A stretch of DNA of 64,000 bases from Provencibacterium sp. (GTDB lineage: Bacteria > Bacillota > Clostridia > Oscillospirales > Ruminococcaceae): NCBI GenBank assembly GCA_022793895.1, contig JAAWDS010000040.1:442-64441 (forward strand). The letters are read 5' to 3'. The notes beneath the pieces are model-generated. The model was not told the DNA's origin, searched no databases, and was given only the letters and a program-made list of their open reading frames with translations. This document shows, one piece after another, positions 1 to 64,000 of this stretch; position 1 is the stretch's first letter; each line of letters starts with the position of its first letter. Position numbers and translations under genes: made by a program.

Positions 1-1521
1 TAAAAGCTCGGAGGCGTGCGGGCCCCATTGGAGCAGGGGATACTCTCCTTCTGAAATTTTTAGAAAGCCTTCCAGAATCAAAAACTGGATCATCTCGCGC
101 AGGCGGGTCTCGGATATATCCGCCATCAGCCCGTAGGTGCTTTGGTTATCCAGATGCAGCCGCCGGATTTTTTCGCTTTTTGAGCCGCGCAGGGTGTCCA
201 CCACCGTCTTGACCCCGAACCGTTCCCCGCTGCGCTTGACCAGCGAGAGGATTTTCTGCGCGTCAACGGTGATGTCGGCCTCCTCATAGTGCTGATTACA
301 GCTTCCGCAGTTGCCACAGTAGGGCGGGGGATTCTCTCCAAAATACCGCAGGATATAGCCGCGCAGGCATTCGCGGGTGTGGCAATAAAAGGTCATGGCC
401 TTTAGCTTCTCCCGATCGCGCTTTTGAACCAGCAGGCGGGTTTCTTCATCCAGCTCCTCGTTTTCTGCGCCGTGTTCAATCAAGAACTGGTTGGTAATAA
501 CGTCCTGCCCGCTGTATAAAAGGATGCAGCTTGCCGGTTGGCCGTCCCGTCCCGCGCGGCCCGCCTCCTGGTAGTAGTTTTCCAGGTTTTTGGGCATGTT
601 GTAATGGATGACGAAGGAGACGTTGGATTTATCGATTCCCATTCCAAAGGCGTTGGTAGCGACCATGACGCTGCGCTCGTCGCGCAGGAAAAGCTCTTGG
701 TTTTCCTGGCGTTCGCGGTCAGGCATTCCTGCGTGGTAGCGGGCCGCCGGGTAGCCGCGTCCGCAGAGCGCTTCCCAAACGGTATCCACGTTTTTGCGGG
801 TGGAGCAATAGATGATGCCGCTCCGATCCGGCATTTCCCGCAAAAGCAGGAAGAGCGTCCCCAGCTTGTCGGCGGGCTGCCGCACCTCGAAATAGAGATT
901 TTTCCGATCGAATCCGGTGAACACCGTTTCGGGATTTTGCAGGCCAAGCAGATCGATGATGTCGGCGCGCACTTCGGGCGTAGCGGTGGCGGTAAAGGCG
1001 CAGACGGCCGGGCGGCGGGGGAGCGACTCGATAAACGGGCGGATGCCCAGATAGCTCGGACGGAAATCCTGTCCCCATTGGGAAACGCAGTGCGCCTCGT
1101 CGATGCAAACCATCGAAATCGGGGCCGATTCGGCGAACGCCTGGAATCCGGGAGTTTCCAGGCGTTCGGGCGCCACGTAGATCATCCGGTAAATCCCGGC
1201 GCGGGCGTTGCGCAAGGCGGCATGGTGCTGCGCCGGGGTTAAAGAGCTGTTGAGGTAGGCGGCGCGGACGCCCGATTGGAGAAGCGCGCCCACCTGATCT
1301 TTCATCAGCGAGATGAGCGGAGAAATGACCAGGGCGATCCCATCCTTCATCAGCGCGGGCACCTGGTAGCAGATGGATTTTCCAGCTCCGGTCGGCATGA
1401 TGCCGAGCGCATCGCGGTTGTCGAGGATAGCGTCGATCAGCGTTTCCTGACCCTCCCGGAAGCAGTCATAGCCAAAGACCTGCTTTAAAACCTGCCGTTT
1501 GCCGTCTCCGGCGTTCGCCAT
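1..1521 (-). CDS. recQ: ATP-dependent DNA helicase RecQ (C-terminal part runs off the window edge)
   Basis: Manual translation of the minus strand from ATG at 1519-1521 gives MANAGDGKRQVLKQVFGYDCFREGQ...MPTGAGKSICYQVPA...CIDEAHCVSQWGQDFRPSY...YCSTRK...ATNAFGMGIDK...QEAGRAGRDG. These are RecQ helicase motifs I, II (DEAH) and VI plus the Zn-binding Cys cluster. The frame is open to position 1. Listed + strand ORFs 538..1242 and 1276..1488 are antisense shadows. Confidence 0.93.
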   Translation of the reverse strand, partial: MANAGDGKRQVLKQVFGYDCFREGQETLIDAILDNRDALGIMPTGAGKSICYQVPALMKDGIALVISPLISLMKDQVGALLQSGVRAAYLNSSLTPAQHHAALRNARAGIYRMIYVAPERLETPGFQAFAESAPISMVCIDEAHCVSQWGQDFRPSYLGIRPFIESLPRRPAVCAFTATATPEVRADIIDLLGLQNPETVFTGFDRKNLYFEVRQPADKLGTLFLLLREMPDRSGIIYCSTRKNVDTVWEALCGRGYPAARYHAGMPDRERQENQELFLRDERSVMVATNAFGMGIDKSNVSFVIHYNMPKNLENYYQEAGRAGRDGQPASCILLYSGQDVITNQFLIEHGAENEELDEETRLLVQKRDREKLKAMTFYCHTRECLRGYILRYFGENPPPYCGNCGSCNQHYEEADITVDAQKILSLVKRSGERFGVKTVVDTLRGSKSEKIRRLHLDNQSTYGLMADISETRLREMIQFLILEGFLKISEGEYPLLQWGPHASELL

Positions 1522-1570
1522 GGTTCATCCCTCCTGCTTTTTTCTGTACGCATGCGGCCGTCTTATGGCC

Positions 1571-1695
1571 TGGAAGTATAGTAGAGCCGCTTTGCGGCAG
1601 GGATAGATAAGCGCAAAGCGCTTAACTATCTGGCCATGCCCGTAGGGCGGCCAAATAAATGGAAGTATAATAGCCGCTTTGCGGCTATTATACCA
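1571..1695. repeat. Hairpin-rich intergenic repeat, copy A (30-nt core at 1631-1660 plus 13-bp-stem triloop hairpin at 1665-1693)
   Basis: 1631-1693 matches the reverse complement of 8867-8928: the 30-nt core tggccatgcccgtagggcggccaaataaat is identical, followed by gtataatagccgc-NNN-gcggctattatac. Further hairpins lie at about 1587-1599 and 1602-1630. Confidence 0.85.
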
Positions 1696-1811
1696 TTTCG
1701 GCTCAGGAACGGCAAGAGACGCCACATTTTTAGGGCCAAGGGATGAAAAAGCCTTGCATTTGCATAGGCGTAATGCTATAATAATAACACTTCTTTCTGT
1801 AGAAGAAAGAT

Positions 1812-1887
1812 TGGGCTGTAGCCAAGTGGTAAGGCAACGGACTTTGACTCCGTCATCCCGCAGGTCCGAATCCTGCCAGCCCAGCCA
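1812..1887 (+). tRNA. tRNA-Gln (anticodon UUG)
   Basis: Cloverleaf read by eye. Acceptor TGGGCTG/CAGCCCA, anticodon stem ACGGA/TCCGT with loop CTTTGAC (anticodon TTG), T-arm GCAGG-TCCGAAT-CCTGC, encoded CCA. Confidence 0.9.
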
Positions 1888-1895
1888 ATTAGGCA

Positions 1896-1933
1896 GGACC
1901 CGGAGCCGGTTTTGTGCTCCGGGCCTTCTTTTT
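1896..1933 (+). terminator. Rho-independent terminator after tRNA-Gln
   Basis: Stem cccggagc/gctccggg followed by ttcttttt. Confidence 0.7.
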
Positions 1934-1971
1934 ATCTATTTGACAATATGAAAACCGCCGGAGGGACGCAG

Positions 1972-2754
1972 ATGCAGGATATAAAAGGGCTGGAATGGAC
2001 GTTTGATACCGTAGCGCCCATTTATGCGAAATTACGTCCGGGATATGTCAAAGAACTCTACCAAAGGATCTTTGATTTCATCCCTATTCGGGGGAGCAGC
2101 AACGTTCTGGAGGTGGGAATTGGCGGCGCTCAGGCGACCCTGCCCATTTTACAAACGGGCTGTAGATTGACCGCCGTAGAATATGGGGCGCATTTTTCCG
2201 AGCTGTGCAGAGAAAAATTCAAGGATTACCGGAACTTTTCGGTGATTACAGGCAGATTTGAAGAAGTGGGCTTTGACAGCGGGGCCTATGACTTGATTTT
2301 CTCCGCATCCGCCTTTCACTGGATACCGGAGGAAATCGGATATTCAAAGGTTTTTTCCCTGTTGAAGAGCGGAGGCGCCTTTGCGCGTTTTGCCAACCAT
2401 CCGTTTGTTGATAAAGGAAGGAAAGAGCTCTCGGATGAAATCCAAAAGCTCTATGCTATTTATATGCCGTCTGCTTCCAAGCCGGCTGAATATACGGAGG
2501 AGATGGCAAAAGCAAGAGCGGAAATTGCCCGCCGGTATGGTTTTGAGGATATCCAGTGGGAGTTGTATCACAGAACCCGAACGTTTTCAGCCGCCGAGTA
2601 CATTACCTTACTAGGGACCTATTCAGACCACATTGCTCTTGAAGAGCAGAAAAGAACGGAGTTTTTCTCTAAAATAGAACAGGCCATCAACCGGTATGGC
2701 GGCGAAATTACCCTTTATGATACCATTGACTTGCAGCTCGCAAGAAAGCCCTAA
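1972..2754 (+). CDS. Class I SAM-dependent methyltransferase (small-molecule type, Methyltransf_11/25-like)
   Basis: ORF 1912..2754. Motif I VLEVGIGGAQ, then DLIFSASAFHW. The start at 1972 (MQDIKG) follows GGAGGG, and the upstream part of the ORF overlaps the tRNA terminator. No N6-adenine/N4-cytosine (N/D)PP(Y/F) motif. Confidence 0.8.
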   Translation: MQDIKGLEWTFDTVAPIYAKLRPGYVKELYQRIFDFIPIRGSSNVLEVGIGGAQATLPILQTGCRLTAVEYGAHFSELCREKFKDYRNFSVITGRFEEVGFDSGAYDLIFSASAFHWIPEEIGYSKVFSLLKSGGAFARFANHPFVDKGRKELSDEIQKLYAIYMPSASKPAEYTEEMAKARAEIARRYGFEDIQWELYHRTRTFSAAEYITLLGTYSDHIALEEQKRTEFFSKIEQAINRYGGEITLYDTIDLQLARKP

Positions 2755-2799
2755 AGTGACAGGAGCGGCTGCCAGGGACGAACGGCCGGAGGAAGCAAA

Positions 2800-3180
2800 A
2801 TGGACAGCAAAATCGTTTTTTTCTTTGAACGGCATCTGGATGCGTTGCCGATCTATGAGGCGTTAGAGCGGCGTATTTTTTCTGAAATCGAGAATGCCAC
2901 GGTTAAGGTGCAAAAGTCGCAGATTTCTTTTTATAACCGGCATCTGTTCGCCTGCGTCTCCTTTGCCAACGTGCGGAAGAAACCGGACCGGCCAAAGGAT
3001 TTTATCGTCCTGACGCTGGGACTGGATCATAGGCTAGAATCGGCGCGCATCGATGTGGCGACCGAGCCCTATCCCAACCGGTGGACGCACCATATTTTGC
3101 TTTCTCGCGCCGCTGAAATAGACGATGAGCTTATGGGATGGATAAAAGAGGCGAGCGCTTTTTCGGCCGGTAAAAGATAG
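2800..3180 (+). CDS. Conserved hypothetical protein, DUF5655-like
   Basis: 126 aa ORF. The pattern KSQISFYNRHLFACVSF...RWTHHILLSRAAEIDDELMGWIKEA resembles DUF5655 family members. Assignment is from memory only. Confidence 0.55.
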   Translation: MDSKIVFFFERHLDALPIYEALERRIFSEIENATVKVQKSQISFYNRHLFACVSFANVRKKPDRPKDFIVLTLGLDHRLESARIDVATEPYPNRWTHHILLSRAAEIDDELMGWIKEASAFSAGKR

Positions 3181-3252
3181 CTAAGGAAAAGGGGATGGTT
3201 TCTGCTCATTCTTATGCAGGAGGGCAGATAGATAGCAGGAAACTCGGATTTG

Positions 3253-3315
3253 TGGGAGAGCGGAAGATGAATAGGCTGGAACAGTTGCTAGAGGAGCTTT
3301 GCCCGGAGGGGGTGG
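3253..3315. repeat. 63-bp perfect inverted repeat, left copy (RBS + start + first 16 codons of hsdS)
   Basis: tgggagagcggaagatgaataggctggaacagttgctagaggagctttgcccggagggggtgg is identical to the reverse complement of 8683-8745. The first 21 nt also recur as a direct repeat at 4435-4455. Confidence 0.95.
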
Positions 3316-4382
3316 AGTATAAGCCATTATCCGAAATCCTTTTAATTAGAAACGGTCGTGATTACAAGGGTTTTGATAGCGGTGATATTCCGGTTTATGG
3401 ATCGGGCGGAATCATGACCTATATCGATCGGTTTGCTTATGATAAACCGTCGGTACTCATTCCGCGGAAAGGCTCGTTGGAAAAGCTCTATTATGTTGAA
3501 GAACCGTTTTGGACGGTGGATACTCTCTTCTACACAGAAATAGATAGCGCCGTCGCCCTGCCCAAATATGTATTTTACTATCTGCAAATGCTTCATCTAG
3601 AAAAACTTAATAAAGCAGGCGGCGTCCCAAGTTTAACGCAAGCCGTTTTAAATCGTCTAAAAATCCCCGTTCCGCCTCTTCCTATACAAAACGAAATTGT
3701 CTGCATACTGGATAGTTTTGCAGATTCCAATAATGGACTAATCGCATTACTTACCGCCGAGCTTACCGCAAGAGAAAAGCAGTTCGAATATTACAGAGAT
3801 AAGCTATTGACACCTGATAACAATATCCCAAAGCTGCATTTATCCGAATGCTGCACTACAATAGCGGACGGCGATCATCAGCCGCCGCCTAAAAAGGAAA
3901 AGGGGATACCTTTTATTACCATTTCCAATATAACCAACCATAATCAAATCGATTTTTCGAAGACCATGTTTGTTTCTCCGGAATATTATGAGCGCCTCGC
4001 CCATAAACGCAGAGCACAGGCGGGCGATATCTTATATACCGTTGTCGGTTCCTTTGGAATAGCCGTTTACATAGAGACGGATTATAAATTTGTATTTCAA
4101 AGACACATAGCAATCCTACGTCCGGACCGCCGGACAGTGCTTCCTAAATATCTGTATCATGCAATGCAGGCTACCGCTTTTTACTCTCAGGCCGATACCG
4201 CGGCAAAAGGCGCCGCACAAAGGACTATTAGTCTGGCTTCCTTAAACAGAATGGAAATACCTGTTCCACCGCTGGAAGAACAAGCCCGCATCGTCTCGAT
4301 TCTCGACCGCTTCGACGTTCTTTGTAATGATCTCACGAGCGGCCTGCCCCGCCGAAATAGAAGCGCGCCGCAGGCAATATGA
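3267..4382 (+). CDS. hsdS: Type I restriction-modification specificity subunit HsdS, with C-terminal frameshift
   Basis: Two TRDs separated by the conserved central IPVPPLPIQNEIVCILD and the distal IPVPPLEEQARIVSILDRFD. An extra C in the CCCC tract at 4347-4350 shifts the frame. The corrected frame reads SGLPAEIEARRRQYEHYRDKLLRFKEIRNAE and stops at 4432-4434. Confidence 0.85.
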   Translation: MNRLEQLLEELCPEGVEYKPLSEILLIRNGRDYKGFDSGDIPVYGSGGIMTYIDRFAYDKPSVLIPRKGSLEKLYYVEEPFWTVDTLFYTEIDSAVALPKYVFYYLQMLHLEKLNKAGGVPSLTQAVLNRLKIPVPPLPIQNEIVCILDSFADSNNGLIALLTAELTAREKQFEYYRDKLLTPDNNIPKLHLSECCTTIADGDHQPPPKKEKGIPFITISNITNHNQIDFSKTMFVSPEYYERLAHKRRAQAGDILYTVVGSFGIAVYIETDYKFVFQRHIAILRPDRRTVLPKYLYHAMQATAFYSQADTAAKGAAQRTISLASLNRMEIPVPPLEEQARIVSILDRFDVLCNDLTSGLPRRNRSAPQAI

Positions 4383-4448
4383 ACATTACCGGGATAAGCT
4401 GCTGCGTTTTAAAGAGATTCGGAATGCAGAATGATGGGAGAGCGGAAG

Positions 4449-4573
4449 ATGAATACAATAGAACGGCTGCTAGACAGGCTTTGCATGGAGAGGGCGGCGT
4501 GTGCCTAGAACGATTGGTGAAGATAAAGCCTCCAACCGGATCTACCGCAGCCGGAGATCTTTTAAATCCCTAA
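4449..4573 (+). pseudogene. Remnant of a third hsdS (N-terminal about 40 codons, frameshifted and truncated)
   Basis: It is preceded by the same tgggagagcggaag RBS block. It reads MNTIERLLDRLC..., then in another frame GVCLERLVKIKPP, resembling an HsdS N-terminus. No TRD follows. Confidence 0.6.
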
Positions 4574-4580
4574 CACATAA

Positions 4581-4627
4581 AAAAACGGCTTGTCCCCTTT
4601 TTATAAAAAGAGGAACAAGCCGTTTTT
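4581..4627. terminator. Bidirectional terminator / near-perfect 47-nt palindrome
   Basis: aaaaacggcttgt...acaagccgttttt with an inner A/T-rich palindrome. It sits between convergent hsdS remnant (+) and the DUF2461 gene (-). Confidence 0.75.
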
Positions 4628-4643
4628 CTTTGCCGATAGCCGT

Positions 4644-5327
4644 CTATCGGGCTGGCATTTCAAAGCCGGCCAGCGCCCGGTTGAGATAATCGTTGAAGGG
4701 CTTCATCAGCCGGAAAATCTTTGCCGCCTTCGTCAAAAACGCCCCGGCATCGCCAAGCTCCGCGTCCGGAATGGGGTATTCCAGATACCAGCTTTTGTGC
4801 TTCAAAAACGCCGCCTGAGGGTGATCCTTGTCATACCCGGAGGGCACATTTTTGAGCGCTGTGCCGCCAACGGTAAAATGCTGCTGAAATTCTGGGTCGC
4901 GGAGGATGGCCTCCCACTCCTCACCTTGGGCGGCGATCGCTTCCCGTACCATCTGGGTGGCGTCTTTAAACATATCGGCAAAGAGCCCGCCTCCAAGGAA
5001 GGAGCGATCTCCAGGTTTTAGCATCAGATAATACCCCACCGGGATAGGCAGCTTGCCCTTGGAGGAAATGTGCGCCCGGAAGGCGGGGTTATAAGGGGAT
5101 TTGTCGTGGCTAAAGCGGGTGTCCCGCGTGAGCTTGAAGGTCAGCTCTTTGGGGGAGTAGGGGAGAACGCTGCTGTCAAACTCCCCGATTTTTAAAATAA
5201 GGGCTTGTACCAGCTCTTCAAAGTGAGCGTTGGCGGCCTGGTAGTCCGCCTTGTGGGCGTGGTACCATTCCCGGCTGTTGTTCACGCTGAGATCGTTTAG
5301 GTAGCTCAATATCCGATCGGTATTCAT
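4644..5327 (-). CDS. DUF2461 (TIGR02453) family protein
   Basis: MNTDRILSYLNDLSVNNSREWYHAHKADY...FRLTRDTRFSHDKSPY...GYYLMLKPG...GGGLF are typical DUF2461 signatures. GGAGG RBS before ATG 5327. Confidence 0.8.
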   Translation of the reverse strand: MNTDRILSYLNDLSVNNSREWYHAHKADYQAANAHFEELVQALILKIGEFDSSVLPYSPKELTFKLTRDTRFSHDKSPYNPAFRAHISSKGKLPIPVGYYLMLKPGDRSFLGGGLFADMFKDATQMVREAIAAQGEEWEAILRDPEFQQHFTVGGTALKNVPSGYDKDHPQAAFLKHKSWYLEYPIPDAELGDAGAFLTKAAKIFRLMKPFNDYLNRALAGFEMPAR

Positions 5328-5340
5328 CTTCCTTACCTCC

Positions 5341-6186
5341 CTATGCTTGTGTGACGACAGCAAATGCGGTTCCATTCAGAAAGTCCTGGATGAATTGCTT
5401 CAAGCGTTCCGGGGATTGATAGGTCCGGCAGAAGGAGAATTGTTGGGAATAGCCGTCGATCTCCTCCATGGCCGCCTTCACGTCTAAAGCGGAGCCGCCA
5501 GGCTGCGCGGTGGTGAAATCCAACTGCGTGGGCGTGATGCGATGGTTCTGAATCGCATAATGGATCCGGTCGCGGCAGCGGCAGGCTCCGTGTCCGTATT
5601 CGCCGCAGTATTCCGAGAGGAAATCCGCCATTTTTTTGCGTATCCGGGAGAGCCGTTGGCGGTAGGCTTCCGGGGAGATACCTAAGATATCCCCAGCAAT
5701 GCGGCTGTCCAGCCGAAACATGGTGCCCAGGATAAAGATGCACCGGCTTTCCGCGTCCAGGCATTGAAGCATGACGTTTGTACAGGAGAGCCTCAGCTCC
5801 TCCGCCAGAAGGGCCTTGTCCACATTTTGGCTCAGATCGGGAATGTCCTGAAGGTTTCCGTTTTGGATGTCGTCCCCATAGAACTCAAAGCTCAGCGGGA
5901 ATTGGGCGAAAATGTGTTTTTTATAGCTGGTCAGGTGGTTCACAGCAATGCGGAACACCCAGGTGGTGAAGGCGCTTTCCCCTTTGAAGGAGGAGAGATG
6001 GGTCACGACTTTCAGCAGAATATCCTGGGATGCGTCCTCTGCGTCGTGGAAGGTACCCAGCATCCGCAGGGAGAGATTAAAAACCAGGTCCTGCACGCTT
6101 TCCAATACCGTTTCCAGCGCCGTCTTGTCTCCGGCGGTCGCACGTTGGATCAAAAGGGATAACTCCCGGTTTGTTTCTTCGTTCAT
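5341..6186 (-). CDS. RNA polymerase sigma-70 family (ECF-like) sigma factor with about 100 aa C-terminal extension
   Basis: Region 2 (DAEDASQDILLKV...FTTWVFRIAVN) and region 4 HTH (IAGDILGISPEAYRQRLSRIRKKM), followed by CGEYGHGACRCRDRI and about 80 more residues. AGGAGG RBS. Its stop lies 13 nt before the DUF2461 start. Confidence 0.8.
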   Translation of the reverse strand: MNEETNRELSLLIQRATAGDKTALETVLESVQDLVFNLSLRMLGTFHDAEDASQDILLKVVTHLSSFKGESAFTTWVFRIAVNHLTSYKKHIFAQFPLSFEFYGDDIQNGNLQDIPDLSQNVDKALLAEELRLSCTNVMLQCLDAESRCIFILGTMFRLDSRIAGDILGISPEAYRQRLSRIRKKMADFLSEYCGEYGHGACRCRDRIHYAIQNHRITPTQLDFTTAQPGGSALDVKAAMEEIDGYSQQFSFCRTYQSPERLKQFIQDFLNGTAFAVVTQA

Positions 6187-6422
6187 CGAAAACACCTCCT
6201 ATAGAATTAGACGGCGCTGAAGCCGGCTTGTGACAGAAAAGCCGCTTTTTTTGCCAACAATTTTTCAATCCTTTCCAGCTTTGAGCGAAAGCCGCCCGGC
6301 CGGCGTCCCCGGATATCAGCGAAACGGGGACCCGGTTTATAAAAGGGATGGATCAGCCGCTCTCATTGTGCTATACTTAGCTTGTGAACAAAGCGGCCGG
6401 TGCAGAGAGGGAGGTATCCGGA

Positions 6423-6956
6423 ATGAAAGGCTTTACGAGAAAGAATCCAATGTTTTCACTTTGCGGCTTGAACTGTTTCCTTTGCTCCATGCACCTCGGC
6501 GGCCATTGCGGCGGCTGCGGGTTTGGCAACCAATCCTGTCCCTTAGCGCGGTGCTCCTTAGAGCACGGCGCGGTAGAATATTGCTTCCAGTGCGCGGAAT
6601 ACCCATGCGAACGATACAGCCATATCGACGCGTATGATTCTTTCATCACCCATCAGAAACAGAAATCGGATTTAGAGAAGGCGCGCCGGATTGGCCTTGA
6701 AGCCTATAACGCGGAACAGAGAAAAAAATCGGAAATATTAGAGCGCCTCTTGAGCCGGTATAACGACGGCCGGAAGAAAACGCTGTTCTGTTTAGCGGTG
6801 AATCTTCTGGAGCTGGATGAGCTGACGGCCATACTCGAACAGGCGGATGCAGAGACCAACGGGCTGCCGGTGAAGGAAAAGGCCGCTTTTGTATCCGCCC
6901 TTTTTCAGAAATATGCCGCCCAAAAGGGGCTTACGCTCAAGCTCCGAAGGAAATGA
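6423..6956 (+). CDS. DUF3795 domain-containing (Cys-rich) protein
   Basis: N-terminal CGLNCFLCSMHLGGHCGGCG...CPLARC...YCFQCAEYPCERY pattern. GGGAGG RBS before ATG 6423. Confidence 0.7.
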   Translation: MKGFTRKNPMFSLCGLNCFLCSMHLGGHCGGCGFGNQSCPLARCSLEHGAVEYCFQCAEYPCERYSHIDAYDSFITHQKQKSDLEKARRIGLEAYNAEQRKKSEILERLLSRYNDGRKKTLFCLAVNLLELDELTAILEQADAETNGLPVKEKAAFVSALFQKYAAQKGLTLKLRRK

Positions 6957-7016
6957 GCCCGGTTTTTAACTAAAACCGGGCCAGGGAAAAATCCGCCTTA
7001 GCAAGCAAGCTATCGG

Positions 7017-7601
7017 TTACACATTCTGATAAAACAGGCCGTGCTGCGTACAGTACCACAGCAGCCGTCCGTGGGCGAAGGCGGGGATTCTTACCTGCAA
7101 GTCCCACTCCGGGTATTGCTTGCGCAGCAGAAGGCTATCTCCCGTCAATAGGGCGACAAACGCGATGTAGTGCTCCCGCGTCATGGGATGATCGGCGGTA
7201 ACGAACAGGTCGTTTTCCACCGTCTCCACCGATAGTTTTTCCATTTCATCCGCCTTTTGCGGCAGCATGGGCTTCAATTTTTTGCCGCAGCAGGAAACTG
7301 CGGTCTCTGCCATAGCGGCGACGGTATTCCCGCAGGCCGGGCAGATGTAGAAAGCTGTCTTTTTCATATTGCCTCCTAAAATCTCATTTTCGTCTAATTC
7401 CCCGGAAAGCAGCTTTTCCAGGTCTGCCTCCAGCAGCTCCGACAGGCGGGCAAGGGAAGATATATCCGGGCATCCCCAGCCGCGCTCCCACTTTGAAACT
7501 GCTTTATCGCTTACGTTCATCTGCGCTGCAAGCTGCTGCTGGGTGAAATGCTTCTCTTTTCGCAGCTTGCGGATCGCCTGTCCGATTTTAACGTTGTCCA
7601 T
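7017..7601 (-). CDS. XRE-family HTH regulator fused to a desulfoferrodoxin/SOR-like domain
   Basis: N-terminus IGQAIRKLRKEKHFTQQQLAAQMNVSDKAVSKWERG (Cro/C1 HTH). C-terminus has YICPACGN (Dx-like zinc ribbon), HPMTREHYIAFV and YCTQHGLF (SOR iron-site signatures). The usual EKHVP histidine reads EKLSV. Confidence 0.75.
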   Translation of the reverse strand: MDNVKIGQAIRKLRKEKHFTQQQLAAQMNVSDKAVSKWERGWGCPDISSLARLSELLEADLEKLLSGELDENEILGGNMKKTAFYICPACGNTVAAMAETAVSCCGKKLKPMLPQKADEMEKLSVETVENDLFVTADHPMTREHYIAFVALLTGDSLLLRKQYPEWDLQVRIPAFAHGRLLWYCTQHGLFYQNV

Positions 7602-8731
7602 GGCGGTGCTCCTCCCCGGTTAAAGTCTAGCAGCTTATTCCGGTAATATTCATATTGCTTTCGCCGCGCTTCGATCTCGGCGGGCAGGCCGCTGGTTGGG
7701 TCGCCAACAAGAGCGTCGAAGCGGTCGAGAATCGAAACAATGCGGGCCTGTTCTTCTTCGGATGGAAAAGGTAATGTTATCCGTTTTATCTCTCCCCCCG
7801 TGATAAGCGGCTGTACGCCGCCTTTGGCATAACGGCGAAGATCGATATTGACAAGCTGATAATAGATATATTTCAAGTTGTACCGGTCCTTTAGATCGAT
7901 AATCAGCGTGTTATCGGATACGTCATATTCCCCTTCTGCAATGTAAACATATCCGGCAGAACCAACGCGGGCGACTAAGATGTTTTTCTTTTTATAGACA
8001 GCTTTATTGGTCCTGGCAATCATACCGGTTGAGCCGTACACCGGATACATTCCTATTTTGTCTTTTGTTTTCGCCCTTCCGGAAGAGATCGAACGGCTAA
8101 TTTCTCCCAATGTCCGCCAGCTGATTTCTGCATGCCGCTCTTTTATAGATGCAGATGGAAGATTATTGTCCAAACACAAGAGGAACTGCCGGTAATAGTC
8201 ATATTGTTTTCTTCTCATGGCGAGCTCTGCGGCAAGTTTCTCAGTAAGCTCCGAAAAATGATCCAGTATGCGGACGATTTCCGTTTGTATGGGGAGAGGG
8301 GGGATGGGAACCTCGATACTACGCATATCCTGCTGGTTCATTTTGGGCGGCGTTCCGTGAACCAGGCCCCCAATATTTGTTGTCTGTAGATAGTAATAAA
8401 GAAAACGCAGTAAGACTCCTTCTTTTTCACTGAGGATATGAGCGTGATTGTTTACCCATATTTTCCCCACCGCCCATGTAAGAATAGGGCTTTTATCTTT
8501 ATGGATGACGCTTCCATCTTCCCCCATTAAAAGAAAAGTACCGTCAAAAATATAGTCGTTTACATAATCCTGAATTCCGTTTGCCCCGTAATATGGATAT
8601 TTGCCTGTGGTACGGTTTTTCTTCGTAACGGGCTTTCGCCGGCTGTCAAGGATATGGCAGACCTCGCCGAGCGGCCTATACGCCACCCCCTCCGGGCAAA
8701 GCTCCTCTAGCAACTGTTCCAGCCTATTCAT
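7517..8731 (-). CDS. hsdS: Type I restriction-modification specificity subunit HsdS (3' end reads through into the neighbouring gene)
   Basis: MNRLEQLLEELCPEGVAYRPLGEV..., central IEVPIPPLPIQTEIVRILDHF, distal LPFPSEEEQARIVSILDRFDAL...SGLPAEIEARRKQYEYYRNKLLDF. The ORF then continues 30 codons into the HTH gene, overlapping it at 7517-7601. Confidence 0.88.
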   Translation of the reverse strand: MNRLEQLLEELCPEGVAYRPLGEVCHILDSRRKPVTKKNRTTGKYPYYGANGIQDYVNDYIFDGTFLLMGEDGSVIHKDKSPILTWAVGKIWVNNHAHILSEKEGVLLRFLYYYLQTTNIGGLVHGTPPKMNQQDMRSIEVPIPPLPIQTEIVRILDHFSELTEKLAAELAMRRKQYDYYRQFLLCLDNNLPSASIKERHAEISWRTLGEISRSISSGRAKTKDKIGMYPVYGSTGMIARTNKAVYKKKNILVARVGSAGYVYIAEGEYDVSDNTLIIDLKDRYNLKYIYYQLVNIDLRRYAKGGVQPLITGGEIKRITLPFPSEEEQARIVSILDRFDALVGDPTSGLPAEIEARRKQYEYYRNKLLDFNRGGAPPWTTLKSDRRSASCEKRSISPSSSLQRR

Positions 8732-8745
8732 CTTCCGCTCTCCCA
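8683..8745. repeat. 63-bp perfect inverted repeat, right copy
   Basis: Reverse complement identical to 3253-3315. Confidence 0.95.
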
Positions 8746-8780
8746 TAATTCTGAATCTCTTCCTTTCCGCCCTCCCTCTC

Positions 8781-8809
8781 ATTATAGGCGAAAAGCCTCC
8801 TGATTACAA
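8781..8809 (-). promoter_or_regulatory. Candidate sigma-A promoter of hsdS2
   Basis: The minus strand reads TTGTAA, 17 nt, TATAAT, about 45 nt upstream of the start. Confidence 0.55.
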
Positions 8810-8862
8810 TCCACGTTCCGTAGAGTGGAACAAACAGGGACTGCTTCCCGCGCTTTCGGATG

Positions 8863-8975
8863 TGTGGTATAATAGCCGCAGGCGGCTATTATACGTTGAT
8901 TTATTTGGCCGCCCTACGGGCATGGCCAATTATACCATAATCGCTTCGCATTTATGGTATAATAGCCGCATAGCG
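8863..8975. repeat. Hairpin-rich intergenic repeat, copy B (inverted relative to copy A)
   Basis: Hairpin 8867-8894, then the 30-nt core 8899-8928 (reverse complement of 1631-1660), then a 12-bp-stem hairpin attataccataa...ttatggtataat and another tggtataatagccgc unit at 8955-8970. Confidence 0.85.
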
Positions 8976-9077
8976 ATGGAAGCAGGCAGCGCCCGGCTTT
9001 CTCCCTAAAAGCTCCGAATGCAGGGCGCAGAGGAAAACAGAAAGCGGTAAACAAGTATTTGAAAGCGAGGGGAAAAC

Positions 9078-9671
9078 ATGATTTCTGCAATTTACGATAG
9101 GCGAAGCATCCGAAAGTTCTTGAATACGCCTCTGCCAAAGGAAGAGCTGATAGAGATTCTCCAAAGCGGTGTCAAGGCCCCTTCTTCTAAGAACCGGCAG
9201 CCGTGGAAATTCGTCGTCGTGCAGGGCGGGGAAAAGGAAGAAATGCTGAGGGCCTTCCGCCGCGGGATTGCACGGGAGGAAAATGAGGATGCCCTGTTAT
9301 CCCAGAGCAGGCCCTATATTGCCGCGGCAAAATATACGATAGATATCATGGAAGAAGCGCCGGTTATCGTGTTTGTGGTGAACACGTTAGGGAAAAGTAT
9401 TCTGGAAACGTTAACGCCGGAAGAACGCGTCTCTGAAATCTGCAACGTTCAATCGGTCAGCGCCGCGATACAAAATATGCTTCTTGCCGCTACGGAAAAG
9501 GGGATCGGCAGCCTGTGGATCTGTGATATTTATTTTGCATATGCGGAATTGTGCGATTGGCTGAGGGAGGAAGGGCAGCTCGTTGCAGCGGTTGCGTTTG
9601 GCTATCCGAACGAATCCCCTGAAGCAAGGCCGCGGAAAAAGTGGGAAGACGTCGTGGTTTGGCGGAGCTGA
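9078..9671 (+). CDS. Nitroreductase family protein
   Basis: MISAIYDRRSIRKF...GVKAPSSKNRQPWKFVVV...; 197 aa, typical NADH/FMN nitroreductase fold signature. Confidence 0.85.
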   Translation: MISAIYDRRSIRKFLNTPLPKEELIEILQSGVKAPSSKNRQPWKFVVVQGGEKEEMLRAFRRGIAREENEDALLSQSRPYIAAAKYTIDIMEEAPVIVFVVNTLGKSILETLTPEERVSEICNVQSVSAAIQNMLLAATEKGIGSLWICDIYFAYAELCDWLREEGQLVAAVAFGYPNESPEARPRKKWEDVVVWRS

Positions 9672-9692
9672 TTCCTCCGCTTTGCCTGGGAG

Positions 9693-9782
9693 CAAAGGGC
9701 GTGCCCGCAAAACTGTCGTTTTGCGGGCACGCCCTTTGGAAAAACGGTTTTCAGGGCGAAGAAACCGCCCTGAAAACCGTTT
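9693..9782. terminator. Two consecutive long perfect hairpins between convergent genes
   Basis: 9693-9738 has a stem of about 21 bp (caaagggcgtgcccgcaaaac/gttttgcgggcacgccctttg). 9742-9782 has a 17 bp stem (aaacggttttcagggcg/cgccctgaaaaccgttt). Confidence 0.7.
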
Positions 9783-9788
9783 ATCTGA

Positions 9789-9838
9789 TTTCTGCAAGCC
9801 GGAGGATCGGCCGGGGTTTCTTTTCTATTTTACAACAG
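9789..9838 (+). repeat. Dispersed intergenic repeat, copy 1 (19-nt exact core tttctgcaagccggaggat)
   Basis: The core is identical at 24187-24205 and 58378-58396. Copies 1 and 2 also share ggtttcttttctatttt(a/g)caacag. Confidence 0.9.
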
Positions 9839-10636
9839 CCCCTTTGCAAATTCGCCGGTCAGATTAAAGCTGTGCTGCACCGGTCCTTGGCCGCGCCCCA
9901 AATCCAGCATGGCGGCCAGAGCGCCGGAAAGATAGTCCTTTGCGCGCTGAATCGCCATGGGCAGCTCAAAGCCCTTTGCCAGATTGGCCGCAATGGCGCT
10001 GGAGAGGGTGCAGCCGGCGCCGTGGGTGTTCGGGTTGGCGATACGCTTTCCCAAAAACCACCGGCCCCTCCCGTTCTGGTATAGGAAATCATCGGCATCG
10101 TTAAGGTTGTGCCCGCCTTTGAGCAGAACGGCGCAGCCGTAAGCGCTGCCGATGCGCCCGGCGGCCCTTTCCATATCCTCCTTTGTGTGGATAGCCATTC
10201 CGGCCAGGATCTCCGCCTCCGGAATGTTGGGCGTGGCGACGGCGGCCAGCGGAAGCAGGCGGCTTTTCAGGGCGTCCACCGCCTCCGGGGAGATGAGGCG
10301 GCCGCCGCTGGTGGCCACCATGACCGGGTCGGCAACGATGTTCTTCGCCGCATAAAAGCAAAGCCTGTCCGCGATGGTTTCAATCAGTCCGCAGGAGGAG
10401 ACCATACCGATCTTCACCGCGTCGGGCGGGATATCCTCGAACACCGCGTCGATCTGTTGGCCGAGGAATTGGGGGGACGCCTCGACAATTTCTTTCACGC
10501 CGGTGGTATTCTGCGCCACCAGCGCCGTGATCGCGCTCATGGCGTAGACGCCGTTCATCGTCATCGTTTTCAGATCTGCCTGGATCCCGGCCCCTCCGCT
10601 GGGATCGGTCCCGGCAATGGATAATGCGGTTTTCAT
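9830..10636 (-). CDS. thiD: Bifunctional hydroxymethylpyrimidine/phosphomethylpyrimidine kinase ThiD
   Basis: MKTALSIAGTDPSGGAGIQADLKT...TPNIPEAE...LLKGGH...HGAGCTLSSAIAA are canonical ThiD motifs. Confidence 0.93.
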   Translation of the reverse strand: MKTALSIAGTDPSGGAGIQADLKTMTMNGVYAMSAITALVAQNTTGVKEIVEASPQFLGQQIDAVFEDIPPDAVKIGMVSSCGLIETIADRLCFYAAKNIVADPVMVATSGGRLISPEAVDALKSRLLPLAAVATPNIPEAEILAGMAIHTKEDMERAAGRIGSAYGCAVLLKGGHNLNDADDFLYQNGRGRWFLGKRIANPNTHGAGCTLSSAIAANLAKGFELPMAIQRAKDYLSGALAAMLDLGRGQGPVQHSFNLTGEFAKGLL

Positions 10637-11301
10637 CGTTCAGCCTCCTGTTCTGCCGCCGCTTTCCGGCGGAGCTGGGAAAGGTCCTCCAGGTAGAGAT
10701 CCGCCAGCCGCCGGAGCCCCTCCTGATCTTTTTCATAAGGATCATACACCGCCGCCACAGGGAATCCGGCCTTTTTGGCCGTTTGAACGGCATAAAACGC
10801 ATCGTCCAATACGAGGGTTTCCTCTTTTTTTGTCCCCAAAAAGCGGAGCGCCTCCTCGAAAATATGAGGCTCGTCCTTACCGTGGCCTACCTCGGTGCAG
10901 GTGAAGATGCTGGAAAAATAGGGAAGTATCCCCAGCCGGGACAGGGCGGCCTCCACGAGATGCCGGTCGGTAGCGGTGGCGATGCACAGCCGAACCCCCT
11001 CCGCTTGGAGTCCTGCCGCCAGCTCGGCCGCTCCGGGCTTCAAGAGGACCTCATAGCGGTAATACCGTTCCAGTAGGGCGTTCACGCCGTCCATGATCGC
11101 GCCGGTAGTCAGCGTTACATCATAGTGGCTTTGATAATAGCACGCCGCTTGGTAGAGGCTCATCGATTTGAACGCCTCGTTTAGATTTTCTTTCGGCTCG
11201 TAACCGATGGATCGAAGATAGCTCTCTCCAATGGTATCCCAGATGAACATAGAGTCCAGCAAGGTGCCGTCCACGTCAAAAATGGCTCCGCGAATCCTCA
11301 C
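10633..11301 (-). CDS. HAD-superfamily hydrolase embedded in the thi operon
   Basis: Motif I FDVDGTLLDS and later HAD motifs (CIATAT, KDEP, LVLDDA). Overlaps thiD and thiE by 4 nt each. Confidence 0.8.
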   Translation of the reverse strand: MRIRGAIFDVDGTLLDSMFIWDTIGESYLRSIGYEPKENLNEAFKSMSLYQAACYYQSHYDVTLTTGAIMDGVNALLERYYRYEVLLKPGAAELAAGLQAEGVRLCIATATDRHLVEAALSRLGILPYFSSIFTCTEVGHGKDEPHIFEEALRFLGTKKEETLVLDDAFYAVQTAKKAGFPVAAVYDPYEKDQEGLRRLADLYLEDLSQLRRKAAAEQEAER

Positions 11302-11939
11302 CGGCCCACCATCCTTTCCGATAGGGCCCGCAGCTCCCGGCAGGCCGCTTCAATGCCGTCCGCGGAGAAGATGGCGGACACCAGCGCCACGCCGTCCACC
11401 CCGCTGCCGGCCAGCTCGTGCAGGTTCTCCCGGCAAATGCCGCCGATAGCCACCAACGGCAGCTCCACCGCTTGACGGATGGCCCGAAGGGTTTCGAAGG
11501 ACATCCGGGCCGCATCGGGCTTGGTAGCGGTGGGGAACACCGATCCTAAGCCCAGATAGTCGGCCCCGTTTCGAACAGCCTTTAGGGCCTCCTCGACCGT
11601 GTGGACGGAAACCCCCAGAATCATCTTGTCCCCGATCCGGCGGCGGACCTCTTCTGCCTCCCCGTCCTCCTGTCCGATATGAACGCCGTCCGCGCCGCAG
11701 GCGGCCGCCGCCTCCACGTTGTCGTTGACGATGAAGGGGACGCCATAGCGCCTGCACAGACAGCCGATTTCCTTGGCTTCCCGGAGAAAGGCTTCTTCCT
11801 CCATCTCTTTCTCCCGCAGTTGTAGGCAGGTCACGCCGCCCCTCAGAGCGGCCTCCACCTGCTCGCAGAGGGTTTGTTTTCCCGTCCAGGCCCGGTCCGT
11901 TACTGCATAGAGCAGCATCCGCCTTTTAGAGCACCTCAT
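11298..11939 (-). CDS. thiE: Thiamine-phosphate synthase ThiE
   Basis: LLYAVTD...LQLREK...FIVNDNVEAA...GADGVHIGQED...GVSVH...ADYLGLGSVFPT are ThiE signatures. Confidence 0.92.
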   Translation of the reverse strand: MRCSKRRMLLYAVTDRAWTGKQTLCEQVEAALRGGVTCLQLREKEMEEEAFLREAKEIGCLCRRYGVPFIVNDNVEAAAACGADGVHIGQEDGEAEEVRRRIGDKMILGVSVHTVEEALKAVRNGADYLGLGSVFPTATKPDAARMSFETLRAIRQAVELPLVAIGGICRENLHELAGSGVDGVALVSAIFSADGIEAACRELRALSERMVGR

Positions 11940-12747
11940 AGTTGGCCCCCTTCTCCAGCCCGTCCGGCGTTAGATGGTACAGGGTGTCGATGATGTAGCT
12001 GCGAAAGGAGGCGTTGCCGTCCTGCCCAGTAAGGCGCCGGCAGGCCGTTTCTCCGCACAGCCCCATTGCGCAGACGGCCGCCGCCGCAGCCTTTAGCGGC
12101 TGGCCGGGATTGGCCGCCAGGAAAGCCGCCGTCAAGGATGAAAGCTGGCAGCCGGTTCCGGTGACGGCGCTCATCATGGGGATCCCGTTCCGGATGCAGA
12201 GGGCCCTCTCTCCATCCGTCACGATGTCGATGGGCCCGGTGACGGCCGCTATCACCCGATGCCGCCGGGAAAAGTCCTTGACCAAGGCCGCCGCATGGGC
12301 GAGATTCTCCTCGGTTATCCGATCCGCCTCTCCGGCGTCCACTCCCTTGGCCGTTGTGCTGCCATAGGCGAGCGTTTTCAGCTCTGAAAGGTTGCACCGA
12401 ACGGCTGTGAACGGTACCTCCCGCAGAAGCCGGAGGGCCGTTTCGGTGCGCAGCCGGGAGGCCCCTGCCCCCACCGGGTCCAGCACCGCGGGACGGCCCA
12501 GCTCGCCCGCCCGCTTTCCGGCGGCCAGCATGGCGGGAACGGTGCTGTGGTTCAGAGTGCCAAGGTTGATGCACAGCCCTGCGCAGAGGGCGGTAATCTC
12601 TGCGGCCTCCTCCGGATCGTCCGCCATGATAGGGGAGGCCCCGCAGGCTAAGAGCAGGTTGGCGCAGTCGTTCGCCGTGACATAGTTGGTGATGTTGTGG
12701 ATGAGGGGCCGCTGTTGCCGCACCGCTTCCAACATTTCTTTAAACAA
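11926..12747 (-). CDS. thiM: Hydroxyethylthiazole kinase ThiM
   Basis: RPLIHNITNYVTANDCANLLLACGASPIMA...VLDPVGAGAS...VTGTGCQLSSLTAAF. TTG start at 12747 after AAAGGAG; an ATG 4 codons downstream is an alternative. Confidence 0.9.
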   Translation of the reverse strand: MFKEMLEAVRQQRPLIHNITNYVTANDCANLLLACGASPIMADDPEEAAEITALCAGLCINLGTLNHSTVPAMLAAGKRAGELGRPAVLDPVGAGASRLRTETALRLLREVPFTAVRCNLSELKTLAYGSTTAKGVDAGEADRITEENLAHAAALVKDFSRRHRVIAAVTGPIDIVTDGERALCIRNGIPMMSAVTGTGCQLSSLTAAFLAANPGQPLKAAAAAVCAMGLCGETACRRLTGQDGNASFRSYIIDTLYHLTPDGLEKGANYEVL

Positions 12748-12773
12748 TGGTGGGAAACTCCTTTCGGGTACAA

Positions 12774-12808
12774 TAAAAAACAGGGGGCGTCTAAAACGAT
12801 GCCCCCCG
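12774..12808 (-). terminator. Expression-platform terminator of the TPP riboswitch
   Basis: The minus strand reads cggggggcatcgttttagacgccccctg followed by tttttt. Confidence 0.8.
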
Positions 12809-12819
12809 AAAAAGTACAG

Positions 12820-12912
12820 GTTCCCACGACTTCCTCCGGCGGCATTATCCGCATCAGGTTTAAGGGTCGAAGGTTTACCTTCCTCTCAGCCTGTCGCACA
12901 AGCTCCCCTGCT
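12820..12912 (-). promoter_or_regulatory. TPP (THI-box) riboswitch
   Basis: The minus strand reads gcaggggagc...ggctgagag...acccttaaacctgatgcggataatgccgccggaggaag. This matches the conserved CUGAGA, ACCCUU-GAACCUGAU and UAAUGC-GGGAA blocks of the TPP aptamer, directly upstream of thiM. Confidence 0.92.
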
Positions 12913-12929
12913 CTTTTTTTGTTTTTTAC

Positions 12930-12958
12930 ATTGTAATCGGAATTTCCGCTCTTGTCAA
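12930..12958 (-). promoter_or_regulatory. Candidate sigma-A promoter of the thi operon
   Basis: The minus strand reads TTGACA, 17 nt, TACAAT, just upstream of the riboswitch. Confidence 0.7.
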
Positions 12959-13016
12959 TCCTATTTTGGATTCCGGCGGGAGACGCCGCGGCTGCGGCGT
13001 TCCCGGAGCGGATGGT

Positions 13017-15023
13017 TTATAGAATCGGAAGCTGCGCCTCGCCGCGCGCCAAGACAGGAATCCGGTTCAGCGGCGCATCGACGGTGATAGAACGGCCGCC
13101 CTCATAGCGCGTGCCGGTGTAGGGGTCGGTCCAATAGTCCCCTTCAGGAAGATAGAGCTCACGGGTGCGCATGCCGGGATATAATACGGGCGCTACCAGC
13201 AGGCTGCTGCCGAACAAATAGCAGTCTTCGACCTCCCAGGCGCGTCTGTCCGAGGGGAAGTCATACCAAAGCGGGCGCATGGGCGGCGTTCCGCACCGGC
13301 TGGCGGCCTCCATCGCTTCTTTGATGTAGTCATGAAGCCGTTCGCGCAGGAACAGATAGTCCTTTAAGATGTCATAGACCTCTTCGCCGTAGCTCCAGAC
13401 CTCGTTAGGCCCGCCGGTGCCGGCCTTGTTGGGGCTGTCGGAGGGGAAGCCGTTTTCACGGCACCCATGCAGCCGGAACACCGGGCAGAATGCGCCGAAC
13501 TGGAACCAGCGCACGAGCAGCTCCCGGTAGGCCGGATCGTCCTGGTTGCCGCCGTGGAAACCGCCGATGTCGGTCGTCCACCAGGGAATACCGGCCACCG
13601 CCATGCTCAAGCCTGCGGCAAGCTGCTGGCGCAGCGTTTCAAAGGTGGTGCCGATGTCCCCGCTCCACACCAGCGCGCCGTAGCGGGCGCTTCCCGCCCA
13701 GGCGCAGCGCAGCAGATTCAATGGCAGCTTCTCCCCGGCGGCCAACAGCCCCTCATAGAAGGTTTGGGCGTAGCGTACCGGATAGAGGTTGCCCACCTGG
13801 AGCACGCTCCCGGCGTGATAGCGGTAGTTGTCGAAATCATAAACCGCGCATTCGGGCTCCGCCTCATCCAGCCAGAAAACCCGGATCCCTAAATCGTAGT
13901 AATTTTTCTTGACCGTCTCCCAAACGAACTTCCGGGCCTCCGGATGGGTCGGATCGTAGGGGAGGGTATTGCCGCAGCCGTACATGCTGAACGGCACGCC
14001 CCGCTCTACCCGCGCCAGAAGGCCGCGATCGTGCATTTCCTGGAAATTTTCGCTGCGCGTATCCACATAGGGCCAGATCGAGACCATCAGCTCAATGCCG
14101 AGCGCGGCAAGCTCCTCGACCATCGCCTTGGGATCCGGCCATTCGAGAGGGTCAAAGCGCCAGTCCCCCTGATAGGGCCAGTGGAAGAAATCGCAGACGA
14201 TCACCGACAGGGGCAGCCCGCGCCGCTTGTGCTCCCGCGCGACCTGGAGCAGTTCCTCCTGCGTCCGGTAACGCAGCTTACACTGCCAGAAGCCCATAGC
14301 ATAGTCCGGCATCATGGGCGCGCGCCCGACGGCGGAGCTGTAGAGCGCTTCGATCTGCGCGGGGGAATCACCGGCGCAGATCCAATAGTCCATTGCCTTG
14401 GTGGCGCTGGCGACCCATTCGGTCGTATTTTTGGCAAAGGTCACGCGTCCGATGGCGGGGTTGTTCCACAGCATGCCATAGCCCTTGTTGGAGATGAAAA
14501 AGGGCACGCTGGCCTGTGAATTGCGGTGGGCAAGCTCCAGAGTCGTTCCCATCTTATCTAGGCAGCCGTCCTGATATTGGCCCATACCGAAGATCTTTTC
14601 GCCGGGGTTGGGTTCAAAGCGGACGGTTAGCTGATAGTCCCCGCCGGTGTGCGGCAGAAAATGCCGGCCGGGGATGCGCAGCGCGCTCGTCACCTCGTAG
14701 AGCCCGTGCCCGTCCATCTCTCCGCGCTCGCGCCACTGTTCGCGCAAAAAGCATGCGCCCTTTTGGTTAAAAAAGTGAAGGTCGCCGCCGGGGCCAATAG
14801 TTGCGGTGATCTTCCCGCAGGTGATGCTTCCGGAACGGCCGTCCGTTTCGATCACAGCGCCTTCCGCTTCGGGGCGGGGCAGAAGCGCCCAGTCGTTTGC
14901 GGGCAATTCTGCGTCAAAGGTGGCGCGCACGCGAAGCGCGTTTTCGCCCCAGGGCTCCAGGACGAGAAGCTCGCCCGCCATCCGCCGGACAAGCCGCCCG
15001 TTTTCTGCTTGGATGATTGCCAT
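13017..15023 (-). CDS. Glycoside hydrolase family 31 (alpha-xylosidase/alpha-glucosidase-like)
   Basis: 668 aa with GYGMLWNN, VIVCDFFHW, IWPYV, FWLDEAEPE, WSGDI and WTTDIGGF blocks typical of GH31. Confidence 0.88.
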   Translation of the reverse strand: MAIIQAENGRLVRRMAGELLVLEPWGENALRVRATFDAELPANDWALLPRPEAEGAVIETDGRSGSITCGKITATIGPGGDLHFFNQKGACFLREQWRERGEMDGHGLYEVTSALRIPGRHFLPHTGGDYQLTVRFEPNPGEKIFGMGQYQDGCLDKMGTTLELAHRNSQASVPFFISNKGYGMLWNNPAIGRVTFAKNTTEWVASATKAMDYWICAGDSPAQIEALYSSAVGRAPMMPDYAMGFWQCKLRYRTQEELLQVAREHKRRGLPLSVIVCDFFHWPYQGDWRFDPLEWPDPKAMVEELAALGIELMVSIWPYVDTRSENFQEMHDRGLLARVERGVPFSMYGCGNTLPYDPTHPEARKFVWETVKKNYYDLGIRVFWLDEAEPECAVYDFDNYRYHAGSVLQVGNLYPVRYAQTFYEGLLAAGEKLPLNLLRCAWAGSARYGALVWSGDIGTTFETLRQQLAAGLSMAVAGIPWWTTDIGGFHGGNQDDPAYRELLVRWFQFGAFCPVFRLHGCRENGFPSDSPNKAGTGGPNEVWSYGEEVYDILKDYLFLRERLHDYIKEAMEAASRCGTPPMRPLWYDFPSDRRAWEVEDCYLFGSSLLVAPVLYPGMRTRELYLPEGDYWTDPYTGTRYEGGRSITVDAPLNRIPVLARGEAQLPIL

Positions 15024-15158
15024 AGAAATCCCTCCGTTTGTATAGAAGTAATGAATGCCGTCGATCGTGAACAGGTAGTCCTTCGCAAAACGGCCCTCCA
15101 GCGCCGGTAAAATCCGGGCCGCGTTTCTGCTGCCGGCGCGGGGAAGCGCAGCCGTCTT

Positions 15159-16001
15159 TTAAGGGCATTCTGCGCCGGGCCAATCCGCCCGGCTTCCGGA
15201 ATAACCGAGCAGTCGGGAAAGCCGGTAGGCCATGTCGCACATCGTCGGCAGATGGGCCTGTATCTTATCGTCCGTCAGGCGGGCGCAGGGCCCGGTGACG
15301 CTGAAGCAATGGGAGACGCGGCCGGTATCATCGCGGGAGGCCACGGCCACGCAGCGGACCCCCAGCTCGCACTCCTCGTTGTCGCAGGCATAACCCTGCC
15401 GGCGGATGTTCTCCAGCTCGGCGGCCAGCTCCTCGCGGGTGCAAAGCGTTCGGGAGGTGAAGCGGGGCAGGCCCTTGGACTCGATATAGTGATCCAGCTC
15501 CGCGCTGGAATAGTTGGTGAGCATCAGCTTGCCTGCGCCGGTACAGTGCAGCGGCGCAATGCTTCCAATGCGGCGGGTCGAACGTAAGATCTGATCCGGC
15601 CCGTCCTGTATGTCGGTATATAAAGCCTGCATATCCTGCTCGACCGACATACAGGCCGCCTCCCCGAATAGGCAGGAGAGGTTCCGCAGGATGGAACGGC
15701 TGAGATCCCGCACGTTGTTGTTCATATTGGCGAGGACGCGGTTGGAAAGAACGCAGATCTTCATGGTGGTGCAGTAGCGCTGTGTCTGCGGATCCTGGTA
15801 GACATAGCCGCGCCGCTCCAACGCGCCGACAAAACGCAGGGCGGTGCTCGGATTTAATCCGGCGCTCTGCGCGATATCCTGAAGGCGCAGGGGCTGTCCC
15901 AGCTCGGCCATCTTTTCTAAAACCAGCAGCAGCTTTTCAGAGGATTGGTTGCTTCTGGTCAGCTTTTTTTCGACAGGCGTCCCGTTTTGCATGGCAAACA
16001 T
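15159..16001 (-). CDS. IclR family transcriptional regulator
   Basis: N-terminal wHTH (LRLQDIAQSAGLNPSTALRFVGALERRGYV) plus a C-terminal IclR effector domain (HCTGAGKLML...). GGGAGG RBS. Confidence 0.88.
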   Translation of the reverse strand: MFAMQNGTPVEKKLTRSNQSSEKLLLVLEKMAELGQPLRLQDIAQSAGLNPSTALRFVGALERRGYVYQDPQTQRYCTTMKICVLSNRVLANMNNNVRDLSRSILRNLSCLFGEAACMSVEQDMQALYTDIQDGPDQILRSTRRIGSIAPLHCTGAGKLMLTNYSSAELDHYIESKGLPRFTSRTLCTREELAAELENIRRQGYACDNEECELGVRCVAVASRDDTGRVSHCFSVTGPCARLTDDKIQAHLPTMCDMAYRLSRLLGYSGSRADWPGAECP

Positions 16002-16208
16002 TCACCGCCCTCCCGATTCTCTTATATACTTTCCCGCTCATTTTATCAAGTTGGATCTTCCATGTCAACTTACATTTTAATTATTGAAATTAAATTTTCT
16101 AACTTCGTAATATATATGCAAAATATAAAATTAAATTTGAGAAATATCCAGCATTGAAATCGCTGGAGAAATATGTTATCCTTTTATTTAGGAATTTACA
16201 AAATAATA

Positions 16209-16223
16209 TTTCAATATTTGAAA
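16209..16223. promoter_or_regulatory. Palindrome TTTCAA-TAT-TTGAAA in the AT-rich iclR/bgl divergent region (candidate operator)
   Basis: A perfect 6-3-6 inverted repeat about 40 nt upstream of the GH1 start, inside a roughly 240 bp strongly AT-rich intergenic tract. Confidence 0.35.
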
Positions 16224-16264
16224 CTAGAAAGTGTGCCAGCTGTTGAGAAAGGGGATAAAGGAGA

Positions 16265-17617
16265 ATGGGATTCCGGCAGGATTTTATCTGGGGTGTGGCT
16301 ACGAGCAGTTACCAGATCGAGGGGGCCGCGGCCGAGGATGGGAAAGGACCGTCGATCTGGGATGTCTATTCCCACACGCCGGGCCGGGTTTTTGAGGGCC
16401 ATACCGGAGATATTGCCTGCGATCATTACCACCGCTATCGGGAGGATGTTGCGCTGATGGCCAAGCTGGGGGTAAAGGCTTACCGGTTTTCGCTCTCCTG
16501 GCCGCGCATATTCCCGGAGGGAAAGGGGGAGGTGAACGAAAAGGGGCTTGCCTTCTACTCGGACTTGGTGGATGAGCTGCTGTCCCACGGGATCACCCCT
16601 TATATTACCCTCTATCACTGGGATCAGCCCTACTCGCTCTACCGGCAGGGCGGCTGGCTGAATCCGGAGAGTCCCAACTGGTTTGCAGAATATGCCGGAA
16701 CGGTGGCCCGGCGCTTAGGGGATCGGGTAAAGCATTACATTACTTTTAACGAACCGCAGGTGTTTATCGGCCTCGCGTTTGTGGATGGCGTGCATGCGCC
16801 GGGGTACCGGTTGCCCCGGAAGGAAACGCTGCTCATGGCGCACCATGTCCTGCTTGCGCACGGAATGGCGGCCCAGGCGATCCGGGCGGCTGTGCCGGAC
16901 GCGAAGGTAGGTTATGCACCCACCTCCAACGTCCCCGTTCCGGCTTCGGACAAGGCGGAGGATATCCGGGCGTCGGAACGCGCCTATTTTGAAATGCCGG
17001 AAAACGGGGACTGGTCCTGGAATGTGGCGTGGTGGAGCGATCCGGTCCTGCTGGGGCATTACCCGGAGGATGGGCTGCGGATCCTGGAGCCGGATCTGCC
17101 GCGGTTCGGTCCGAACGATCTGAAGACCATTGCGCAGCCGCTTGATTTCTATGGCCAGAATATCTACCGGGGCGTGCCGACCCGCGCGAAGGATGGGGGA
17201 TGGGAAGAGGTAGCTCACGCGCCCGGCTCCCCCAAAACGGCGATAGGCTGGCATGTGGACTTTGACTGTCTCTATTGGGGTGTGAAGTTTTTATATAACC
17301 GCTACCATACGCCGGTGATCATTACCGAAAACGGGATGTCCGCTACCGATTGGCCGTCGCTCGACGGGCAGATTCACGATGCGAGCCGCATCGATTACCT
17401 GCACCGGCATTTGCTGGGGCTACGGCGGGCGGCCAGCGAGGGCGCGGAGATTGCCGGTTATTTTGAATGGTCGTTTATGGATAACTTTGAGTGGAACAGA
17501 GGCTACAGCGATCGTTTCGGCTTGGTCTATGTGGACTATGAGACGCAGAAGCGCATTCCGAAGGACTCGTTTCATTGGTATGCTCAGGTCATCCGGGAAA
17601 ACGGCGCGAATCTCTGA
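16265..17617 (+). CDS. GH1 beta-glucosidase
   Basis: FIWGVATSSYQIEGA...YRFSLSWPRI...TFNEP (acid/base Glu)...ITENG (nucleophile Glu)...FEWSFMDNFEW. Confidence 0.93.
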   Translation: MGFRQDFIWGVATSSYQIEGAAAEDGKGPSIWDVYSHTPGRVFEGHTGDIACDHYHRYREDVALMAKLGVKAYRFSLSWPRIFPEGKGEVNEKGLAFYSDLVDELLSHGITPYITLYHWDQPYSLYRQGGWLNPESPNWFAEYAGTVARRLGDRVKHYITFNEPQVFIGLAFVDGVHAPGYRLPRKETLLMAHHVLLAHGMAAQAIRAAVPDAKVGYAPTSNVPVPASDKAEDIRASERAYFEMPENGDWSWNVAWWSDPVLLGHYPEDGLRILEPDLPRFGPNDLKTIAQPLDFYGQNIYRGVPTRAKDGGWEEVAHAPGSPKTAIGWHVDFDCLYWGVKFLYNRYHTPVIITENGMSATDWPSLDGQIHDASRIDYLHRHLLGLRRAASEGAEIAGYFEWSFMDNFEWNRGYSDRFGLVYVDYETQKRIPKDSFHWYAQVIRENGANL

Positions 17618-17696
17618 TGAATTTTATTTTGGGCTCTCCCGTCCGGCGGCAGCTGCCGCCGGACGGATGGGGTTTCAAAGAAAGGATGGGTCATAA

Positions 17697-18653
17697 ATGA
17701 AAATCGTATTTTTGGAGCCGCTGGGGATTTCGACGCAGCAGATGAAGGCGTGCATGGATAAGGCGCTGGAGGGCTATGCGGCGGAGAAGCCGGAGATCGT
17801 CTACTATGAGGACCGCGTGGAGGATGCGCCGGCGCTCATCGAGCGCAGCAAAGACGCGGAGTGCGTGGTGCTCTCGAATTTCCAATACCGCAGCAACGTT
17901 CTGGAGCATTGCCCCAAGCTCAAGATGATCTGCGTGGCGTTCACCGGCGTGGATCATGTGGACACCGCCTACTGCCGCGCGCACGGCATCACCGTCTGCA
18001 ACTGCGCGGGCTATTCGACCGTTGCGGTGGCCGATCTGGTGATGGGCTTCGCCATCGATCTGGCGCGCAACATTGTGCCCTGCAACCAGGTGGTGCGGGA
18101 GGAAGGCGTCAAGGACGGCTTGGTCGGCTTTGAGCTCGAAGGGAAAAAGTTCGGCGTTATCGGCGCGGGCGCGATCGGCGGCCGCGTGTTAAAGCTCGCG
18201 CAGGCTTTCGGCTGCGAGACGCTGGCCTACAGCGTCCCGGCCCGTCCTATCGATGGGGTCCGTTTCGTTTCGATGGATGAATTGCTGGAGAGCTGCGACA
18301 TCGTTTCGCTGCATGTTCCGCTGAACGATGAGACGAAGGGCCTGATTGGCAAGGAGCAGTTGGCGAAAATGAAGAAAAGCGCCTTCCTCATCAACACCTC
18401 GCGCGGGCCGGTAGTGGACAGCGCGGCGCTGGCGGAAGCGCTGGAGAGCGGCGGCATCGCAGGCGCTGCGGTGGATGTGTTTGAGATGGAGCCGCCTATC
18501 CCGCAGGATCATGTGCTGCTGAAGGCTCCCCACCTGATTGCAACGCCGCATGTGGCGTTTGCCTCCCAGCAGGCTTTTGAGAAAAGAGCGGTGATCGTCT
18601 GCGAGAATATCCGGAAGTGGATGGAGAACGCCCCGCAGAATGTAATGGCTTAG
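17697..18653 (+). CDS. D-isomer-specific 2-hydroxyacid dehydrogenase family protein (PGDH-like)
   Basis: NAD-binding GVIGAGAIGGRV, a catalytic-domain pattern LINTSRGPVVD and TPHVAF. Confidence 0.85.
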   Translation: MKIVFLEPLGISTQQMKACMDKALEGYAAEKPEIVYYEDRVEDAPALIERSKDAECVVLSNFQYRSNVLEHCPKLKMICVAFTGVDHVDTAYCRAHGITVCNCAGYSTVAVADLVMGFAIDLARNIVPCNQVVREEGVKDGLVGFELEGKKFGVIGAGAIGGRVLKLAQAFGCETLAYSVPARPIDGVRFVSMDELLESCDIVSLHVPLNDETKGLIGKEQLAKMKKSAFLINTSRGPVVDSAALAEALESGGIAGAAVDVFEMEPPIPQDHVLLKAPHLIATPHVAFASQQAFEKRAVIVCENIRKWMENAPQNVMA

Positions 18654-18690
18654 TTGGTTTGAGAGGAAATAGGATTCCGGCATAAAGCGG

Positions 18691-18750
18691 CAGCCCGCAA
18701 AGGTGCGAAGAGAACCTTCGGTTCCCAGCATCTTTGCGGGCTGTCCTTTA
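18691..18750. terminator. Large-loop hairpin terminator between convergent genes
   Basis: 12-bp stem cagcccgcaaag/ctttgcgggctg with an inner gaacc/ggttc stem, followed by a T-rich run. Confidence 0.5.
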
Positions 18751-18820
18751 TCTCTGTCAAACCGGAGAAGCATTTTAACCGGCTGTTTCGTAGGCGGAGG
18801 GCTTTGCAGCGTCCGCCGGC

Positions 18821-19525
18821 TTATTCTGCGCCCTGTCTGGCTCCGGCGCTTGCAGGGATTTCCTCTATCTCCAAAACGGAGAGCCGATCCCCCTCCACGG
18901 TAAAGCGCACCTCAAAGCCGGCAAATTCCAAGCCATAAACCCGGTTCGGCGCATGCTGGTAGGAGGGGCGGGGATCCTGCGCCAGAACGGCGAGAAGCCC
19001 ATCCCTCCGGCCAGCCGGGAGCTTTTCCAGCAGCGCAGCCGGGCAATTTACCGCCAGGCTCCCCTGCTTGGAGGAGAGAGCGAAACCGCCCAAGGCGTCC
19101 GGATAGGAGTCGGCATAGGGGAGGTAGGGCTTAATGTCAAAGATGGAGGTTCCATCCATCAGGTCTGCTCCGGCTACATGCAGAATGGGGCCCTGCGGGC
19201 TTTGCAGCTCGATTCTCTCCAGCCGCACCGCAGAAAGCCCCAACGGATTGGGGCGAAAGGGGGAACGGGTAGCGAAAACGCCCATGCGGGCGTTGCCGCC
19301 GAGCTTGGGCGGGCGGACGGTAGGGGACCACCTCTCCCGCGCCGTTTCGGAGAAATGCCAAAGCAGCCAGAGATGGGAGAAGCCTTCCAATCCCCGCAGC
19401 GCTTCGGGGCGGCGAAACTCCGGTTCAAAGAAGATCTGCGCCTTGAGGGCTTCGATGAGGCCGCTCTGGCGCGGGATCCCGAATTTCGTTTTGAAGTCGC
19501 TGCGGATGTGGGCGATAACCTGCAT
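18821..19525 (-). CDS. trmO: tRNA (N6-threonylcarbamoyladenosine(37)-N6)-methyltransferase TrmO (YaeB/TsaA family)
   Basis: IAHIRSDFKTKFGIPRQSGL...LEGFSHLWLLWHF...RPPKLGGNARMGVFATRSPFRPNPLGLS...DIKPYLPY...AQDPRPSY aligns closely with E. coli YaeB as recalled from memory. Confidence 0.88.
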   Translation of the reverse strand: MQVIAHIRSDFKTKFGIPRQSGLIEALKAQIFFEPEFRRPEALRGLEGFSHLWLLWHFSETARERWSPTVRPPKLGGNARMGVFATRSPFRPNPLGLSAVRLERIELQSPQGPILHVAGADLMDGTSIFDIKPYLPYADSYPDALGGFALSSKQGSLAVNCPAALLEKLPAGRRDGLLAVLAQDPRPSYQHAPNRVYGLEFAGFEVRFTVEGDRLSVLEIEEIPASAGARQGAE

Positions 19526-19618
19526 GGGAAAAACCTGCGGCAAAAAAACACCTCGCTTTTTTACAGAGGGGACATCCGGCAAGTCTGGCTTCCCCTCGAT
19601 AAAAGGAGCCGGACGCTT

Positions 19619-19756
19619 TTAGAAGGGATAGAGCCGGTAGGCGATCCGGCGCAACGGGTCGCGGCCCTGCTTGGCGCCGAGAGCCGCCAATTTCTCGGAG
19701 GAATCGATACCAACCGCCGTCAGCTTTTTGGCCATCTCCCGGCCGATGTTTTTCAT
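19619..19756 (-). CDS. Small ORF resembling a TfoX C-terminal (HhH) domain, 45 aa
   Basis: MKNIGREMAKKLTAVGIDSSEKLAALGAKQGRDPLRRIAYRLYPF. The NIG...L..VGI....L..LGA pattern is TfoX_C-like. It is below the ORF-track size cutoff. Confidence 0.4.
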   Translation of the reverse strand: MKNIGREMAKKLTAVGIDSSEKLAALGAKQGRDPLRRIAYRLYPF

Positions 19757-19893
19757 AGAAGTTCATTTCGCCGTCGAAAGTTCCCCCTCTCGTTCCGGTT
19801 GTTAGGCTGCTATGATTTTATCACAAGCGTTTGCAGGATTCAAGCTGGACAAACGCTCCGCCCGAAAGAGAAAAGCGCCCAGAAGGTTCCGGA

Positions 19894-19922
19894 TTGCATC
19901 CGGCCGCCGGATGTGCTATACT
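19894..19922 (+). promoter_or_regulatory. Candidate promoter upstream of the hyd maturase operon
   Basis: TTGCAT, 17 nt, TGcTATACT (extended -10). Confidence 0.6.
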
Positions 19923-20005
19923 AATACCGTATCCTGACGCCAAAAACAGGTTTTGCGGCGGAAGGTTCGGCGCTTAAAAGGAAAAAAGGGGGAGATCCCC
20001 TGTTT

Positions 20006-20040
20006 CGCCGTATCTTCTGCCGGGGATACGGCGTTTTTTT
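20006..20040 (+). terminator. Intrinsic terminator inside the hyd operon leader (attenuator or sRNA 3' end)
   Basis: cgccgtatc-ttctgccggg-gatacggcg followed by TTTTTTT, 50 nt before the first hyd-cluster start codon. Confidence 0.7.
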
Positions 20041-20090
20041 GCGTCCGTTTGCAGGTGGGGCGGGCAGCTTATGAACTGTAGGAGGCTTTT

Positions 20091-20342
20091 ATGGAAACCA
20101 GGATTGCCGTCATCGGCGTTGTGGTGGAGGAACCGGAGTCGGTGGAAAAGCTCAACGAGATCTTGCATGGATACCGCGACGCTATCATTGGGCGGATGGG
20201 CATCCCTTACCGGCAGAAAAACATCAGCATCATCAGCCTGGCGGTGGATGCGCCGCAGGAGGTGATCTCGGCGCTTTCCGGCCGGATCGGCAAGCTGCCC
20301 GGCGTCAGCTCGAAAACGGCCTACTCCGGGGTGCGGGCATGA
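20091..20342 (+). CDS. TM1266-family iron-only hydrogenase system regulator
   Basis: 83 aa (METRIAVIGVVVEEPESVEKLNEILHGYRDAIIGRMGIPYR...GKLPGVS), an ACT-like small protein immediately upstream of hydE. Confidence 0.8.
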   Translation: METRIAVIGVVVEEPESVEKLNEILHGYRDAIIGRMGIPYRQKNISIISLAVDAPQEVISALSGRIGKLPGVSSKTAYSGVRA

Positions 20343-21394
20343 ACGGAACCGGGATGCTCATTGAAAAGCTCGCGCGGGAGGGAAACCTGACGGACGGCGA
20401 GCTCGAAATGCTTATCCGGGAGCGGACGCCGGAATCCGCCGCAGCGCTGGCCGCCGCAGCCCGCGCCGTCCGCGAAAAGATCTACGGCCGCGCCGTCTAT
20501 ATTCGCGGGCTCATCGAATTCACCAATATCTGCAAAAACGATTGCCTGTATTGCGGGATCCGCCGCTCCAACCGCCGGGCCTCCCGTTACCGGCTGAGCG
20601 AGGAGGAGATTTTAGGCTGCTGTGAAACCGGCTATCCGCTCGGCTTCCGCACCTTTGTGCTTCAAGGCGGCGAGGATCCCTATTTTACCGATGAGCGGCT
20701 CTCGGCGGTGGTGCGTTCGATCAAGCGGAGGTTCCCGGATTGCGCCGTCACCCTCTCCTGCGGGGAGCGCGGGCGGGAGAGCTACCGGCGCCTGTTTGAA
20801 GCGGGGGCGGATCGTTACCTGCTGCGGCACGAAACCGCCGCGCCGGAGCACTACCGGAAGCTGCACCCGCCAGCGATGGAGTTTGAGCGCCGGATGCAGT
20901 GCCTGCGGGACCTCAAGGACATCGGCTATCAGACCGGCTGCGGCTTTATGGTAGGATCCCCCTTTCAAACGGTGGAGGATATCGTGCGCGATCTGCGCTT
21001 TATCCGCTCCTTCCGTCCGCACATGGTGGGGATAGGCCCCTATCTCTCCCACCCCGACACACCGTTTTGCAGCCAGCCGGACGGGACGGCGGAGCTGACC
21101 CTCTTCCTGCTGTCGGTTATCCGCCTGCTGCTGCCCGGTGTGCTGCTCCCGGCCACCACCGCTCTGGGAACGGTCATGGCCGGGGGACGGGAGGAAGGCA
21201 TTTTACGCGGCGCGAACGTGGTGATGCCCAACCTCTCCCCGCCCTCGGTGCGCGGGAAATACCTGCTTTACCATGACAAGCTCTCCTCCGGGGCGGAGGC
21301 GGCCGAAAACCTGCGGGAGCTCTCGCGCTCGATTGAGGGGACCGGCTATACCGTGACGGCCGGGCGGGGGGATAGCCTGCTGGCGGACGGATAA
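20339..21394 (+). CDS. hydE: [FeFe] hydrogenase H-cluster radical SAM maturase HydE
   Basis: CKNDCLYCGIRRSN radical-SAM cluster motif. 351 aa, with the context TM1266-hydE-hydG-hydF. Confidence 0.9.
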   Translation: MNGTGMLIEKLAREGNLTDGELEMLIRERTPESAAALAAAARAVREKIYGRAVYIRGLIEFTNICKNDCLYCGIRRSNRRASRYRLSEEEILGCCETGYPLGFRTFVLQGGEDPYFTDERLSAVVRSIKRRFPDCAVTLSCGERGRESYRRLFEAGADRYLLRHETAAPEHYRKLHPPAMEFERRMQCLRDLKDIGYQTGCGFMVGSPFQTVEDIVRDLRFIRSFRPHMVGIGPYLSHPDTPFCSQPDGTAELTLFLLSVIRLLLPGVLLPATTALGTVMAGGREEGILRGANVVMPNLSPPSVRGKYLLYHDKLSSGAEAAENLRELSRSIEGTGYTVTAGRGDSLLADG

Positions 21395-21441
21395 ACGGAA
21401 AAATCTGACGGGGAAGCGGACGCTGACCCATAAGAAAGGAA

Positions 21442-22866
21442 ATGAGAAGGATGTATAACCCGAAATCGATGAAGGCCGAGGAATTTATCGCCCATGAGGA
21501 GATTTTGGAAACGCTGGCTTATGCCGAAAAGAACAAGGACAATCTGGAGCTGGTGGATAGCATTCTGGAAAAGGCGAAGGAGCGCAAGGGGCTCAGTCAC
21601 CGGGAAGCCTCGGTGTTGCTCGCCTGTGAGGACCCGGACCGGACGGCGGCGATGTACGCTCTGGCCCAACGGATCAAAAAGGATTTTTACGGCAACCGTA
21701 TCGTGATGTTCGCGCCGCTGTATCTTTCCAACTACTGTGTAAACGGCTGCGTCTATTGCCCCTACCACCAAAAGAACAAGCGCATCCCCCGCAAAAAGCT
21801 GACCCAGGAGGAGGTAGCCCGCGAGGTCGTCGCCTTGCAGGACATGGGCCATAAGCGCCTGGCCATTGAAGCGGGGGAGGACCCGGTCAACAATCCAATT
21901 GAATATATCCTTTCCTGCATCGAAACGATCTACTCCATCCAGCACAAAAACGGGGCGATCCGCCGGGTCAACGTAAACATTGCCGCCACAACGGTGGAAA
22001 ACTACCGGAAGCTCAAGGAGGCGGGCATCGGCACCTACATCCTGTTCCAAGAGACCTATCACCGGGAGAGCTATCTCAAGCTGCATCCCACCGGCCCGAA
22101 GCATGACTATGCCTACCACACCGAGGCGATGGACCGCGCCATGGAGGGCGGGATCGACGACGTGGGGCTTGGCGTTCTCTTTGGGCTGGAGCTTTACCGC
22201 TATGAGTTCGCGGGGCTGCTCATGCACGCCGAACACCTGGAGGCGGCGCATGGCGTCGGGCCGCACACCATCAGCGTGCCGCGCATCAAGCATGCCGACG
22301 ACATCGATCCGAGCGCCTTTGACAACGGCATCAGCGACGATATCTTTGCCAAGCTCTGCGCGCTAATCCGCATTGCGGTCCCCTACACCGGCATGATCAT
22401 CTCAACGCGCGAGAGCCAGGCGGTCCGCGAGCGGGTGCTGCCGCTGGGCGTTTCGCAGATCAGCGGCGGCTCGCGCACCTCGGTGGGCGGCTATCAGGAG
22501 ACGGTGCGTCCCACCGATACCGAGCAGTTCGACGTTTCCGATCAGCGTTCGTTGGATGAGGTCGTCCGCTGGCTGATGGAGCTGGGCTATATCCCCTCCT
22601 TCTGCACCGCCTGCTACCGCGAGGGGCGGACGGGCGATCGGTTCATGAGCCTTTGCAAGAGCGGGCAGATTCAAAACTGCTGCCACCCTAACGCCCTGAT
22701 GACCCTCAAGGAATTTTTAATGGACTATGCCTCGCCCGAAACCCGCCGCATCGGCGAAGCGCTCCTTGCGGCGGAGCTTCCGAACATCCCCAAGGAGAAG
22801 GTGCGCGCCGTCTGCGCCGATCATTTGCAGAAGATTGAAGAGGGCGTCCGTGACTTCCGGTTCTGA
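21442..22866 (+). CDS. hydG: [FeFe] hydrogenase H-cluster radical SAM maturase HydG
   Basis: CVNGCVYCPYH radical-SAM motif and the C-terminal CTACYREGRTGDRF...C..C motif of HydG. An alternative start lies at 21451. Confidence 0.9.
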   Translation: MRRMYNPKSMKAEEFIAHEEILETLAYAEKNKDNLELVDSILEKAKERKGLSHREASVLLACEDPDRTAAMYALAQRIKKDFYGNRIVMFAPLYLSNYCVNGCVYCPYHQKNKRIPRKKLTQEEVAREVVALQDMGHKRLAIEAGEDPVNNPIEYILSCIETIYSIQHKNGAIRRVNVNIAATTVENYRKLKEAGIGTYILFQETYHRESYLKLHPTGPKHDYAYHTEAMDRAMEGGIDDVGLGVLFGLELYRYEFAGLLMHAEHLEAAHGVGPHTISVPRIKHADDIDPSAFDNGISDDIFAKLCALIRIAVPYTGMIISTRESQAVRERVLPLGVSQISGGSRTSVGGYQETVRPTDTEQFDVSDQRSLDEVVRWLMELGYIPSFCTACYREGRTGDRFMSLCKSGQIQNCCHPNALMTLKEFLMDYASPETRRIGEALLAAELPNIPKEKVRAVCADHLQKIEEGVRDFRF

Positions 22867-22965
22867 GAAACGGACGCAGCTGATAGGGATACCATCCGGG
22901 CCGATCGCAGCCGGACGAAGGATAGCCGCCGGGAAACCGCCCGGCGGGGAAGGGAAGGATACAGC

Positions 22966-24165
22966 ATGGGCTTGAACGACACGCCGGGCGCCGAACGGGT
23001 GCACATCGGCTTTTTTGGAAGGCGCAACGCCGGCAAATCCAGCCTGGTCAACGCCGTTGCCGGGCAGGAGCTTTCGGTGGTTTCCGAGGTGAAGGGGACG
23101 ACGACCGATCCGGTGTTCAAATCGATGGAGCTGCTGCCGCTGGGCCCCATCGTCCTGATGGATACCCCCGGCTTTGACGATGAGGGGGAGCTGGGAGAGA
23201 AGCGGGTCCAGAAGGCCAAACAGGTGCTGAACCGCTCCGACTGCGCCGTTCTGGTGGTGGATGGGACGGCGGGGGAGACCGAAACCGACCGCGCGCTCCT
23301 TGCGCTCTTCGAAAAGAAGGGGATCCCCTATCTGGTCGCCTATAACAAGAGCGATCGCCTGGAGAAGCGGGAGGGAAAGAACGGCCTTTGGGTCAGCGCT
23401 AAGACGGGGGAAAACATTCCGGCGCTCAAAGAGCGGATGGCTGCGCTGGTTCAGACGGAGGATCGCCGCCTGACGGATGGTCTGCTGCATCCGGGCGATC
23501 TGGCTCTGCTGGCCGTTCCGATCGACGAAGCGGCCCCGAAGGGGCGGCTGATCCTGCCGCAGCAGCAGGTGATCCGGGATGCGCTCGACGTAGGCGCGGC
23601 GGCGTTGGCCGTGCGTCCCTCGGAGCTGCGGGAAACGCTCGACAAGCTCGCCGTCCCTCCGGCGGTGGTGATTACCGACAGCCAGGCGTTCTCTGAGGTG
23701 GCCGCGGCGGCGCCGGAGGAAATTCCGCTGACCTCCTTTTCGATTCTCATGGCGCGCTACAAGGGCTTTCTGGAGGGCGCGGTGCGGGGCGTTGCAGAGA
23801 TTGACCGCTTGCAGGAGGGCGACCGCATTTTGGTAGCCGAGGGCTGCACCCACCACCGGCAGTGCGGGGATATCGGGACGGTGAAGATTCCCCGGTGGCT
23901 TCAGGAATACACCGGCAAGCGGCTGGTGTTTTCCGCCTGCTCCGGCCGGGATTTCCCGGAGGATCTTTCTCCCTACCGGCTCATCCTCCACTGCGGGGGC
24001 TGCATGCTCGGCGGCCGGGAGCTGCGCTACCGCCGCCAATGCGCCGCCGACGCGGGCGTAGCCTTCGCCAACTATGGCGTTGTAATCGCCTACCTCAAGG
24101 GGATCCTCCGGCGCAGCCTTTCGCTCTTCCCGGAGCTGCTTTCCCTGCTGCCGGAGGAAAAATAA
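22966..24165 (+). CDS. hydF: [FeFe] hydrogenase H-cluster maturation GTPase HydF
   Basis: P-loop GRRNAGKSSL, DTPG, NKSD, and the C-terminal CTHHRQC...HCGGC cluster-binding motif. Confidence 0.9.
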   Translation: MGLNDTPGAERVHIGFFGRRNAGKSSLVNAVAGQELSVVSEVKGTTTDPVFKSMELLPLGPIVLMDTPGFDDEGELGEKRVQKAKQVLNRSDCAVLVVDGTAGETETDRALLALFEKKGIPYLVAYNKSDRLEKREGKNGLWVSAKTGENIPALKERMAALVQTEDRRLTDGLLHPGDLALLAVPIDEAAPKGRLILPQQQVIRDALDVGAAALAVRPSELRETLDKLAVPPAVVITDSQAFSEVAAAAPEEIPLTSFSILMARYKGFLEGAVRGVAEIDRLQEGDRILVAEGCTHHRQCGDIGTVKIPRWLQEYTGKRLVFSACSGRDFPEDLSPYRLILHCGGCMLGGRELRYRRQCAADAGVAFANYGVVIAYLKGILRRSLSLFPELLSLLPEEK

Positions 24166-24186
24166 GAGGGGAGAGCCGGGCTTGCT

Positions 24187-24242
24187 TTTCTGCAAGCCGG
24201 AGGATCGGCTCGACCGAAGGTTTCTTTTCTATTTTGCAACAG
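24187..24242 (+). repeat. Dispersed intergenic repeat, copy 2
   Basis: tttctgcaagccggaggatcggc...ggtttcttttctattttgcaacag, between convergent hydF and ogg. Confidence 0.9.
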
Positions 24243-24318
24243 TCTCTTTTCTACAGGCTGGAAATGAAATTTGTGGGCGCACCCTTTCGGACCGGAGGCG
24301 CATTTTTTACGGCCTGTT

Positions 24319-25188
24319 CTATTTTGTCGACGCACTCTTTTCCAATGCTTCCGGACAGGTGCGGCAGTAGTGAAAGAGATATTGCTGCGCCAGCCCGGCG
24401 ACGGGGGTGAAGGCTTCTGGGAAGCCCTGTGGATAGAGCTGGGCAAGCGCACGGTTGATCCACACGTCCTGCGGGAAGCATTCGGCGCGGCCGCAGCCGT
24501 AGAGCAGCGCGCACTCCGCCACCTTCGGCCCTACCCCATAGATGGTCCGCAGCTGTTCGCGCGCCTTCTCGACGGGCAGGGTGCGCAGCGCCAAAAGATC
24601 TACCTCTCCGGCCGCTACCCGCACGGCGGCATCATGGATATATTTTGCGCGGAAGCCTGCGCGCAGCAAAGAGAGCGCCTCTTCATCCAGCGCGGCGACG
24701 GCGGCGGGGGAGGGGAAACCATGGCTGTAAGCGGCGTCCTCCTCCGAAAGCTCAGGAGCAGGGATTGAGGGGCCGTAGAGCAGACAGAGCGTCTGCACAA
24801 TCCGGCGAATGCGGGCGATATGGTTGTTTTGGCTGAGGATGAAGGTGCAGAGGGCTTCCCAAGCGTCCTGACGCAGCAGCCGGATCCCCGGACAATAGCC
24901 GGTGGCGGCCTGTAAAACAGAGTCGCAGGCAAGCTCTTCCTTGAGCGCGCCATAATCGCGGCAAAGGTCGAAATAGTCCTCCCAGAAGGGCTCGCAGCCG
25001 CCCGGACACCAGCACTCGACGGCGAGCGCGGCCTCCTCGCGCCGGATACGGCAGAAACGCCCGCCCGCGACCCCTTCCCACCACCCATCCGCGGCGGGCC
25101 GGAAACGGAAGGCCTGCCCGCAGTCGAGCGTTTGGGCGGGATCGAAATCCGCAGAGCGGTGCAGCGGCAGATGGATAAGATGGGGCAT
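24319..25188 (-). CDS. 8-oxoguanine DNA glycosylase / HhH-GPD base-excision repair protein
   Basis: DCGQAFRF...ILSQNNHIARI...HhH-GPD block YGVGPKVAECALLYG...FPQDVW. The start at 25188 (MPHLIHL) follows GGAGGA. The listed ORF start at 25419 is an upstream in-frame extension. Confidence 0.82.
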   Translation of the reverse strand: MPHLIHLPLHRSADFDPAQTLDCGQAFRFRPAADGWWEGVAGGRFCRIRREEAALAVECWCPGGCEPFWEDYFDLCRDYGALKEELACDSVLQAATGYCPGIRLLRQDAWEALCTFILSQNNHIARIRRIVQTLCLLYGPSIPAPELSEEDAAYSHGFPSPAAVAALDEEALSLLRAGFRAKYIHDAAVRVAAGEVDLLALRTLPVEKAREQLRTIYGVGPKVAECALLYGCGRAECFPQDVWINRALAQLYPQGFPEAFTPVAGLAQQYLFHYCRTCPEALEKSASTK

Positions 25189-25351
25189 GCGGCAATTCCT
25201 CCATTCAAGGGGCTGTGAAAGGGCGTATTTGGTTTGCAGAAGAAATCGTGCGGGCCGCGCCTCCGGTTTGCAGGAACCGGAAAAGCGGCGGTTTCGCGCC
25301 CTCCAGCGCGAAATTCGGGCCGGCGTCCCGGCCCGAAAGCGCTTTTTCAGA

Positions 25352-25384
25352 GGGATATAAAAACGCACTGCGTTTTTATATCCC
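25352..25384. terminator. Perfect hairpin with AAAAACGC-NNN-GCGTTTTT core
   Basis: gggatataaaaacgc-act-gcgtttttatatccc. It overlaps the stop codon of the isomerase gene. Confidence 0.7.
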
Positions 25385-26299
25385 TTGAATCCTTTCCCGG
25401 AAGATCTCCCCAACCCCATAGATGGCGCGCAGGAAGATAGGGATATAGGCGGCGTCCATGCGGGGGCTTTTCACCTGGTTGAAGGTTTCAAAGCTCAAAT
25501 CGCCCGTATAGCCAACCTCTTTCAGGGCGCTGGTGAAGTCGTTCCAGCGCACCGTGCCGGTGAAGGGCATGAGATGCTCGTCGCGGCTGCCGTCGTTGTC
25601 ATGGATGTGCAGCGCCTTGATACGCGGGCCCAGGACGCGCACATATTCCCGGATATTTTTGCGCAGCAGGTTCAGGTGGCCGGTATCCAGGCACAGGCCG
25701 AAGCACTCCTTTCCGGCCCGTTCGTTCAACGTATCGATGAGGCGCACCGCCTCCTGCGGATTGGAGCAGGTCCCTTCAAAGTGCCTTCCATCGACCGTTG
25801 CAAACAGGTTTTCCAGGCAGACGGTAACGTTTGTTTCGCTCAGCAGCGGGATGAGCGGCTCAAAAATCCGGAAGTTCAGCCGTTCGACATCCTCATAGGA
25901 GAGTTCCGGCTCACCGGGCGAAACCGAGATGCCATGGATAATCAGGTTATTGCAGTCTACCGCATCGCACAGGCGGATGCAGCCCTTGAAGATTTCAACG
26001 GCATAGGGCTCCAGCTCCGGCACCCCGCGGATATGGGCGGGGAAGGGGGCGTGCGCCTGGGAAATGGCCAGCCCGTTTTTGCGGATAGCCTCCAAATCCT
26101 CCCGGTAATAGGCCAAAATCTCCGGCAGCGGTTTCTCAAAAATACAGCCGGACAGCTTCCCGGCCCGCAGCTCCTCTTGGTCCCATGCGCGGTTGATGTT
26201 CCAGTCGATCCCTTCGAAGCCGCTCTCGCGCAGCAGCCCGCAGCCCCTTTCAAAACCTAATTCATCGGACACGCCGCCGGTTTGCACACAAATCAGCAT
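25376..26299 (-). CDS. Sugar phosphate isomerase/epimerase (xylose isomerase-like TIM barrel)
   Basis: AP-endonuclease-2/TIM barrel pattern (GFEGIDWN...CLENL...CLDTGHLN...LHIHDN). GGGGGAG RBS before ATG 26299. Confidence 0.8.
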   Translation of the reverse strand: MLICVQTGGVSDELGFERGCGLLRESGFEGIDWNINRAWDQEELRAGKLSGCIFEKPLPEILAYYREDLEAIRKNGLAISQAHAPFPAHIRGVPELEPYAVEIFKGCIRLCDAVDCNNLIIHGISVSPGEPELSYEDVERLNFRIFEPLIPLLSETNVTVCLENLFATVDGRHFEGTCSNPQEAVRLIDTLNERAGKECFGLCLDTGHLNLLRKNIREYVRVLGPRIKALHIHDNDGSRDEHLMPFTGTVRWNDFTSALKEVGYTGDLSFETFNQVKSPRMDAAYIPIFLRAIYGVGEIFRERIQGI

Positions 26300-26487
26300 G
26301 CTGTCTCCCCCTTTCTTCGCTCTATCATACTCCGGCAATCCGTCCATGTCAAGTGCAGGCGTTTTCTTCCGGTTTGTGGGAGTTTAACCAAATTACTGTG
26401 CGAAAATCCAAAGAAACAAAGGGGCTGTCTGCAAACACAGACGCATTTGCAGACAGCCTACGATTTATCCCCCGGTCAGGAGAATTT

Positions 26488-27996
26488 CTACTTCGCGTAG
26501 CCCAACGTGTTGTCCTTGAGCAACACGTCGTGCGCGCCGCCCTCGACGATGCTGGTGGAGGAGACGAGGGTGATCCGCGCATTTTTCTGTAGATCCGGAA
26601 TGTTCAAGACGCCGCAGTTGCACATGGTGGACCGCACCTTGTTTAAGGAGAGGGTAACGTTGTCCTTGAGCGCTCCCGCATAGGGGACATAGGAATCCAC
26701 GCCTTCCTCAAAGGAGAGCTTAGAGGCGCCGCCCATATCGTACCGCTGCCAGTTGCGCGCCCGGTTGGAGCCCTCGCCCCAGTATTCCTTCATATAGTTG
26801 CCGCCGATGCTTACGCGGTTGGTGGGGCTCTCGTCGAAGCGGGAGAAGTAGCGGCCGAGCATCAGGAAATCCGCGCCCATGGCCAGCGCCAGGGTCATGT
26901 GGTAATCCTGAACGATCCCGCCGTCCGAGCAGACCGGGATATAGACGCCGGTCTTTTCAAAATATTCGTCGCGCGCCTGGCAGACCTCGATGAGCGCCGT
27001 GGCCTGTCCGCGCCCGATCCCCTTCTGCTCGCGGGTGATGCAGATCGATCCGCCGCCGATGCCGACCTTCACAAAGTCTGCGCCGCACTCGGCCAAGAAG
27101 AGGAACCCGTCGCGATCGACCACGTTGCCCGCTCCTACCTTTACGCGGTCGCCATAGTGCTCGCGCACCCATTGCAGGGTAATTTTCTGCCATTCGGTAA
27201 AGCCCTCGGAGGAATCGATGCACAGCACATCCGCGCCGGCCTCCACCAAAGCCGGGACCCGTTCGGCATAGTCCCTGGTGTTGATGCCTGCGCCTACGAC
27301 ATAGCGCTTTTGCTGGTCCAGCAGTTCGAGGGTATTTTCCTTGTGGGAATCGTAGTCCTTGCGAAAGACCATATAGAGCAGCTTCCCGTTATCATCCACG
27401 ATCGGCAGGGAGTTGAGCTTGTGCGCCCAGATGATGTCGTTCGCTTCCTTGAGGGTGGTGTCCTTTTTGGCATAGACCAGCTTGGACATCGGGGTCATAA
27501 ATTCGGAAACCTTGGTGGAGGGATCCATGCGGGTAACGCGGTAGTCGCGGCTGGTGACAATGCCCATCAGTTTCCCGTTCGGCGACCCATCCTCGGTGAC
27601 GGCAATCGTAGAATGCCCCGTTTGCAGCTTGAGATCCAGCACATCCTGCATGGCGCCGTCCGGCCGGATGTTGGAATCGCTGGCGACAAACCCCGCCTTG
27701 TAAGCCTTCACCCGCGCGACCATCGCCGCCTCGCTTTCCACCGTCTGCGAGCCATAGATAAACGAAATGCCGCCCTCTTTCGCCAGGGCAATGGCCATTC
27801 TCTCTCCCGAAACCGACTGCATGATGGCGGAGGTCAGCGGGATGTTCATCATCAGCGGGCTTTCCTCGCCGCGCTGGAACTTAACCACCGGGGTGCGCAG
27901 GCTGACCTTGGAGGGGATGCAGTCTGCCGAAGAATAGCCGGGGATGAGCAGATACTCGCTAAAGGTGTGAGAAGGTTCGCTGTAGATGAATGCCAT
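26488..27996 (-). CDS. guaB: IMP dehydrogenase
   Basis: 502 aa with a tandem CBS insert, the catalytic loop [18 protein letters not shown] and the GADFLMLG motif. Confidence 0.88.
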
Positions 27997-28343
27997 CGTT
28001 ATGACCTTTCCTTTCTTAAAAGCGGCGCCTTTCCCGTCCTAAGGGGAAAAGGTGCAAAACCATAGGCTGAAAAATGCTTTCAGCCGTTCCTCCTTTTGTT
28101 TTGGAGCCGCGCAGCGGCAAGCGGGCCTGCCGGTGATGCGCCCGGAAGAACGCGGCTTTCCATGATGGGACATGCGCTCAAAAGGCTTTTCGGGTATAAA
28201 ATTTCATGCGCTAATACTATACCGCGAGGGGTACAAAACGAATAGCGCATGAAGCATGAGCCGGGCTTATGTAGAAAAACCGCTGCCGTATCTTCCGGAC
28301 GGAGATTTATTTGGTCTATTATACGCTAAATATGAGCGTATTG

Positions 28344-28958
28344 TCAAGAGTGAAACGGACTGTCTTTCCGCCCGGAGCCTTCCCTCCTCCCTCGAACCTT
28401 CGGCGGATAGGCGGCCAGCGTCAGATAGAGGGCGAGGATGAGCAGCGAGGGGTTGTGCCGGAAGAGCCCCAGCCAAACGCCTCCGCCCCAAACGGCGCCC
28501 AGGCAAAGGGCGGCCGGCAGCCGGGCGATGCGGCTGCCCCGGCCGGAGGGAGCGAAGGCGGTAAGGGCGTTCCCGCCGTCCAGCGGAGGGAGCGGAAGCA
28601 GGTTGAAGGCTCCCAGGCAGAGGTTGAAAACGCCGAAGATCGAGGCCGGATCGATCGCCCGGTAGAACAGCCCTACGCATAGCCCGGCCGCCGGGGCGCT
28701 GAGGTAGACGGCCGCCTTTTTCCAGGCCGGGAGGGTCGAGAGATCGCAGTCCAGCCGCGCCCCATAGGGCAGCAGCGAGAAGGAACGGATCCGGATCTGG
28801 AAGGAGAGCAGGAAGAAGAGGTGGACCGCTTCATGCAGCGCGACGGCCGCAAGCAGCGGCAGCAGAAGGAGGCTTTTGTCGTAGAGGGCGGCCAGCGCCG
28901 CCAGGCACAGGAACCAGAAGGAAATATAAACGCGGGTTTTGCCTAGAAAAAATTCCAT
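28344..28958 (-). CDS. spoIVFB: Site-2 (M50) metalloprotease, SpoIVFB-like
   Basis: HEAVH (HExxH) in a TM helix and NLLPLPPLDGG (NxxPxxxLDG). Directly downstream of an M23/LytM gene, as in spoIVFA-spoIVFB. Confidence 0.8.
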   Translation of the reverse strand: MEFFLGKTRVYISFWFLCLAALAALYDKSLLLLPLLAAVALHEAVHLFFLLSFQIRIRSFSLLPYGARLDCDLSTLPAWKKAAVYLSAPAAGLCVGLFYRAIDPASIFGVFNLCLGAFNLLPLPPLDGGNALTAFAPSGRGSRIARLPAALCLGAVWGGGVWLGLFRHNPSLLILALYLTLAAYPPKVRGRREGSGRKDSPFHS

Positions 28959-28966
28959 CGGCCCGC

Positions 28967-29767
28967 TCACCCGGCATAGCCCAATTGGGGGAGCGGGTCG
29001 CAGCAAAGCCCCTGCTGCCGGATCTCGAAGTGGAGGTGGGGGCCGGTGACGTTTCCGGTGCTGCCCACCAGCGCGATGCGCTCCCCCTGCCGGATAACCT
29101 CCCCGGTTTTGGCGATGAGCTCGGCACAGTGCGCATAGTGGGTTTCGAGCCCCCCTGCGTGCGCGATGTGCAGATAGTTCCCGTAGCTGTCGCTGTAGCC
29201 GGTATCTGAAACGACGCCGGGGAGCGCGGCAAGGATGACCGTCCCCTCGGCCGCCGCAATATCTAAGCCGGTGTGAAAGTCATAGCGGCCGGGGGCGAGC
29301 GGGTTATCCCGCCAGCCGAAGCCGGAGCTGACCCGTCCAGAGACCGGCACGCGCGGCTGGGCGGTTAGCAGAACCGGGGAAAAGGTCACGTTGCGCGGCC
29401 GTTCGGCCCCGGCGTTCAGCGTTCCCGGATAAACGCCGCCCATTCCGTCCTCTACCGCCTCTTCGGAGAGGAGGCCGAAGCGGTTCAGTAGATCCCTCCA
29501 ATAGACCGGGAGGTTCTCCTGAAGAAAGCCGGTCAGCTCTTCCGAACCGATAACGGCGCTGACGCTCTTCGTGTCCCCCTCTAAGAGCGCCGACAGCCGC
29601 CGGATATCCTCAAACGCCTTGAGATGGAGGGACTTCGCCGCCCAGACGGCGGCGAGCAGGAGAAGGACCATCAGAATTTGAAAGGTGAGAAAATTCGCCT
29701 GCCGCTCGGTCTGCTGGACATCTTTGGATTCCTGCCGGTTCCGCCGGTACCGGTTGCGATCTGCCAT
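28967..29767 (-). CDS. spoIVFA: M23/LytM-domain membrane protein, SpoIVFA-like
   Basis: N-terminal TM, and a C-terminal M23 domain (HTGLDIAA...GNYLHIAH...THYAHC...GSTGNVTGPHLHFEI). Confidence 0.72.
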   Translation of the reverse strand: MADRNRYRRNRQESKDVQQTERQANFLTFQILMVLLLLAAVWAAKSLHLKAFEDIRRLSALLEGDTKSVSAVIGSEELTGFLQENLPVYWRDLLNRFGLLSEEAVEDGMGGVYPGTLNAGAERPRNVTFSPVLLTAQPRVPVSGRVSSGFGWRDNPLAPGRYDFHTGLDIAAAEGTVILAALPGVVSDTGYSDSYGNYLHIAHAGGLETHYAHCAELIAKTGEVIRQGERIALVGSTGNVTGPHLHFEIRQQGLCCDPLPQLGYAG

Positions 29768-30016
29768 TTTGATAACCATTCCTTTCTGTAGGGCTTGGCC
29801 GATCTTTTAAAAAAGATCTCACCCCATGCGTATGCGGCGCGTCGCCGGAAAATGACGGGATGTCCGGCGGAGGCTTTCTCAGTTTAGAGGGAAAAGAGGA
29901 AACCGGAGAAAATGAGAGTATATGGGAGAAAACCGCAACGGTTTGGAATTATCCTGCTATTAAACCGGCTAAAATCAGGATAGAAAGGTTTTTTTCGGGA
30001 ATTTTGAGGAAATATA

Positions 30017-30267
30017 TTGACATTTGCGCGCATTCTGTTATAGTGGTACATGTTGCCGTTCGAGAGGACGGCGGCAAAAACACAATGGTCGTATGTACCG
30101 CCTAATACCGGTCCGTTCTTCCGGCTGCTGGGAAGGATGGAAACGATTAGAAAAAAACCGGGCAAAATCCCGGTCCACCTTTTGCGGGGAGCGGTATGAA
30201 AAGGCATTGTGGGTTGGCTGTGGAAATTCTTATTGGCTAACTGAAAGCCGCAAAGGGGGATTACAAA
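30017..30267 (+). promoter_or_regulatory. Candidate promoter (TTGACA-16-TATAGT) plus roughly 220-nt structured leader of potABCD
   Basis: -35 at 30017-22 and -10 at 30039-44. Hairpin accggg-caaaat-cccggt at 30157-74. ccttttgcgg (30178-87) is complementary to ccgcaaagg (30248-56), which overlaps the SD. Confidence 0.45.
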
Positions 30268-31314
30268 ATGAACGATGTCCTGATCGACATCAAAAACCTG
30301 GTCGTCGAATTTGATGGGGAGCGCATTCTCAATGGGCTCGACCTACAGATCCGCGACAAGGAGTTTGTCACGTTCCTGGGACCGTCCGGCTGCGGAAAGA
30401 CCACCACGCTGCGCAGCATCGGCGGATTTATTGAACCCCAGGAGGGTGACATTTTTTTCGATGGGAAGCGCATCAACGACCTGCCGCCCTATAAGCGGGC
30501 GGTCAACACCGTTTTCCAGCGCTACGCGCTCTTCCCGCACCTGAACGTTTATGAAAACGTCGCCTTCGGCCTCAAGGTGAAGAAGCTGCCGGAGCGCGAG
30601 GTAAAAAACCGTGTTGGCGAAATGCTGGAGATGGTCGGGCTGCGGGGATATGAGCGCCGCGGCGTCAGCCAGCTTTCGGGCGGCCAGCAGCAGCGGGTGG
30701 CCATTGCGCGCGCGCTGGTCAACTATCCGCGGGTGCTGCTGTTGGACGAGCCGCTCGGCGCCCTCGATCTCAAGCTGCGCAAGGAGATGCAGACCGAGCT
30801 CAAGCGCTATCAGCAGCAGATGGAGATCACCTTTATCTATGTTACCCACGACCAGGAGGAAGCGCTGACCATGTCCGATCGGGTGGTGGTGATGAAGGAT
30901 GGGGAGATTCAGCAGATTGGCTCCCCGCAGGATATTTACAACGAGCCGATCAACGCCTTTGTCGCGGACTTTATCGGCGAGAGCAACATTATTGACGGGA
31001 TCATGCTGCACGACTACCTGGTTGAATTTGCAGGCGCTAAATTCGACTGCGTGGATAAGGATTTCGGCGAGATGACGCGGGTGGATGTTGTCGTCCGTCC
31101 GGAGGATATCAAGGTGGTCCCCTCCGGAGAGGGGAAGCTCACCGGCGTTGTGGAGTCGGTCCTTTTCAAAGGCGTGCACTATGAGATTATGGTGGATGCG
31201 CACGGCTACCGGTGGAAGATCCATTCCACCCTGCCGCAGGAGGTCGGTTCGTTTATCGGCATGACCGTCCGTCCGGAGGATATACAGATCATGCACCGCA
31301 TGGAAGAGGAATAG
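30268..31314 (+). CDS. potA: Spermidine/putrescine ABC transporter ATP-binding protein PotA
   Basis: Walker [25 protein letters not shown], Walker B LLLDEP, and a C-terminal TOBE-like domain. Confidence 0.9.
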
Positions 31315-31411
31315 CCGCGGGCGCGCGGCGCGGAGGAACCGTCCTTCCCTGGCTTTGGCAGGGCGGAAAATCCGGTTTCGTTTTTCAGATCTGTGGTTTG
31401 CAGAAAGGAGC

Positions 31412-32239
31412 ATGGTCACAAGAATGAAAGCTAAATTTGCATCCGTTCCCTACCTCGTCTGGATAGTGATCTTTACCATTATCCCGATGCTGTTGATTAT
31501 CGTTTTTGCCTTCACCTCCCCGGAGGGGAGCTTTACCATCGCCAACATCTCCGCCGTCGGGCGCTATACCGATGTGATTATGAAATCCATCTGGCTGGCG
31601 GCGGTGGCAACGGCCGTTTGCCTCTTGCTTTCTTATCCGTTCGCCTATATCCTCTCCCGCCGTCCGGCGCGCCAGCAGCAGGTCTCGCTGATGCTCATCA
31701 TGCTGCCGATGTGGATGAGCTTCTTACTGCGTACCTTCGCTTGGATGACGCTGCTGGAAAAGACCGGCCTTATCAACCGGATGCTGGGCGTTTTCGGCGT
31801 TGGGCCGCTGGAGATGATCAACACCTCCGGCGCGGTCGTGCTCGGCATGGTGTATAACTACATGCCGTTTATGATCCTGCCGCTGCACTCGGTCATGATG
31901 AAGATCGACAATTCGATCATCGAGGCCGCGCAGGATCTGGGCGCGAGCCCGATGCGCGTCTTTTTCCGGGTGGTGCTGCCGCTCTCCTTCCCCGGCGTTT
32001 CCAGCGGGATAACGATGGTGTTCGTCCCGGCGGTCAGCACCTTCATCATCTCCCGCATGCTCGGCGGCGGCTCGAACCTGATGATCGGGGATCTCATCGA
32101 TATGCAGTTTTTGGGCAACGCCTATAACCCCCACCTGGGCTCGGCGATTTCGCTGGTGCTCATGGTGATCATCCTGCTGTGCATGAGCATTATGAACCAA
32201 TTTGATGATGATGTGGACATGGAAGGGGCGATCCTATGA
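31412..32239 (+). CDS. potB: Spermidine/putrescine ABC transporter permease PotB
   Basis: Six-TM permease with the EAAxxLG loop (IEAAQDLGASPMRVFFRVVLP). AAAGGAG RBS before ATG 31412. Confidence 0.88.
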   Translation: MVTRMKAKFASVPYLVWIVIFTIIPMLLIIVFAFTSPEGSFTIANISAVGRYTDVIMKSIWLAAVATAVCLLLSYPFAYILSRRPARQQQVSLMLIMLPMWMSFLLRTFAWMTLLEKTGLINRMLGVFGVGPLEMINTSGAVVLGMVYNYMPFMILPLHSVMMKIDNSIIEAAQDLGASPMRVFFRVVLPLSFPGVSSGITMVFVPAVSTFIISRMLGGGSNLMIGDLIDMQFLGNAYNPHLGSAISLVLMVIILLCMSIMNQFDDDVDMEGAIL

Positions 32240-33054
32240 ACCGCCACAAGGGGCTTTCCCGCGCTTACACCGCCGTCGTCCTGGCGTTTCTCTATCTGCC
32301 GATCCTGGTATTGATTGTATTTTCGTTTAATAAAAACAAGTCGCGCGGCGCCTGGACCGGGTTTACGCTGGACTGGTACCGCAAGCTCTTCACCAACGAC
32401 ATGATTCTTACCGCCTTCATGAACACCCTTATCGTTGCGGTTGTCTCTTCAATTTTTGCGACGGTGATCGGCACGGCGGCGGCCATCGGCATCAACAGCA
32501 TGAACCGCTGGATGAAAAAGTCCTTGCGCACCCTGACCTATATCCCGATCATGTCGCCGGAGATCATCATGGGCGTTTCGCTCATGCTGCTGTTCGTCTT
32601 TCTGCGCACCGAGCTGGGGCTGCCGCTGGAGATGGGGCTGTGCACCCTCATCCTCTCGCACATCACCTTTAATATCCCTTATGTGATCTTCAACGTCCTC
32701 CCCAAGCTGCGCCAGATGGATAAATATGCCTATGACGCGGCGCTCGATCTCGGCTGCAACCCCTGGCAGGCGTTTTATAAGGTGGTCATTCCGGAGATTA
32801 TGCCGGGCATTACCGCCGGTTTCCTGATGGCTGTCACCTATTCGCTGGATGATTTCGTGATCAGCTATTTTACCGCCGGTCCTACCTCCCAAACGCTGCC
32901 GCTGGCCATCTGGGGACAGCTGCGCCGGCGCGTTTCTCCGGAGATGAACGCTCTTTCGGCCATCGTCTTTGTGGTGGTGCTGGCTTTGCTGGTGGCCGGG
33001 AATTTCTCGGCTATCCGCCGCGAGAACCGGGACAGAAAGGCGGTGGGCAGATGA
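32236..33054 (+). CDS. potC: Spermidine/putrescine ABC transporter permease PotC
   Basis: Permease with YDAALDLGCNPWQAFYKVVIPEI. 4-nt overlap with potB. Confidence 0.88.
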   Translation: MNRHKGLSRAYTAVVLAFLYLPILVLIVFSFNKNKSRGAWTGFTLDWYRKLFTNDMILTAFMNTLIVAVVSSIFATVIGTAAAIGINSMNRWMKKSLRTLTYIPIMSPEIIMGVSLMLLFVFLRTELGLPLEMGLCTLILSHITFNIPYVIFNVLPKLRQMDKYAYDAALDLGCNPWQAFYKVVIPEIMPGITAGFLMAVTYSLDDFVISYFTAGPTSQTLPLAIWGQLRRRVSPEMNALSAIVFVVVLALLVAGNFSAIRRENRDRKAVGR

Positions 33055-34403
33055 AAAGGGAAAAATCATCCTCCGACGTCCTTTGGAGCTGCTTTTTGCT
33101 GCGCAGCTGCGCCGGCGTCCAGGGAGGCTTTGCGCCTACCGGCGGGTGGAGAATGCCGGCGGGATCCGGCCGGGGACGCTCGGTGCTTCAGCGTTCGCTT
33201 TCGCTGCTGCTGTCCGGCCTCTGCTGCCTGGCGCTGCTCTCCCTTCCCGTCCGGGCCGAAGAGGAGACGGGCTTTGATCTGGACTACTATGGCCGCTTCC
33301 GGGGGCAGAACCTTTCGATCAACGTTTTCAACTGGGGCGAGTATATCTCCGACGGGTCGGACGGTTCGCTCAACGTCAACAAGGCGTTTGAGGAGCTGAC
33401 CGGCATCACCGTCAACTATGCGACCTTTGCCACCAACGAGGAGCTCTATTCCAAGCTCAAGGGCGGCGGGGCGCGGTATGACATCGTTATCCCCTCCGAT
33501 TACATGGTGGCGCGGATGATCGAGGAGGGGATGCTGGAACCGCTGGATTTTGCGAACATCCCCAATTTTGAAAATATCTATCCGCAGTACCGGAACCCGG
33601 AATACGACCCGGAGAACCTCTATTCGGTGCCCTATACCGCCGGAACGGTCGGCATTATCTATAACACGACGCGGGTACAGGAGCCGGTGGAGAGCTGGGG
33701 GATCCTCTGGGATGAACGCTACAGCGGGGATATTCTGATGTTTTCCAACTCCCGCGACGCCTTCGGCGTTGCGGAAAAATACCTCGGCTTCTCGCTCAAC
33801 ACCACCGATCCGGCGGAATTGACCGCCTGCGCGAACCTGCTGCTGGAGCAGAAGCCGCTGGTGCAGGCGTATGTTATGGACGAGATTTTCGATAAGATGA
33901 TCTCCGGCGAGGCGGCCATTGCGCCCTACTATGCGGGCGATTACCTCACAATGGCCGATACCAACGAGGATTTGGCCTTCTCCATTCCGAAGGAGGGAAC
34001 CAACCTGTTTGTGGATGCTATCTGCATCCCAAAGGGTGCGCAGCAGAAGGAGGCGGCCGAAATGTACGTCAACTTCATGTGTGAGGGAACGGTAGCGGCC
34101 GATAACATTACTTATATCGGCTATACCACCCCCAATTCTGCGGCCTATGCGCTGCTGGATCCAGAAATCCAGGAGGATCCGGTCAGCTATCCGCCCGCGG
34201 AGGTGCTGGAGAATACCGAGCCGTTCCTTGCCTTGGACCAGGAAACGGGCCTCTTGCTGGACAGCCTTTGGACTGAGGTGCTTACCACCGACAGCGGCTA
34301 TAACAAATGGGCGATGCCGGTGTTTGTGGTTGTAGCGGTGGCGCTCTCCATTTCATTAACGCTGGTCAGGCGCTGGCGCAAAAAGCGCGATCAGTTTAAA
34401 TAA
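33051..34403 (+). CDS. potD: Spermidine/putrescine-binding protein PotD with N-terminal signal/TM and C-terminal TM anchor
   Basis: PotD-like core (NVFNWGEYI...YDIVIPSDYM...YTAGTVGIIYN...). The C-terminus WAMPVFVVVAVALSISLTLVRRWRKKRDQFK is a hydrophobic helix plus a basic tail. ATGA overlap with the potC stop. Confidence 0.85.
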   Translation: MKREKSSSDVLWSCFLLRSCAGVQGGFAPTGGWRMPAGSGRGRSVLQRSLSLLLSGLCCLALLSLPVRAEEETGFDLDYYGRFRGQNLSINVFNWGEYISDGSDGSLNVNKAFEELTGITVNYATFATNEELYSKLKGGGARYDIVIPSDYMVARMIEEGMLEPLDFANIPNFENIYPQYRNPEYDPENLYSVPYTAGTVGIIYNTTRVQEPVESWGILWDERYSGDILMFSNSRDAFGVAEKYLGFSLNTTDPAELTACANLLLEQKPLVQAYVMDEIFDKMISGEAAIAPYYAGDYLTMADTNEDLAFSIPKEGTNLFVDAICIPKGAQQKEAAEMYVNFMCEGTVAADNITYIGYTTPNSAAYALLDPEIQEDPVSYPPAEVLENTEPFLALDQETGLLLDSLWTEVLTTDSGYNKWAMPVFVVVAVALSISLTLVRRWRKKRDQFK

Positions 34404-34440
34404 AGCCCTTTCGCCGCTTGAGGGCTTGCTTGCAGAAAAG

Positions 34441-34508
34441 GGAGCCGCCTGCAAAGGCGCGAGGAACGTAAGGTTCTTTTCGCGTTTTGCAGGCGGCTCC
34501 TCTTTTTT
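34441..34508 (+). terminator. Rho-independent terminator after potD
   Basis: 15-bp stem ggagccgcctgcaaa/tttgcaggcggctcc followed by tctttttt. Confidence 0.8.
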
Positions 34509-34606
34509 CGCCGCACAAAAAACGGTTCCGCTATAGCGGCTGCCGGCGCGGAAAATAAAGAGCAGATGCGTCCAATCTGTTAAAACTTTGCGATCCCTGC
34601 CCGCGG

Positions 34607-34647
34607 TGTTGACAGAAGGACGAAAAAAGGTTAATATTGTTAACAAT
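34607..34647 (+). promoter_or_regulatory. Candidate promoter TTGACA-17-TAATAT overlapping the 12-bp palindrome ATTGTTAACAAT (likely MarR operator)
   Basis: -35 at 34607-12 and -10 at 34630-35, with the perfect palindrome at 34636-34647 immediately downstream, about 90 nt upstream of marR. Confidence 0.55.
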
Positions 34648-34734
34648 GTTCGTTTTAATAGGGAAGAATCAGCGATTGGAAAGGGGAGAGCGTTCCGCTT
34701 CAGGAGGCTCTCTCCCCTGATTTTATAGAAAGGT

Positions 34735-35199
34735 ATGGTTTTACATATGCAGTATCCAAGCGGTATACACTTAATGGAGGTGTTCGGCCTTCTGCGCTAT
34801 ATGCGGGATCTATTTCCGCCGAAAATGCCGCTGCCTATCTGCGAGTGCATGCTGCTGCAAGCGATTTCGGAAACGGAGGGCGGCGGACAGAAGGGCCGGA
34901 GGGTTTCGGAGCTGGGCGCGCAGATTCACATGGCGATGCCGGCTGCCTCTCGGATCCTCGGTTCCTTCGAACAGAAGGGGCTGATCGTCCGCCGGATCGA
35001 CGAGGGCGATCGCCGCGCGGTCTATATCCGCTTAACGCCGGAGGGAGAGCAGAAGCTGGAAGAGATCCGGCGTTTTGTATATGCCCATTTGGACGGTATT
35101 GCGCAGCAGTTTGGGGAGGAGAATATCTGCGCCCTTGAAAAGCTGCTGCGCCAGCTGCTGGGACTGATTCCCGGACACACGGGGAAGGAGAAGGGTTAA
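34735..35199 (+). CDS. MarR family transcriptional regulator
   Basis: wHTH pattern RVSELGAQIHMAMPAASRILGSFEQKGLIVRRIDEGDRRAVYIRLTPEG. Its stop overlaps the ABC gene start (TAATG). Confidence 0.85.
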   Translation: MVLHMQYPSGIHLMEVFGLLRYMRDLFPPKMPLPICECMLLQAISETEGGGQKGRRVSELGAQIHMAMPAASRILGSFEQKGLIVRRIDEGDRRAVYIRLTPEGEQKLEEIRRFVYAHLDGIAQQFGEENICALEKLLRQLLGLIPGHTGKEKG

Positions 35200-37280
35200 T
35201 GCGTTTGGTTTTTCGTTATCTCAAGCCTTACCGACTCATGGCGGCTCTCTGCATCCTGCTGCTTTTTACCCAGGCTATCTGCGATCTGAGCCTTCCGGGG
35301 CGGATGTCGCAGATCGTAAACGTGGGTATCCAGCAGGGAGGGATTGACGAGCCGCTCCCCGAAGCGTTGAGCGCCCCGGCGATGGAGCTGGTTTCTGCCG
35401 CGGCCGGGGAGGAGGCCGCAGCCTTCCGCGCCGCTTATGGGCCGGCCGGAGAGAAGGAGGCGGCGCGCTATCCTTATGCGGGGGAAATCTATCTTCTGCG
35501 GGAGGAAAGCGGCGGCGCGGAAGCCGCCTACCGCCGGGCCGCCGCCGCGCTCATGGCCTCCCAGCCCGCGGATACCGCCGCGCTCTATGCGGCGGGAGTA
35601 CCCTCCGGCGGCGCGGGGGCGGGAGACGGGAACAGCGCCGTGCGGCTCACCCGCCTTCTCTACAGCGAGCTGGGGATGGATCTCGGCTGGCGGCAGACCT
35701 CCTCCATCCTGTGGATTGGTTTGCAAATGCTGCTGCTGACCCTGGCGGGCGCGGCGGCTGCTATCGGCGTTGGCTTCTGCGCCGCGCGGATTGCGGCGGG
35801 CTGTGCGCGCAGCATCCGGCACGATGTTTTCAGCCGGGTGGAGAGCTTTTCCGGGGCGGAATTTGACCGGTTCTCCACCGCCTCGCTCATCACCCGCACA
35901 ACCAACGACGTCAGCCAGGTGCAGGGCTTAATCATGATGGGGCTGCGGATGGTGTGCTATGCGCCGATCATGGGGATCGGCGGCGTCGTTATGGCGCTGA
36001 GTTCGAGCGTTTCGATGAGCTGGATCATTGCGCTGGGGGTCCTTATCCTCGTTGGGATGATTATGCTGGTTAACGCGATTGTCCGCCCGCGCTTCCAGCG
36101 CATGCAGAAGCTGACGGACCGGCTCAACCTGGTTGCGCGCGACAACCTGAGCGGCATGCTGGTGGTGCGCGCCTTCGGCGCCCAGAAGCTGGAGGAGAAG
36201 CGCTTTGAAACGGCGAACCGGGATCTCACCGGCAACCAGCTTTTTGTCAACCGGCTGATGAGCTTTATGATGCCGGCCACGATGCTCTTGATGAATGGGA
36301 TTCAACTGATCATCGTCCTGGTGGGCGCCCGCCAGATCGGGCAGTCCGCCCTTCAGGTCGGCGATATGATGGCCTTTATGCAGTATGCCATGCAGATCGT
36401 GATGGCCTTCTTAATGATCTCGATGATCTTCATCATGCTGCCGCGCGCCGCCGTTTCGGCCGAACGGCTGGACGAAGTGATGGAAACGGCCCCCTCTATC
36501 CGCGACCCGGAGAACCCCCGCACGCTGGGCGGCCGGGCGAAAGGGGAAATCCGCTTTGAAAATGTCTCCTTCCGTTACCCCGGCGCCGAGGACGATGTGT
36601 TAGCCGGCGTCAGCTTCACCGCCCGCCCCGGCCAGACGACCGCCTTCATCGGGGCGACCGGGTCGGGGAAATCGACCCTCGTCAGCCTCATCCCGCGTTT
36701 TTATGAGGCGACACAGGGCCGCATCCTGCTGGACGGGGTGGATATCCGGGAGCTGCGGCAGCAGGAGCTGCGGAAAAATATCGGCTTTGTCCCGCAGAAG
36801 GGGGTGCTCTTCAGCGGGGACGTTGCCTCCAACCTGCGCTATGGCGCGCCGGAGGCCGGGGATGGGGAACTGGAAGAGGCGGCGGCGGTGGCGCAGGCCG
36901 GGGAATTTATCGCCGCGGCGGGCGGGCTGCACGCCCCCATTGCGCAGGGCGGCTCGAACGTTTCGGGCGGGCAGAAACAGCGTCTGGCGATCGCGCGCGC
37001 CCTGGCGCTGAAGGCCCCGGTTTATATCTTTGACGACAGCTTTTCCGCCCTGGACTTTAAGACCGACGCCGCTTTGCGGCGCGCCCTGCACGCCTATACC
37101 GGCGAGAGCACCGTTTTGATCGTCGCCCAGCGGGTGAGCACCATTATGAACGCCGGGCAGATCATTGTGCTGGAGGATGGGCGCATTGCGGGGATGGGAA
37201 CGCACCGGGAGCTGTTGAAGAGCTGCCCGGCTTACCAGGAGATTGCCCGCAGCCAGCTTTCAGAGGAGGAATTGGCATGA
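35199..37280 (+). CDS. ABC transporter ATP-binding/permease (exporter half-transporter) with enlarged Ala-rich first extracellular loop
   Basis: TMD plus NBD: GATGSGKST, VSGGQKQRLAIARAL, IFDDSFSALD. About 130 aa lie between TM1 and TM2. Confidence 0.88.
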   Translation: MRLVFRYLKPYRLMAALCILLLFTQAICDLSLPGRMSQIVNVGIQQGGIDEPLPEALSAPAMELVSAAAGEEAAAFRAAYGPAGEKEAARYPYAGEIYLLREESGGAEAAYRRAAAALMASQPADTAALYAAGVPSGGAGAGDGNSAVRLTRLLYSELGMDLGWRQTSSILWIGLQMLLLTLAGAAAAIGVGFCAARIAAGCARSIRHDVFSRVESFSGAEFDRFSTASLITRTTNDVSQVQGLIMMGLRMVCYAPIMGIGGVVMALSSSVSMSWIIALGVLILVGMIMLVNAIVRPRFQRMQKLTDRLNLVARDNLSGMLVVRAFGAQKLEEKRFETANRDLTGNQLFVNRLMSFMMPATMLLMNGIQLIIVLVGARQIGQSALQVGDMMAFMQYAMQIVMAFLMISMIFIMLPRAAVSAERLDEVMETAPSIRDPENPRTLGGRAKGEIRFENVSFRYPGAEDDVLAGVSFTARPGQTTAFIGATGSGKSTLVSLIPRFYEATQGRILLDGVDIRELRQQELRKNIGFVPQKGVLFSGDVASNLRYGAPEAGDGELEEAAAVAQAGEFIAAAGGLHAPIAQGGSNVSGGQKQRLAIARALALKAPVYIFDDSFSALDFKTDAALRRALHAYTGESTVLIVAQRVSTIMNAGQIIVLEDGRIAGMGTHRELLKSCPAYQEIARSQLSEEELA

Positions 37281-39136
37281 GCAGACATGGACACGGCCCC
37301 TCCGGGCCGCCCATACGGAAGGCCAAGGACTTTAAAGGCAGCTTAAAGCAGCTCGTCCGTTATCTGGCGCGCTACCGGGTGCGGATTATCATTGTGATGC
37401 TGTTTGCAATGGCCTCAACGGTTTTTTCGATCTATGGGCCGAAGATCCTTGGCGAAGCGACCACCGAGATCTTTAACGGCGTAATGGCGCACATCTCCGG
37501 CGCGGGGGGCGGAATCGACTTCGCCCGTCTGGGACAGATCCTTCTCTTCCTGCTGATCCTCTATCTCGTCAGCGCCGGCTTCTCCTACCTGCAATCGTTC
37601 ATCATGGCGGGCGTTTCCACGCGGATCACCTATTCGCTGCGCGGCGAAATCCAAACGAAGATCGGGCGGATGCCGCTCTCCTACTTCGACCGGGTCAGCC
37701 ACGGCGAGGTGCTCTCGCGCATTACCAACGATGTGGATACCCTCAGCCAGACGTTGCAGCAGTCGATTACCCAGATAATCACCTCGCTGACCTCCTTCGT
37801 CGGCATCCTGTACATGATGCTGACCATCTCCTGGCAGCTCACGCTGGTGGCGCTGTGCACCGTTCCGGCTTCCATGGCGTTTGTTTCGTTCATCGTGCGC
37901 CGTTCGCAGAAATATTTTGTCCGCCAGCAGGAGTATCTCGGCCATGTCAACGGCCACATTGAAGAGCTGTATGGCGGGCATACGGTTATGAAGGCGTTCT
38001 GTGGGGAGGAGGCTTCCATCCGGCAGTTCGATGCGCTGAACGAAACCCTCTATACCACCGCTTGGAAATCCCAATTCCTCTCGACCCTGATGCACCCGGT
38101 CATCAACCTCGTTTCCAACATCGGCTATGTGGTGGTCTGCATTCTGGGCGGCTGGCTGGCCGCGGCGGGGAGCCTCACCGTCGGCGGGATACAGGCGTTT
38201 ATTCAATATGTGCGCCAGTTTAACCAGCCCATCGCCCAGCTGGGCAACATCTCCAACGTTTTGCAGCAGACGGCCGCCGCGGCCGAGCGGGTGTTTGAAT
38301 TTCTGAATGAGCCGGAGGAGGAGCCGGATCATCCGCGGGTCCATTTGGAGGGCCCGGAGGAGAGCCGGGTGAAAATCGAGGGACGGGTAGAGTTCCAGCA
38401 TGTCCGCTTTGGCTACACGCCGGAGAAGGTTGTTATCCACGATTTCAGCGCCCGGATAGAACCCGGACAGAAGGTGGCGATTGTCGGCCCGACCGGCGCG
38501 GGGAAAACCACGATGGTCAAGCTCTTAATGCGCTTTTATGAGGTCGGCGGCGGCGCTATCCGCATTGACGGCCACGATATCCGCGATTTTACCCGCGACG
38601 AGGTGCGTTCCCTCTTTGGAATGGTGTTGCAGGACACCTGGCTTTACAGCGATACCATCCGGGAAAATATCCGCTATGGCCGGCCCGATGCGTCCGATGA
38701 AGAGGTAGCGGCGGCCGCCAGAGCTGCGCAGGCCGACCACTTTATCCGCACCCTGCCCGGCGCTTACGACATGGTGCTCAACGAGGAGGCCAGCAACGTT
38801 TCGCAGGGGCAGAAGCAGCTTTTGACCATTGCGCGCGCCATCCTTTCCGAGCCGAAGATTTTGATTCTGGATGAAGCGACCAGTTCGGTCGATACCCGCA
38901 CCGAGCTGCTCATACAGAGGGCGATGGATAACCTCATGCGGGGACGCACCAGCTTCATCATCGCCCACCGGCTTTCCACCATCCGCGACGCCGATCTCAT
39001 CCTCTGCATGCGCGGCGGCGACATTGTGGAGCAGGGCTCTCATGAGGAGCTCCTGCGCCGCGGCGGGTTCTATGCGGAGCTCTATCAAAGCCAGTTTGAA
39101 CGCCCGTCGCAGGGCGCTGGGGAAGCTGCAAAATGA
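37277..39136 (+). CDS. ABC transporter ATP-binding/permease (exporter half-transporter, partner of the preceding gene)
   Basis: GPTGAGKTT, VSQGQKQLLTIARAI, LILDEATSSVD. 4-nt overlap with the upstream gene. Confidence 0.9.
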   Translation: MSRHGHGPSGPPIRKAKDFKGSLKQLVRYLARYRVRIIIVMLFAMASTVFSIYGPKILGEATTEIFNGVMAHISGAGGGIDFARLGQILLFLLILYLVSAGFSYLQSFIMAGVSTRITYSLRGEIQTKIGRMPLSYFDRVSHGEVLSRITNDVDTLSQTLQQSITQIITSLTSFVGILYMMLTISWQLTLVALCTVPASMAFVSFIVRRSQKYFVRQQEYLGHVNGHIEELYGGHTVMKAFCGEEASIRQFDALNETLYTTAWKSQFLSTLMHPVINLVSNIGYVVVCILGGWLAAAGSLTVGGIQAFIQYVRQFNQPIAQLGNISNVLQQTAAAAERVFEFLNEPEEEPDHPRVHLEGPEESRVKIEGRVEFQHVRFGYTPEKVVIHDFSARIEPGQKVAIVGPTGAGKTTMVKLLMRFYEVGGGAIRIDGHDIRDFTRDEVRSLFGMVLQDTWLYSDTIRENIRYGRPDASDEEVAAAARAAQADHFIRTLPGAYDMVLNEEASNVSQGQKQLLTIARAILSEPKILILDEATSSVDTRTELLIQRAMDNLMRGRTSFIIAHRLSTIRDADLILCMRGGDIVEQGSHEELLRRGGFYAELYQSQFERPSQGAGEAAK

Positions 39137-39149
39137 AATCATTTTGCAG
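39126..39149. repeat. Perfect 11-bp-stem palindrome over the ABC gene stop codon
   Basis: ctgcaaaatga-aa-tcattttgcag. Confidence 0.8.
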
Positions 39150-39273
39150 CGCGCCCTTCCTACAGGCCGAAGGAGCGACTCGCCGGATGTCTTTTACAGG
39201 CTGGGGATACGTTGTTTGACAGCCTGTTCCATTTTGCAGCGCGCCCCAATTCGTTCTTTGTAGGAGGATACAC

Positions 39274-39717
39274 ATGAAAACGATGATTTTATATGCCTCG
39301 ACCCACCACGGGAACACCGAACGGGTCGTTAGGGCGGCGGCGGAAATCCTTGCGGCGGATGTGGCGGATATCGTCAAGGCCAGCCCGCCGGACCTCTCCG
39401 GCTATGACTGCATCGGTCTCGCCTCCGGCATCTACTTCGGCGCTTTTCACGAAAAAATCCGCGTATGGATAAGCGGCGCTGCGTTTGGGCCGCGGCAAAC
39501 GGCCTTTTTGATCTACACGTGTGGAATAAACTATACGGATTATACCAAAAGTATCCAAAAACAACTCAAAGAGAAGGGGATCTCCTGTGTGGGGAGCTTT
39601 TCGTGCAGGGGATATGATACCTTTGGAATTTTCGGAAGGCTGGGTGGGATTGCCAAGGGCCGTCCCAGCGATCGGGATCTGGAAAAAGCGAAAGCATTTG
39701 CCCGGAGTCTCCTGTAA
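39274..39717 (+). CDS. Flavodoxin family protein
   Basis: MKTMILYASTHHGNTERV...YDCIGLASGIYFG, a flavodoxin-like FMN-binding fold pattern. Confidence 0.8.
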   Translation: MKTMILYASTHHGNTERVVRAAAEILAADVADIVKASPPDLSGYDCIGLASGIYFGAFHEKIRVWISGAAFGPRQTAFLIYTCGINYTDYTKSIQKQLKEKGISCVGSFSCRGYDTFGIFGRLGGIAKGRPSDRDLEKAKAFARSLL

Positions 39718-39766
39718 GGGGAAGAAACGGCGGACGGGCTGCGAGGGAGAAAGGCGGTAAAGCCGG

Positions 39767-40489
39767 ATGGAGATCCGTTTTTTAGGGCACAGCGGTTTTC
39801 TGGTAGAAACGGGAGATCGGCTGTTGATTTTTGACGATGCGTTGGAGGGACCGTCGGATGGTTCTCTGGAGGAGGGGGTGATCCCTCCCTCCCTTCTGGA
39901 TGGGCGGGAAACGTTGGTTTTTGTTTCGCACTGGCACAGCGATCACTTTAACCCGGCTATCTTCCAGTGGCGGGCGGAGGGGAGAAGGATCGCCTATCTG
40001 CTCTCCAAGGATTGCCGGGTTCAAAAATACCAGGGGGAGGATATCCTCCGGCTGGGGGCTAATCAAAGCCTTGTGCTGAACGGGGTGGAGGTGCGTACCC
40101 TTCGTTCGACCGACGAGGGGGTAGCCTTTCTGGTCAAGACCGGCGGACGGACGCTGTACCATGCGGGGGATCTCAATTGGTGGCACTGGGAGGGGGAACC
40201 GGAGGAATTGAACCGGCAGATGGCCCGGCGTTACCAGGCGGAGATTGAAAAGCTAAAGGGAGAACCGATCGATCTGGCCTTCCTTCCGTTGGATCCGCGG
40301 CAGGGTTCCGCCTATCTTCTTGGCTTGGATGCGTTTATGCGTACCCTCCAGGTGGAAAAGGCTATTCCTATGCACTTCTGGGATCGCTATGAGGTTTTTG
40401 ACCAGATCGCCGCCGATCCGCGTTCGGCCCCTTACCGGGAGAAGATCCTGCGCCTTACCCGGCGGGGGGAACGGATCCTGCTGCCATAG
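39767..40489 (+). CDS. MBL-fold metallo-hydrolase
   Basis: FLGHSGFLVE...VSHWHSDHF...YHAGDLNWW, typical of the beta-lactamase-fold family. Confidence 0.8.
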   Translation: MEIRFLGHSGFLVETGDRLLIFDDALEGPSDGSLEEGVIPPSLLDGRETLVFVSHWHSDHFNPAIFQWRAEGRRIAYLLSKDCRVQKYQGEDILRLGANQSLVLNGVEVRTLRSTDEGVAFLVKTGGRTLYHAGDLNWWHWEGEPEELNRQMARRYQAEIEKLKGEPIDLAFLPLDPRQGSAYLLGLDAFMRTLQVEKAIPMHFWDRYEVFDQIAADPRSAPYREKILRLTRRGERILLP

Positions 40490-40513
40490 GAGGGAAAGAG
40501 CGCTTTTTCTGCA

Positions 40514-40562
40514 CAACAAGAGGCTATAAAAAACGCAAAGCGTTTTTTATAGCCTCTTGTTG
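40514..40562. terminator. 23-bp-stem perfect hairpin with AAAAACGC-NNN-GCGTTTTT core (bidirectional terminator)
   Basis: caacaagaggctataaaaaacgc-aaa-gcgttttttatagcctcttgttg. The 3' arm contains the last codons and stop of the 5-FCL gene. Confidence 0.8.
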
Positions 40563-41206
40563 TTGGGCGGCCGGCGGGGACCTTTCCGGTAGCCCTTTAC
40601 CAGCCCTGGGGCGTTTTCGGGATGCTTTCGAATATAGAAGAAGCCGCGATCGCTCACGATGAGCTGTACGGGGCGGTCAAACCGCCCATGCGGGAGCTGG
40701 CGGCGGATATCCGCCGAATAGATAAGCCCAATGCGCGTGCCGGTGTAGCCGCTTAGAAAGCGGTCGTAGTAACCGCCGCCATAGCCGAGCCGGTAGCCGG
40801 AGCGGTCATAAGCGAGCGCGGGCACGAGGCAGATACTGTTTTCATAACGGACGAGCTTCTCGCAGTCGGTTTTGGGTTCCAGGAGGCCGTAGGATCCGGG
40901 TTCCAGGTCCTCCAGCGAACGGATGTAGTAAAAATCCATCAGCCGGGTTCCCGGCAGGCAGCGCGGGAGGGCCACCCGTTTCCCGTGCGCCAGCGCATGG
41001 CGGATGATCCCCAGCGTATCCACCTCGATGGCGGTGGACATATAGAGGATCACCGTTTTGGCGCGCTGGTATTGGTGCAGGCGCAGCACATTCCCGCGGA
41101 TCAGCCGGTCCAGCCGTTCCTTTCCGGCCGGTTCGAGCGAGCGGCGGCGCTGCTTAATGGCGGCGCGCAGCTCGTTTTTAAAAATACGAATATCCCCTAC
41201 CGGCAC
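40547..41206 (-). CDS. 5-formyltetrahydrofolate cyclo-ligase
   Basis: KNELRAAIKQRR...ILYMSTAIEVDT...GYGLLEP...VPALAYDRSGYRLGYGGGYYDRFL. Confidence 0.88.
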   Translation of the reverse strand: MPVGDIRIFKNELRAAIKQRRRSLEPAGKERLDRLIRGNVLRLHQYQRAKTVILYMSTAIEVDTLGIIRHALAHGKRVALPRCLPGTRLMDFYYIRSLEDLEPGSYGLLEPKTDCEKLVRYENSICLVPALAYDRSGYRLGYGGGYYDRFLSGYTGTRIGLIYSADIRRQLPHGRFDRPVQLIVSDRGFFYIRKHPENAPGLVKGYRKGPRRPPNNKRL

Positions 41207-41739
41207 TGGATCGCCGCCTTTATGCGGGCGGCTTCCTCCGAACCGGCCAGCGCTTCCACCAGACAGAGGCCAAATTCGGCGGCTACGCCCATCCCCTTAG
41301 CGGTGATGAGCTTCCCGTCACGCTCCACCGGCGCGCCGGTGACGGCAGCACCCTTCAGATAGCTTTCAAAGCCGGGGAAACAGGTGGCCCGTTTGCCGCT
41401 TAGCAGTCCCATCCGTCCGGGAACGGAGGGGGCCGCGCAGATAGCGCCCACATAAAGCCGCCGCTCGAAGGCCAGCTCCAGATAGCGCGCTACCAGAGGG
41501 CTGTTCGCCAGGTTTTCGGTTCCCGGCATGCCGCCGGGCAGGATGACCATCTCCAGCCCCTCGGTGGTCAGCTCTTTCCCCAAGAGATCGCAGACGATGG
41601 GGATGCCGTGCGATCCGGTAACGGTTCTTTCGCCGGAAACCGAGACGGTTTTCACCTCGGCGCCAGCGCGCCGCAAAAGATCCAGCGGGACAATAGCCTC
41701 CGCTTCTTCAAATCCATCCGCAAGAAACAGGATAATCAA
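41197..41739 (-). CDS. DJ-1/PfpI family protein
   Basis: IILFLADGFEEAEAIVPLDLLRRAG...LPGGMPG...VGAICAAP (nucleophile-elbow Cys). The likely TTG start at 41739 follows AGGAGG. The upstream part of the listed ORF is Arg/Pro-rich and unlikely to be coding. Confidence 0.82.
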   Translation of the reverse strand: MIILFLADGFEEAEAIVPLDLLRRAGAEVKTVSVSGERTVTGSHGIPIVCDLLGKELTTEGLEMVILPGGMPGTENLANSPLVARYLELAFERRLYVGAICAAPSVPGRMGLLSGKRATCFPGFESYLKGAAVTGAPVERDGKLITAKGMGVAAEFGLCLVEALAGSEEAARIKAAIQCR

Positions 41740-41791
41740 TAGCTTCTGCCTCCTTTGTTTTCGCCGGTCTCCCGGCCTGGGGTTCGGTGAT

Positions 41792-42577
41792 TCATGCTTG
41801 CTTCGCCGCATCCGAGCGGATGGGATGGTAGCGCCTGCGCATCTCCTGCGCCCGGCCGCAGCTCATCTTTCCTTCCGGACAGCTCCCGCACACGCAGGGC
41901 GGTCCGGCATGCTCAAACAGAATGGGAGCAGTCCCGCGCACCAGGCGGAGCATCTCGTCGGCCACCGCATGGATCTCCCACTGGGCGCGGTTACAGCAGC
42001 GGTGCCGGAAAAAGTTATAGAGGCTGCGCGTGTTCATCGTTACCACCATCCGGGTGTCGCAGGCGTTCGGGAGGACAAAGCGGGCGTCCTCCCCGGCGAG
42101 CTTGTCTGCGCGCTTATGCGCCTCCTTCTCCGGAACGCCCTCCGCTATCAGCTCGGCCGCGCGCTGGGGGGCGAGAAGCCCGGCGATTTTCTGGTAGCTT
42201 TCGCGGCATTGCTCAATGCAGCGCGCATATTCTGCGGCGGCTTCGGCGTTGGCGGCGATAGCGGGTGGAACAACCGTTTGGAACCCGCTCATATCGACAT
42301 ACCGCTGGCTTTGAACGCTGTAGGAGGCGATGCGGTGGCGGGTGATCTGCGCGAGAAAGGCGCGGGAAACCCCTTCGATTCCAAAGGTAAAGCTGACGTG
42401 CTCCAGCGGGCTTTCATGTCCGAGCGAGAGCAGCATGCGGACAAAGTCCTCCGCCTTTTGGTCGTCCAGGTTGTCCAGCAGGGTAGGGATGTCCGATTTG
42501 GAATAGCAGAGCTTGGCGGCGGCCGCAATGGTCCGCACCGGGTCGGGGGTATGAGAAATCAGAGTGACCGTTGGCAT
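41792..42577 (-). CDS. thyX: FAD-dependent thymidylate synthase ThyX
   Basis: ThyX motif ITRHRIASYSVQSQRY, plus HESPLEH. The start at 42577 (MPTVTLISHTPDP) is used, and the ORF-track N-terminal extension is rejected. Confidence 0.9.
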   Translation of the reverse strand: MPTVTLISHTPDPVRTIAAAAKLCYSKSDIPTLLDNLDDQKAEDFVRMLLSLGHESPLEHVSFTFGIEGVSRAFLAQITRHRIASYSVQSQRYVDMSGFQTVVPPAIAANAEAAAEYARCIEQCRESYQKIAGLLAPQRAAELIAEGVPEKEAHKRADKLAGEDARFVLPNACDTRMVVTMNTRSLYNFFRHRCCNRAQWEIHAVADEMLRLVRGTAPILFEHAGPPCVCGSCPEGKMSCGRAQEMRRRYHPIRSDAAKQA

Positions 42578-42624
42578 GGGGGTCTTTCCTTTCTGGGGGC
42601 CGCGCCCCAGGGGCGGGCCGGTAT

Positions 42625-43773
42625 TTACCGCAGCGCTTCCGCCTGCTCGCGGACATAACGCAGCCGGGCGGGGATATCGATGTTTTGAGGGCACTTGGGC
42701 AGGCAGGCGCCGCACTGAACGCAGCGATCGATCCCTTTCCCGTTTTCGGCGGCCTTCTCATACCAGGCGAGGTAGTCCTCCTTGCCGCCGACGAGCCGGA
42801 AGCGGTTGTAGCGCCAGAACTGTTCGGGAATGTCGGTCCCGGACGGGCACTCCATGCAGTAGCGGCAGCGGGTGCAGGGAATCTCATAGCGTTCGCGCAG
42901 CCGGTCGCGCACCGCGTCGACAGCGGCGCTCTCCGCCTCGCTCAACGGTTCGTTGACGCTGAAGGTCTCGATGTTTTCGCGCAGCTGCTGCATGTTGGAC
43001 ATACCGCTCAAAACAACGGCGACCTGCGGGAACTGGGCGATCCAGCGCAGCGCAAAGGAGGCTTGGGTCCGGCCGGGAGCGGCCGCAGCGAGCGGGGCGG
43101 CAATATCCTCCGGGAGCTGGGCCAGCAGCCCGCCGCGCACCGGCTCCATAACGGTGACGGGGATTCCCTTCTTTTCGATCTCTTCATAGAGCTCGCGGCC
43201 CTGCTGCAAATCCCAATCGAAGTAGTTGAGTTCTACCTGGGCGAGATCCCAGCGGTAGCGGTTGACAAATTCGCCGAAGAAGGCGGGCGTGTCGTGGAAG
43301 GAGAAGCCAAGGAAGCGGATGCGTCCTTCCTCGTGCATCCGCTGCAAAAACCCATAGACGTCGAATTTTTTAATCTTTTCATCCTTCTCCCGGTGGTTTA
43401 CGCCGTGGATAAAGTAGAAATCGAAGTAATCGACGCCGCAGCGGGCGAGCTGCTCGCGGAACACCCGATCCAGATCCGCCTCACAGTGGATCTCGCCCAG
43501 CGGCATTTTATCGACCAGGATGTAGGATTCGCGCGGGTAGCGGCGAAGCACCTGCCCAAGCGCCCGCTCGCTCTGGCCGCCGTGGTACATGTAAGCGGTG
43601 TCAAAATAGTTTACGCCATTGTCCATCGCATAATCCACCATTTGCTGAAACTCTTCCATGTTAATCGAGGCGGGGGCTCCCGGATCGGTCAACGGGAGCC
43701 GCATACAGCCAAAGCCAAGGCGGGGAAGCCGGATCCCCAAGGAAGGAGGGGTGGTGTATAACATTGCCGTCAT
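42625..43773 (-). CDS. Aldo/keto reductase with C-terminal 4Fe-4S ferredoxin-type domain
   Basis: GFGCMRLP...NYFDTAYMYHGGQSE...FDFYFIHG, and C-terminal CTRCRYCMECP...CVQCGACLPKCP. Confidence 0.85.
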   Translation of the reverse strand: MTAMLYTTPPSLGIRLPRLGFGCMRLPLTDPGAPASINMEEFQQMVDYAMDNGVNYFDTAYMYHGGQSERALGQVLRRYPRESYILVDKMPLGEIHCEADLDRVFREQLARCGVDYFDFYFIHGVNHREKDEKIKKFDVYGFLQRMHEEGRIRFLGFSFHDTPAFFGEFVNRYRWDLAQVELNYFDWDLQQGRELYEEIEKKGIPVTVMEPVRGGLLAQLPEDIAAPLAAAAPGRTQASFALRWIAQFPQVAVVLSGMSNMQQLRENIETFSVNEPLSEAESAAVDAVRDRLRERYEIPCTRCRYCMECPSGTDIPEQFWRYNRFRLVGGKEDYLAWYEKAAENGKGIDRCVQCGACLPKCPQNIDIPARLRYVREQAEALR

Positions 43774-43865
43774 CCTTTCTAAATTGCCGCTTAGACGGGC
43801 GGCGCTTATCCAGTTTCCCCTATTATAACAGTTAGAGGGCGCTCTAAGTCAAGCGGTATGCCGGT

Positions 43866-45473
43866 TCAGAGCGTCAGCGTCCGGATTTTCTCCTTGAGGG
43901 AGGGGATCGCCTGGGGAGCGACCGACAGGCTGCGCACGCCGAGCCCCAGGAAGGTTTCGCAAAGCTGAGGATCGGCGGCGGCCTCTCCGCAGATGCACAG
44001 CGGGATCCCGGCCCTTTCCGCCCCCTGCGCCGCCATACCGATCAGCCTGAGAACGGCTGGATGGGCAACGTCGATGAGCTCCGGGAGGGTTTCGCTCTGC
44101 CGGTCGACCGCCAGGGTATATTGCGTCAGATCGTTGGTGCCGACGTTGAAAAAGTCCGATACCTTTGCCAGCTCTCCGGCAATCAGGGCGCTGGCGGGGG
44201 TTTCAATCATAGCGCCGACGGGCAGGGCGGAATCAAAGGGGAGGCCCGCATGGGAGAGCTCCTCCATCGCCTGCCGGACTGCCTGCCGGAAGGCTTCCAT
44301 TTCCTTCACGGATGTTACCATCGGAGCCATCAGGCGCGCGGGGCCGAAGGCCGAGGCGCGCAGCACCGCCCGCAGCTGGGGCATCAGCAGCTCGCGGCGG
44401 CGCAGAAGCAGCCGGAGCCCGCGCATGCCGAGCGCCGGGTTGCGCTCGGCCGGCAGCTGTAGCCATCCGGTCGATTTATCCGCGCCCAGATCCAGAGAAC
44501 GGAAGGTCACGGGCCGGCCGCCCATCCGCTCAATGACCGCGCGGCAGGCGGCAAACTGCTCCTCCTCGCCGGGACACCGTTCCCAGAAAAGGCCCTCGGT
44601 GCGCATGAGGCCGATCCCCTCGGCTCCAAAGGAGAGCGCGCCGTCGGTGTCCCGCGGGGTAGAGATGTTGGCTAACAGGGTAATGCGGGAGCCGTCCCGC
44701 GTTTGGCAGGGGAGGTGGGAGAGCGCATGGATATGGGCGGTCCGTTTGCGCTCTTCTCTCATGATATCCTCTTCCGTCTTGGGATCGGGATCGATGAAGA
44801 GGAGGCCCCGGTAGCCGTCCAGCAGCACGCGCCTGCCATGATACAGCGAGAGATCGGAGTGGATTTCGGTGACGGCCGGAAGCCCCAGCGTGCGGGCGAG
44901 GATGGCGGCATGCGATAGCGAGCTGCCCAATTGGGTGGCGAAACCCAGAATCCCTAGGTGCATCAGATTGACCGTTTCGCTGGGGGTTAGCTCCCGTGCG
45001 GCGATGACCGAGGGGCCGTCCGGCAGGCTGCCCACCGGGCGGCTGCCGGTCAACAGGGCTATCAGGCGATCGGCGGCGTCCTGCATATCGGCCGCCCTGG
45101 CCTGCATATAGTCGCTGGGCGTGTTTCGGATCATGTCGGCAAGCTGCGCCGCCGCCTGCTGAACGGAATAGGCCGCATCCCAACCGTCCTCCTGAATGGC
45201 TCGCTTTACCGGCTCTAAAAAATCGGGATCGGCCAGCAGGATCCGCTGCACCTTAAAGATGTCGGCTTCCTCCTTGCAGGCCCGCTCAAGGGCGGCGCGG
45301 CAAAGCGCCTCCAATTCGCTGTCCGCATCCAGGCAGGCGCTGTGAAACCGTGCAAGCTCCTCCCCGGCGCTGCCCTGGGCGCGGGGAGATAAAGCGCGCA
45401 ATTGCTTTTCCTGAAAAAGAAGGCGGCCCAAAGCCACGCCGTTGCTGGCTGCCGTTCCTGTTAATGTGATCAA
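43866..45473 (-). CDS. ptsI: Phosphoenolpyruvate-protein phosphotransferase (PTS enzyme I family)
   Basis: Phosphohistidine region GSSLSHAAILARTLGLPAV, with PEP-utilizer TIM barrel blocks GLMRTE...SLDLGADK...GAMIETP...FFNVGTNDLTQY...CGE. Confidence 0.85.
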   Translation of the reverse strand: MITLTGTAASNGVALGRLLFQEKQLRALSPRAQGSAGEELARFHSACLDADSELEALCRAALERACKEEADIFKVQRILLADPDFLEPVKRAIQEDGWDAAYSVQQAAAQLADMIRNTPSDYMQARAADMQDAADRLIALLTGSRPVGSLPDGPSVIAARELTPSETVNLMHLGILGFATQLGSSLSHAAILARTLGLPAVTEIHSDLSLYHGRRVLLDGYRGLLFIDPDPKTEEDIMREERKRTAHIHALSHLPCQTRDGSRITLLANISTPRDTDGALSFGAEGIGLMRTEGLFWERCPGEEEQFAACRAVIERMGGRPVTFRSLDLGADKSTGWLQLPAERNPALGMRGLRLLLRRRELLMPQLRAVLRASAFGPARLMAPMVTSVKEMEAFRQAVRQAMEELSHAGLPFDSALPVGAMIETPASALIAGELAKVSDFFNVGTNDLTQYTLAVDRQSETLPELIDVAHPAVLRLIGMAAQGAERAGIPLCICGEAAADPQLCETFLGLGVRSLSVAPQAIPSLKEKIRTLTL

Positions 45474-45503
45474 CTGGACTCTCCTCTCTCAGAAGATTCG
45501 GTT

Positions 45504-46256
45504 TCAGCCCCCAATGTGATTGATCATGCTGGCCAGATAACCGGCGCCGAATCCGTTGTCGATATTCACAACGCTGACTCCGCTCGCGCAGGAGTTCAGC
45601 ATAGAGAGCAGTGCGCTCAAGCCCCCAAAGTTGGCCCCATAGCCGACGCTGGTCGGTACGGCGATAACCGGGCAGTCCACTAAGCCCCCCAGCACGCTGG
45701 CTAACGCCCCCTCCATCCCGGCGACGGCGACGACCACCCGCGCGCTCATGATAACGTCCATCTTGGCAAGCAGGCGGTGCAGCCCGGCAACGCCGACGTC
45801 ATAGAGCCGTTCTACCCGGTTGCCGAGCGCCTCAGCGGTGAGGGCGGCCTCTTCGGCCACCGGCAGATCGCTGGTGCCGCCGGTGGCGACCGCCACGATG
45901 CCGCGCCCGGTAATCTCTGTATCCGGCCCGACGATCCCAACGCGGGAAACCGGATCATAGCGCATTGGAAGCAACCGGCCGGCCTCTTCCGCCTTTTCGG
46001 GATCCATCCGGGTGATCAGGATGTTTTTTCCGCCCTTTTCGAGCATGGCCGAAGCGATGCCGGCAATCTGCGCGGCGCTTTTGCCCGCGCCGTAGATCAC
46101 CTCGGCAGCTCCCTGCCGCAGCGCGCGGTGATGATCAATCTTGGCATAGCCCAGATCCTGGAAGGGCTCCATTTTTAACTGGAGCACGGCTTGTTCCGGC
46201 GTGAGCTCTCCCGATTGAACGCGTTCCATGATATTTAATATGCGCTCCTGTTCCAA
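45504..46256 (-). CDS. larB: Nickel-pincer cofactor biosynthesis protein LarB (AIR-carboxylase-like)
   Basis: DLGYAKIDHHRALRQGAAEVIYGAGK...VAVATGGTSDLPVAEEA...VVAVAGMEGALASVLGGLV..PVIAVPTSVGYG. TTG start at 46256 after GAAGGGG. Confidence 0.82.
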   Translation of the reverse strand: MEQERILNIMERVQSGELTPEQAVLQLKMEPFQDLGYAKIDHHRALRQGAAEVIYGAGKSAAQIAGIASAMLEKGGKNILITRMDPEKAEEAGRLLPMRYDPVSRVGIVGPDTEITGRGIVAVATGGTSDLPVAEEAALTAEALGNRVERLYDVGVAGLHRLLAKMDVIMSARVVVAVAGMEGALASVLGGLVDCPVIAVPTSVGYGANFGGLSALLSMLNSCASGVSVVNIDNGFGAGYLASMINHIGG

Positions 46257-46570
46257 TATAACCCCTTCTCTCGGCTGACATGCTACCAGCTTATAATAGC
46301 GCGGCGGATTTGTCAATTCCCCCCAGCGCGAAAGTTGTAGAAAGGGGGAGCGGGATGGGGGAAAACCGCCCGGTAAGGCCGGAGATTCGCTTGAGGGAGG
46401 GAAATGGGGAGCCGCCGCGGGGACGGCGCGGCCGCTCTTTGCCGGGAACGGCTGTTTTTCGGTAAATTTGCGGTTGACAGGGCTTTGGAAAAGGGCTATT
46501 CTCTTGTTAAGTACCTAAGCGCTGGTGTGGATAGATACTTATTCAAAAAGTAACGGGAGGCGGATGCAGA

Positions 46571-47617
46571 ATGGAAGGGACCATGAAGGTAGCGGTCATG
46601 ACCGGCATTGGGAAAATCGATTATGAGACCAGGCCGATTCCTCAGCCGAAGGCGGGAGAGGTGCTCGTCAAGCTGGAGTATGTCGGGATATGCGGATCGG
46701 ATCTGCACTACTACGAGAGCGGGCGGATCGGGGGCTTTATCGTAGAGCCGCCGTTTGTGCTCGGCCATGAGCCGGGCGGCACGGTGGTGGAGGTAGGCGA
46801 AGGCGTTACCCATCTCAAGGCAGGGGACCGCGTGGCGCTCGAACCGGGCAAGACCTGCGGACACTGCGAATTTTGCCGTACGGGACGCTACAACCTTTGC
46901 CCCGACGTTATTTTCTTCGCCACTCCGCCGGTGGACGGGGTGTTTTCGGAATACGTCGCGCATGAGGCGGGGCTGTGCTTCAAGCTCCCGGAGAATGTGA
47001 GCACGATGGAGGGCGCGCTCATCGAGCCGCTGGCCGTCGGCTTCCATGCGGCGCGCCAGGGCGGAGCCGAGGCGGGCCAGACGGCCGTTGTCACCGGCGC
47101 GGGCTGCATCGGCCTGGTGTCGATGATGGCGCTCAAGGCGATGGGCGTTTCGCGCGTTTATGTTTCGGATGTGATGGAGAAGCGGCTGGAGAAGGCGCTG
47201 GAGCTGGGGGCGGATGGCGTCGTCAACGCCCGGAAAGAGGACACGGTGGAGGCGGTGAACCGGCTGACCGGCGGTGCGGGCTGCGACCTGGTCATTGAGA
47301 CGGCCGGCGCCGAGATCACCACTCGCCAGGCGATCGCCATGACCAAGAAGGGCGCGACCATTGTCCTGGTGGGCTACAGCGCGACCGGCGAGCTGACCCT
47401 TCCGGTCAGCACGGCGCTCGATAAGGAGCTGACCTTTAAAACGGTTTTCCGTTACCGCCACATCTACCCCATGGCGATTGAAGCGGTGGCGCAGGGGAAG
47501 GTGAACCTGAAAGGGATTGTGACCAACTTCTTTGATTTTAACGATCTACAGAACGCGATGGATCAGAGCGTGAGCGATAAGGCGAATATTGTAAAGGCGG
47601 TTGTGAAGATTTCTTAA
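46571..47617 (+). CDS. Zinc-dependent alcohol/polyol dehydrogenase (MDR family, sorbitol dehydrogenase-like)
   Basis: GICGSDLHYY...GHEPGG...the structural Zn motif CGHCEFCRTGRYNLC, and the Rossmann motif VTGAGCIGL. Confidence 0.88.
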   Translation: MEGTMKVAVMTGIGKIDYETRPIPQPKAGEVLVKLEYVGICGSDLHYYESGRIGGFIVEPPFVLGHEPGGTVVEVGEGVTHLKAGDRVALEPGKTCGHCEFCRTGRYNLCPDVIFFATPPVDGVFSEYVAHEAGLCFKLPENVSTMEGALIEPLAVGFHAARQGGAEAGQTAVVTGAGCIGLVSMMALKAMGVSRVYVSDVMEKRLEKALELGADGVVNARKEDTVEAVNRLTGGAGCDLVIETAGAEITTRQAIAMTKKGATIVLVGYSATGELTLPVSTALDKELTFKTVFRYRHIYPMAIEAVAQGKVNLKGIVTNFFDFNDLQNAMDQSVSDKANIVKAVVKIS

Positions 47618-47651
47618 AGCCGGTTTTCCGGGAAGAGGATACAAAGTAAAA

Positions 47652-47694
47652 AAGGGGCGCGGGAAAGTATGAAAAGGGCTTTGCCGCGCCCTTT
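47652..47694 (+). terminator. Hairpin terminator after the dehydrogenase gene
   Basis: aaggggcgcgg...ccgcgccctt followed by tcgg. The U-tract is weak. Confidence 0.45.
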
Positions 47695-47763
47695 CGGATC
47701 TCTGATTTTGAAAGGAGGGGACGGGATATTCGCTTTAACGCTCGGTGGAAAACAAGGGAACCG

Positions 47764-49407
47764 TTGCAGAGCGGCCGTTCGTGTCAAACAGCCTACCGCG
47801 TAACCAGCCGGGAGGGCGTTCGGTACTTTTTGCGGATAATGCCGGAAGAAGAAAGCGCGGGCTGCCGGGAAAGGTTTCGCATGCAGAAGGCGGCGGCAGC
47901 CTCCGGCGTCCCCGTCTGCCAGCCGGTGGAGATGGGGGAATGTGAGGAGGGCGTTTATATTCTCCAGTCCTGGATAGAGGGGGAGAAGGTGGAAACGGCG
48001 CTTCCTTCCCTTTCCGATGCGGAGCAATATGCCTGCGGATTAGAAGCCGGCCGGATTCTGAAGGCCCTGCATGCCCTCCCTGTGCCGGAGGATATGCCGG
48101 ATGGGGAGGCCCGCTGGAACGCCAGGATAGACAGGCTTCTCGAAGCATGCCGCGGGTGTCCGGCCCGGCTGGAGGGCGCAGAGCAGCTTTTCACCTATAT
48201 CGAGGCAAACCGCAGCCTGTTAAAAGGGAGGCCCCGGCGCTTTCAGCATGGGGCTTATCATACCGGCAGCCTGATGCTGGAAAACGGGAGGCTGGCGGCC
48301 GTAGGCTTTGAGCGCTGCGGCTATGGCGACCCGTGGGAGGACTTTGGCTGCATGGCGCGGATCGTCAAGGTCTCTCCGCGGTTTGCTTCCGGTCTCGTAA
48401 ACGGTTATTTTACAAACGGGGTACCGCTCCTGTTTTGGAAGCTGCTGGCCCTTTATAGCGCCTATCGCGCCCTTTCCGGCCTTCTCCAGCCGCTTTCTTC
48501 CGGCGGGGGAGCGGCGGAGGCGGCGGATATCCTGGGCTGGCATGACGGCATGCGCAGCCCTATCCCCTCCTGGTATTTTAAAGGGTATTATCTGCAAACC
48601 ATTGACGGACGGCCCTATAAGCTGAAGGCCCCCTTTGATTTTAGCTTCTTAGCATCCTATGGCAGGGTGTTCAAGGTGTTCGACGATCAGGATTCCGGCA
48701 ACATCTGCTTTGGAACCGAGAGGGAGGGACAGCGGTATTTTATCAAATTTGCAGGCGCGCCCACAGAGGCTTATGACGGTACGGCCGAAGATGCTGTCCG
48801 GCGGCTGAAGGCCGCTCTGCCGGTCTACCGCGACCTGAGCGGTTCGGGCCTGGAGCAGTTTGTGCAGGCGGAGGAAACCGGCGGCGGGTACGCGCTGATC
48901 TTCCGGTGGGCGCAGGGAAGCTGCATGGGCCGGGCCTACCCGGCGGCGCACCGGCGGTTCATGAGCCTGCCGGTAAAGGCGCGGCTCAAGGTGTTTCGGG
49001 ATATTCTGGTTTTCCTTGAACATGTCCACGCCTGCGGATATGTTGCGGTGGATTTCTATGACGGAAGTATCCTGTATGACTTTGAAACGGAGAAAACCAC
49101 CGTCTGCGACATCGATTTTTTCCGGAAAAAGCCCTGTATAAACGATATGGGGCGCATGTGGGGCAGCGGGAGGTTCATGTCTCCGGAGGAATACCGGTTG
49201 GGCGCGGAATTGAATGAGCGCACCAACGTTTACACCGCCGGAGCCTTTGCTTTCGCGCTGTTTGGCGGCTACAGCCGCAGCCGCGATCGTTGGCCGCTGG
49301 GAGAAGCCTCCTACCAGGCGGCGGCCAAGGCAACGGCGGAGGATCCGGGCGGCCGCCAGCCCTCCATCCGGCAGTTTCGGAAGGAATGGGAGAAAGCGTT
49401 CCGTTAA
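47764..49407 (+). CDS. Tandem kinase-fold protein: N-terminal APH/spore-kinase-like domain plus C-terminal protein-kinase-like domain
   Basis: The N-half resembles aminoglycoside/choline kinase-like proteins, but HGDxxxxN reads HGAYHTGS and IDFE reads VGFE. The C-half has YFIKFAG (beta3 Lys), VAVDFYDGSILYD, CDIDFF, FMSPEE and NVYTAGAFAFALFGG. The frame is open upstream to an ATT at 47728, which lies 7 nt after AAAGGAGGGG. Confidence 0.7.
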   Translation: MQSGRSCQTAYRVTSREGVRYFLRIMPEEESAGCRERFRMQKAAAASGVPVCQPVEMGECEEGVYILQSWIEGEKVETALPSLSDAEQYACGLEAGRILKALHALPVPEDMPDGEARWNARIDRLLEACRGCPARLEGAEQLFTYIEANRSLLKGRPRRFQHGAYHTGSLMLENGRLAAVGFERCGYGDPWEDFGCMARIVKVSPRFASGLVNGYFTNGVPLLFWKLLALYSAYRALSGLLQPLSSGGGAAEAADILGWHDGMRSPIPSWYFKGYYLQTIDGRPYKLKAPFDFSFLASYGRVFKVFDDQDSGNICFGTEREGQRYFIKFAGAPTEAYDGTAEDAVRRLKAALPVYRDLSGSGLEQFVQAEETGGGYALIFRWAQGSCMGRAYPAAHRRFMSLPVKARLKVFRDILVFLEHVHACGYVAVDFYDGSILYDFETEKTTVCDIDFFRKKPCINDMGRMWGSGRFMSPEEYRLGAELNERTNVYTAGAFAFALFGGYSRSRDRWPLGEASYQAAAKATAEDPGGRQPSIRQFRKEWEKAFR

Positions 49408-49409
49408 AA

Positions 49410-49448
49410 AAGGATCTGTAAAAACGCTTTGCGTTTTTACAGATCCTT
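49410..49448. terminator. 18-bp-stem perfect hairpin with AAAAACGC-NNN-GCGTTTTT core (bidirectional terminator)
   Basis: aaggatctgtaaaaacgc-ttt-gcgtttttacagatcctt, between convergent genes. Confidence 0.8.
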
Positions 49449-49502
49449 ATCTTTAGACGTTCCAGGTAAGGGATACGCCGGGCCGCGCGCACCGGCCAAG
49501 CC

Positions 49503-50831
49503 CTATGCGGCGGCGGACGAAGCCGCAGTCTCTTCTTCCGGCCCGGAGAGCGCTTCTCTCATCCCTTCGGCCCATTCTCCGGCGGTCAGGTCTCCGTTTA
49601 AAAGTTCGCTCAACGAGAGGTAGAATTGGTTGAACAGCTCGGTCTCCTCCTCGCCCTTGGCAAAACTGCCGCAGTAGGCGGTGGCGCCGTTTTCTAAGAG
49701 CGCCGCCGCCTGTCCGGCATAGCCCTCCAAATGGGAGGCCGATCCCTTCAGCGGCGGAAGGAAGCCGAGCTTATCCGCCATTTCGCCAAGCTGGCTTTCT
49801 CCCAGCGCTAGGCTCACCCATCGCATCGCCGCCTCTGGGTTCTGCGCGGCGGCAGGCAGATAGAGGAAGCTCGTCGGCGCGCAGAGCAGGTAAGGCGCTT
49901 CTTCGGTGGGGGCTGCCGCTAACAGGATGGGGGAATCTACCGCATATTCTGTTCGCAGCAGATCCATGGCGGCCTCGTCGCCAGGCATGAAAAGGAGCTT
50001 GTTCTCTGCAAAGGCGGTGTAGACCGTTTCTAAATCCGCCTGCGGGGCGGCTGTGTAAAGGCAGGGGGCAAGTCCGGCCAGCTTTTCCGCCGCCGTTTGC
50101 AACGAGCCGTTTGTCTCCCCGGAGGCTAGGTCCTCCTCGGTCCAATCGGCGGCCGAGAGCCGGAGCTTCCCGCCGCTGACCGCGAAATAGGGGAGGGCGA
50201 ACGGCTCCAGGCAGGCCGGGAAGTCCTGCGGATAACCGAACAGCGCCGGGCTATCCTCTTTATCCAGAGCCAGCAGCGCTTCTAGGTTCGCCGGCAGCCC
50301 CGCCTCTGGAAGATTTTCCTGCTTTATCAACAGGCCGGCCGTTTCATAGGTCATCGGCAGGCCGACGGTTTTTCCCTCGTGAACCGCTTCGGGCGCGGAG
50401 AGCATCCCATCATAGAAGGGCAGCAGACCGCCCGTCCATAGCGAGCTTGCCGCCCTTGCTTCCTCAGAAACCAGGGAATCCAACGCGTAGAGCGCGCCAT
50501 CCTCTTTCAGCGCCCGGTAGATCCCGCGATCGTTTTCGGGAGAGAGCCAAACGGCGTCGGGCGCGGCGCCGGACAACAAAAGACTCCGCAGCTCTTCCGC
50601 GGCGTTTTCCCCCGCGGCGATGAGGGAAGGAGCGAGGCTGTCATCCTCCTGGCGCAGTTTTTCAGCGGCTGAGGCAAAGTAACCGCTGGGATCGTCGGTA
50701 AAGAAGGTGACGGCGGCGCGTTCAATAGGTTTCTCTTCTACAATTGTTTCAGGCTCCTGGTTGCGGGTGCTTGCACACCCGGCCAGCAGCAGAAAGGCGG
50801 CCAGCAGGCAGGGCAGACGTTTCAGGTTCAC
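49503..50831 (-). CDS. Extracellular solute-binding lipoprotein (ABC transporter family 1-like), no cognate permease adjacent
   Basis: Signal peptide with lipobox LLLAGC. 442 aa, Ala-rich periplasmic-binding-protein-like sequence. The specific family was not recognised. Confidence 0.65.
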   Translation of the reverse strand: MNLKRLPCLLAAFLLLAGCASTRNQEPETIVEEKPIERAAVTFFTDDPSGYFASAAEKLRQEDDSLAPSLIAAGENAAEELRSLLLSGAAPDAVWLSPENDRGIYRALKEDGALYALDSLVSEEARAASSLWTGGLLPFYDGMLSAPEAVHEGKTVGLPMTYETAGLLIKQENLPEAGLPANLEALLALDKEDSPALFGYPQDFPACLEPFALPYFAVSGGKLRLSAADWTEEDLASGETNGSLQTAAEKLAGLAPCLYTAAPQADLETVYTAFAENKLLFMPGDEAAMDLLRTEYAVDSPILLAAAPTEEAPYLLCAPTSFLYLPAAAQNPEAAMRWVSLALGESQLGEMADKLGFLPPLKGSASHLEGYAGQAAALLENGATAYCGSFAKGEEETELFNQFYLSLSELLNGDLTAGEWAEGMREALSGPEEETAASSAAA

Positions 50832-50864
50832 AGCGATTCACAGCTCCTTATCGTGGGGAAGGGC

Positions 50865-51431
50865 TTAACGCCCGGCTTCCCCCTTTTTTAACATAAAAAA
50901 GACGGGGATATACATCAGCAAAGCAAAAACGGACAAGAGGAGATTGATAAGAACAATCCCGTCCACCACCTGCGGCGGCAGGCGGGGGAAGAGCACCACC
51001 AGAATCATGGATATATAAAAGAAGCAGGTTGCGATTTTTCCAAACCATTTCGCGCTGCCGGGGTGGATATGCCGCCGCAGCAGCAGCAAACCGCCGGTGA
51101 GCATGAGCAGCTCCTTGAGCGCGAAGATGAGGAACAGAAAGATAAAGTGGGGATGGCGCAGCGTCAAACAAACGAGGATGGCTAGCTGCGTGAGCTTATC
51201 GGCAACCGGATCGAGGATTTTACCCAGGTCGGTAATCTGGTTGAAGCGGCGCGCAATCAGCCCGTCGAGCATGTCGGTCAATCCGGAGGCAATCAGCAGC
51301 GCTGAGGAGAGAAGATAGCTTCCTCCGGGTCCGGTTTCCAGGTATGTCCAAATAAAAAGGGGAATAATAGCGATTCTTGCCATTGACAGCAGATTGGGAA
51401 TGGAGAAGAGCTGTCCGGGAACATTTCGCAT
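50865..51431 (-). CDS. pgsA: CDP-alcohol phosphatidyltransferase (PgsA-like)
   Basis: IPNLLSMARI...the motif DMLDGLIARRFNQITDLGKILDPVADK (DGxxARxxxxxxxxGxxxDxxxD). Confidence 0.88.
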   Translation of the reverse strand: MRNVPGQLFSIPNLLSMARIAIIPLFIWTYLETGPGGSYLLSSALLIASGLTDMLDGLIARRFNQITDLGKILDPVADKLTQLAILVCLTLRHPHFIFLFLIFALKELLMLTGGLLLLRRHIHPGSAKWFGKIATCFFYISMILVVLFPRLPPQVVDGIVLINLLLSVFALLMYIPVFFMLKKGEAGR

Positions 51432-51692
51432 GTTGATACTTTCCTTTCCAGGGTGTCGGGAGGGGGGACCGCGCCAAAAAGGCCCCGCCCTGGGGCGCCT
51501 CCATTCTAGCATATTTCGCAGCGGCGCGCAACCGGAATCCCGCCGCTTCTTTTAGAGATGCCCGGCTCCTTTTGAACCCGGCGGAAGAGATTATTTTCAT
51601 TATATTCACAAATTAAGGAGGAAAAAAGTCTATACTAAACCTGTATACACCAAAAAAAGTGAACGATAGGCTGGATTTCCCTGCAAAAAGCC

Positions 51693-51721
51693 TTGAAAAG
51701 CGTCCGCTTTTTTTGTAGAAT
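51693..51721 (+). promoter_or_regulatory. Candidate promoter of the PucR-family regulator gene
   Basis: TTGAAA, 17 nt, TGTAGAAT (extended -10). Confidence 0.55.
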
Positions 51722-51811
51722 AAAGTGAAGAATCCTTCTGCGGAAAGAGGATGTCCGGTTATTGTCCTGCAATGAGCGATGAAATAAACGACCGTGTAAA
51801 GGGGTATTGCT

Positions 51812-52897
51812 ATGTCAAACAGACTGTTTCAAGGGATCATGCACCAAATGCGGGAAACCATCGACCGCACGATTGGCGTGGTGGATGAAACGGCGGCCGT
51901 TATCTCCTGTAGCGAGCCGCAGCGGATCGGCGAGGTAAACGAATATCTGCTGCCCGATCTCAGCGAAAACGGCGATCTCTTTGTCCGCGACGGCTATACC
52001 TATAAGCCGCTTTCCAGCAAAGGGAAGCCGGATTATACCGTTTTTGTCGAAGGCGTGGACGAAATGGCGTCCAAATACTGCCAGATCCTGGCCATTACCC
52101 TTTCGAGCCTGAAACAATATTATGATGAAAAGTACGACCGCAGCAACTTCATTAAAAACGTCATCCTGGATAACATCCTTCCGGGGGATATCTATGTGAA
52201 GGCCCGCGAGCTGCACTTTAATACCGACGTCAGTTGGGTGATCCTGCTCGTCCGGGTGCTCTCCACTAATGATATCTCGGCTTATGATGTGATTCAAAAC
52301 CTCTTCCCGGACAAGCAGAAGGACTTCGTTTTCAACATCAGCGAGTCGGACATTGTGCTTGTGAAGGAGATTAAAACCGGCATTGAGTCGAAGGACCTGG
52401 AAAAGCTGGCCCGCTCGATCGTGGACACGCTCGGCAGCGAGTTTTACACCAAGGTGGTCTGCGGCATCGGTACGCCGGTCGTCGGCGTGAAGGATCTGGC
52501 CCGTTCCTTTAAAGAGGCGCAGGTCGCCTTGGAGGTCGGGAAGGTGTTCGATACCGAAAAGACGATCGTGAACTACGACAACCTGGGCATTGCGCGGCTC
52601 ATTTACCAGCTCCCCACCACCCTTTGCGAGATGTTCTTAAAGGAAGTCTTTAAGAAGGGATCCATCGAGAGCTTGGATCATGAAACGCTTTTCACCATTC
52701 AGCGTTTCTTTGAAAACAACCTCAATGTTTCGGAGACCTCGCGCAAGCTGTTTGTGCACCGCAACACGCTGGTCTACCGCCTGGAAAAGATTAAAAAGCT
52801 CACCGGGCTGGATCTGCGTGAGTTCGATCATGCCATTATCTTCAAGGTCGCGTTGATGGTGAAGAAGTATCTGACGGCCAACCCGGTCAAATACTGA
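51812..52897 (+). CDS. PucR/CdaR family transcriptional regulator
   Basis: C-terminal PucR HTH: NVSETSRKLFVHRNTLVYRLEKIKKLTGLDLREF. Confidence 0.82.
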   Translation: MSNRLFQGIMHQMRETIDRTIGVVDETAAVISCSEPQRIGEVNEYLLPDLSENGDLFVRDGYTYKPLSSKGKPDYTVFVEGVDEMASKYCQILAITLSSLKQYYDEKYDRSNFIKNVILDNILPGDIYVKARELHFNTDVSWVILLVRVLSTNDISAYDVIQNLFPDKQKDFVFNISESDIVLVKEIKTGIESKDLEKLARSIVDTLGSEFYTKVVCGIGTPVVGVKDLARSFKEAQVALEVGKVFDTEKTIVNYDNLGIARLIYQLPTTLCEMFLKEVFKKGSIESLDHETLFTIQRFFENNLNVSETSRKLFVHRNTLVYRLEKIKKLTGLDLREFDHAIIFKVALMVKKYLTANPVKY

Positions 52898-53075
52898 GGC
52901 GCGCAGCGGCAACAGGACAGAAAAAAGAGGCTTCATGCACCGCCGGACGAGCCCTACCCATTCCGGCGGGCATGGAGCTTTTCATGTGACACAGCGAAAA
53001 ATGTCGGGTCTAAAAGGGGAGGAGGGTCGTTTCCTCCCGATACCACCAGAATAAGGCGGGGTTTATCAGCAGATT

Positions 53076-53753
53076 ATGATTAATTTTACGGATGTAAAAA
53101 AAGTTTATCCCAGTGGGACGCATGCGCTCAACGGCATCACCATGCACATCGGCAAGGGGGAGTTCGTCTTTATCGTCGGCGCGTCGGGCGCGGGAAAGAG
53201 CACGCTGATTAAAATGCTTCTGCGCGAGGAGGTCCCTTCCAGCGGGCTTGTGGAGGTCAACGGCGTCAACCTCAATAAGATGAAACGCAGGCAGATCCCT
53301 TATTTCAGGCGATCTCTCGGCGTGGTTTTTCAGGATTTCCGTTTGATACCCACCATGTCGGTCTATGAAAACGTCGCCTTTGCGCTGCGGGTCACGAATG
53401 TGGCCGGGCGGGATATCAAACGGCGGGTACCCTACATACTCAGCTTGGTCGGTCTGGTACACAAGGCCAGAGCGATGCCCGAACAGCTTTCAGGCGGCGA
53501 GCAGCAGCGCGTGGCGCTCGCCCGCGCGTTGGTGAACAACCCTTCGCTGATCATTGCCGACGAACCGACGGGGAACATCGACCCGGAGCTCTCCTTTGAA
53601 ATCGTCGATCTTCTCAGCGAGATCAACAAGGTGGGCACAACCGTCGTGATGGTGACGCACGAGCATGATTTGGTCGCCCAGTTCCAGCGCCGGGTCATTA
53701 CCATTGAAGCCGGCCGCGTCCTTTCCGACACTGCCGCGATGGGGGTGTTTTAA
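53076..53753 (+). CDS. ftsE: Cell division ATP-binding protein FtsE
   Basis: GASGAGKSTL, LSGGEQQRVALARAL, IIADEPTGNID. Followed immediately by ftsX. Confidence 0.92.
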   Translation: MINFTDVKKVYPSGTHALNGITMHIGKGEFVFIVGASGAGKSTLIKMLLREEVPSSGLVEVNGVNLNKMKRRQIPYFRRSLGVVFQDFRLIPTMSVYENVAFALRVTNVAGRDIKRRVPYILSLVGLVHKARAMPEQLSGGEQQRVALARALVNNPSLIIADEPTGNIDPELSFEIVDLLSEINKVGTTVVMVTHEHDLVAQFQRRVITIEAGRVLSDTAAMGVF

Positions 53754-54659
53754 ATGAGGGGAAGCAGTTTCGGTTATCTCATCCGTGTCGGCATCAAAAG
53801 CGTTTTTAAAAACCGGCTGATGTCCTTCGCCGCCATCGGCGTGTTGGTGGCCTGCCTGCTGCTGATTGGGATGGCGGGCCTTCTCTCGCTCAATGTCAAC
53901 AGCATCATCGGCTATTTGGAGGATCAGAACGAGGTTATTGTCTTCGTACAGGATGGGGCGAGCGGGCAGGACATTGAAAATCTGGATTTGGATCTGCATT
54001 CGGTGGACAACATTATTGAGGTTACGCTTATCCCCAAGGAGGAGACGCTGGAGAGCTACAAGGAACGGCTGGGGGAGGATGGCGGCCTGCTGGATTATTT
54101 TGACGACGACATCCCCTTTCCGGACGCTTTTCAGGTCCGGGTAGACAGTCTGGCGCGGCTGGACGATACCATCCAGACCATCAGCGGGCTGGACAACGTT
54201 CTAAAGGTCAATGCGCCCACCGATATCGCGGCAACAATCGTATCGATTCAGCAGGCGGTTTATATCGGCGGGGCAAGCATTGTGATCATTCTGGCGGTGG
54301 TCGCGCTGATCATCATTGCCAACACCATCAAGATTACCGTTTTCAACCGCCGCAAGGAGATCAACATCATGAAATTTGTCGGCGCGACCGATACCTTCAT
54401 CCGCCTCCCCTTTATCGTGGAGGGCATGATGCTCGGACTGCTCTCGGCCACCATCGCCTTTTTCATCCTTTGGGGCGGCTATGAGTATCTCTTGAGCTGG
54501 ATGATCGGCAGCCAGTCCTCTCTTTTCACCATGTTCCGCGAGCAGGTGATCCCTTTTATGGATATCGCGGTTCTGCTGTTCGGCTCCTTTGCCGGAGCGG
54601 GGATCTTCATCGGCGTAGGCGGAAGCATGATTTTTGTCCGGAAGTATCTCAAGGTTTGA
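53754..54659 (+). CDS. ftsX: Cell division permease-like protein FtsX
   Basis: N-terminal TM, an extracellular domain, then three C-terminal TMs with the RRKEINIMKFVGAT motif. Confidence 0.9.
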   Translation: MRGSSFGYLIRVGIKSVFKNRLMSFAAIGVLVACLLLIGMAGLLSLNVNSIIGYLEDQNEVIVFVQDGASGQDIENLDLDLHSVDNIIEVTLIPKEETLESYKERLGEDGGLLDYFDDDIPFPDAFQVRVDSLARLDDTIQTISGLDNVLKVNAPTDIAATIVSIQQAVYIGGASIVIILAVVALIIIANTIKITVFNRRKEINIMKFVGATDTFIRLPFIVEGMMLGLLSATIAFFILWGGYEYLLSWMIGSQSSLFTMFREQVIPFMDIAVLLFGSFAGAGIFIGVGGSMIFVRKYLKV

Positions 54660-54731
54660 AATTTGAAAGAGGTAGTATAGAGGAAGGATTATCCGGCGCA
54701 ACTTTAACGGAAAGCAGGTGGACCCTCTAGG

Positions 54732-55919
54732 ATGGGAAAAAAGCGCAAAGGCAGGCGGACGGCCCTTTTACTGGCCCTCTTGCTGTCGCTTGGGACCTGG
54801 ACGCCGGTCCGGGCGAATGAAGCGGACGACATCAAATCTAAAATCGAGGATCTCAACGATCAGTTGGAGGATATTGCCGCGCAGAAGAAGGCGGTGCAAT
54901 CCAAGATAGCCAACACGCGCAGCGACAAGGAAAAGAAGCTCTTAGAAAAGACCGAATGGGAGACGCAGATCCAGTTGACCCGCGACGAAATCGCCGCATT
55001 GGATGAGCGTATTGCTCTGTTGGAAGAGGCTATCAAGGTCAAAGAGGGAGAGATAGGCGACAAGCAGGCGGATATTGAAGAGAATTATGCGCTCTACCGC
55101 GAGCGGATACGCGCCATGTATTTAGCGGGGGAATCCTCCACCCTTTCCATGGTGCTGGGGGCGAGCGATTTCACCGATTTTCTTATGCGCACCGAGGTGG
55201 TCCGCTCCACCGCCCAACACGATCGGGATCTGCTGGAGAGGCTGAAGAACGACCGGCTGGAGCTGGAAGAAGCGCAGCAGGAGCTGGAGGAGAACAAGAG
55301 CCAGGTGAAGGCGGATCGCAGCGCCACCGAAGAAAAAAAGGCGCAGCTGGAGGATGAGCTGGATGCGGTGCAGGATGAAATCCAGGATATCGCCCTGCTC
55401 GAACAGGCGTATTTGGCCGATGCGGCGAAATATAACAAGATGGAAGCAGAAGCGCAGGCGGCGCTCGATGCGTTTTATGCCCAGCTTGAAACGACCACCG
55501 AATATGTCGGCGGCGAGATGAGCTGGCCGGTGCCCGGCTTCTCCACCATCAGCTCCAGCTATGGCTGGCGCTTTAACAACACCAATTTCCATACCGGTAT
55601 TGACATTGCCAGCACCCCTGGCCGCGGCGGGATCTATGGCGCGAGCATTAAAGCGGCGAATACCGGAAAAATTGTGCTTGCCCAGGGCGGCAACAGTTCG
55701 AGCGGTTATGGCAACTATGTGATCGTCGATCACGGCGGCGGCCGCACCACCCTCTATGGGCACATGAGCTCGATCTCGGTCAGCGTTGGCCAGACGGTGG
55801 CGCGCGGCGAGGAGATCGGCAAGGTCGGCTCTACCGGCTGGGCCACCGGCCCGCACCTGCACTTTGAGGTGCGCATCGACGGCAAGCATGCCAACCCTAT
55901 TTCTTATTTGCAGGGATGA
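54732..55919 (+). CDS. Coiled-coil M23 peptidoglycan hydrolase / murein hydrolase activator (EnvC/PcsB-like)
   Basis: Signal peptide, a long coiled coil, and a C-terminal M23 domain (HTGIDIA...GNYVIVDHGGG..TLYGHMS...GSTGWATGPHLHFEV). Located downstream of ftsEX. Confidence 0.88.
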   Translation: MGKKRKGRRTALLLALLLSLGTWTPVRANEADDIKSKIEDLNDQLEDIAAQKKAVQSKIANTRSDKEKKLLEKTEWETQIQLTRDEIAALDERIALLEEAIKVKEGEIGDKQADIEENYALYRERIRAMYLAGESSTLSMVLGASDFTDFLMRTEVVRSTAQHDRDLLERLKNDRLELEEAQQELEENKSQVKADRSATEEKKAQLEDELDAVQDEIQDIALLEQAYLADAAKYNKMEAEAQAALDAFYAQLETTTEYVGGEMSWPVPGFSTISSSYGWRFNNTNFHTGIDIASTPGRGGIYGASIKAANTGKIVLAQGGNSSSGYGNYVIVDHGGGRTTLYGHMSSISVSVGQTVARGEEIGKVGSTGWATGPHLHFEVRIDGKHANPISYLQG

Positions 55920-55996
55920 CGCGCCGTTTATCCCGCCCCTTGCGGGAAAAGAGGGGCCTATCCGCTAAAAAAGGGATAAAAGTTTGAAAATTGCTT

Positions 55997-56235
55997 GCAA
56001 TTCCAGAATCCTTGTGCTAAACTAATTTGGTATGGAATTCCGTCGTTTTCCGGCGTGAAGCTGGAGGGATACGACGGGGGTTCATGCCTTGCCAGAGAAC
56101 GGCATGACATGAAAGCGGATGGTCCTCTGCCGCCGGTGCGCGGGCCTCTTTGCAGGCCGGTGAATGCGCGCCTTGTCCGAACCGGACAATGTGGCGGGAA
56201 TGAACGTCTGAAAACAGAAGGAGGAGCTATTTCCA
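55997..56235 (+). promoter_or_regulatory. Candidate promoter (TTGCAA-17-TAAACT) and roughly 200-nt GC-rich leader upstream of rplS
   Basis: Promoter hexamers at about 55997-56025, with a long untranslated GC-rich stretch before the rplS SD (GAAGGAGGAG). A ribosomal-protein autoregulatory leader is plausible but was not matched to a known model by eye. Confidence 0.35.
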
Positions 56236-56580
56236 ATGAATGCACTGGAAACCATTGCACAGTCGAGTATGAAGCAGGAGACGCCGAAGTTCGAGATCGG
56301 CGACACCGTTCGCGTGAGCGTCAAGATCAAAGAGGGCGAGCGCGAAAGAATCCAGATGTTTGAGGGTACGGTCATCGCGAAAAAGCATGGCGGTATTGCC
56401 GAGACCTTTACCGTCCGCCGGGTGGCGCACGGCTGCGGCGTTGAGAGGGTGTTCCCGCTCCATTCTCCGCATGTTGAGAAGGTGGAGGTTGTCCGCCGCG
56501 GCAAGGTGCGCAGGAGCAAGCTCTATTATCTGCGCGGCAAGGTCGGCAAGGCGGCCAAGGTCAAGAGCCATATCCAGTAA
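56236..56580 (+). CDS. rplS: 50S ribosomal protein L19
   Basis: [43 protein letters not shown]....[31 protein letters not shown]. Confidence 0.96.
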
Positions 56581-56596
56581 ACTGCGGCGCAGGCTG

Positions 56597-56634
56597 GGAC
56601 GCGGAGAAAATTCTCTCCGCGTCCTGTTTCATTT
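56597..56634 (+). terminator. Rho-independent terminator after rplS
   Basis: ggacgcggaga/tctccgcgtcc stem followed by tgtttcattt. Confidence 0.75.
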
Positions 56635-56782
56635 CTCCCCCCGCATGCCGGGGGACCGAAAAATATCGGCTTTCGGCGTCCCTTTTTCGGCTGGACGCGC
56701 GCTGGAAAAGCGATTATAATAAATGAAAAACGAATCAATCCACCGGCGGCAGGCCGGCGGAGCGGAGGGAGTATTGGGAGAT

Positions 56783-57346
56783 ATGCGGGAAGGATCGTTT
56801 TCGCATAAGCAGGAGCCGGGGGCGGCGGCCGTTATTTTTGAATATCTGGAGACGCTCATAACGGCGGCGATCGTTGTGGTGCTGCTGTGTACCTTTGCCA
56901 TCCGCATGGTGCGGGTGGACGGCCTGTCGATGGCCCCGACCTTGGATCACGGCGATTTTTTGATCTCCTCCCATGCCTTCTATCAACCGAAACACGGGGA
57001 TATCGTTGTGATTACCCAGCCCAATGAAATCAGCACCCCGCTCATCAAACGGGTGATCGGCCTTGGCGGCGATGTCATCGACATTGATTTTGAAGAGGGT
57101 GTGGTTTACCGCAACGGGGAGGCGCTCGAAGAGCCCTACACCAGCGAGCCGACCTTCTACCAGCCCTCCGCCGCGCTGGAGTATCCCCTGACGGTGCCGC
57201 CGGGGGAGGTCTTTGCGATGGGGGATAACCGCAACAACTCTTCGGACAGCCGGGACGCCCGTATCGGGCTTGTCGATGAGCGGTACATCATGGGAAAGGC
57301 TTTTTTCCGTCTGTTCCCGCTGGGGGATTTCGGAATCGTAAGCTAG
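56783..57346 (+). CDS. lepB: Signal peptidase I
   Basis: TM anchor, then VDGLSMAPTL (catalytic Ser), IKRVIGLGGD (catalytic Lys) and GDNRNNSSDSR. An alternative upstream start lies at 56723. Confidence 0.9.
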   Translation: MREGSFSHKQEPGAAAVIFEYLETLITAAIVVVLLCTFAIRMVRVDGLSMAPTLDHGDFLISSHAFYQPKHGDIVVITQPNEISTPLIKRVIGLGGDVIDIDFEEGVVYRNGEALEEPYTSEPTFYQPSAALEYPLTVPPGEVFAMGDNRNNSSDSRDARIGLVDERYIMGKAFFRLFPLGDFGIVS

Positions 57347-57411
57347 AACCGGCGGGTAGGCCGGAGGCGGGGGAAAGCCCGCTGCTTTTTATCGAAACTG
57401 AGGAAAGAAGG

Positions 57412-58293
57412 ATGAACATGGCGGAAAATTCCCTGTCGATCCAATGGTTTCCCGGCCACATGGCGAAAACCCGGCGGATGATTGCCGATAGCCTCAAGCT
57501 GACCGACGCCGTGGTTGAATTGTTGGATGCGCGCATCCCGGCCGCGAGCGCCAACCCGGAGCTGGCGCGGCTTTTGGGCCGCAAGCCGCGCATTGTGCTG
57601 CTCAACAAGGCGGATAGCGCCGACCCGGAGGTAACGAAAGCCTGGTTGCGCACCTTTGAAAAGAAAGGAATCACGGCCCTTGCCGTCGATTGCCGCAGCG
57701 GGAAGGGGCTCGATCGTTTCCGTCCTGCCGTGCGCAAAACCCTTTCGGCGCTTTTGGAGCGCCGGAGCGCGCGCGGCATGGTGGGCGGCGGCCTGCGGCT
57801 GATGGTGGTGGGGATACCGAATGTTGGGAAATCCTCCTTCATCAACCGGCTGGCGGGCTCCCGCCGCGCAAAGGTGGAGGACCGGCCGGGCGTTACGCGC
57901 GGCCGCCAGTGGGTGGCGTTGGGGGACGGTATGGAGCTGTTGGATACGCCCGGCGTTCTTTGGCCGAAGTTTGAAGATCAGCAGGTGGCGGAGCGCCTGG
58001 CCTTTATCGGTTCGGTGAAGGATGACGTGCTGGACCTGGAGGCGCTTTCCGCCCGCCTGCTCGCGCTGCTTGCGAAGGACTATCCGCAGCAGCTTGCGGC
58101 GCGCTACCGCCTGGATCCGGAAAAAATGGTGGGGGCGGACGGCTATGGACTCTTGGAGCAGGTGGCGCGCGCACGGGGCATGCTTTTGCCGGGCGGGGTG
58201 CTCAACACCGAGCGGGCTTCGATAACGGTGCTGGATGAGTTCCGGGGCGGAAGCCTTGGAAGGATCAGCTTAGAAAAACCGAAGGCTCTGTAA
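57412..58293 (+). CDS. rbgA: Ribosome biogenesis GTPase A (YlqF/RbgA)
   Basis: IQWFPGHMAKT..., a circularly permuted GTPase with NKADS before the P-loop GIPNVGKSSFIN and DTPG. Confidence 0.92.
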   Translation: MNMAENSLSIQWFPGHMAKTRRMIADSLKLTDAVVELLDARIPAASANPELARLLGRKPRIVLLNKADSADPEVTKAWLRTFEKKGITALAVDCRSGKGLDRFRPAVRKTLSALLERRSARGMVGGGLRLMVVGIPNVGKSSFINRLAGSRRAKVEDRPGVTRGRQWVALGDGMELLDTPGVLWPKFEDQQVAERLAFIGSVKDDVLDLEALSARLLALLAKDYPQQLAARYRLDPEKMVGADGYGLLEQVARARGMLLPGGVLNTERASITVLDEFRGGSLGRISLEKPKAL

Positions 58294-58322
58294 AGGATAC
58301 GGAGTAGCCTTTACAGAGCCTT
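58282..58322. terminator. 15-bp-stem perfect hairpin spanning the rbgA stop codon
   Basis: aaggctctgtaaagg-atacggagtag-cctttacagagcctt. Confidence 0.6.
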
Positions 58323-58377
58323 CGGAAAAAGCGCTTTCGAGGCGGAGATTGTGCCCCGCATTTCGCGCTTTTTCTGG

Positions 58378-58396
58378 TTTCTGCAAGCCGGAGGAT
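58378..58396 (+). repeat. Dispersed intergenic repeat, copy 3 (19-nt core only)
   Basis: tttctgcaagccggaggat is identical to 9789-9807 and 24187-24205. Confidence 0.9.
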
Positions 58397-58502
58397 ATGT
58401 TTTTTATAGGACGCCTTACCGCTGCATGTGCGGCGGGGATTCAAAGGAGAATGGACGGCGGGCCGCCGGTGCGGCCGGTAAACAGAGTAGGAGGGCGGGC
58501 AT

Positions 58503-59156
58503 ATGGCGCAGGCCGCTGCGAAGAAGAAACGGGAACCGGTGGATCTCTACCGGTTTGAAGAAGAGGCCTACCGCGACGGCTTTCAGTTGGTGTGCGGGGT
58601 CGATGAGGCGGGCCGCGGCCCGCTGGCAGGCCCGGTCTGCGCAGGGGCGGTGATCCTGGCGCGGGAGGTGCGCATCGAAGGGCTCAACGACTCGAAAAAG
58701 CTGACCCAGAAAAAGCGCGAGGCGCTCTATGAAGAGATCGTGGCGCGGGCGGCGAGCTGGTCGGTCGCCTATGCCACCAACGAGGAGATCGATCGCTACA
58801 ACATTTTGCAGGCTACCTTTTTGGCGATGCGCCGCGCTGTAGAGGGCTTACGCATCCCTCCCGATCTGGTGCTGGTCGATGGAAACCGGGATCCCGGTCT
58901 TTCCTGCGAGCACACCGTCACCATCGTTCATGGCGATGCGCTCTCTGCGAGTATAGCGGCGGCCTCGATTCTGGCGAAGGTCAGCCGGGATCGGGTGATG
59001 GAAAAGCTGGCCGGGGAATACCCGCAGTATGAGCTGGAGATACACAAAGGCTATCCCACCAAAAAACACTATGAGCGGCTGCGTGAGTTCGGCGTTTCCC
59101 CCATTCACCGGCACAGCTTTTTGAAGAAGTTTTTCCAGGATGCGCGCGCAAAGTAA
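58503..59156 (+). CDS. rnhB: Ribonuclease HII
   Basis: CGVDEAGRGPLAGPV...DSKKL...VDG...SIAAASILAKV.RD...GYP. Confidence 0.92.
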   Translation: MAQAAAKKKREPVDLYRFEEEAYRDGFQLVCGVDEAGRGPLAGPVCAGAVILAREVRIEGLNDSKKLTQKKREALYEEIVARAASWSVAYATNEEIDRYNILQATFLAMRRAVEGLRIPPDLVLVDGNRDPGLSCEHTVTIVHGDALSASIAAASILAKVSRDRVMEKLAGEYPQYELEIHKGYPTKKHYERLREFGVSPIHRHSFLKKFFQDARAK

Positions 59157-59526
59157 CCCGCGGGGCCGCTGCGGCGAAGACTACGCGGCCCGGTGGCTGG
59201 AGAGACAGGGCTGCCGGGTGCTGGAGAGAAATTGGCGCTGCCCGGAGGGCGAGGTGGATATCATTGTCCTATCGGGGGAGCTCATCTGCTTTGTTGAAGT
59301 AAAAACCCGCCTTCCGGACAGCTATGGCCCGCCGCCGGAGGCGGTGGACCGGCGCAAGCGCCGCCGGCTGGCCCGGTGTGCGGAGCGCTACCTGTTTCTG
59401 CATCCGGACTGCGGCGCGTTCCAGCCGCGCTTCGATGTGGCCGGGGTTCTGCTTGGGGCGGGGGAGAATCCTCCGATTCTCTCGTTCTCCTACCTGCCCG
59501 GCGCTTTTACCTGCGACGACCTATAA
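59140..59526 (+). CDS. YraN family (UPF0102) endonuclease-like protein
   Basis: GEDYAARWLERQGCRVLERNWRCPEGEVDIIV...CFVEVKTR...FDV. Conserved position after rnhB. Confidence 0.85.
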   Translation: MRAQSNPRGRCGEDYAARWLERQGCRVLERNWRCPEGEVDIIVLSGELICFVEVKTRLPDSYGPPPEAVDRRKRRRLARCAERYLFLHPDCGAFQPRFDVAGVLLGAGENPPILSFSYLPGAFTCDDL

Positions 59527-59548
59527 ATACCGGAAAGGGGGATGCTCG

Positions 59549-60487
59549 ATGCGGATTTTTGATCTGCATTGCGATACGCTGACCTGCTGCAAAAAGAAGG
59601 GGTGGACGCTGGAAAACGGGGAGAACCACCTGCATCTTTCGGATGCCGAGGACTTTGACAGCTACATTCAGCTCTATGCCGTTTTTATCCCGGACGAGGT
59701 GCGCGGCGTGCAGGCGGAGAACTACTTCTCCATCCATAACGCCTACTACCGCCGCCAACTGGCGGAATCGGAAGGGATGCTGTATGACGTCCATTCGCTG
59801 AAAACGCTGGAACGTGCGGCGCAGCAGAAAGGCATGTCGGGCATTTTGGCGGTGGAAGGCGGCAGCGTGCTGCACGGGGATTTGGATATGGCGACGGTGC
59901 TCGCCAACGCCGGGGTGCGCAGCCTAACGCTGACCTGGAACAGCAACAACGAGATTGCCGGGGGCGTATTGGATGATGGAGGGCTGACCGCCTTTGGACG
60001 GGAGGCGGTTGCCGAGCTGGAGCGGCTGCGCATCGCAGTGGATGTTTCCCACCTCAACGACCGGAGCTTTTGGGAGGTGCTGGATGCGGCGTCCAAGCCG
60101 GTGATTGCGACCCACTCCAACGCGCGCAGCGTCTGCGGCCACCCGCGCAACCTGACCGGCGAGATGTTTGATGCGATTGTGGAGCAAGGCGGGCTGGTGG
60201 GGCTGAACTTTGCCCGGCAGTTTATCGCTCCTGACGAGGAGCCTGCGGATCTTGCGGCAATGGCGCGCCACGTCGTGTATTTTCTGGAACGGGGCGGGGA
60301 GGATGTCCTCGCGCTCGGCAGCGATTACGACGGCGCTATAATCGACGGTTGCATCGACCGGCCCTATAAGCTCAAAAATCTTTATCGGGCGCTGCTGGAG
60401 AACGGTGTGAGCGAGGCGCAGGCGGATAAGATCTTTTTCGGCAACGCCTTCCGGTTTTTCAGCCGCCTGTATGCCGGGGAGCTCTGA
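59549..60487 (+). CDS. Membrane dipeptidase (peptidase family M19)
   Basis: MRIFDLHCDT...LAVEGG...LTLTWNSNNE...VDVSHL...ATHSNAR...PRNL...LGSDYDG. Start at 59549 after AAGGGGGA. The listed ORF 59324 start overlaps yraN and is rejected. Confidence 0.88.
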   Translation: MRIFDLHCDTLTCCKKKGWTLENGENHLHLSDAEDFDSYIQLYAVFIPDEVRGVQAENYFSIHNAYYRRQLAESEGMLYDVHSLKTLERAAQQKGMSGILAVEGGSVLHGDLDMATVLANAGVRSLTLTWNSNNEIAGGVLDDGGLTAFGREAVAELERLRIAVDVSHLNDRSFWEVLDAASKPVIATHSNARSVCGHPRNLTGEMFDAIVEQGGLVGLNFARQFIAPDEEPADLAAMARHVVYFLERGGEDVLALGSDYDGAIIDGCIDRPYKLKNLYRALLENGVSEAQADKIFFGNAFRFFSRLYAGEL

Positions 60488-60587
60488 GAGCCGCGGGGGA
60501 ACGGGCTTTCTCTTTGGAGCCCTATCGCTTTCCCCCTTTTGATATTTGTGCGCCGGACACAGGAGCCGGCAGGAAACGGAGGTTAAC

Positions 60588-62075
60588 ATGCGCTATATCA
60601 GTACCCGCGATAAAGGAAACGTCAAAACGGCCAGCCAGGCCATTCTCCAGGGGATTGGCGAGGATGGGGGGCTGTTTGTGCCGCTGGAGCTGCCCACATT
60701 TTCGCAGGAGGAGCTTTTGCGGATGTGCGCCCTGGACTATGCTGGCCGCGCGGAGCAGGTGCTGGCTAAATTCCTGGGGGATTTTACCGCAGAGGAAATC
60801 ACCGGCTGCGTGCGCGCCGCCTATACCGGCGGGAGGTTTGAGGAGGAGCTGCCCGCTCCGCTCTCCCGGCTGGGAGAGGACTGCTACCTTCTGGAGCTGT
60901 GGCATGGGCCGACCTGCGCGTTTAAGGATATTGCGTTGCAGCTCCTGCCCGGATTGATGACGGTCAGCGCCCGCAAGAATGCGGTGAAGGACGAGCTGGT
61001 AATCCTGGTTGCGACTTCGGGCGATACCGGGAAGGCGGCGCTGGAAGGGTTTGCCGGCGTTCCGGGAACGCGGGTCCTCGTCTTTTACCCGCAGGACGGC
61101 GTGAGCGCCATGCAGAAGCACCAGATGCGCGCGCAGGAGGGGGAGAACGTCTGCGTCTGCGCTATCGAAGGCAATTTTGACGACGCGCAGACCGGCGTGA
61201 AGAGGATTTTCACCGATAAAGCCTTTGCCGGGCGGATGGAGAAAGCGGGCAAACGCTTTTCGAGCGCCAACTCGATCAACTTCGGGCGGCTGCTGCCGCA
61301 GATCGTTTATTATGTGGGCGCTTACTGCGACCTGGTGCGGGATGAGGAGCTGGCCTTCGGCGAGCCGCTGAACGTGGTCGTGCCGACGGGGAACTTTGGC
61401 AACATCCTCGCCGCTTACTATGCGAAGCAGATGGGCGTTCCGCTTGGGAAGCTGGTCTGCGCCTCGAACCGCAACAACGTTTTGAGCGACTTTCTGGAGA
61501 GCGGCGTCTATGATCGCAACCGCGGCTTTTACACCACCCTCTCGCCCTCGATGGATATTCTGATTTCCTCCAACCTGGAGCGGCTGCTCTTCGAGCTCTG
61601 CGGGCGGGATGAGCGGCAGGTATCCGCTTTGATGGCGCAGCTTCAGGAAGAAGGGCGCTATACCATCTCCGCGCCGATGCGCGCAGCGCTCCGGAAGGAC
61701 TTTACCGGCGGCTTCTGCGGCGACGATGAGACCCGGACGGTCATCCGCTCGGTTTATGAGCGCTATTCCTACTTGCTGGATCCGCACACGGCGGTGGCGT
61801 TCGGCGTTTATGAAAAGGTGCTGCCGCAGTTGGAGGGAAAAACGGTGGTGGTCTCCACCGCTTCGCCCTATAAATTTGCCGGCAGCGTTTGCGAAGCGCT
61901 GGGCCTTCCGGCCGCAGGGGAAGGGCTGTTTGCGGATATCGACGCGCTCCATGCCGCTACCGGCACGGCCGTCCCGGCCCCGCTCTCCCGGCTGCGCACA
62001 AAAGAAGCGCGCTTTTTTGACAGCTGTCCGGCCGGGGAGATGCCGGCCTACTGCGCGCGGCAGATGGGGCTTTAG
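60588..62075 (+). CDS. thrC: Threonine synthase (long form)
   Basis: MRYISTRDK...LELWHGPTCAFKD (PLP Lys)...ATSGDTGKAA...SANSINFGRLLPQ...VVPTGNFGN. Confidence 0.92.
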   Translation: MRYISTRDKGNVKTASQAILQGIGEDGGLFVPLELPTFSQEELLRMCALDYAGRAEQVLAKFLGDFTAEEITGCVRAAYTGGRFEEELPAPLSRLGEDCYLLELWHGPTCAFKDIALQLLPGLMTVSARKNAVKDELVILVATSGDTGKAALEGFAGVPGTRVLVFYPQDGVSAMQKHQMRAQEGENVCVCAIEGNFDDAQTGVKRIFTDKAFAGRMEKAGKRFSSANSINFGRLLPQIVYYVGAYCDLVRDEELAFGEPLNVVVPTGNFGNILAAYYAKQMGVPLGKLVCASNRNNVLSDFLESGVYDRNRGFYTTLSPSMDILISSNLERLLFELCGRDERQVSALMAQLQEEGRYTISAPMRAALRKDFTGGFCGDDETRTVIRSVYERYSYLLDPHTAVAFGVYEKVLPQLEGKTVVVSTASPYKFAGSVCEALGLPAAGEGLFADIDALHAATGTAVPAPLSRLRTKEARFFDSCPAGEMPAYCARQMGL

Positions 62076-62132
62076 CCCGGCCGCCCTGTCCCGCAGGGCG
62101 TGATTCCAAAGAGGATGGGGGCGGTTGCTCTT

Positions 62133-62843
62133 ATGGCGGTTTTTACCATCGGCGATCTTCATCTTTCCCTGGGGGCGGACAAACGGATGGACGTCTTTCC
62201 CGGATGGGAAAATTATGTGGAGCGCATTGAACGGCACTGGCGGGAAACGGTTTCGGGGGAGGATACGGTGGTGCTGGCCGGCGATCTCTCCTGGGGGATG
62301 ACGCTGGAGGCGTCGCTGCCGGATTTTCTCTTTTTGGAGCGGCTCCCCGGCCGCAAGCTGTTAATCAAGGGCAACCATGACTATTGGTGGTCCACCGGCG
62401 CGAAGATGCAGGACTTTTTCCAGCGGCACGGCCTTTCCACCCTCTCGCTGCTGCACAACAACGCCTATGCCTGCGAGGGCGCGGTCCTCTGCGGCAGCCG
62501 GGGCTGGCTCTTCGAGAAGGGGGAGCCGCATGACCGGAAGATTCTCCTGCGCGAAGCGATGCGGCTGGAGCTCTCGCTCAAGGAGGGTGGGAAGCACGAG
62601 GGGGAGCGAATCGTTTTTCTGCATTATCCGCCTCTTTATGGGGAGGAGGTTTCCCCGGAAATCATCGAGGTGCTCCAGCGCTTTGGGGTGCGCCGGTGTT
62701 ATTATGGGCATATCCATTCCGCCGGGTGCGCCCGCGCGGTCTGCGGACCGTTCGATGGGATCGGCTTTCAGTTGATTTCTGCCGATTTTCTGCGTTTCCG
62801 GCCGCTGCGGGTCGAGACGAATGGGACCGGATCGGCTGGATAA
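62133..62843 (+). CDS. Metallophosphoesterase family protein
   Basis: FTIGDLHLS...AGDLSW...GNHDYWW...LHYPP...GHIH are calcineurin-like phosphoesterase motifs. Confidence 0.82.
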   Translation: MAVFTIGDLHLSLGADKRMDVFPGWENYVERIERHWRETVSGEDTVVLAGDLSWGMTLEASLPDFLFLERLPGRKLLIKGNHDYWWSTGAKMQDFFQRHGLSTLSLLHNNAYACEGAVLCGSRGWLFEKGEPHDRKILLREAMRLELSLKEGGKHEGERIVFLHYPPLYGEEVSPEIIEVLQRFGVRRCYYGHIHSAGCARAVCGPFDGIGFQLISADFLRFRPLRVETNGTGSAG

Positions 62844-63039
62844 ATGTGAATGAATTGTAAATTCAGGCAGATTTTGGAGCGATAGAGCGGCGTTCCGGCA
62901 AAATAACTTAGGAAAAGGTCTGGTTTTTTGCCGGTGGATATGCTAAAATCGTAGGGATAGATTTATACCGGGCCGCGGACGCCGGAATGGGCGGGCCCGG
63001 ACCGGATGTTGAATAAGCGGTTTACAGGAGGACGAGGTA

Positions 63040-64000
63040 ATGACACTTACTTCACAGAAAAAGTTGGAAACGAACAAATATGAGCTGATCGTAGCCGTTG
63101 GCGCGGATGAATTTGGCCCGGCCGTGGATCGAGCGTTCCGCAAGAATATCCGCCGGTTTAACGTTCCCGGCTTCCGTAAGGGCAAGGCGCCGAAATCGGT
63201 TGTGTATAAAATGTACGGCGAAGGCGTATTCTATGAGGACGCGGTGAATGAGCTGTATCCGCGGGCCTATCAGCAGGCGGTGGAAGAGGCGAAGCTGGAG
63301 CCGGTCGCTTACCCGAAGATCGAGATTACGCAGGTGGATGGAAACGGCTTTACCTTCCGCGCCGAGGTGGTCTGCAAGCCTGAGGTGGAGATTGGGGAGT
63401 ATAAGGGAATAAAAGCGGAAAAATCCGTCAAGACTGTTGAGGACAGCGAGGTGGATGAGGAGCTCGATCGCCGCCGCCGCCGCAACGCGCGGATGCTGAC
63501 CGTCTCCGATCGTCCGGCCAAGGAAGGGGACACCGCCGTTATCGACTACGAGGGCTTTATCGACGGCGAAGCGTTTGAAGGCGGCAAGGGCGAAGGGCAT
63601 CACCTGCGCTTGGGAAGCGGCCAGTTTATTCCCGGCTTTGAGGATCAGGTGGTTGGGCACAGCACCGGCGAGGAGTTTGAAATTAACGTGACCTTCCCGG
63701 AGCAGTACCATGAGGAGCTCAGAGGGAAGGACGCCACCTTTAAGGTGAAGGTAAACGCCATCGAGGAGGAGCAGCTTCCCGATCTGGACGACGAGTTCGC
63801 TAAGGACGTCAGCGAGTTCGACACGCTGGACGCGCTGAAGGCGGATATCCGCGAGAAGCTCCAGGCGCAGAAAGAAAGCGCCGCGCAGGATGATTTTGAA
63901 AACGCGCTGGTCGATCAGATCATTGCCGGCCTCAAGGGCGAGATTCCCACCGAGATGTACGACAATAAAGTAGACGAGATGATGCACGACTATGAGGTCC
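63040..64000 (+). CDS. tig: Trigger factor (partial, continues beyond the window)
   Basis: Manual translation from ATG 63040 after AGGAGGA gives MTLTSQKKLETNKYELIVAV...VPGFRKGKAPKSVV (ribosome-binding GFRxGxxP)...FIPGFEDQVVGH (PPIase). The listed minus-strand ORF 63052..63987 is its shadow. Confidence 0.93.
   Translation, partial: MTLTSQKKLETNKYELIVAVGADEFGPAVDRAFRKNIRRFNVPGFRKGKAPKSVVYKMYGEGVFYEDAVNELYPRAYQQAVEEAKLEPVAYPKIEITQVDGNGFTFRAEVVCKPEVEIGEYKGIKAEKSVKTVEDSEVDEELDRRRRRNARMLTVSDRPAKEGDTAVIDYEGFIDGEAFEGGKGEGHHLRLGSGQFIPGFEDQVVGHSTGEEFEINVTFPEQYHEELRGKDATFKVKVNAIEEEQLPDLDDEFAKDVSEFDTLDALKADIREKLQAQKESAAQDDFENALVDQIIAGLKGEIPTEMYDNKVDEMMHDYEV

Follow-up and report, generated by a model that had tools for sequence, protein, structure and literature searches.

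Two inverted hsdS genes that look like the leftover of a switchable type I restriction-modification system in a gut Provencibacterium sp.

A probable stranded multi-hsdS locus

Two inverted hsdS genes from a gut Provencibacterium sp. share a perfect 63-bp repeat at their 5' ends. We propose that the locus is probably a stranded, partly decayed remnant of a multi-hsdS array of an EcoR124-like (type IC-like) type I restriction-modification (R-M) system. It looks like the leftover of a switchable type I system minus its enzyme genes, rather than a working switch; both the shufflon ancestry and the loss of function are what we infer. The window, i.e., the whole stretch analyzed, covers 64 kb out of the roughly 83 kb seen of a metagenome contig (JGI 3300051405), which ends 368 nt to the left of it. 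Pfam scans of about 60 ORFs spanning this entire window gave no matches to N6_Mtase/HsdM_N, HSDR_N/ResIII, Phage_integrase, or Resolvase, bearing out the initial annotation, which had noted the lack of hsdM, hsdR, and a recombinase there. On one side of the remnant, at least 55 kb are free of hsdM, hsdR, and invertase genes; hsdM and hsdR could be positioned just past recQ or at another site in the genome.

The perfect inverted repeat

3253 to 3315, plus strand: left repeat arm, the exact reverse complement of 8683-8745, with a 14-nt leader carrying the ribosome-binding site (RBS), the ATG at 3267, and 16 hsdS1 codons
3267 to 4382, plus strand: hsdS1, a two-TRD HsdS with a +1 frameshift in the C4 run at 4346-4349
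7517 to 8731, minus strand: hsdS2, an intact two-TRD reading frame
8683 to 8745, minus strand: right repeat arm, with the leader, the ATG at 8731, and 16 hsdS2 codons

The two-TRD layout initially described for both genes is recovered by Pfam, with Methylase_S matching two stretches of each (E = 7e-37 for hsdS1 and 1e-46 for hsdS2), and by PADLOC, whose Type I specificity models match both ORFs over their full length. The arms, likewise reported at the outset as a perfect inverted repeat, are identical at 63/63 positions and lie in a wider repeat (3220-3325/8673-8778) with 86% identity. The 21-mer TGGGAGAGCGGAAGATGAATA occurs in exactly three copies in the window, versus 0.00 expected by chance. 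In the arms, codon usage agrees at 16/16 of the shared first codons, and the 14 upstream noncoding nucleotides are identical too; in the other conserved blocks, only 46/71 matching residues share their codon. The excess conservation of the 63-nt block over coding constraint is roughly p = 1e-3 or less. Because the identity goes beyond coding constraint, we read it as the probable trace of a recent exchange, by recombination or gene conversion, between both 5' ends, the homogenization mechanism being deduced. As a counterpoint to decay, hsdS loci that actively invert display just such perfect identity as is seen over these 63 bp.

Disruptions in the hsdS copies

Frame analysis and alignment to hsdS2 indicate that the frameshift in hsdS1 swaps the C-terminal conserved helix for RRNRSAPQAI and a stop; the corrected frame would run to a TGA at 4431-4433. 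The lesion is seen in the JGI contig, in an NCBI metagenome-assembled genome (MAG) protein, and in Logan unitigs from at least five runs, and the same 371-aa product is encoded by the NCBI MAG (MCI8623945) and by the unitigs. A second haplotype, in SRR22050027 and SRR22050028, carries an additional frameshift (+G after 3654). Judged from its reading frame, hsdS1 is a probable pseudogene. Directly after its corrected end lies another fragment.

4434 to 4508, plus strand: 5' stub of a third hsdS, in tandem

The stub, which had been recognized from its sharing the start of the repeat, matches the hsdS2 arm over 22 exact nucleotides (4434-4455/8725-8746), 21 of which (4435-4455) are also identical to the hsdS1 arm. 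It shows 79% identity to 3253-3318 over 66 nt, and its reading frame meets a stop after 19 codons. Internal to the genes, the conserved regions separating the TRDs have diverged.

3666 to 3724, plus strand: central conserved region of hsdS1, pairing with 8250-8308

The identity of these central regions is 78%, and every exact match in them is shorter than 12 nt; therefore, no new TRD combinations can form, and no chimeric combinations were found among database proteins.

In the case of hsdS2, hsdS homology stops at about 7620 (…KLLDF), which coincides with the boundary of the repeat I4. Having lost its native stop, the ORF continues for at least 30 additional codons, entering the adjacent XRE gene at its start. 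This 3'-end loss and the hsdS1 frameshift were both missed in the initial annotation. Upstream lies a candidate promoter.

8781 to 8809, minus strand: promoter-like site (consensus match only)

It consists of TTGTAA, a 17-nt spacer, and TATAAT, matching the consensus at 10/12 positions. The gene is identical in all Logan unitigs, in which hsdS1 and the intervening genes carry substitutions. With its intact two-TRD frame, no strain substitutions, and a good promoter match, hsdS2 may be functional, which is a further counterpoint to decay.

These features could also suggest that hsdS2 is a lone working S subunit for hsdM/hsdR encoded elsewhere, with hsdS1 and the stub dead and the 63-bp identity a product of one-off gene conversion with no ongoing inversion. 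The intact frame, its invariance across the unitigs, the promoter-like site, and the full-length specificity-model matches are all consistent with such a role. However, the native C-terminal end has been replaced by a foreign tail of at least 30 residues, no partner genes are visible, and with near-clonal strains the lack of any difference in 1.2 kb is weak evidence of selection. Further, the gene may be disrupted in the strain of the NCBI MAG, whose annotation covers only the C-terminal 233 aa of hsdS2. We consider this reading unlikely, if worth keeping in view.

The evidence instead favors the stranded array. The ancestral form would have held tandem and inverted hsdS copies, as in known hsdS shufflons. 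What remains would be hsdS1 with its C-terminal helix frameshifted off, followed by the 5' stub of a third hsdS, and an inverted hsdS2 whose natural 3' end was deleted at the junction with resident genes. A decayed shufflon was one of the options initially raised, and it gains support from the hsdS1 frameshifts, the stub, the hsdS2 truncation, the degenerate central repeat, and the single orientation seen.

Intervening genes and genomic setting

4644 to 6186, minus strand: sigma-70/ECF-type factor (281 aa as called) and DUF2461 (227 aa as called)
6423 to 6956, plus strand: DUF3795
7017 to 7601, minus strand: XRE-HTH/desulfoferrodoxin-like gene, adjoining the truncated 3' end of hsdS2

Pfam and NCBIfam confirm these identities as first assigned. 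The XRE-HTH/desulfoferrodoxin-like gene is probably cotranscribed with hsdS2. The sigma and DUF2461 proteins have many homologues at about 80% amino acid identity in other Oscillospiraceae, and the pair was found without hsdS nearby in the five places looked up for one homologue. By this distribution, it is a conserved two-gene operon, so that this part of the intervening DNA, at least, is resident and not cargo of a shufflon; the earlier description as a "regulator cargo" thus stands for its gene content but is weakened in its framing. One strain (L084; SRR31673576) departs from the window sequence to the right of 7481.

The hsdS locus sits in a low-GC island (41 to 55%, versus 56 to 67% in the flanks) that is absent beside recQ in a sister species. 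Inverted copies of a dispersed palindromic element, previously overlooked, flank the island on both sides.

1631 to 1696, plus strand: left copy of the outer repeat, with two hairpins
8865 to 8975, minus strand: right copy, plus an extra palindrome arm at 8957-8969

The hairpins of the left copy are TGGCCATGCCCGTAGGGCGGCCAAATAAAT and then the palindrome GTATAATAGCCGC-TTT-GCGGCTATTATAC.

Orphan or solitary hsdS genes and degraded R-M remnants occur in genomic islands. The present locus resembles them in its lack of adjacent M/R genes, its low GC content, and its frameshifts and truncations; unlike in passively decaying remnants, its copies keep a perfectly homogenized inverted repeat, which is not expected there.

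Comparison with canonical and inverting type I systems

The HsdS proteins share the architecture of those in canonical EcoR124-like (type IC-like) operons of gut Firmicutes and Bacteroidota, with 57 to 60% identity over the full length and a common N-terminal motif, M-x-[RK]-L-x-[EQ]-L-[IL]-x-x-L-C-P-x-G-V-[EA]-[YF]. The two relatives from the closest group whose contigs were looked up (L091 and L094) belong to canonical hsdM-hsdS(-hsdR) operons, the hsdR coding for an EcoR124_C domain. The ATGA at the hsdS start in the left arm matches the overlap of the hsdM stop and hsdS start in these relatives. In contrast to them, no hsdM precedes either hsdS in the window, and only a weakly similar leader of about 45 nt is shared upstream.

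Inverting type I R-M loci with duplicated hsdS genes have been termed "epigenetic invertons," as exemplified by SpnD39III/ivr of Streptococcus pneumoniae, Bfa9343I of Bacteroides fragilis, and the loci of S. suis and M. pulmonis; Efa4125I of E. faecalis has two full hsdS genes and an invertase (PMC7394358, PMC7672463). The repeats of SpnD39III are quoted as 15, 85, and 33 bp, and Atack et al. required a second hsdS with at least 20 bp at 100% identity (PMC7394358). Documented cases also include loci that lack an adjacent invertase and inversion that does not depend on known recombinases (PMC7672463, PMC6620402). As in these systems, the present locus has at least two inverted hsdS genes with a perfect repeat (here 63 bp) in the 5' conserved region, an additional partial copy, TRD regions unrelated between copies, and reading frames that would be kept after inversion. 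It differs in lacking hsdM, hsdR, and an invertase in the 64 kb, in the roughly 3 kb of resident unrelated genes separating the copies, and in its degenerate central repeat, with no TRD reassortment. Moreover, one copy is frameshifted and the other 3' truncated, and because both arms contain the start codon, the copies do not fall into an expressed and a silent locus. No alternative arrangement was seen in the two long assemblies.

Orientation and the question of ongoing inversion

Gene order and orientation agree between the JGI contig and the NCBI MAG, as judged from the consecutive accessions MCI8623944-51 of the MAG; the two long assemblies make up a very small sample, and neither is broken at the 63-bp repeat. 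Logan unitigs break exactly at this repeat because k = 31 and are uninformative on orientation. The geometry of the inversion initially envisaged, flipping about 5.4 kb and swapping promoter contexts, holds; its consequence would be small, as neither protein is changed.

An active orphan inverton, in which the 63-bp repeats are crossover sites for a distant invertase or for frequent recombinase-independent exchange, would toggle the hsdS body behind the strong hsdS2 promoter by 5.4-kb flips. The specificity of a distant M/R pair would change, and the sigma and XRE genes would flip relative to flanking transcription. The repeat, homogenized beyond coding constraint, exceeds the minimum length set by Atack et al. 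(PMC7394358); with an RBS and start codon in both arms, either body could be translated following inversion; a promoter-like site precedes hsdS2; and there are precedents for trans-acting invertases and for multi-hsdS loci that have no invertase (PMC7672463, PMC6620402). Against this stand the frameshift in hsdS1 in all samples, doubled in one haplotype, the lack of hsdM, hsdR, and a recombinase in the window, the single orientation shared by both assemblies, and the fact that inversion alters no coding sequence. We regard active switching as distinctly improbable.

A second, smaller pair of identical blocks, correctly identified in the initial annotation, lies in the distal conserved region.

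4296 to 4317, plus strand: distal block of hsdS1, 22 exact nucleotides encoding SILDRFD
7714 to 7735, minus strand: distal block of hsdS2, the inverted partner of 4296-4317

Both copies (TCGATTCTCGACCGCTTCGACG) are in the same codon phase, and genes recombined across them would be in frame. Inversion here would swap the 3' tails and flip only the intervening genes, moving the frameshifted tail from hsdS1 to hsdS2 such that exactly one hsdS is intact at any time. This toggle is very hard to credit: 22 identical nucleotides are only marginally unexpected in a conserved coding block of 76% identity (estimated p ~0.06), and the k = 31 unitigs of several runs cross the block uninterrupted, always with the same junctions, leaving no appreciable subpopulation with the alternative junction. 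Finally, though the window derives from a metagenome contig, an origin of the repeat and gene arrangement in chimeric assembly is effectively refuted, as unitigs of independent sequencing runs match the interior (3286-8712) at 99.8 to 100% identity and the NCBI MAG agrees with the JGI contig in the proteins encoded and in their order.

Possible implications for the host

For a stranded array of this kind, the 63 bp could still allow an occasional 5.4-kb inversion by homologous recombination or a recombinase encoded elsewhere, which would exchange the gene body sitting behind the hsdS2 promoter with that behind the methyltransferase-DUF5655 operon. hsdS2 may still be expressed, driving the downstream XRE gene, and in principle its product could serve an M/R pair encoded elsewhere.

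Two inverted hsdS genes and the perfect repeat at their 5' ends

The locus comprises two hsdS genes in inverted orientation, along with a third 5' stub that follows the first. Pfam Methylase_S matched two stretches in each of the two genes, and PADLOC type I specificity models covered both in full, in agreement with the two-TRD layout ascribed to them in the initial annotation. The features are as follows.

3267-4382, + strand: hsdS1
8731-7517, - strand: hsdS2
4434-4455: third hsdS start, identical over 22 nt to the hsdS2 arm
3253-3315 and 8683-8745: arms of the 63-bp inverted repeat, about 5.4 kb apart
4296-4317 and 7714-7735: 22-nt distal block, inverted and exact, the copies about 3.4 kb apart

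On recomputation, 3253-3315 is identical at 63/63 positions to the reverse complement of 8683-8745, and the flanks are also similar (86% over 3220-3325 and 8673-8778). The left flank of the repeat ends in …GGATTTG; beyond the repeat, the inner sequence is AGTATAAGCC in hsdS1 and CGTATAGGCC in hsdS2. The third start, described previously as a remnant, is real: after its 22 exact nucleotides it continues at 79% identity and reaches a stop after 19 codons, thereby providing a gauge of ordinary divergence between copies. In a codon-by-codon alignment of the central and C-terminal conserved blocks, hsdS1 and hsdS2 use the same codon at 46 of the 71 positions with the same amino acid, as against all 16 of the first 16 codons, where the 14 untranslated bases upstream are identical too. 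By this comparison the 63-nt identity exceeds coding conservation, which points to recent homogenization of the two 5' ends, presumably through gene conversion or recombination. For a conserved coding stretch, the 22-nt block, likewise exact as claimed, is not clearly beyond expectation. The central conserved region reaches 78% identity and contains no exact match as long as 12 nt, and the only perfect repeats of the two genes sit before TRD1 and after TRD2. The 21-mer common to all three hsdS starts had no matches in the GTDB species representatives or in metagenome contigs, so that no further copy, for instance beside an hsdM, came to light there, and a megablast search of the locus against plasmids returned no match. 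Exact look-ups with DUF2461, hsdS2, and two genes close to the end of the window were likewise empty, probably owing to differences in the start codons called.

An ATGA motif and a weakly similar leader of about 45 nt are kept at all three hsdS starts. In the third copy, the 3' end of hsdS1 takes the place of this leader, and the leaders are closer to that 3' end than to the HsdM C-termini of relatives. This likeness suggests that the hsdS unit may have spread as tandem hsdS-hsdS junctions.

Affinities with type I systems and missing partner genes

Contigs were looked up for two of the closest HsdS relatives (57-59% identity), and both belong to canonical hsdM-hsdS or hsdM-hsdS-hsdR operons. 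There, the HsdR protein carries the EcoR124_C domain, hsdM and hsdS share an ATGA overlap, and the N-terminal motif agrees with that of the hsdS genes in the window. These three attributes mark the HsdS family as type IC-like. The window genes themselves display the EcoR124-like traits of two TRDs, central and C-terminal conserved helices (the latter missing from hsdS1), and a short conserved N-terminal region; on sequence grounds, we assign both to the EcoR124-like (type IC-like) HsdS group. A remnant of the 3' end of hsdM was considered as the source of the leader and seems the less likely origin, the TGA-frame peptides (…DLWESGR*) being unlike the C-termini of HsdM proteins in relatives. 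Among the best HsdS2 homologues, many have a length of 560-620 aa (P0001, 574 aa; P0002, 562 aa; P0011-P0034, about 580-620 aa), exceeding a two-TRD HsdS by about 200 aa, and may represent three-TRD or fused specificity subunits; the P0001 gene lies in a normal hsdM-hsdS-hsdR operon.

The window corresponds to position 369 onward of contig Ga0531673_0000632 (83,183 nt) of JGI metagenome 3300051405, and thus starts 368 nt from the contig end on the left. Proteins identical to those of an NCBI MAG (locus tags HFG26_xxxxx) place the source organism in a Provencibacterium sp. of the Oscillospiraceae. A Pfam scan of about 60 ORFs, covering the whole 64 kb, bore out the earlier statement on the missing partners: among these ORFs there is no HsdM (N6_Mtase/HsdM_N), no HsdR (HSDR_N/ResIII), and no tyrosine or serine recombinase (Phage_integrase, Resolvase). 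The other genes are ordinary chromosomal ones, including thiamine genes, glycosidases, IMP dehydrogenase, FtsEX/PcsB-like proteins, and ABC transporters.

The screen of Atack et al. (PMC7394358) calls for an inverted repeat, 100% identical over 20 bp or more, that lies in a second hsdS no farther than 30 kb away; the window locus has two such exact matches, of 63 and 22 bp, and would be called potentially phase-variable. As in the epigenetic invertons (PMC7672463), an inversion here would keep the reading frame. The locus departs from them in having, within the 64 kb, no hsdM/hsdR locus around it and no invertase, and in allowing no exchange of TRDs by inversion; genuine shufflons reassort TRDs via the central conserved region, which here is well short of identity. 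An invertase is not strictly defining of such systems, as loci lacking one and recombinase-independent switching are both known (PMC7672463, PMC6620402); hence, the missing recombinase is not decisive by itself, and the missing methyltransferase and the frameshifts described below weigh more. Taking these departures together with the missing methyltransferase and the frameshifts, we regard the locus as a degenerate variant derived from an inverting type I system and not as a member of that class.

Decay of the hsdS genes

hsdS1 has an extra C within a C4 run (4346-4349). Removal of one C restores a frame ending in …SGLPAEIEARRRQYEHYRDKLLRFKEIRNAE*, which aligns with hsdS2 and stops at the TGA at 4431-4433, directly before the third hsdS start; owing to the frameshift, hsdS1 as it stands is devoid of the entire C-terminal conserved helix. 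A sequencing error can be rejected as the cause, because an NCBI MAG obtained independently encodes the identical truncated product of 371 aa (MCI8623945, Provencibacterium sp.) and the frameshift region is identical in unitigs of at least five sequencing runs. A second haplotype (SRR22050027, SRR22050028) has a further +G after 3654 that splits hsdS1 in two. The frame of hsdS2 is open, with its hsdS homology ending at 7620 (…KLLDF). Having lost the native stop codon, the ORF continues into the XRE gene, across its RBS and start, and hsdS2 may be cotranscribed with that gene. In the NCBI MAG just the C-terminal 233 residues of hsdS2 are annotated, which suggests that the 5' half may carry a lesion there. 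A promoter-like site precedes the gene:

8809-8781: promoter-like site of hsdS2, TTGTAA, 17-nt spacer, TATAAT (consensus match)

The initial annotation had offered two readings, a decayed shufflon or an invertible module serving an M/R pair encoded elsewhere; it is the former that gains support, from the hsdS1 frameshift, the loss of the hsdS2 3' end, the stub, and the 78% identity of the central region. We therefore propose that the locus is probably what is left, as a stranded relic, of a type I specificity array with multiple hsdS genes. The open frame and consensus promoter of hsdS2 would also suit a single functional orphan gene with no switching; with its stop codon gone, its annotation in the MAG partial, and no methyltransferase gene in the window, we consider this explanation unlikely.

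The low-GC island and its resident genes

The hsdS genes lie in a low-GC island at 1.6-9.7 kb, within the stretch 1400-9800 (41-55% GC versus 56-67% in the flanks, which hold recQ and the thiamine operon). No integrase or transposase was found within it.

1812-1887: tRNA-Gln next to recQ, the left limit of the island, which extends to near the nitroreductase gene
4644-5327, - strand: DUF2461/TIGR02453 gene, next after the sigma gene
5341-6186, - strand: sigma-70/ECF-type factor, 281 aa, extended by about 90 aa at its C terminus
7017-7601, - strand: XRE-SOR gene

The middle genes code for DUF2461, the sigma-70/ECF-type factor, DUF3795, and an XRE-HTH/desulfoferrodoxin-like protein, just as had been reported. 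Homologues of the sigma factor are very many, of the same length and with 78-82% amino acid identity, in Anaerotruncus, Oscillibacter, and other Oscillospiraceae (one is named Acetatifactor). One of them, looked up at five places, has the same sigma-DUF2461 pair with no hsdS in its context. Judging from these genomic contexts, the genes of the supposed regulator cargo are at least partly resident DNA, which weakens their framing as cargo.

Within the XRE-SOR gene, a perfect internal RBS (AGGAGG) and an ATG at 7367 precede the 116-aa desulfoferrodoxin-like part. Strain L084 (a contig from SRR31673576) departs from the window sequence right of 7481, so the right boundary of the middle block varies between strains; the HTH-coding sequence there is divergent, and just a 116-aa product is called. 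In a look-up of this SOR-only product, the L084 contig was the sole match. Given the internal start and the L084 divergence, the XRE and SOR parts may have been joined only recently, in which case the fusion would not be an established two-domain protein.

The class I SAM methyltransferase encoded upstream of DUF5655 and hsdS1 (1972-2754, + strand) gave a partial PADLOC mad2 match (E 5e-14, SAM-binding domain only). A MADS system was considered and rejected, as the generic or type I models match better than mad2 (SAM methyltransferase) and mad5 (HsdS), whose matches reflect generic domain similarity. Long perfect hairpins downstream of the nitroreductase gene (9693-9738 and 9739-9785, with 21-nt and 20-nt stems) and a palindrome resembling a bidirectional terminator, which separates the hsdS stub from DUF2461 (4576-4632), attract spurious Rfam miRNA-family scores; all three are probably intrinsic terminators.

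A two-hairpin element of about 66 nt, present in two inverted copies that are 92-94% identical, forms an outer repeat. It brackets the whole low-GC island, with the tRNA-Gln, methyltransferase, DUF5655, hsdS1, middle genes, and hsdS2.

1631-1696 and 8865-8928: the two copies of the outer repeat, the right one reaching 8975 with its extra arm
1665, 1681, 8867, 8882, 8957: arms GTATAATAGCCGC, the extra arm being 8957-8969

Each copy consists of a hairpin (TGGCCATGCCCGTAGGGCGGCCA) followed by the perfect palindrome GGTATAATAGCCGC-N2-3-GCGGCTATTATACC, with an extended -10 box in each arm. As a dispersed element with the form GGTATAATAGCCGC-N2-4-GCGGCTATTATACC, the palindrome was recovered from at least 120 metagenome contigs, where a GC-rich hairpin of variable sequence usually comes next and tandem copies are sometimes seen. 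No Rfam family was found at the outer repeats, neighbor-gene clustering of 120 metagenome copies yielded no recurring transposase, and the palindrome was found neither in the recQ region of the sister species nor in 80 other clostridial recQ loci. It could be a REP- or MITE-like element or a bidirectional promoter palindrome.

Orientation of the segment and remaining explanations

Under the relic explanation, the 63-bp repeat would still be able to recombine and has probably done so recently. A crossover within it would invert 3316-8682 and exchange the promoter contexts of the two genes, leaving both protein sequences unchanged, one of the products being already crippled.

The consecutive accessions MCI8623944-51 of the NCBI MAG give the order DUF5655, hsdS1, two genes, DUF3795, XRE, hsdS2, and nitroreductase, so that the hsdS segment has the same orientation in two assemblies, the MAG and the JGI contig. 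Two Logan unitigs, L082 and L083, have their ends at exactly 3286 and 8712 and so comprise the interior together with 30 nt from either arm. As these are built with k = 31 and break at any repeat longer than k, they hold no orientation information at the 63-nt repeat; the ends 30 nt into each arm, entertained as a sign of inversion, are expected for any such repeat. Neither the central region nor the 22-nt block interrupts them, and the junctions are always the same. A protein joining a TRD of hsdS1 to one of hsdS2 was not found in a collection of 5.8 billion proteins, where the species is rare, making this weak evidence. The best RecQ relative, from Provencibacterium sp. ABMPRH_177_2 (the sister-species contig L001; 81% amino acid identity), has nothing in common with the window beyond recQ in synteny, with unrelated genes at the position of the island.

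An active orphan inverton with a trans-acting recombinase would accommodate the homogenized arms and the recombinase-free window; set against the single orientation in both assemblies and the frameshifted hsdS1, this seems to us quite unlikely. Improbable, too, is a split phase-variable type I system, in which the 5.4-kb segment would be inverted at the 63-bp repeat, either by an invertase acting in trans or by frequent exchange independent of a recombinase, toggling the hsdS body expressed from the strong right-hand promoter and reprogramming a distant HsdM/HsdR pair. As parts of this same joint and equally improbable proposal, one intact and one crippled hsdS allele would make an ON/OFF or A/B switch, and the XRE-SOR gene and the sigma-DUF2461 operon would be reoriented relative to flanking transcription. 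A toggle swapping the gene tails across the 22-nt block could draw on the exactness of that block; with constant junctions in both unitigs, it is very improbable. An assembly artefact is effectively refuted by the agreement of the NCBI MAG and the unitigs with the JGI contig.

Implications

The novelty of the locus is modest. Automated "phasevarion" screens in which 20 bp or more of perfect inverted repeat suffices for an hsdS pair to be called phase-variable should be read with caution, since this locus would pass them. If the 63-bp repeat still inverts in the service of a distant M/R pair, the locus would be a rare phase-variable specificity module physically apart from its enzyme genes, which, if true, would be of moderate interest for the epigenetics of gut commensals. 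If it is instead a relic, as we favor, it would be a record of how hsdS shufflons die, with the enzyme genes lost first, and would indicate that leftover specificity cassettes can stay homogenized by recombination while gaining frameshifts.
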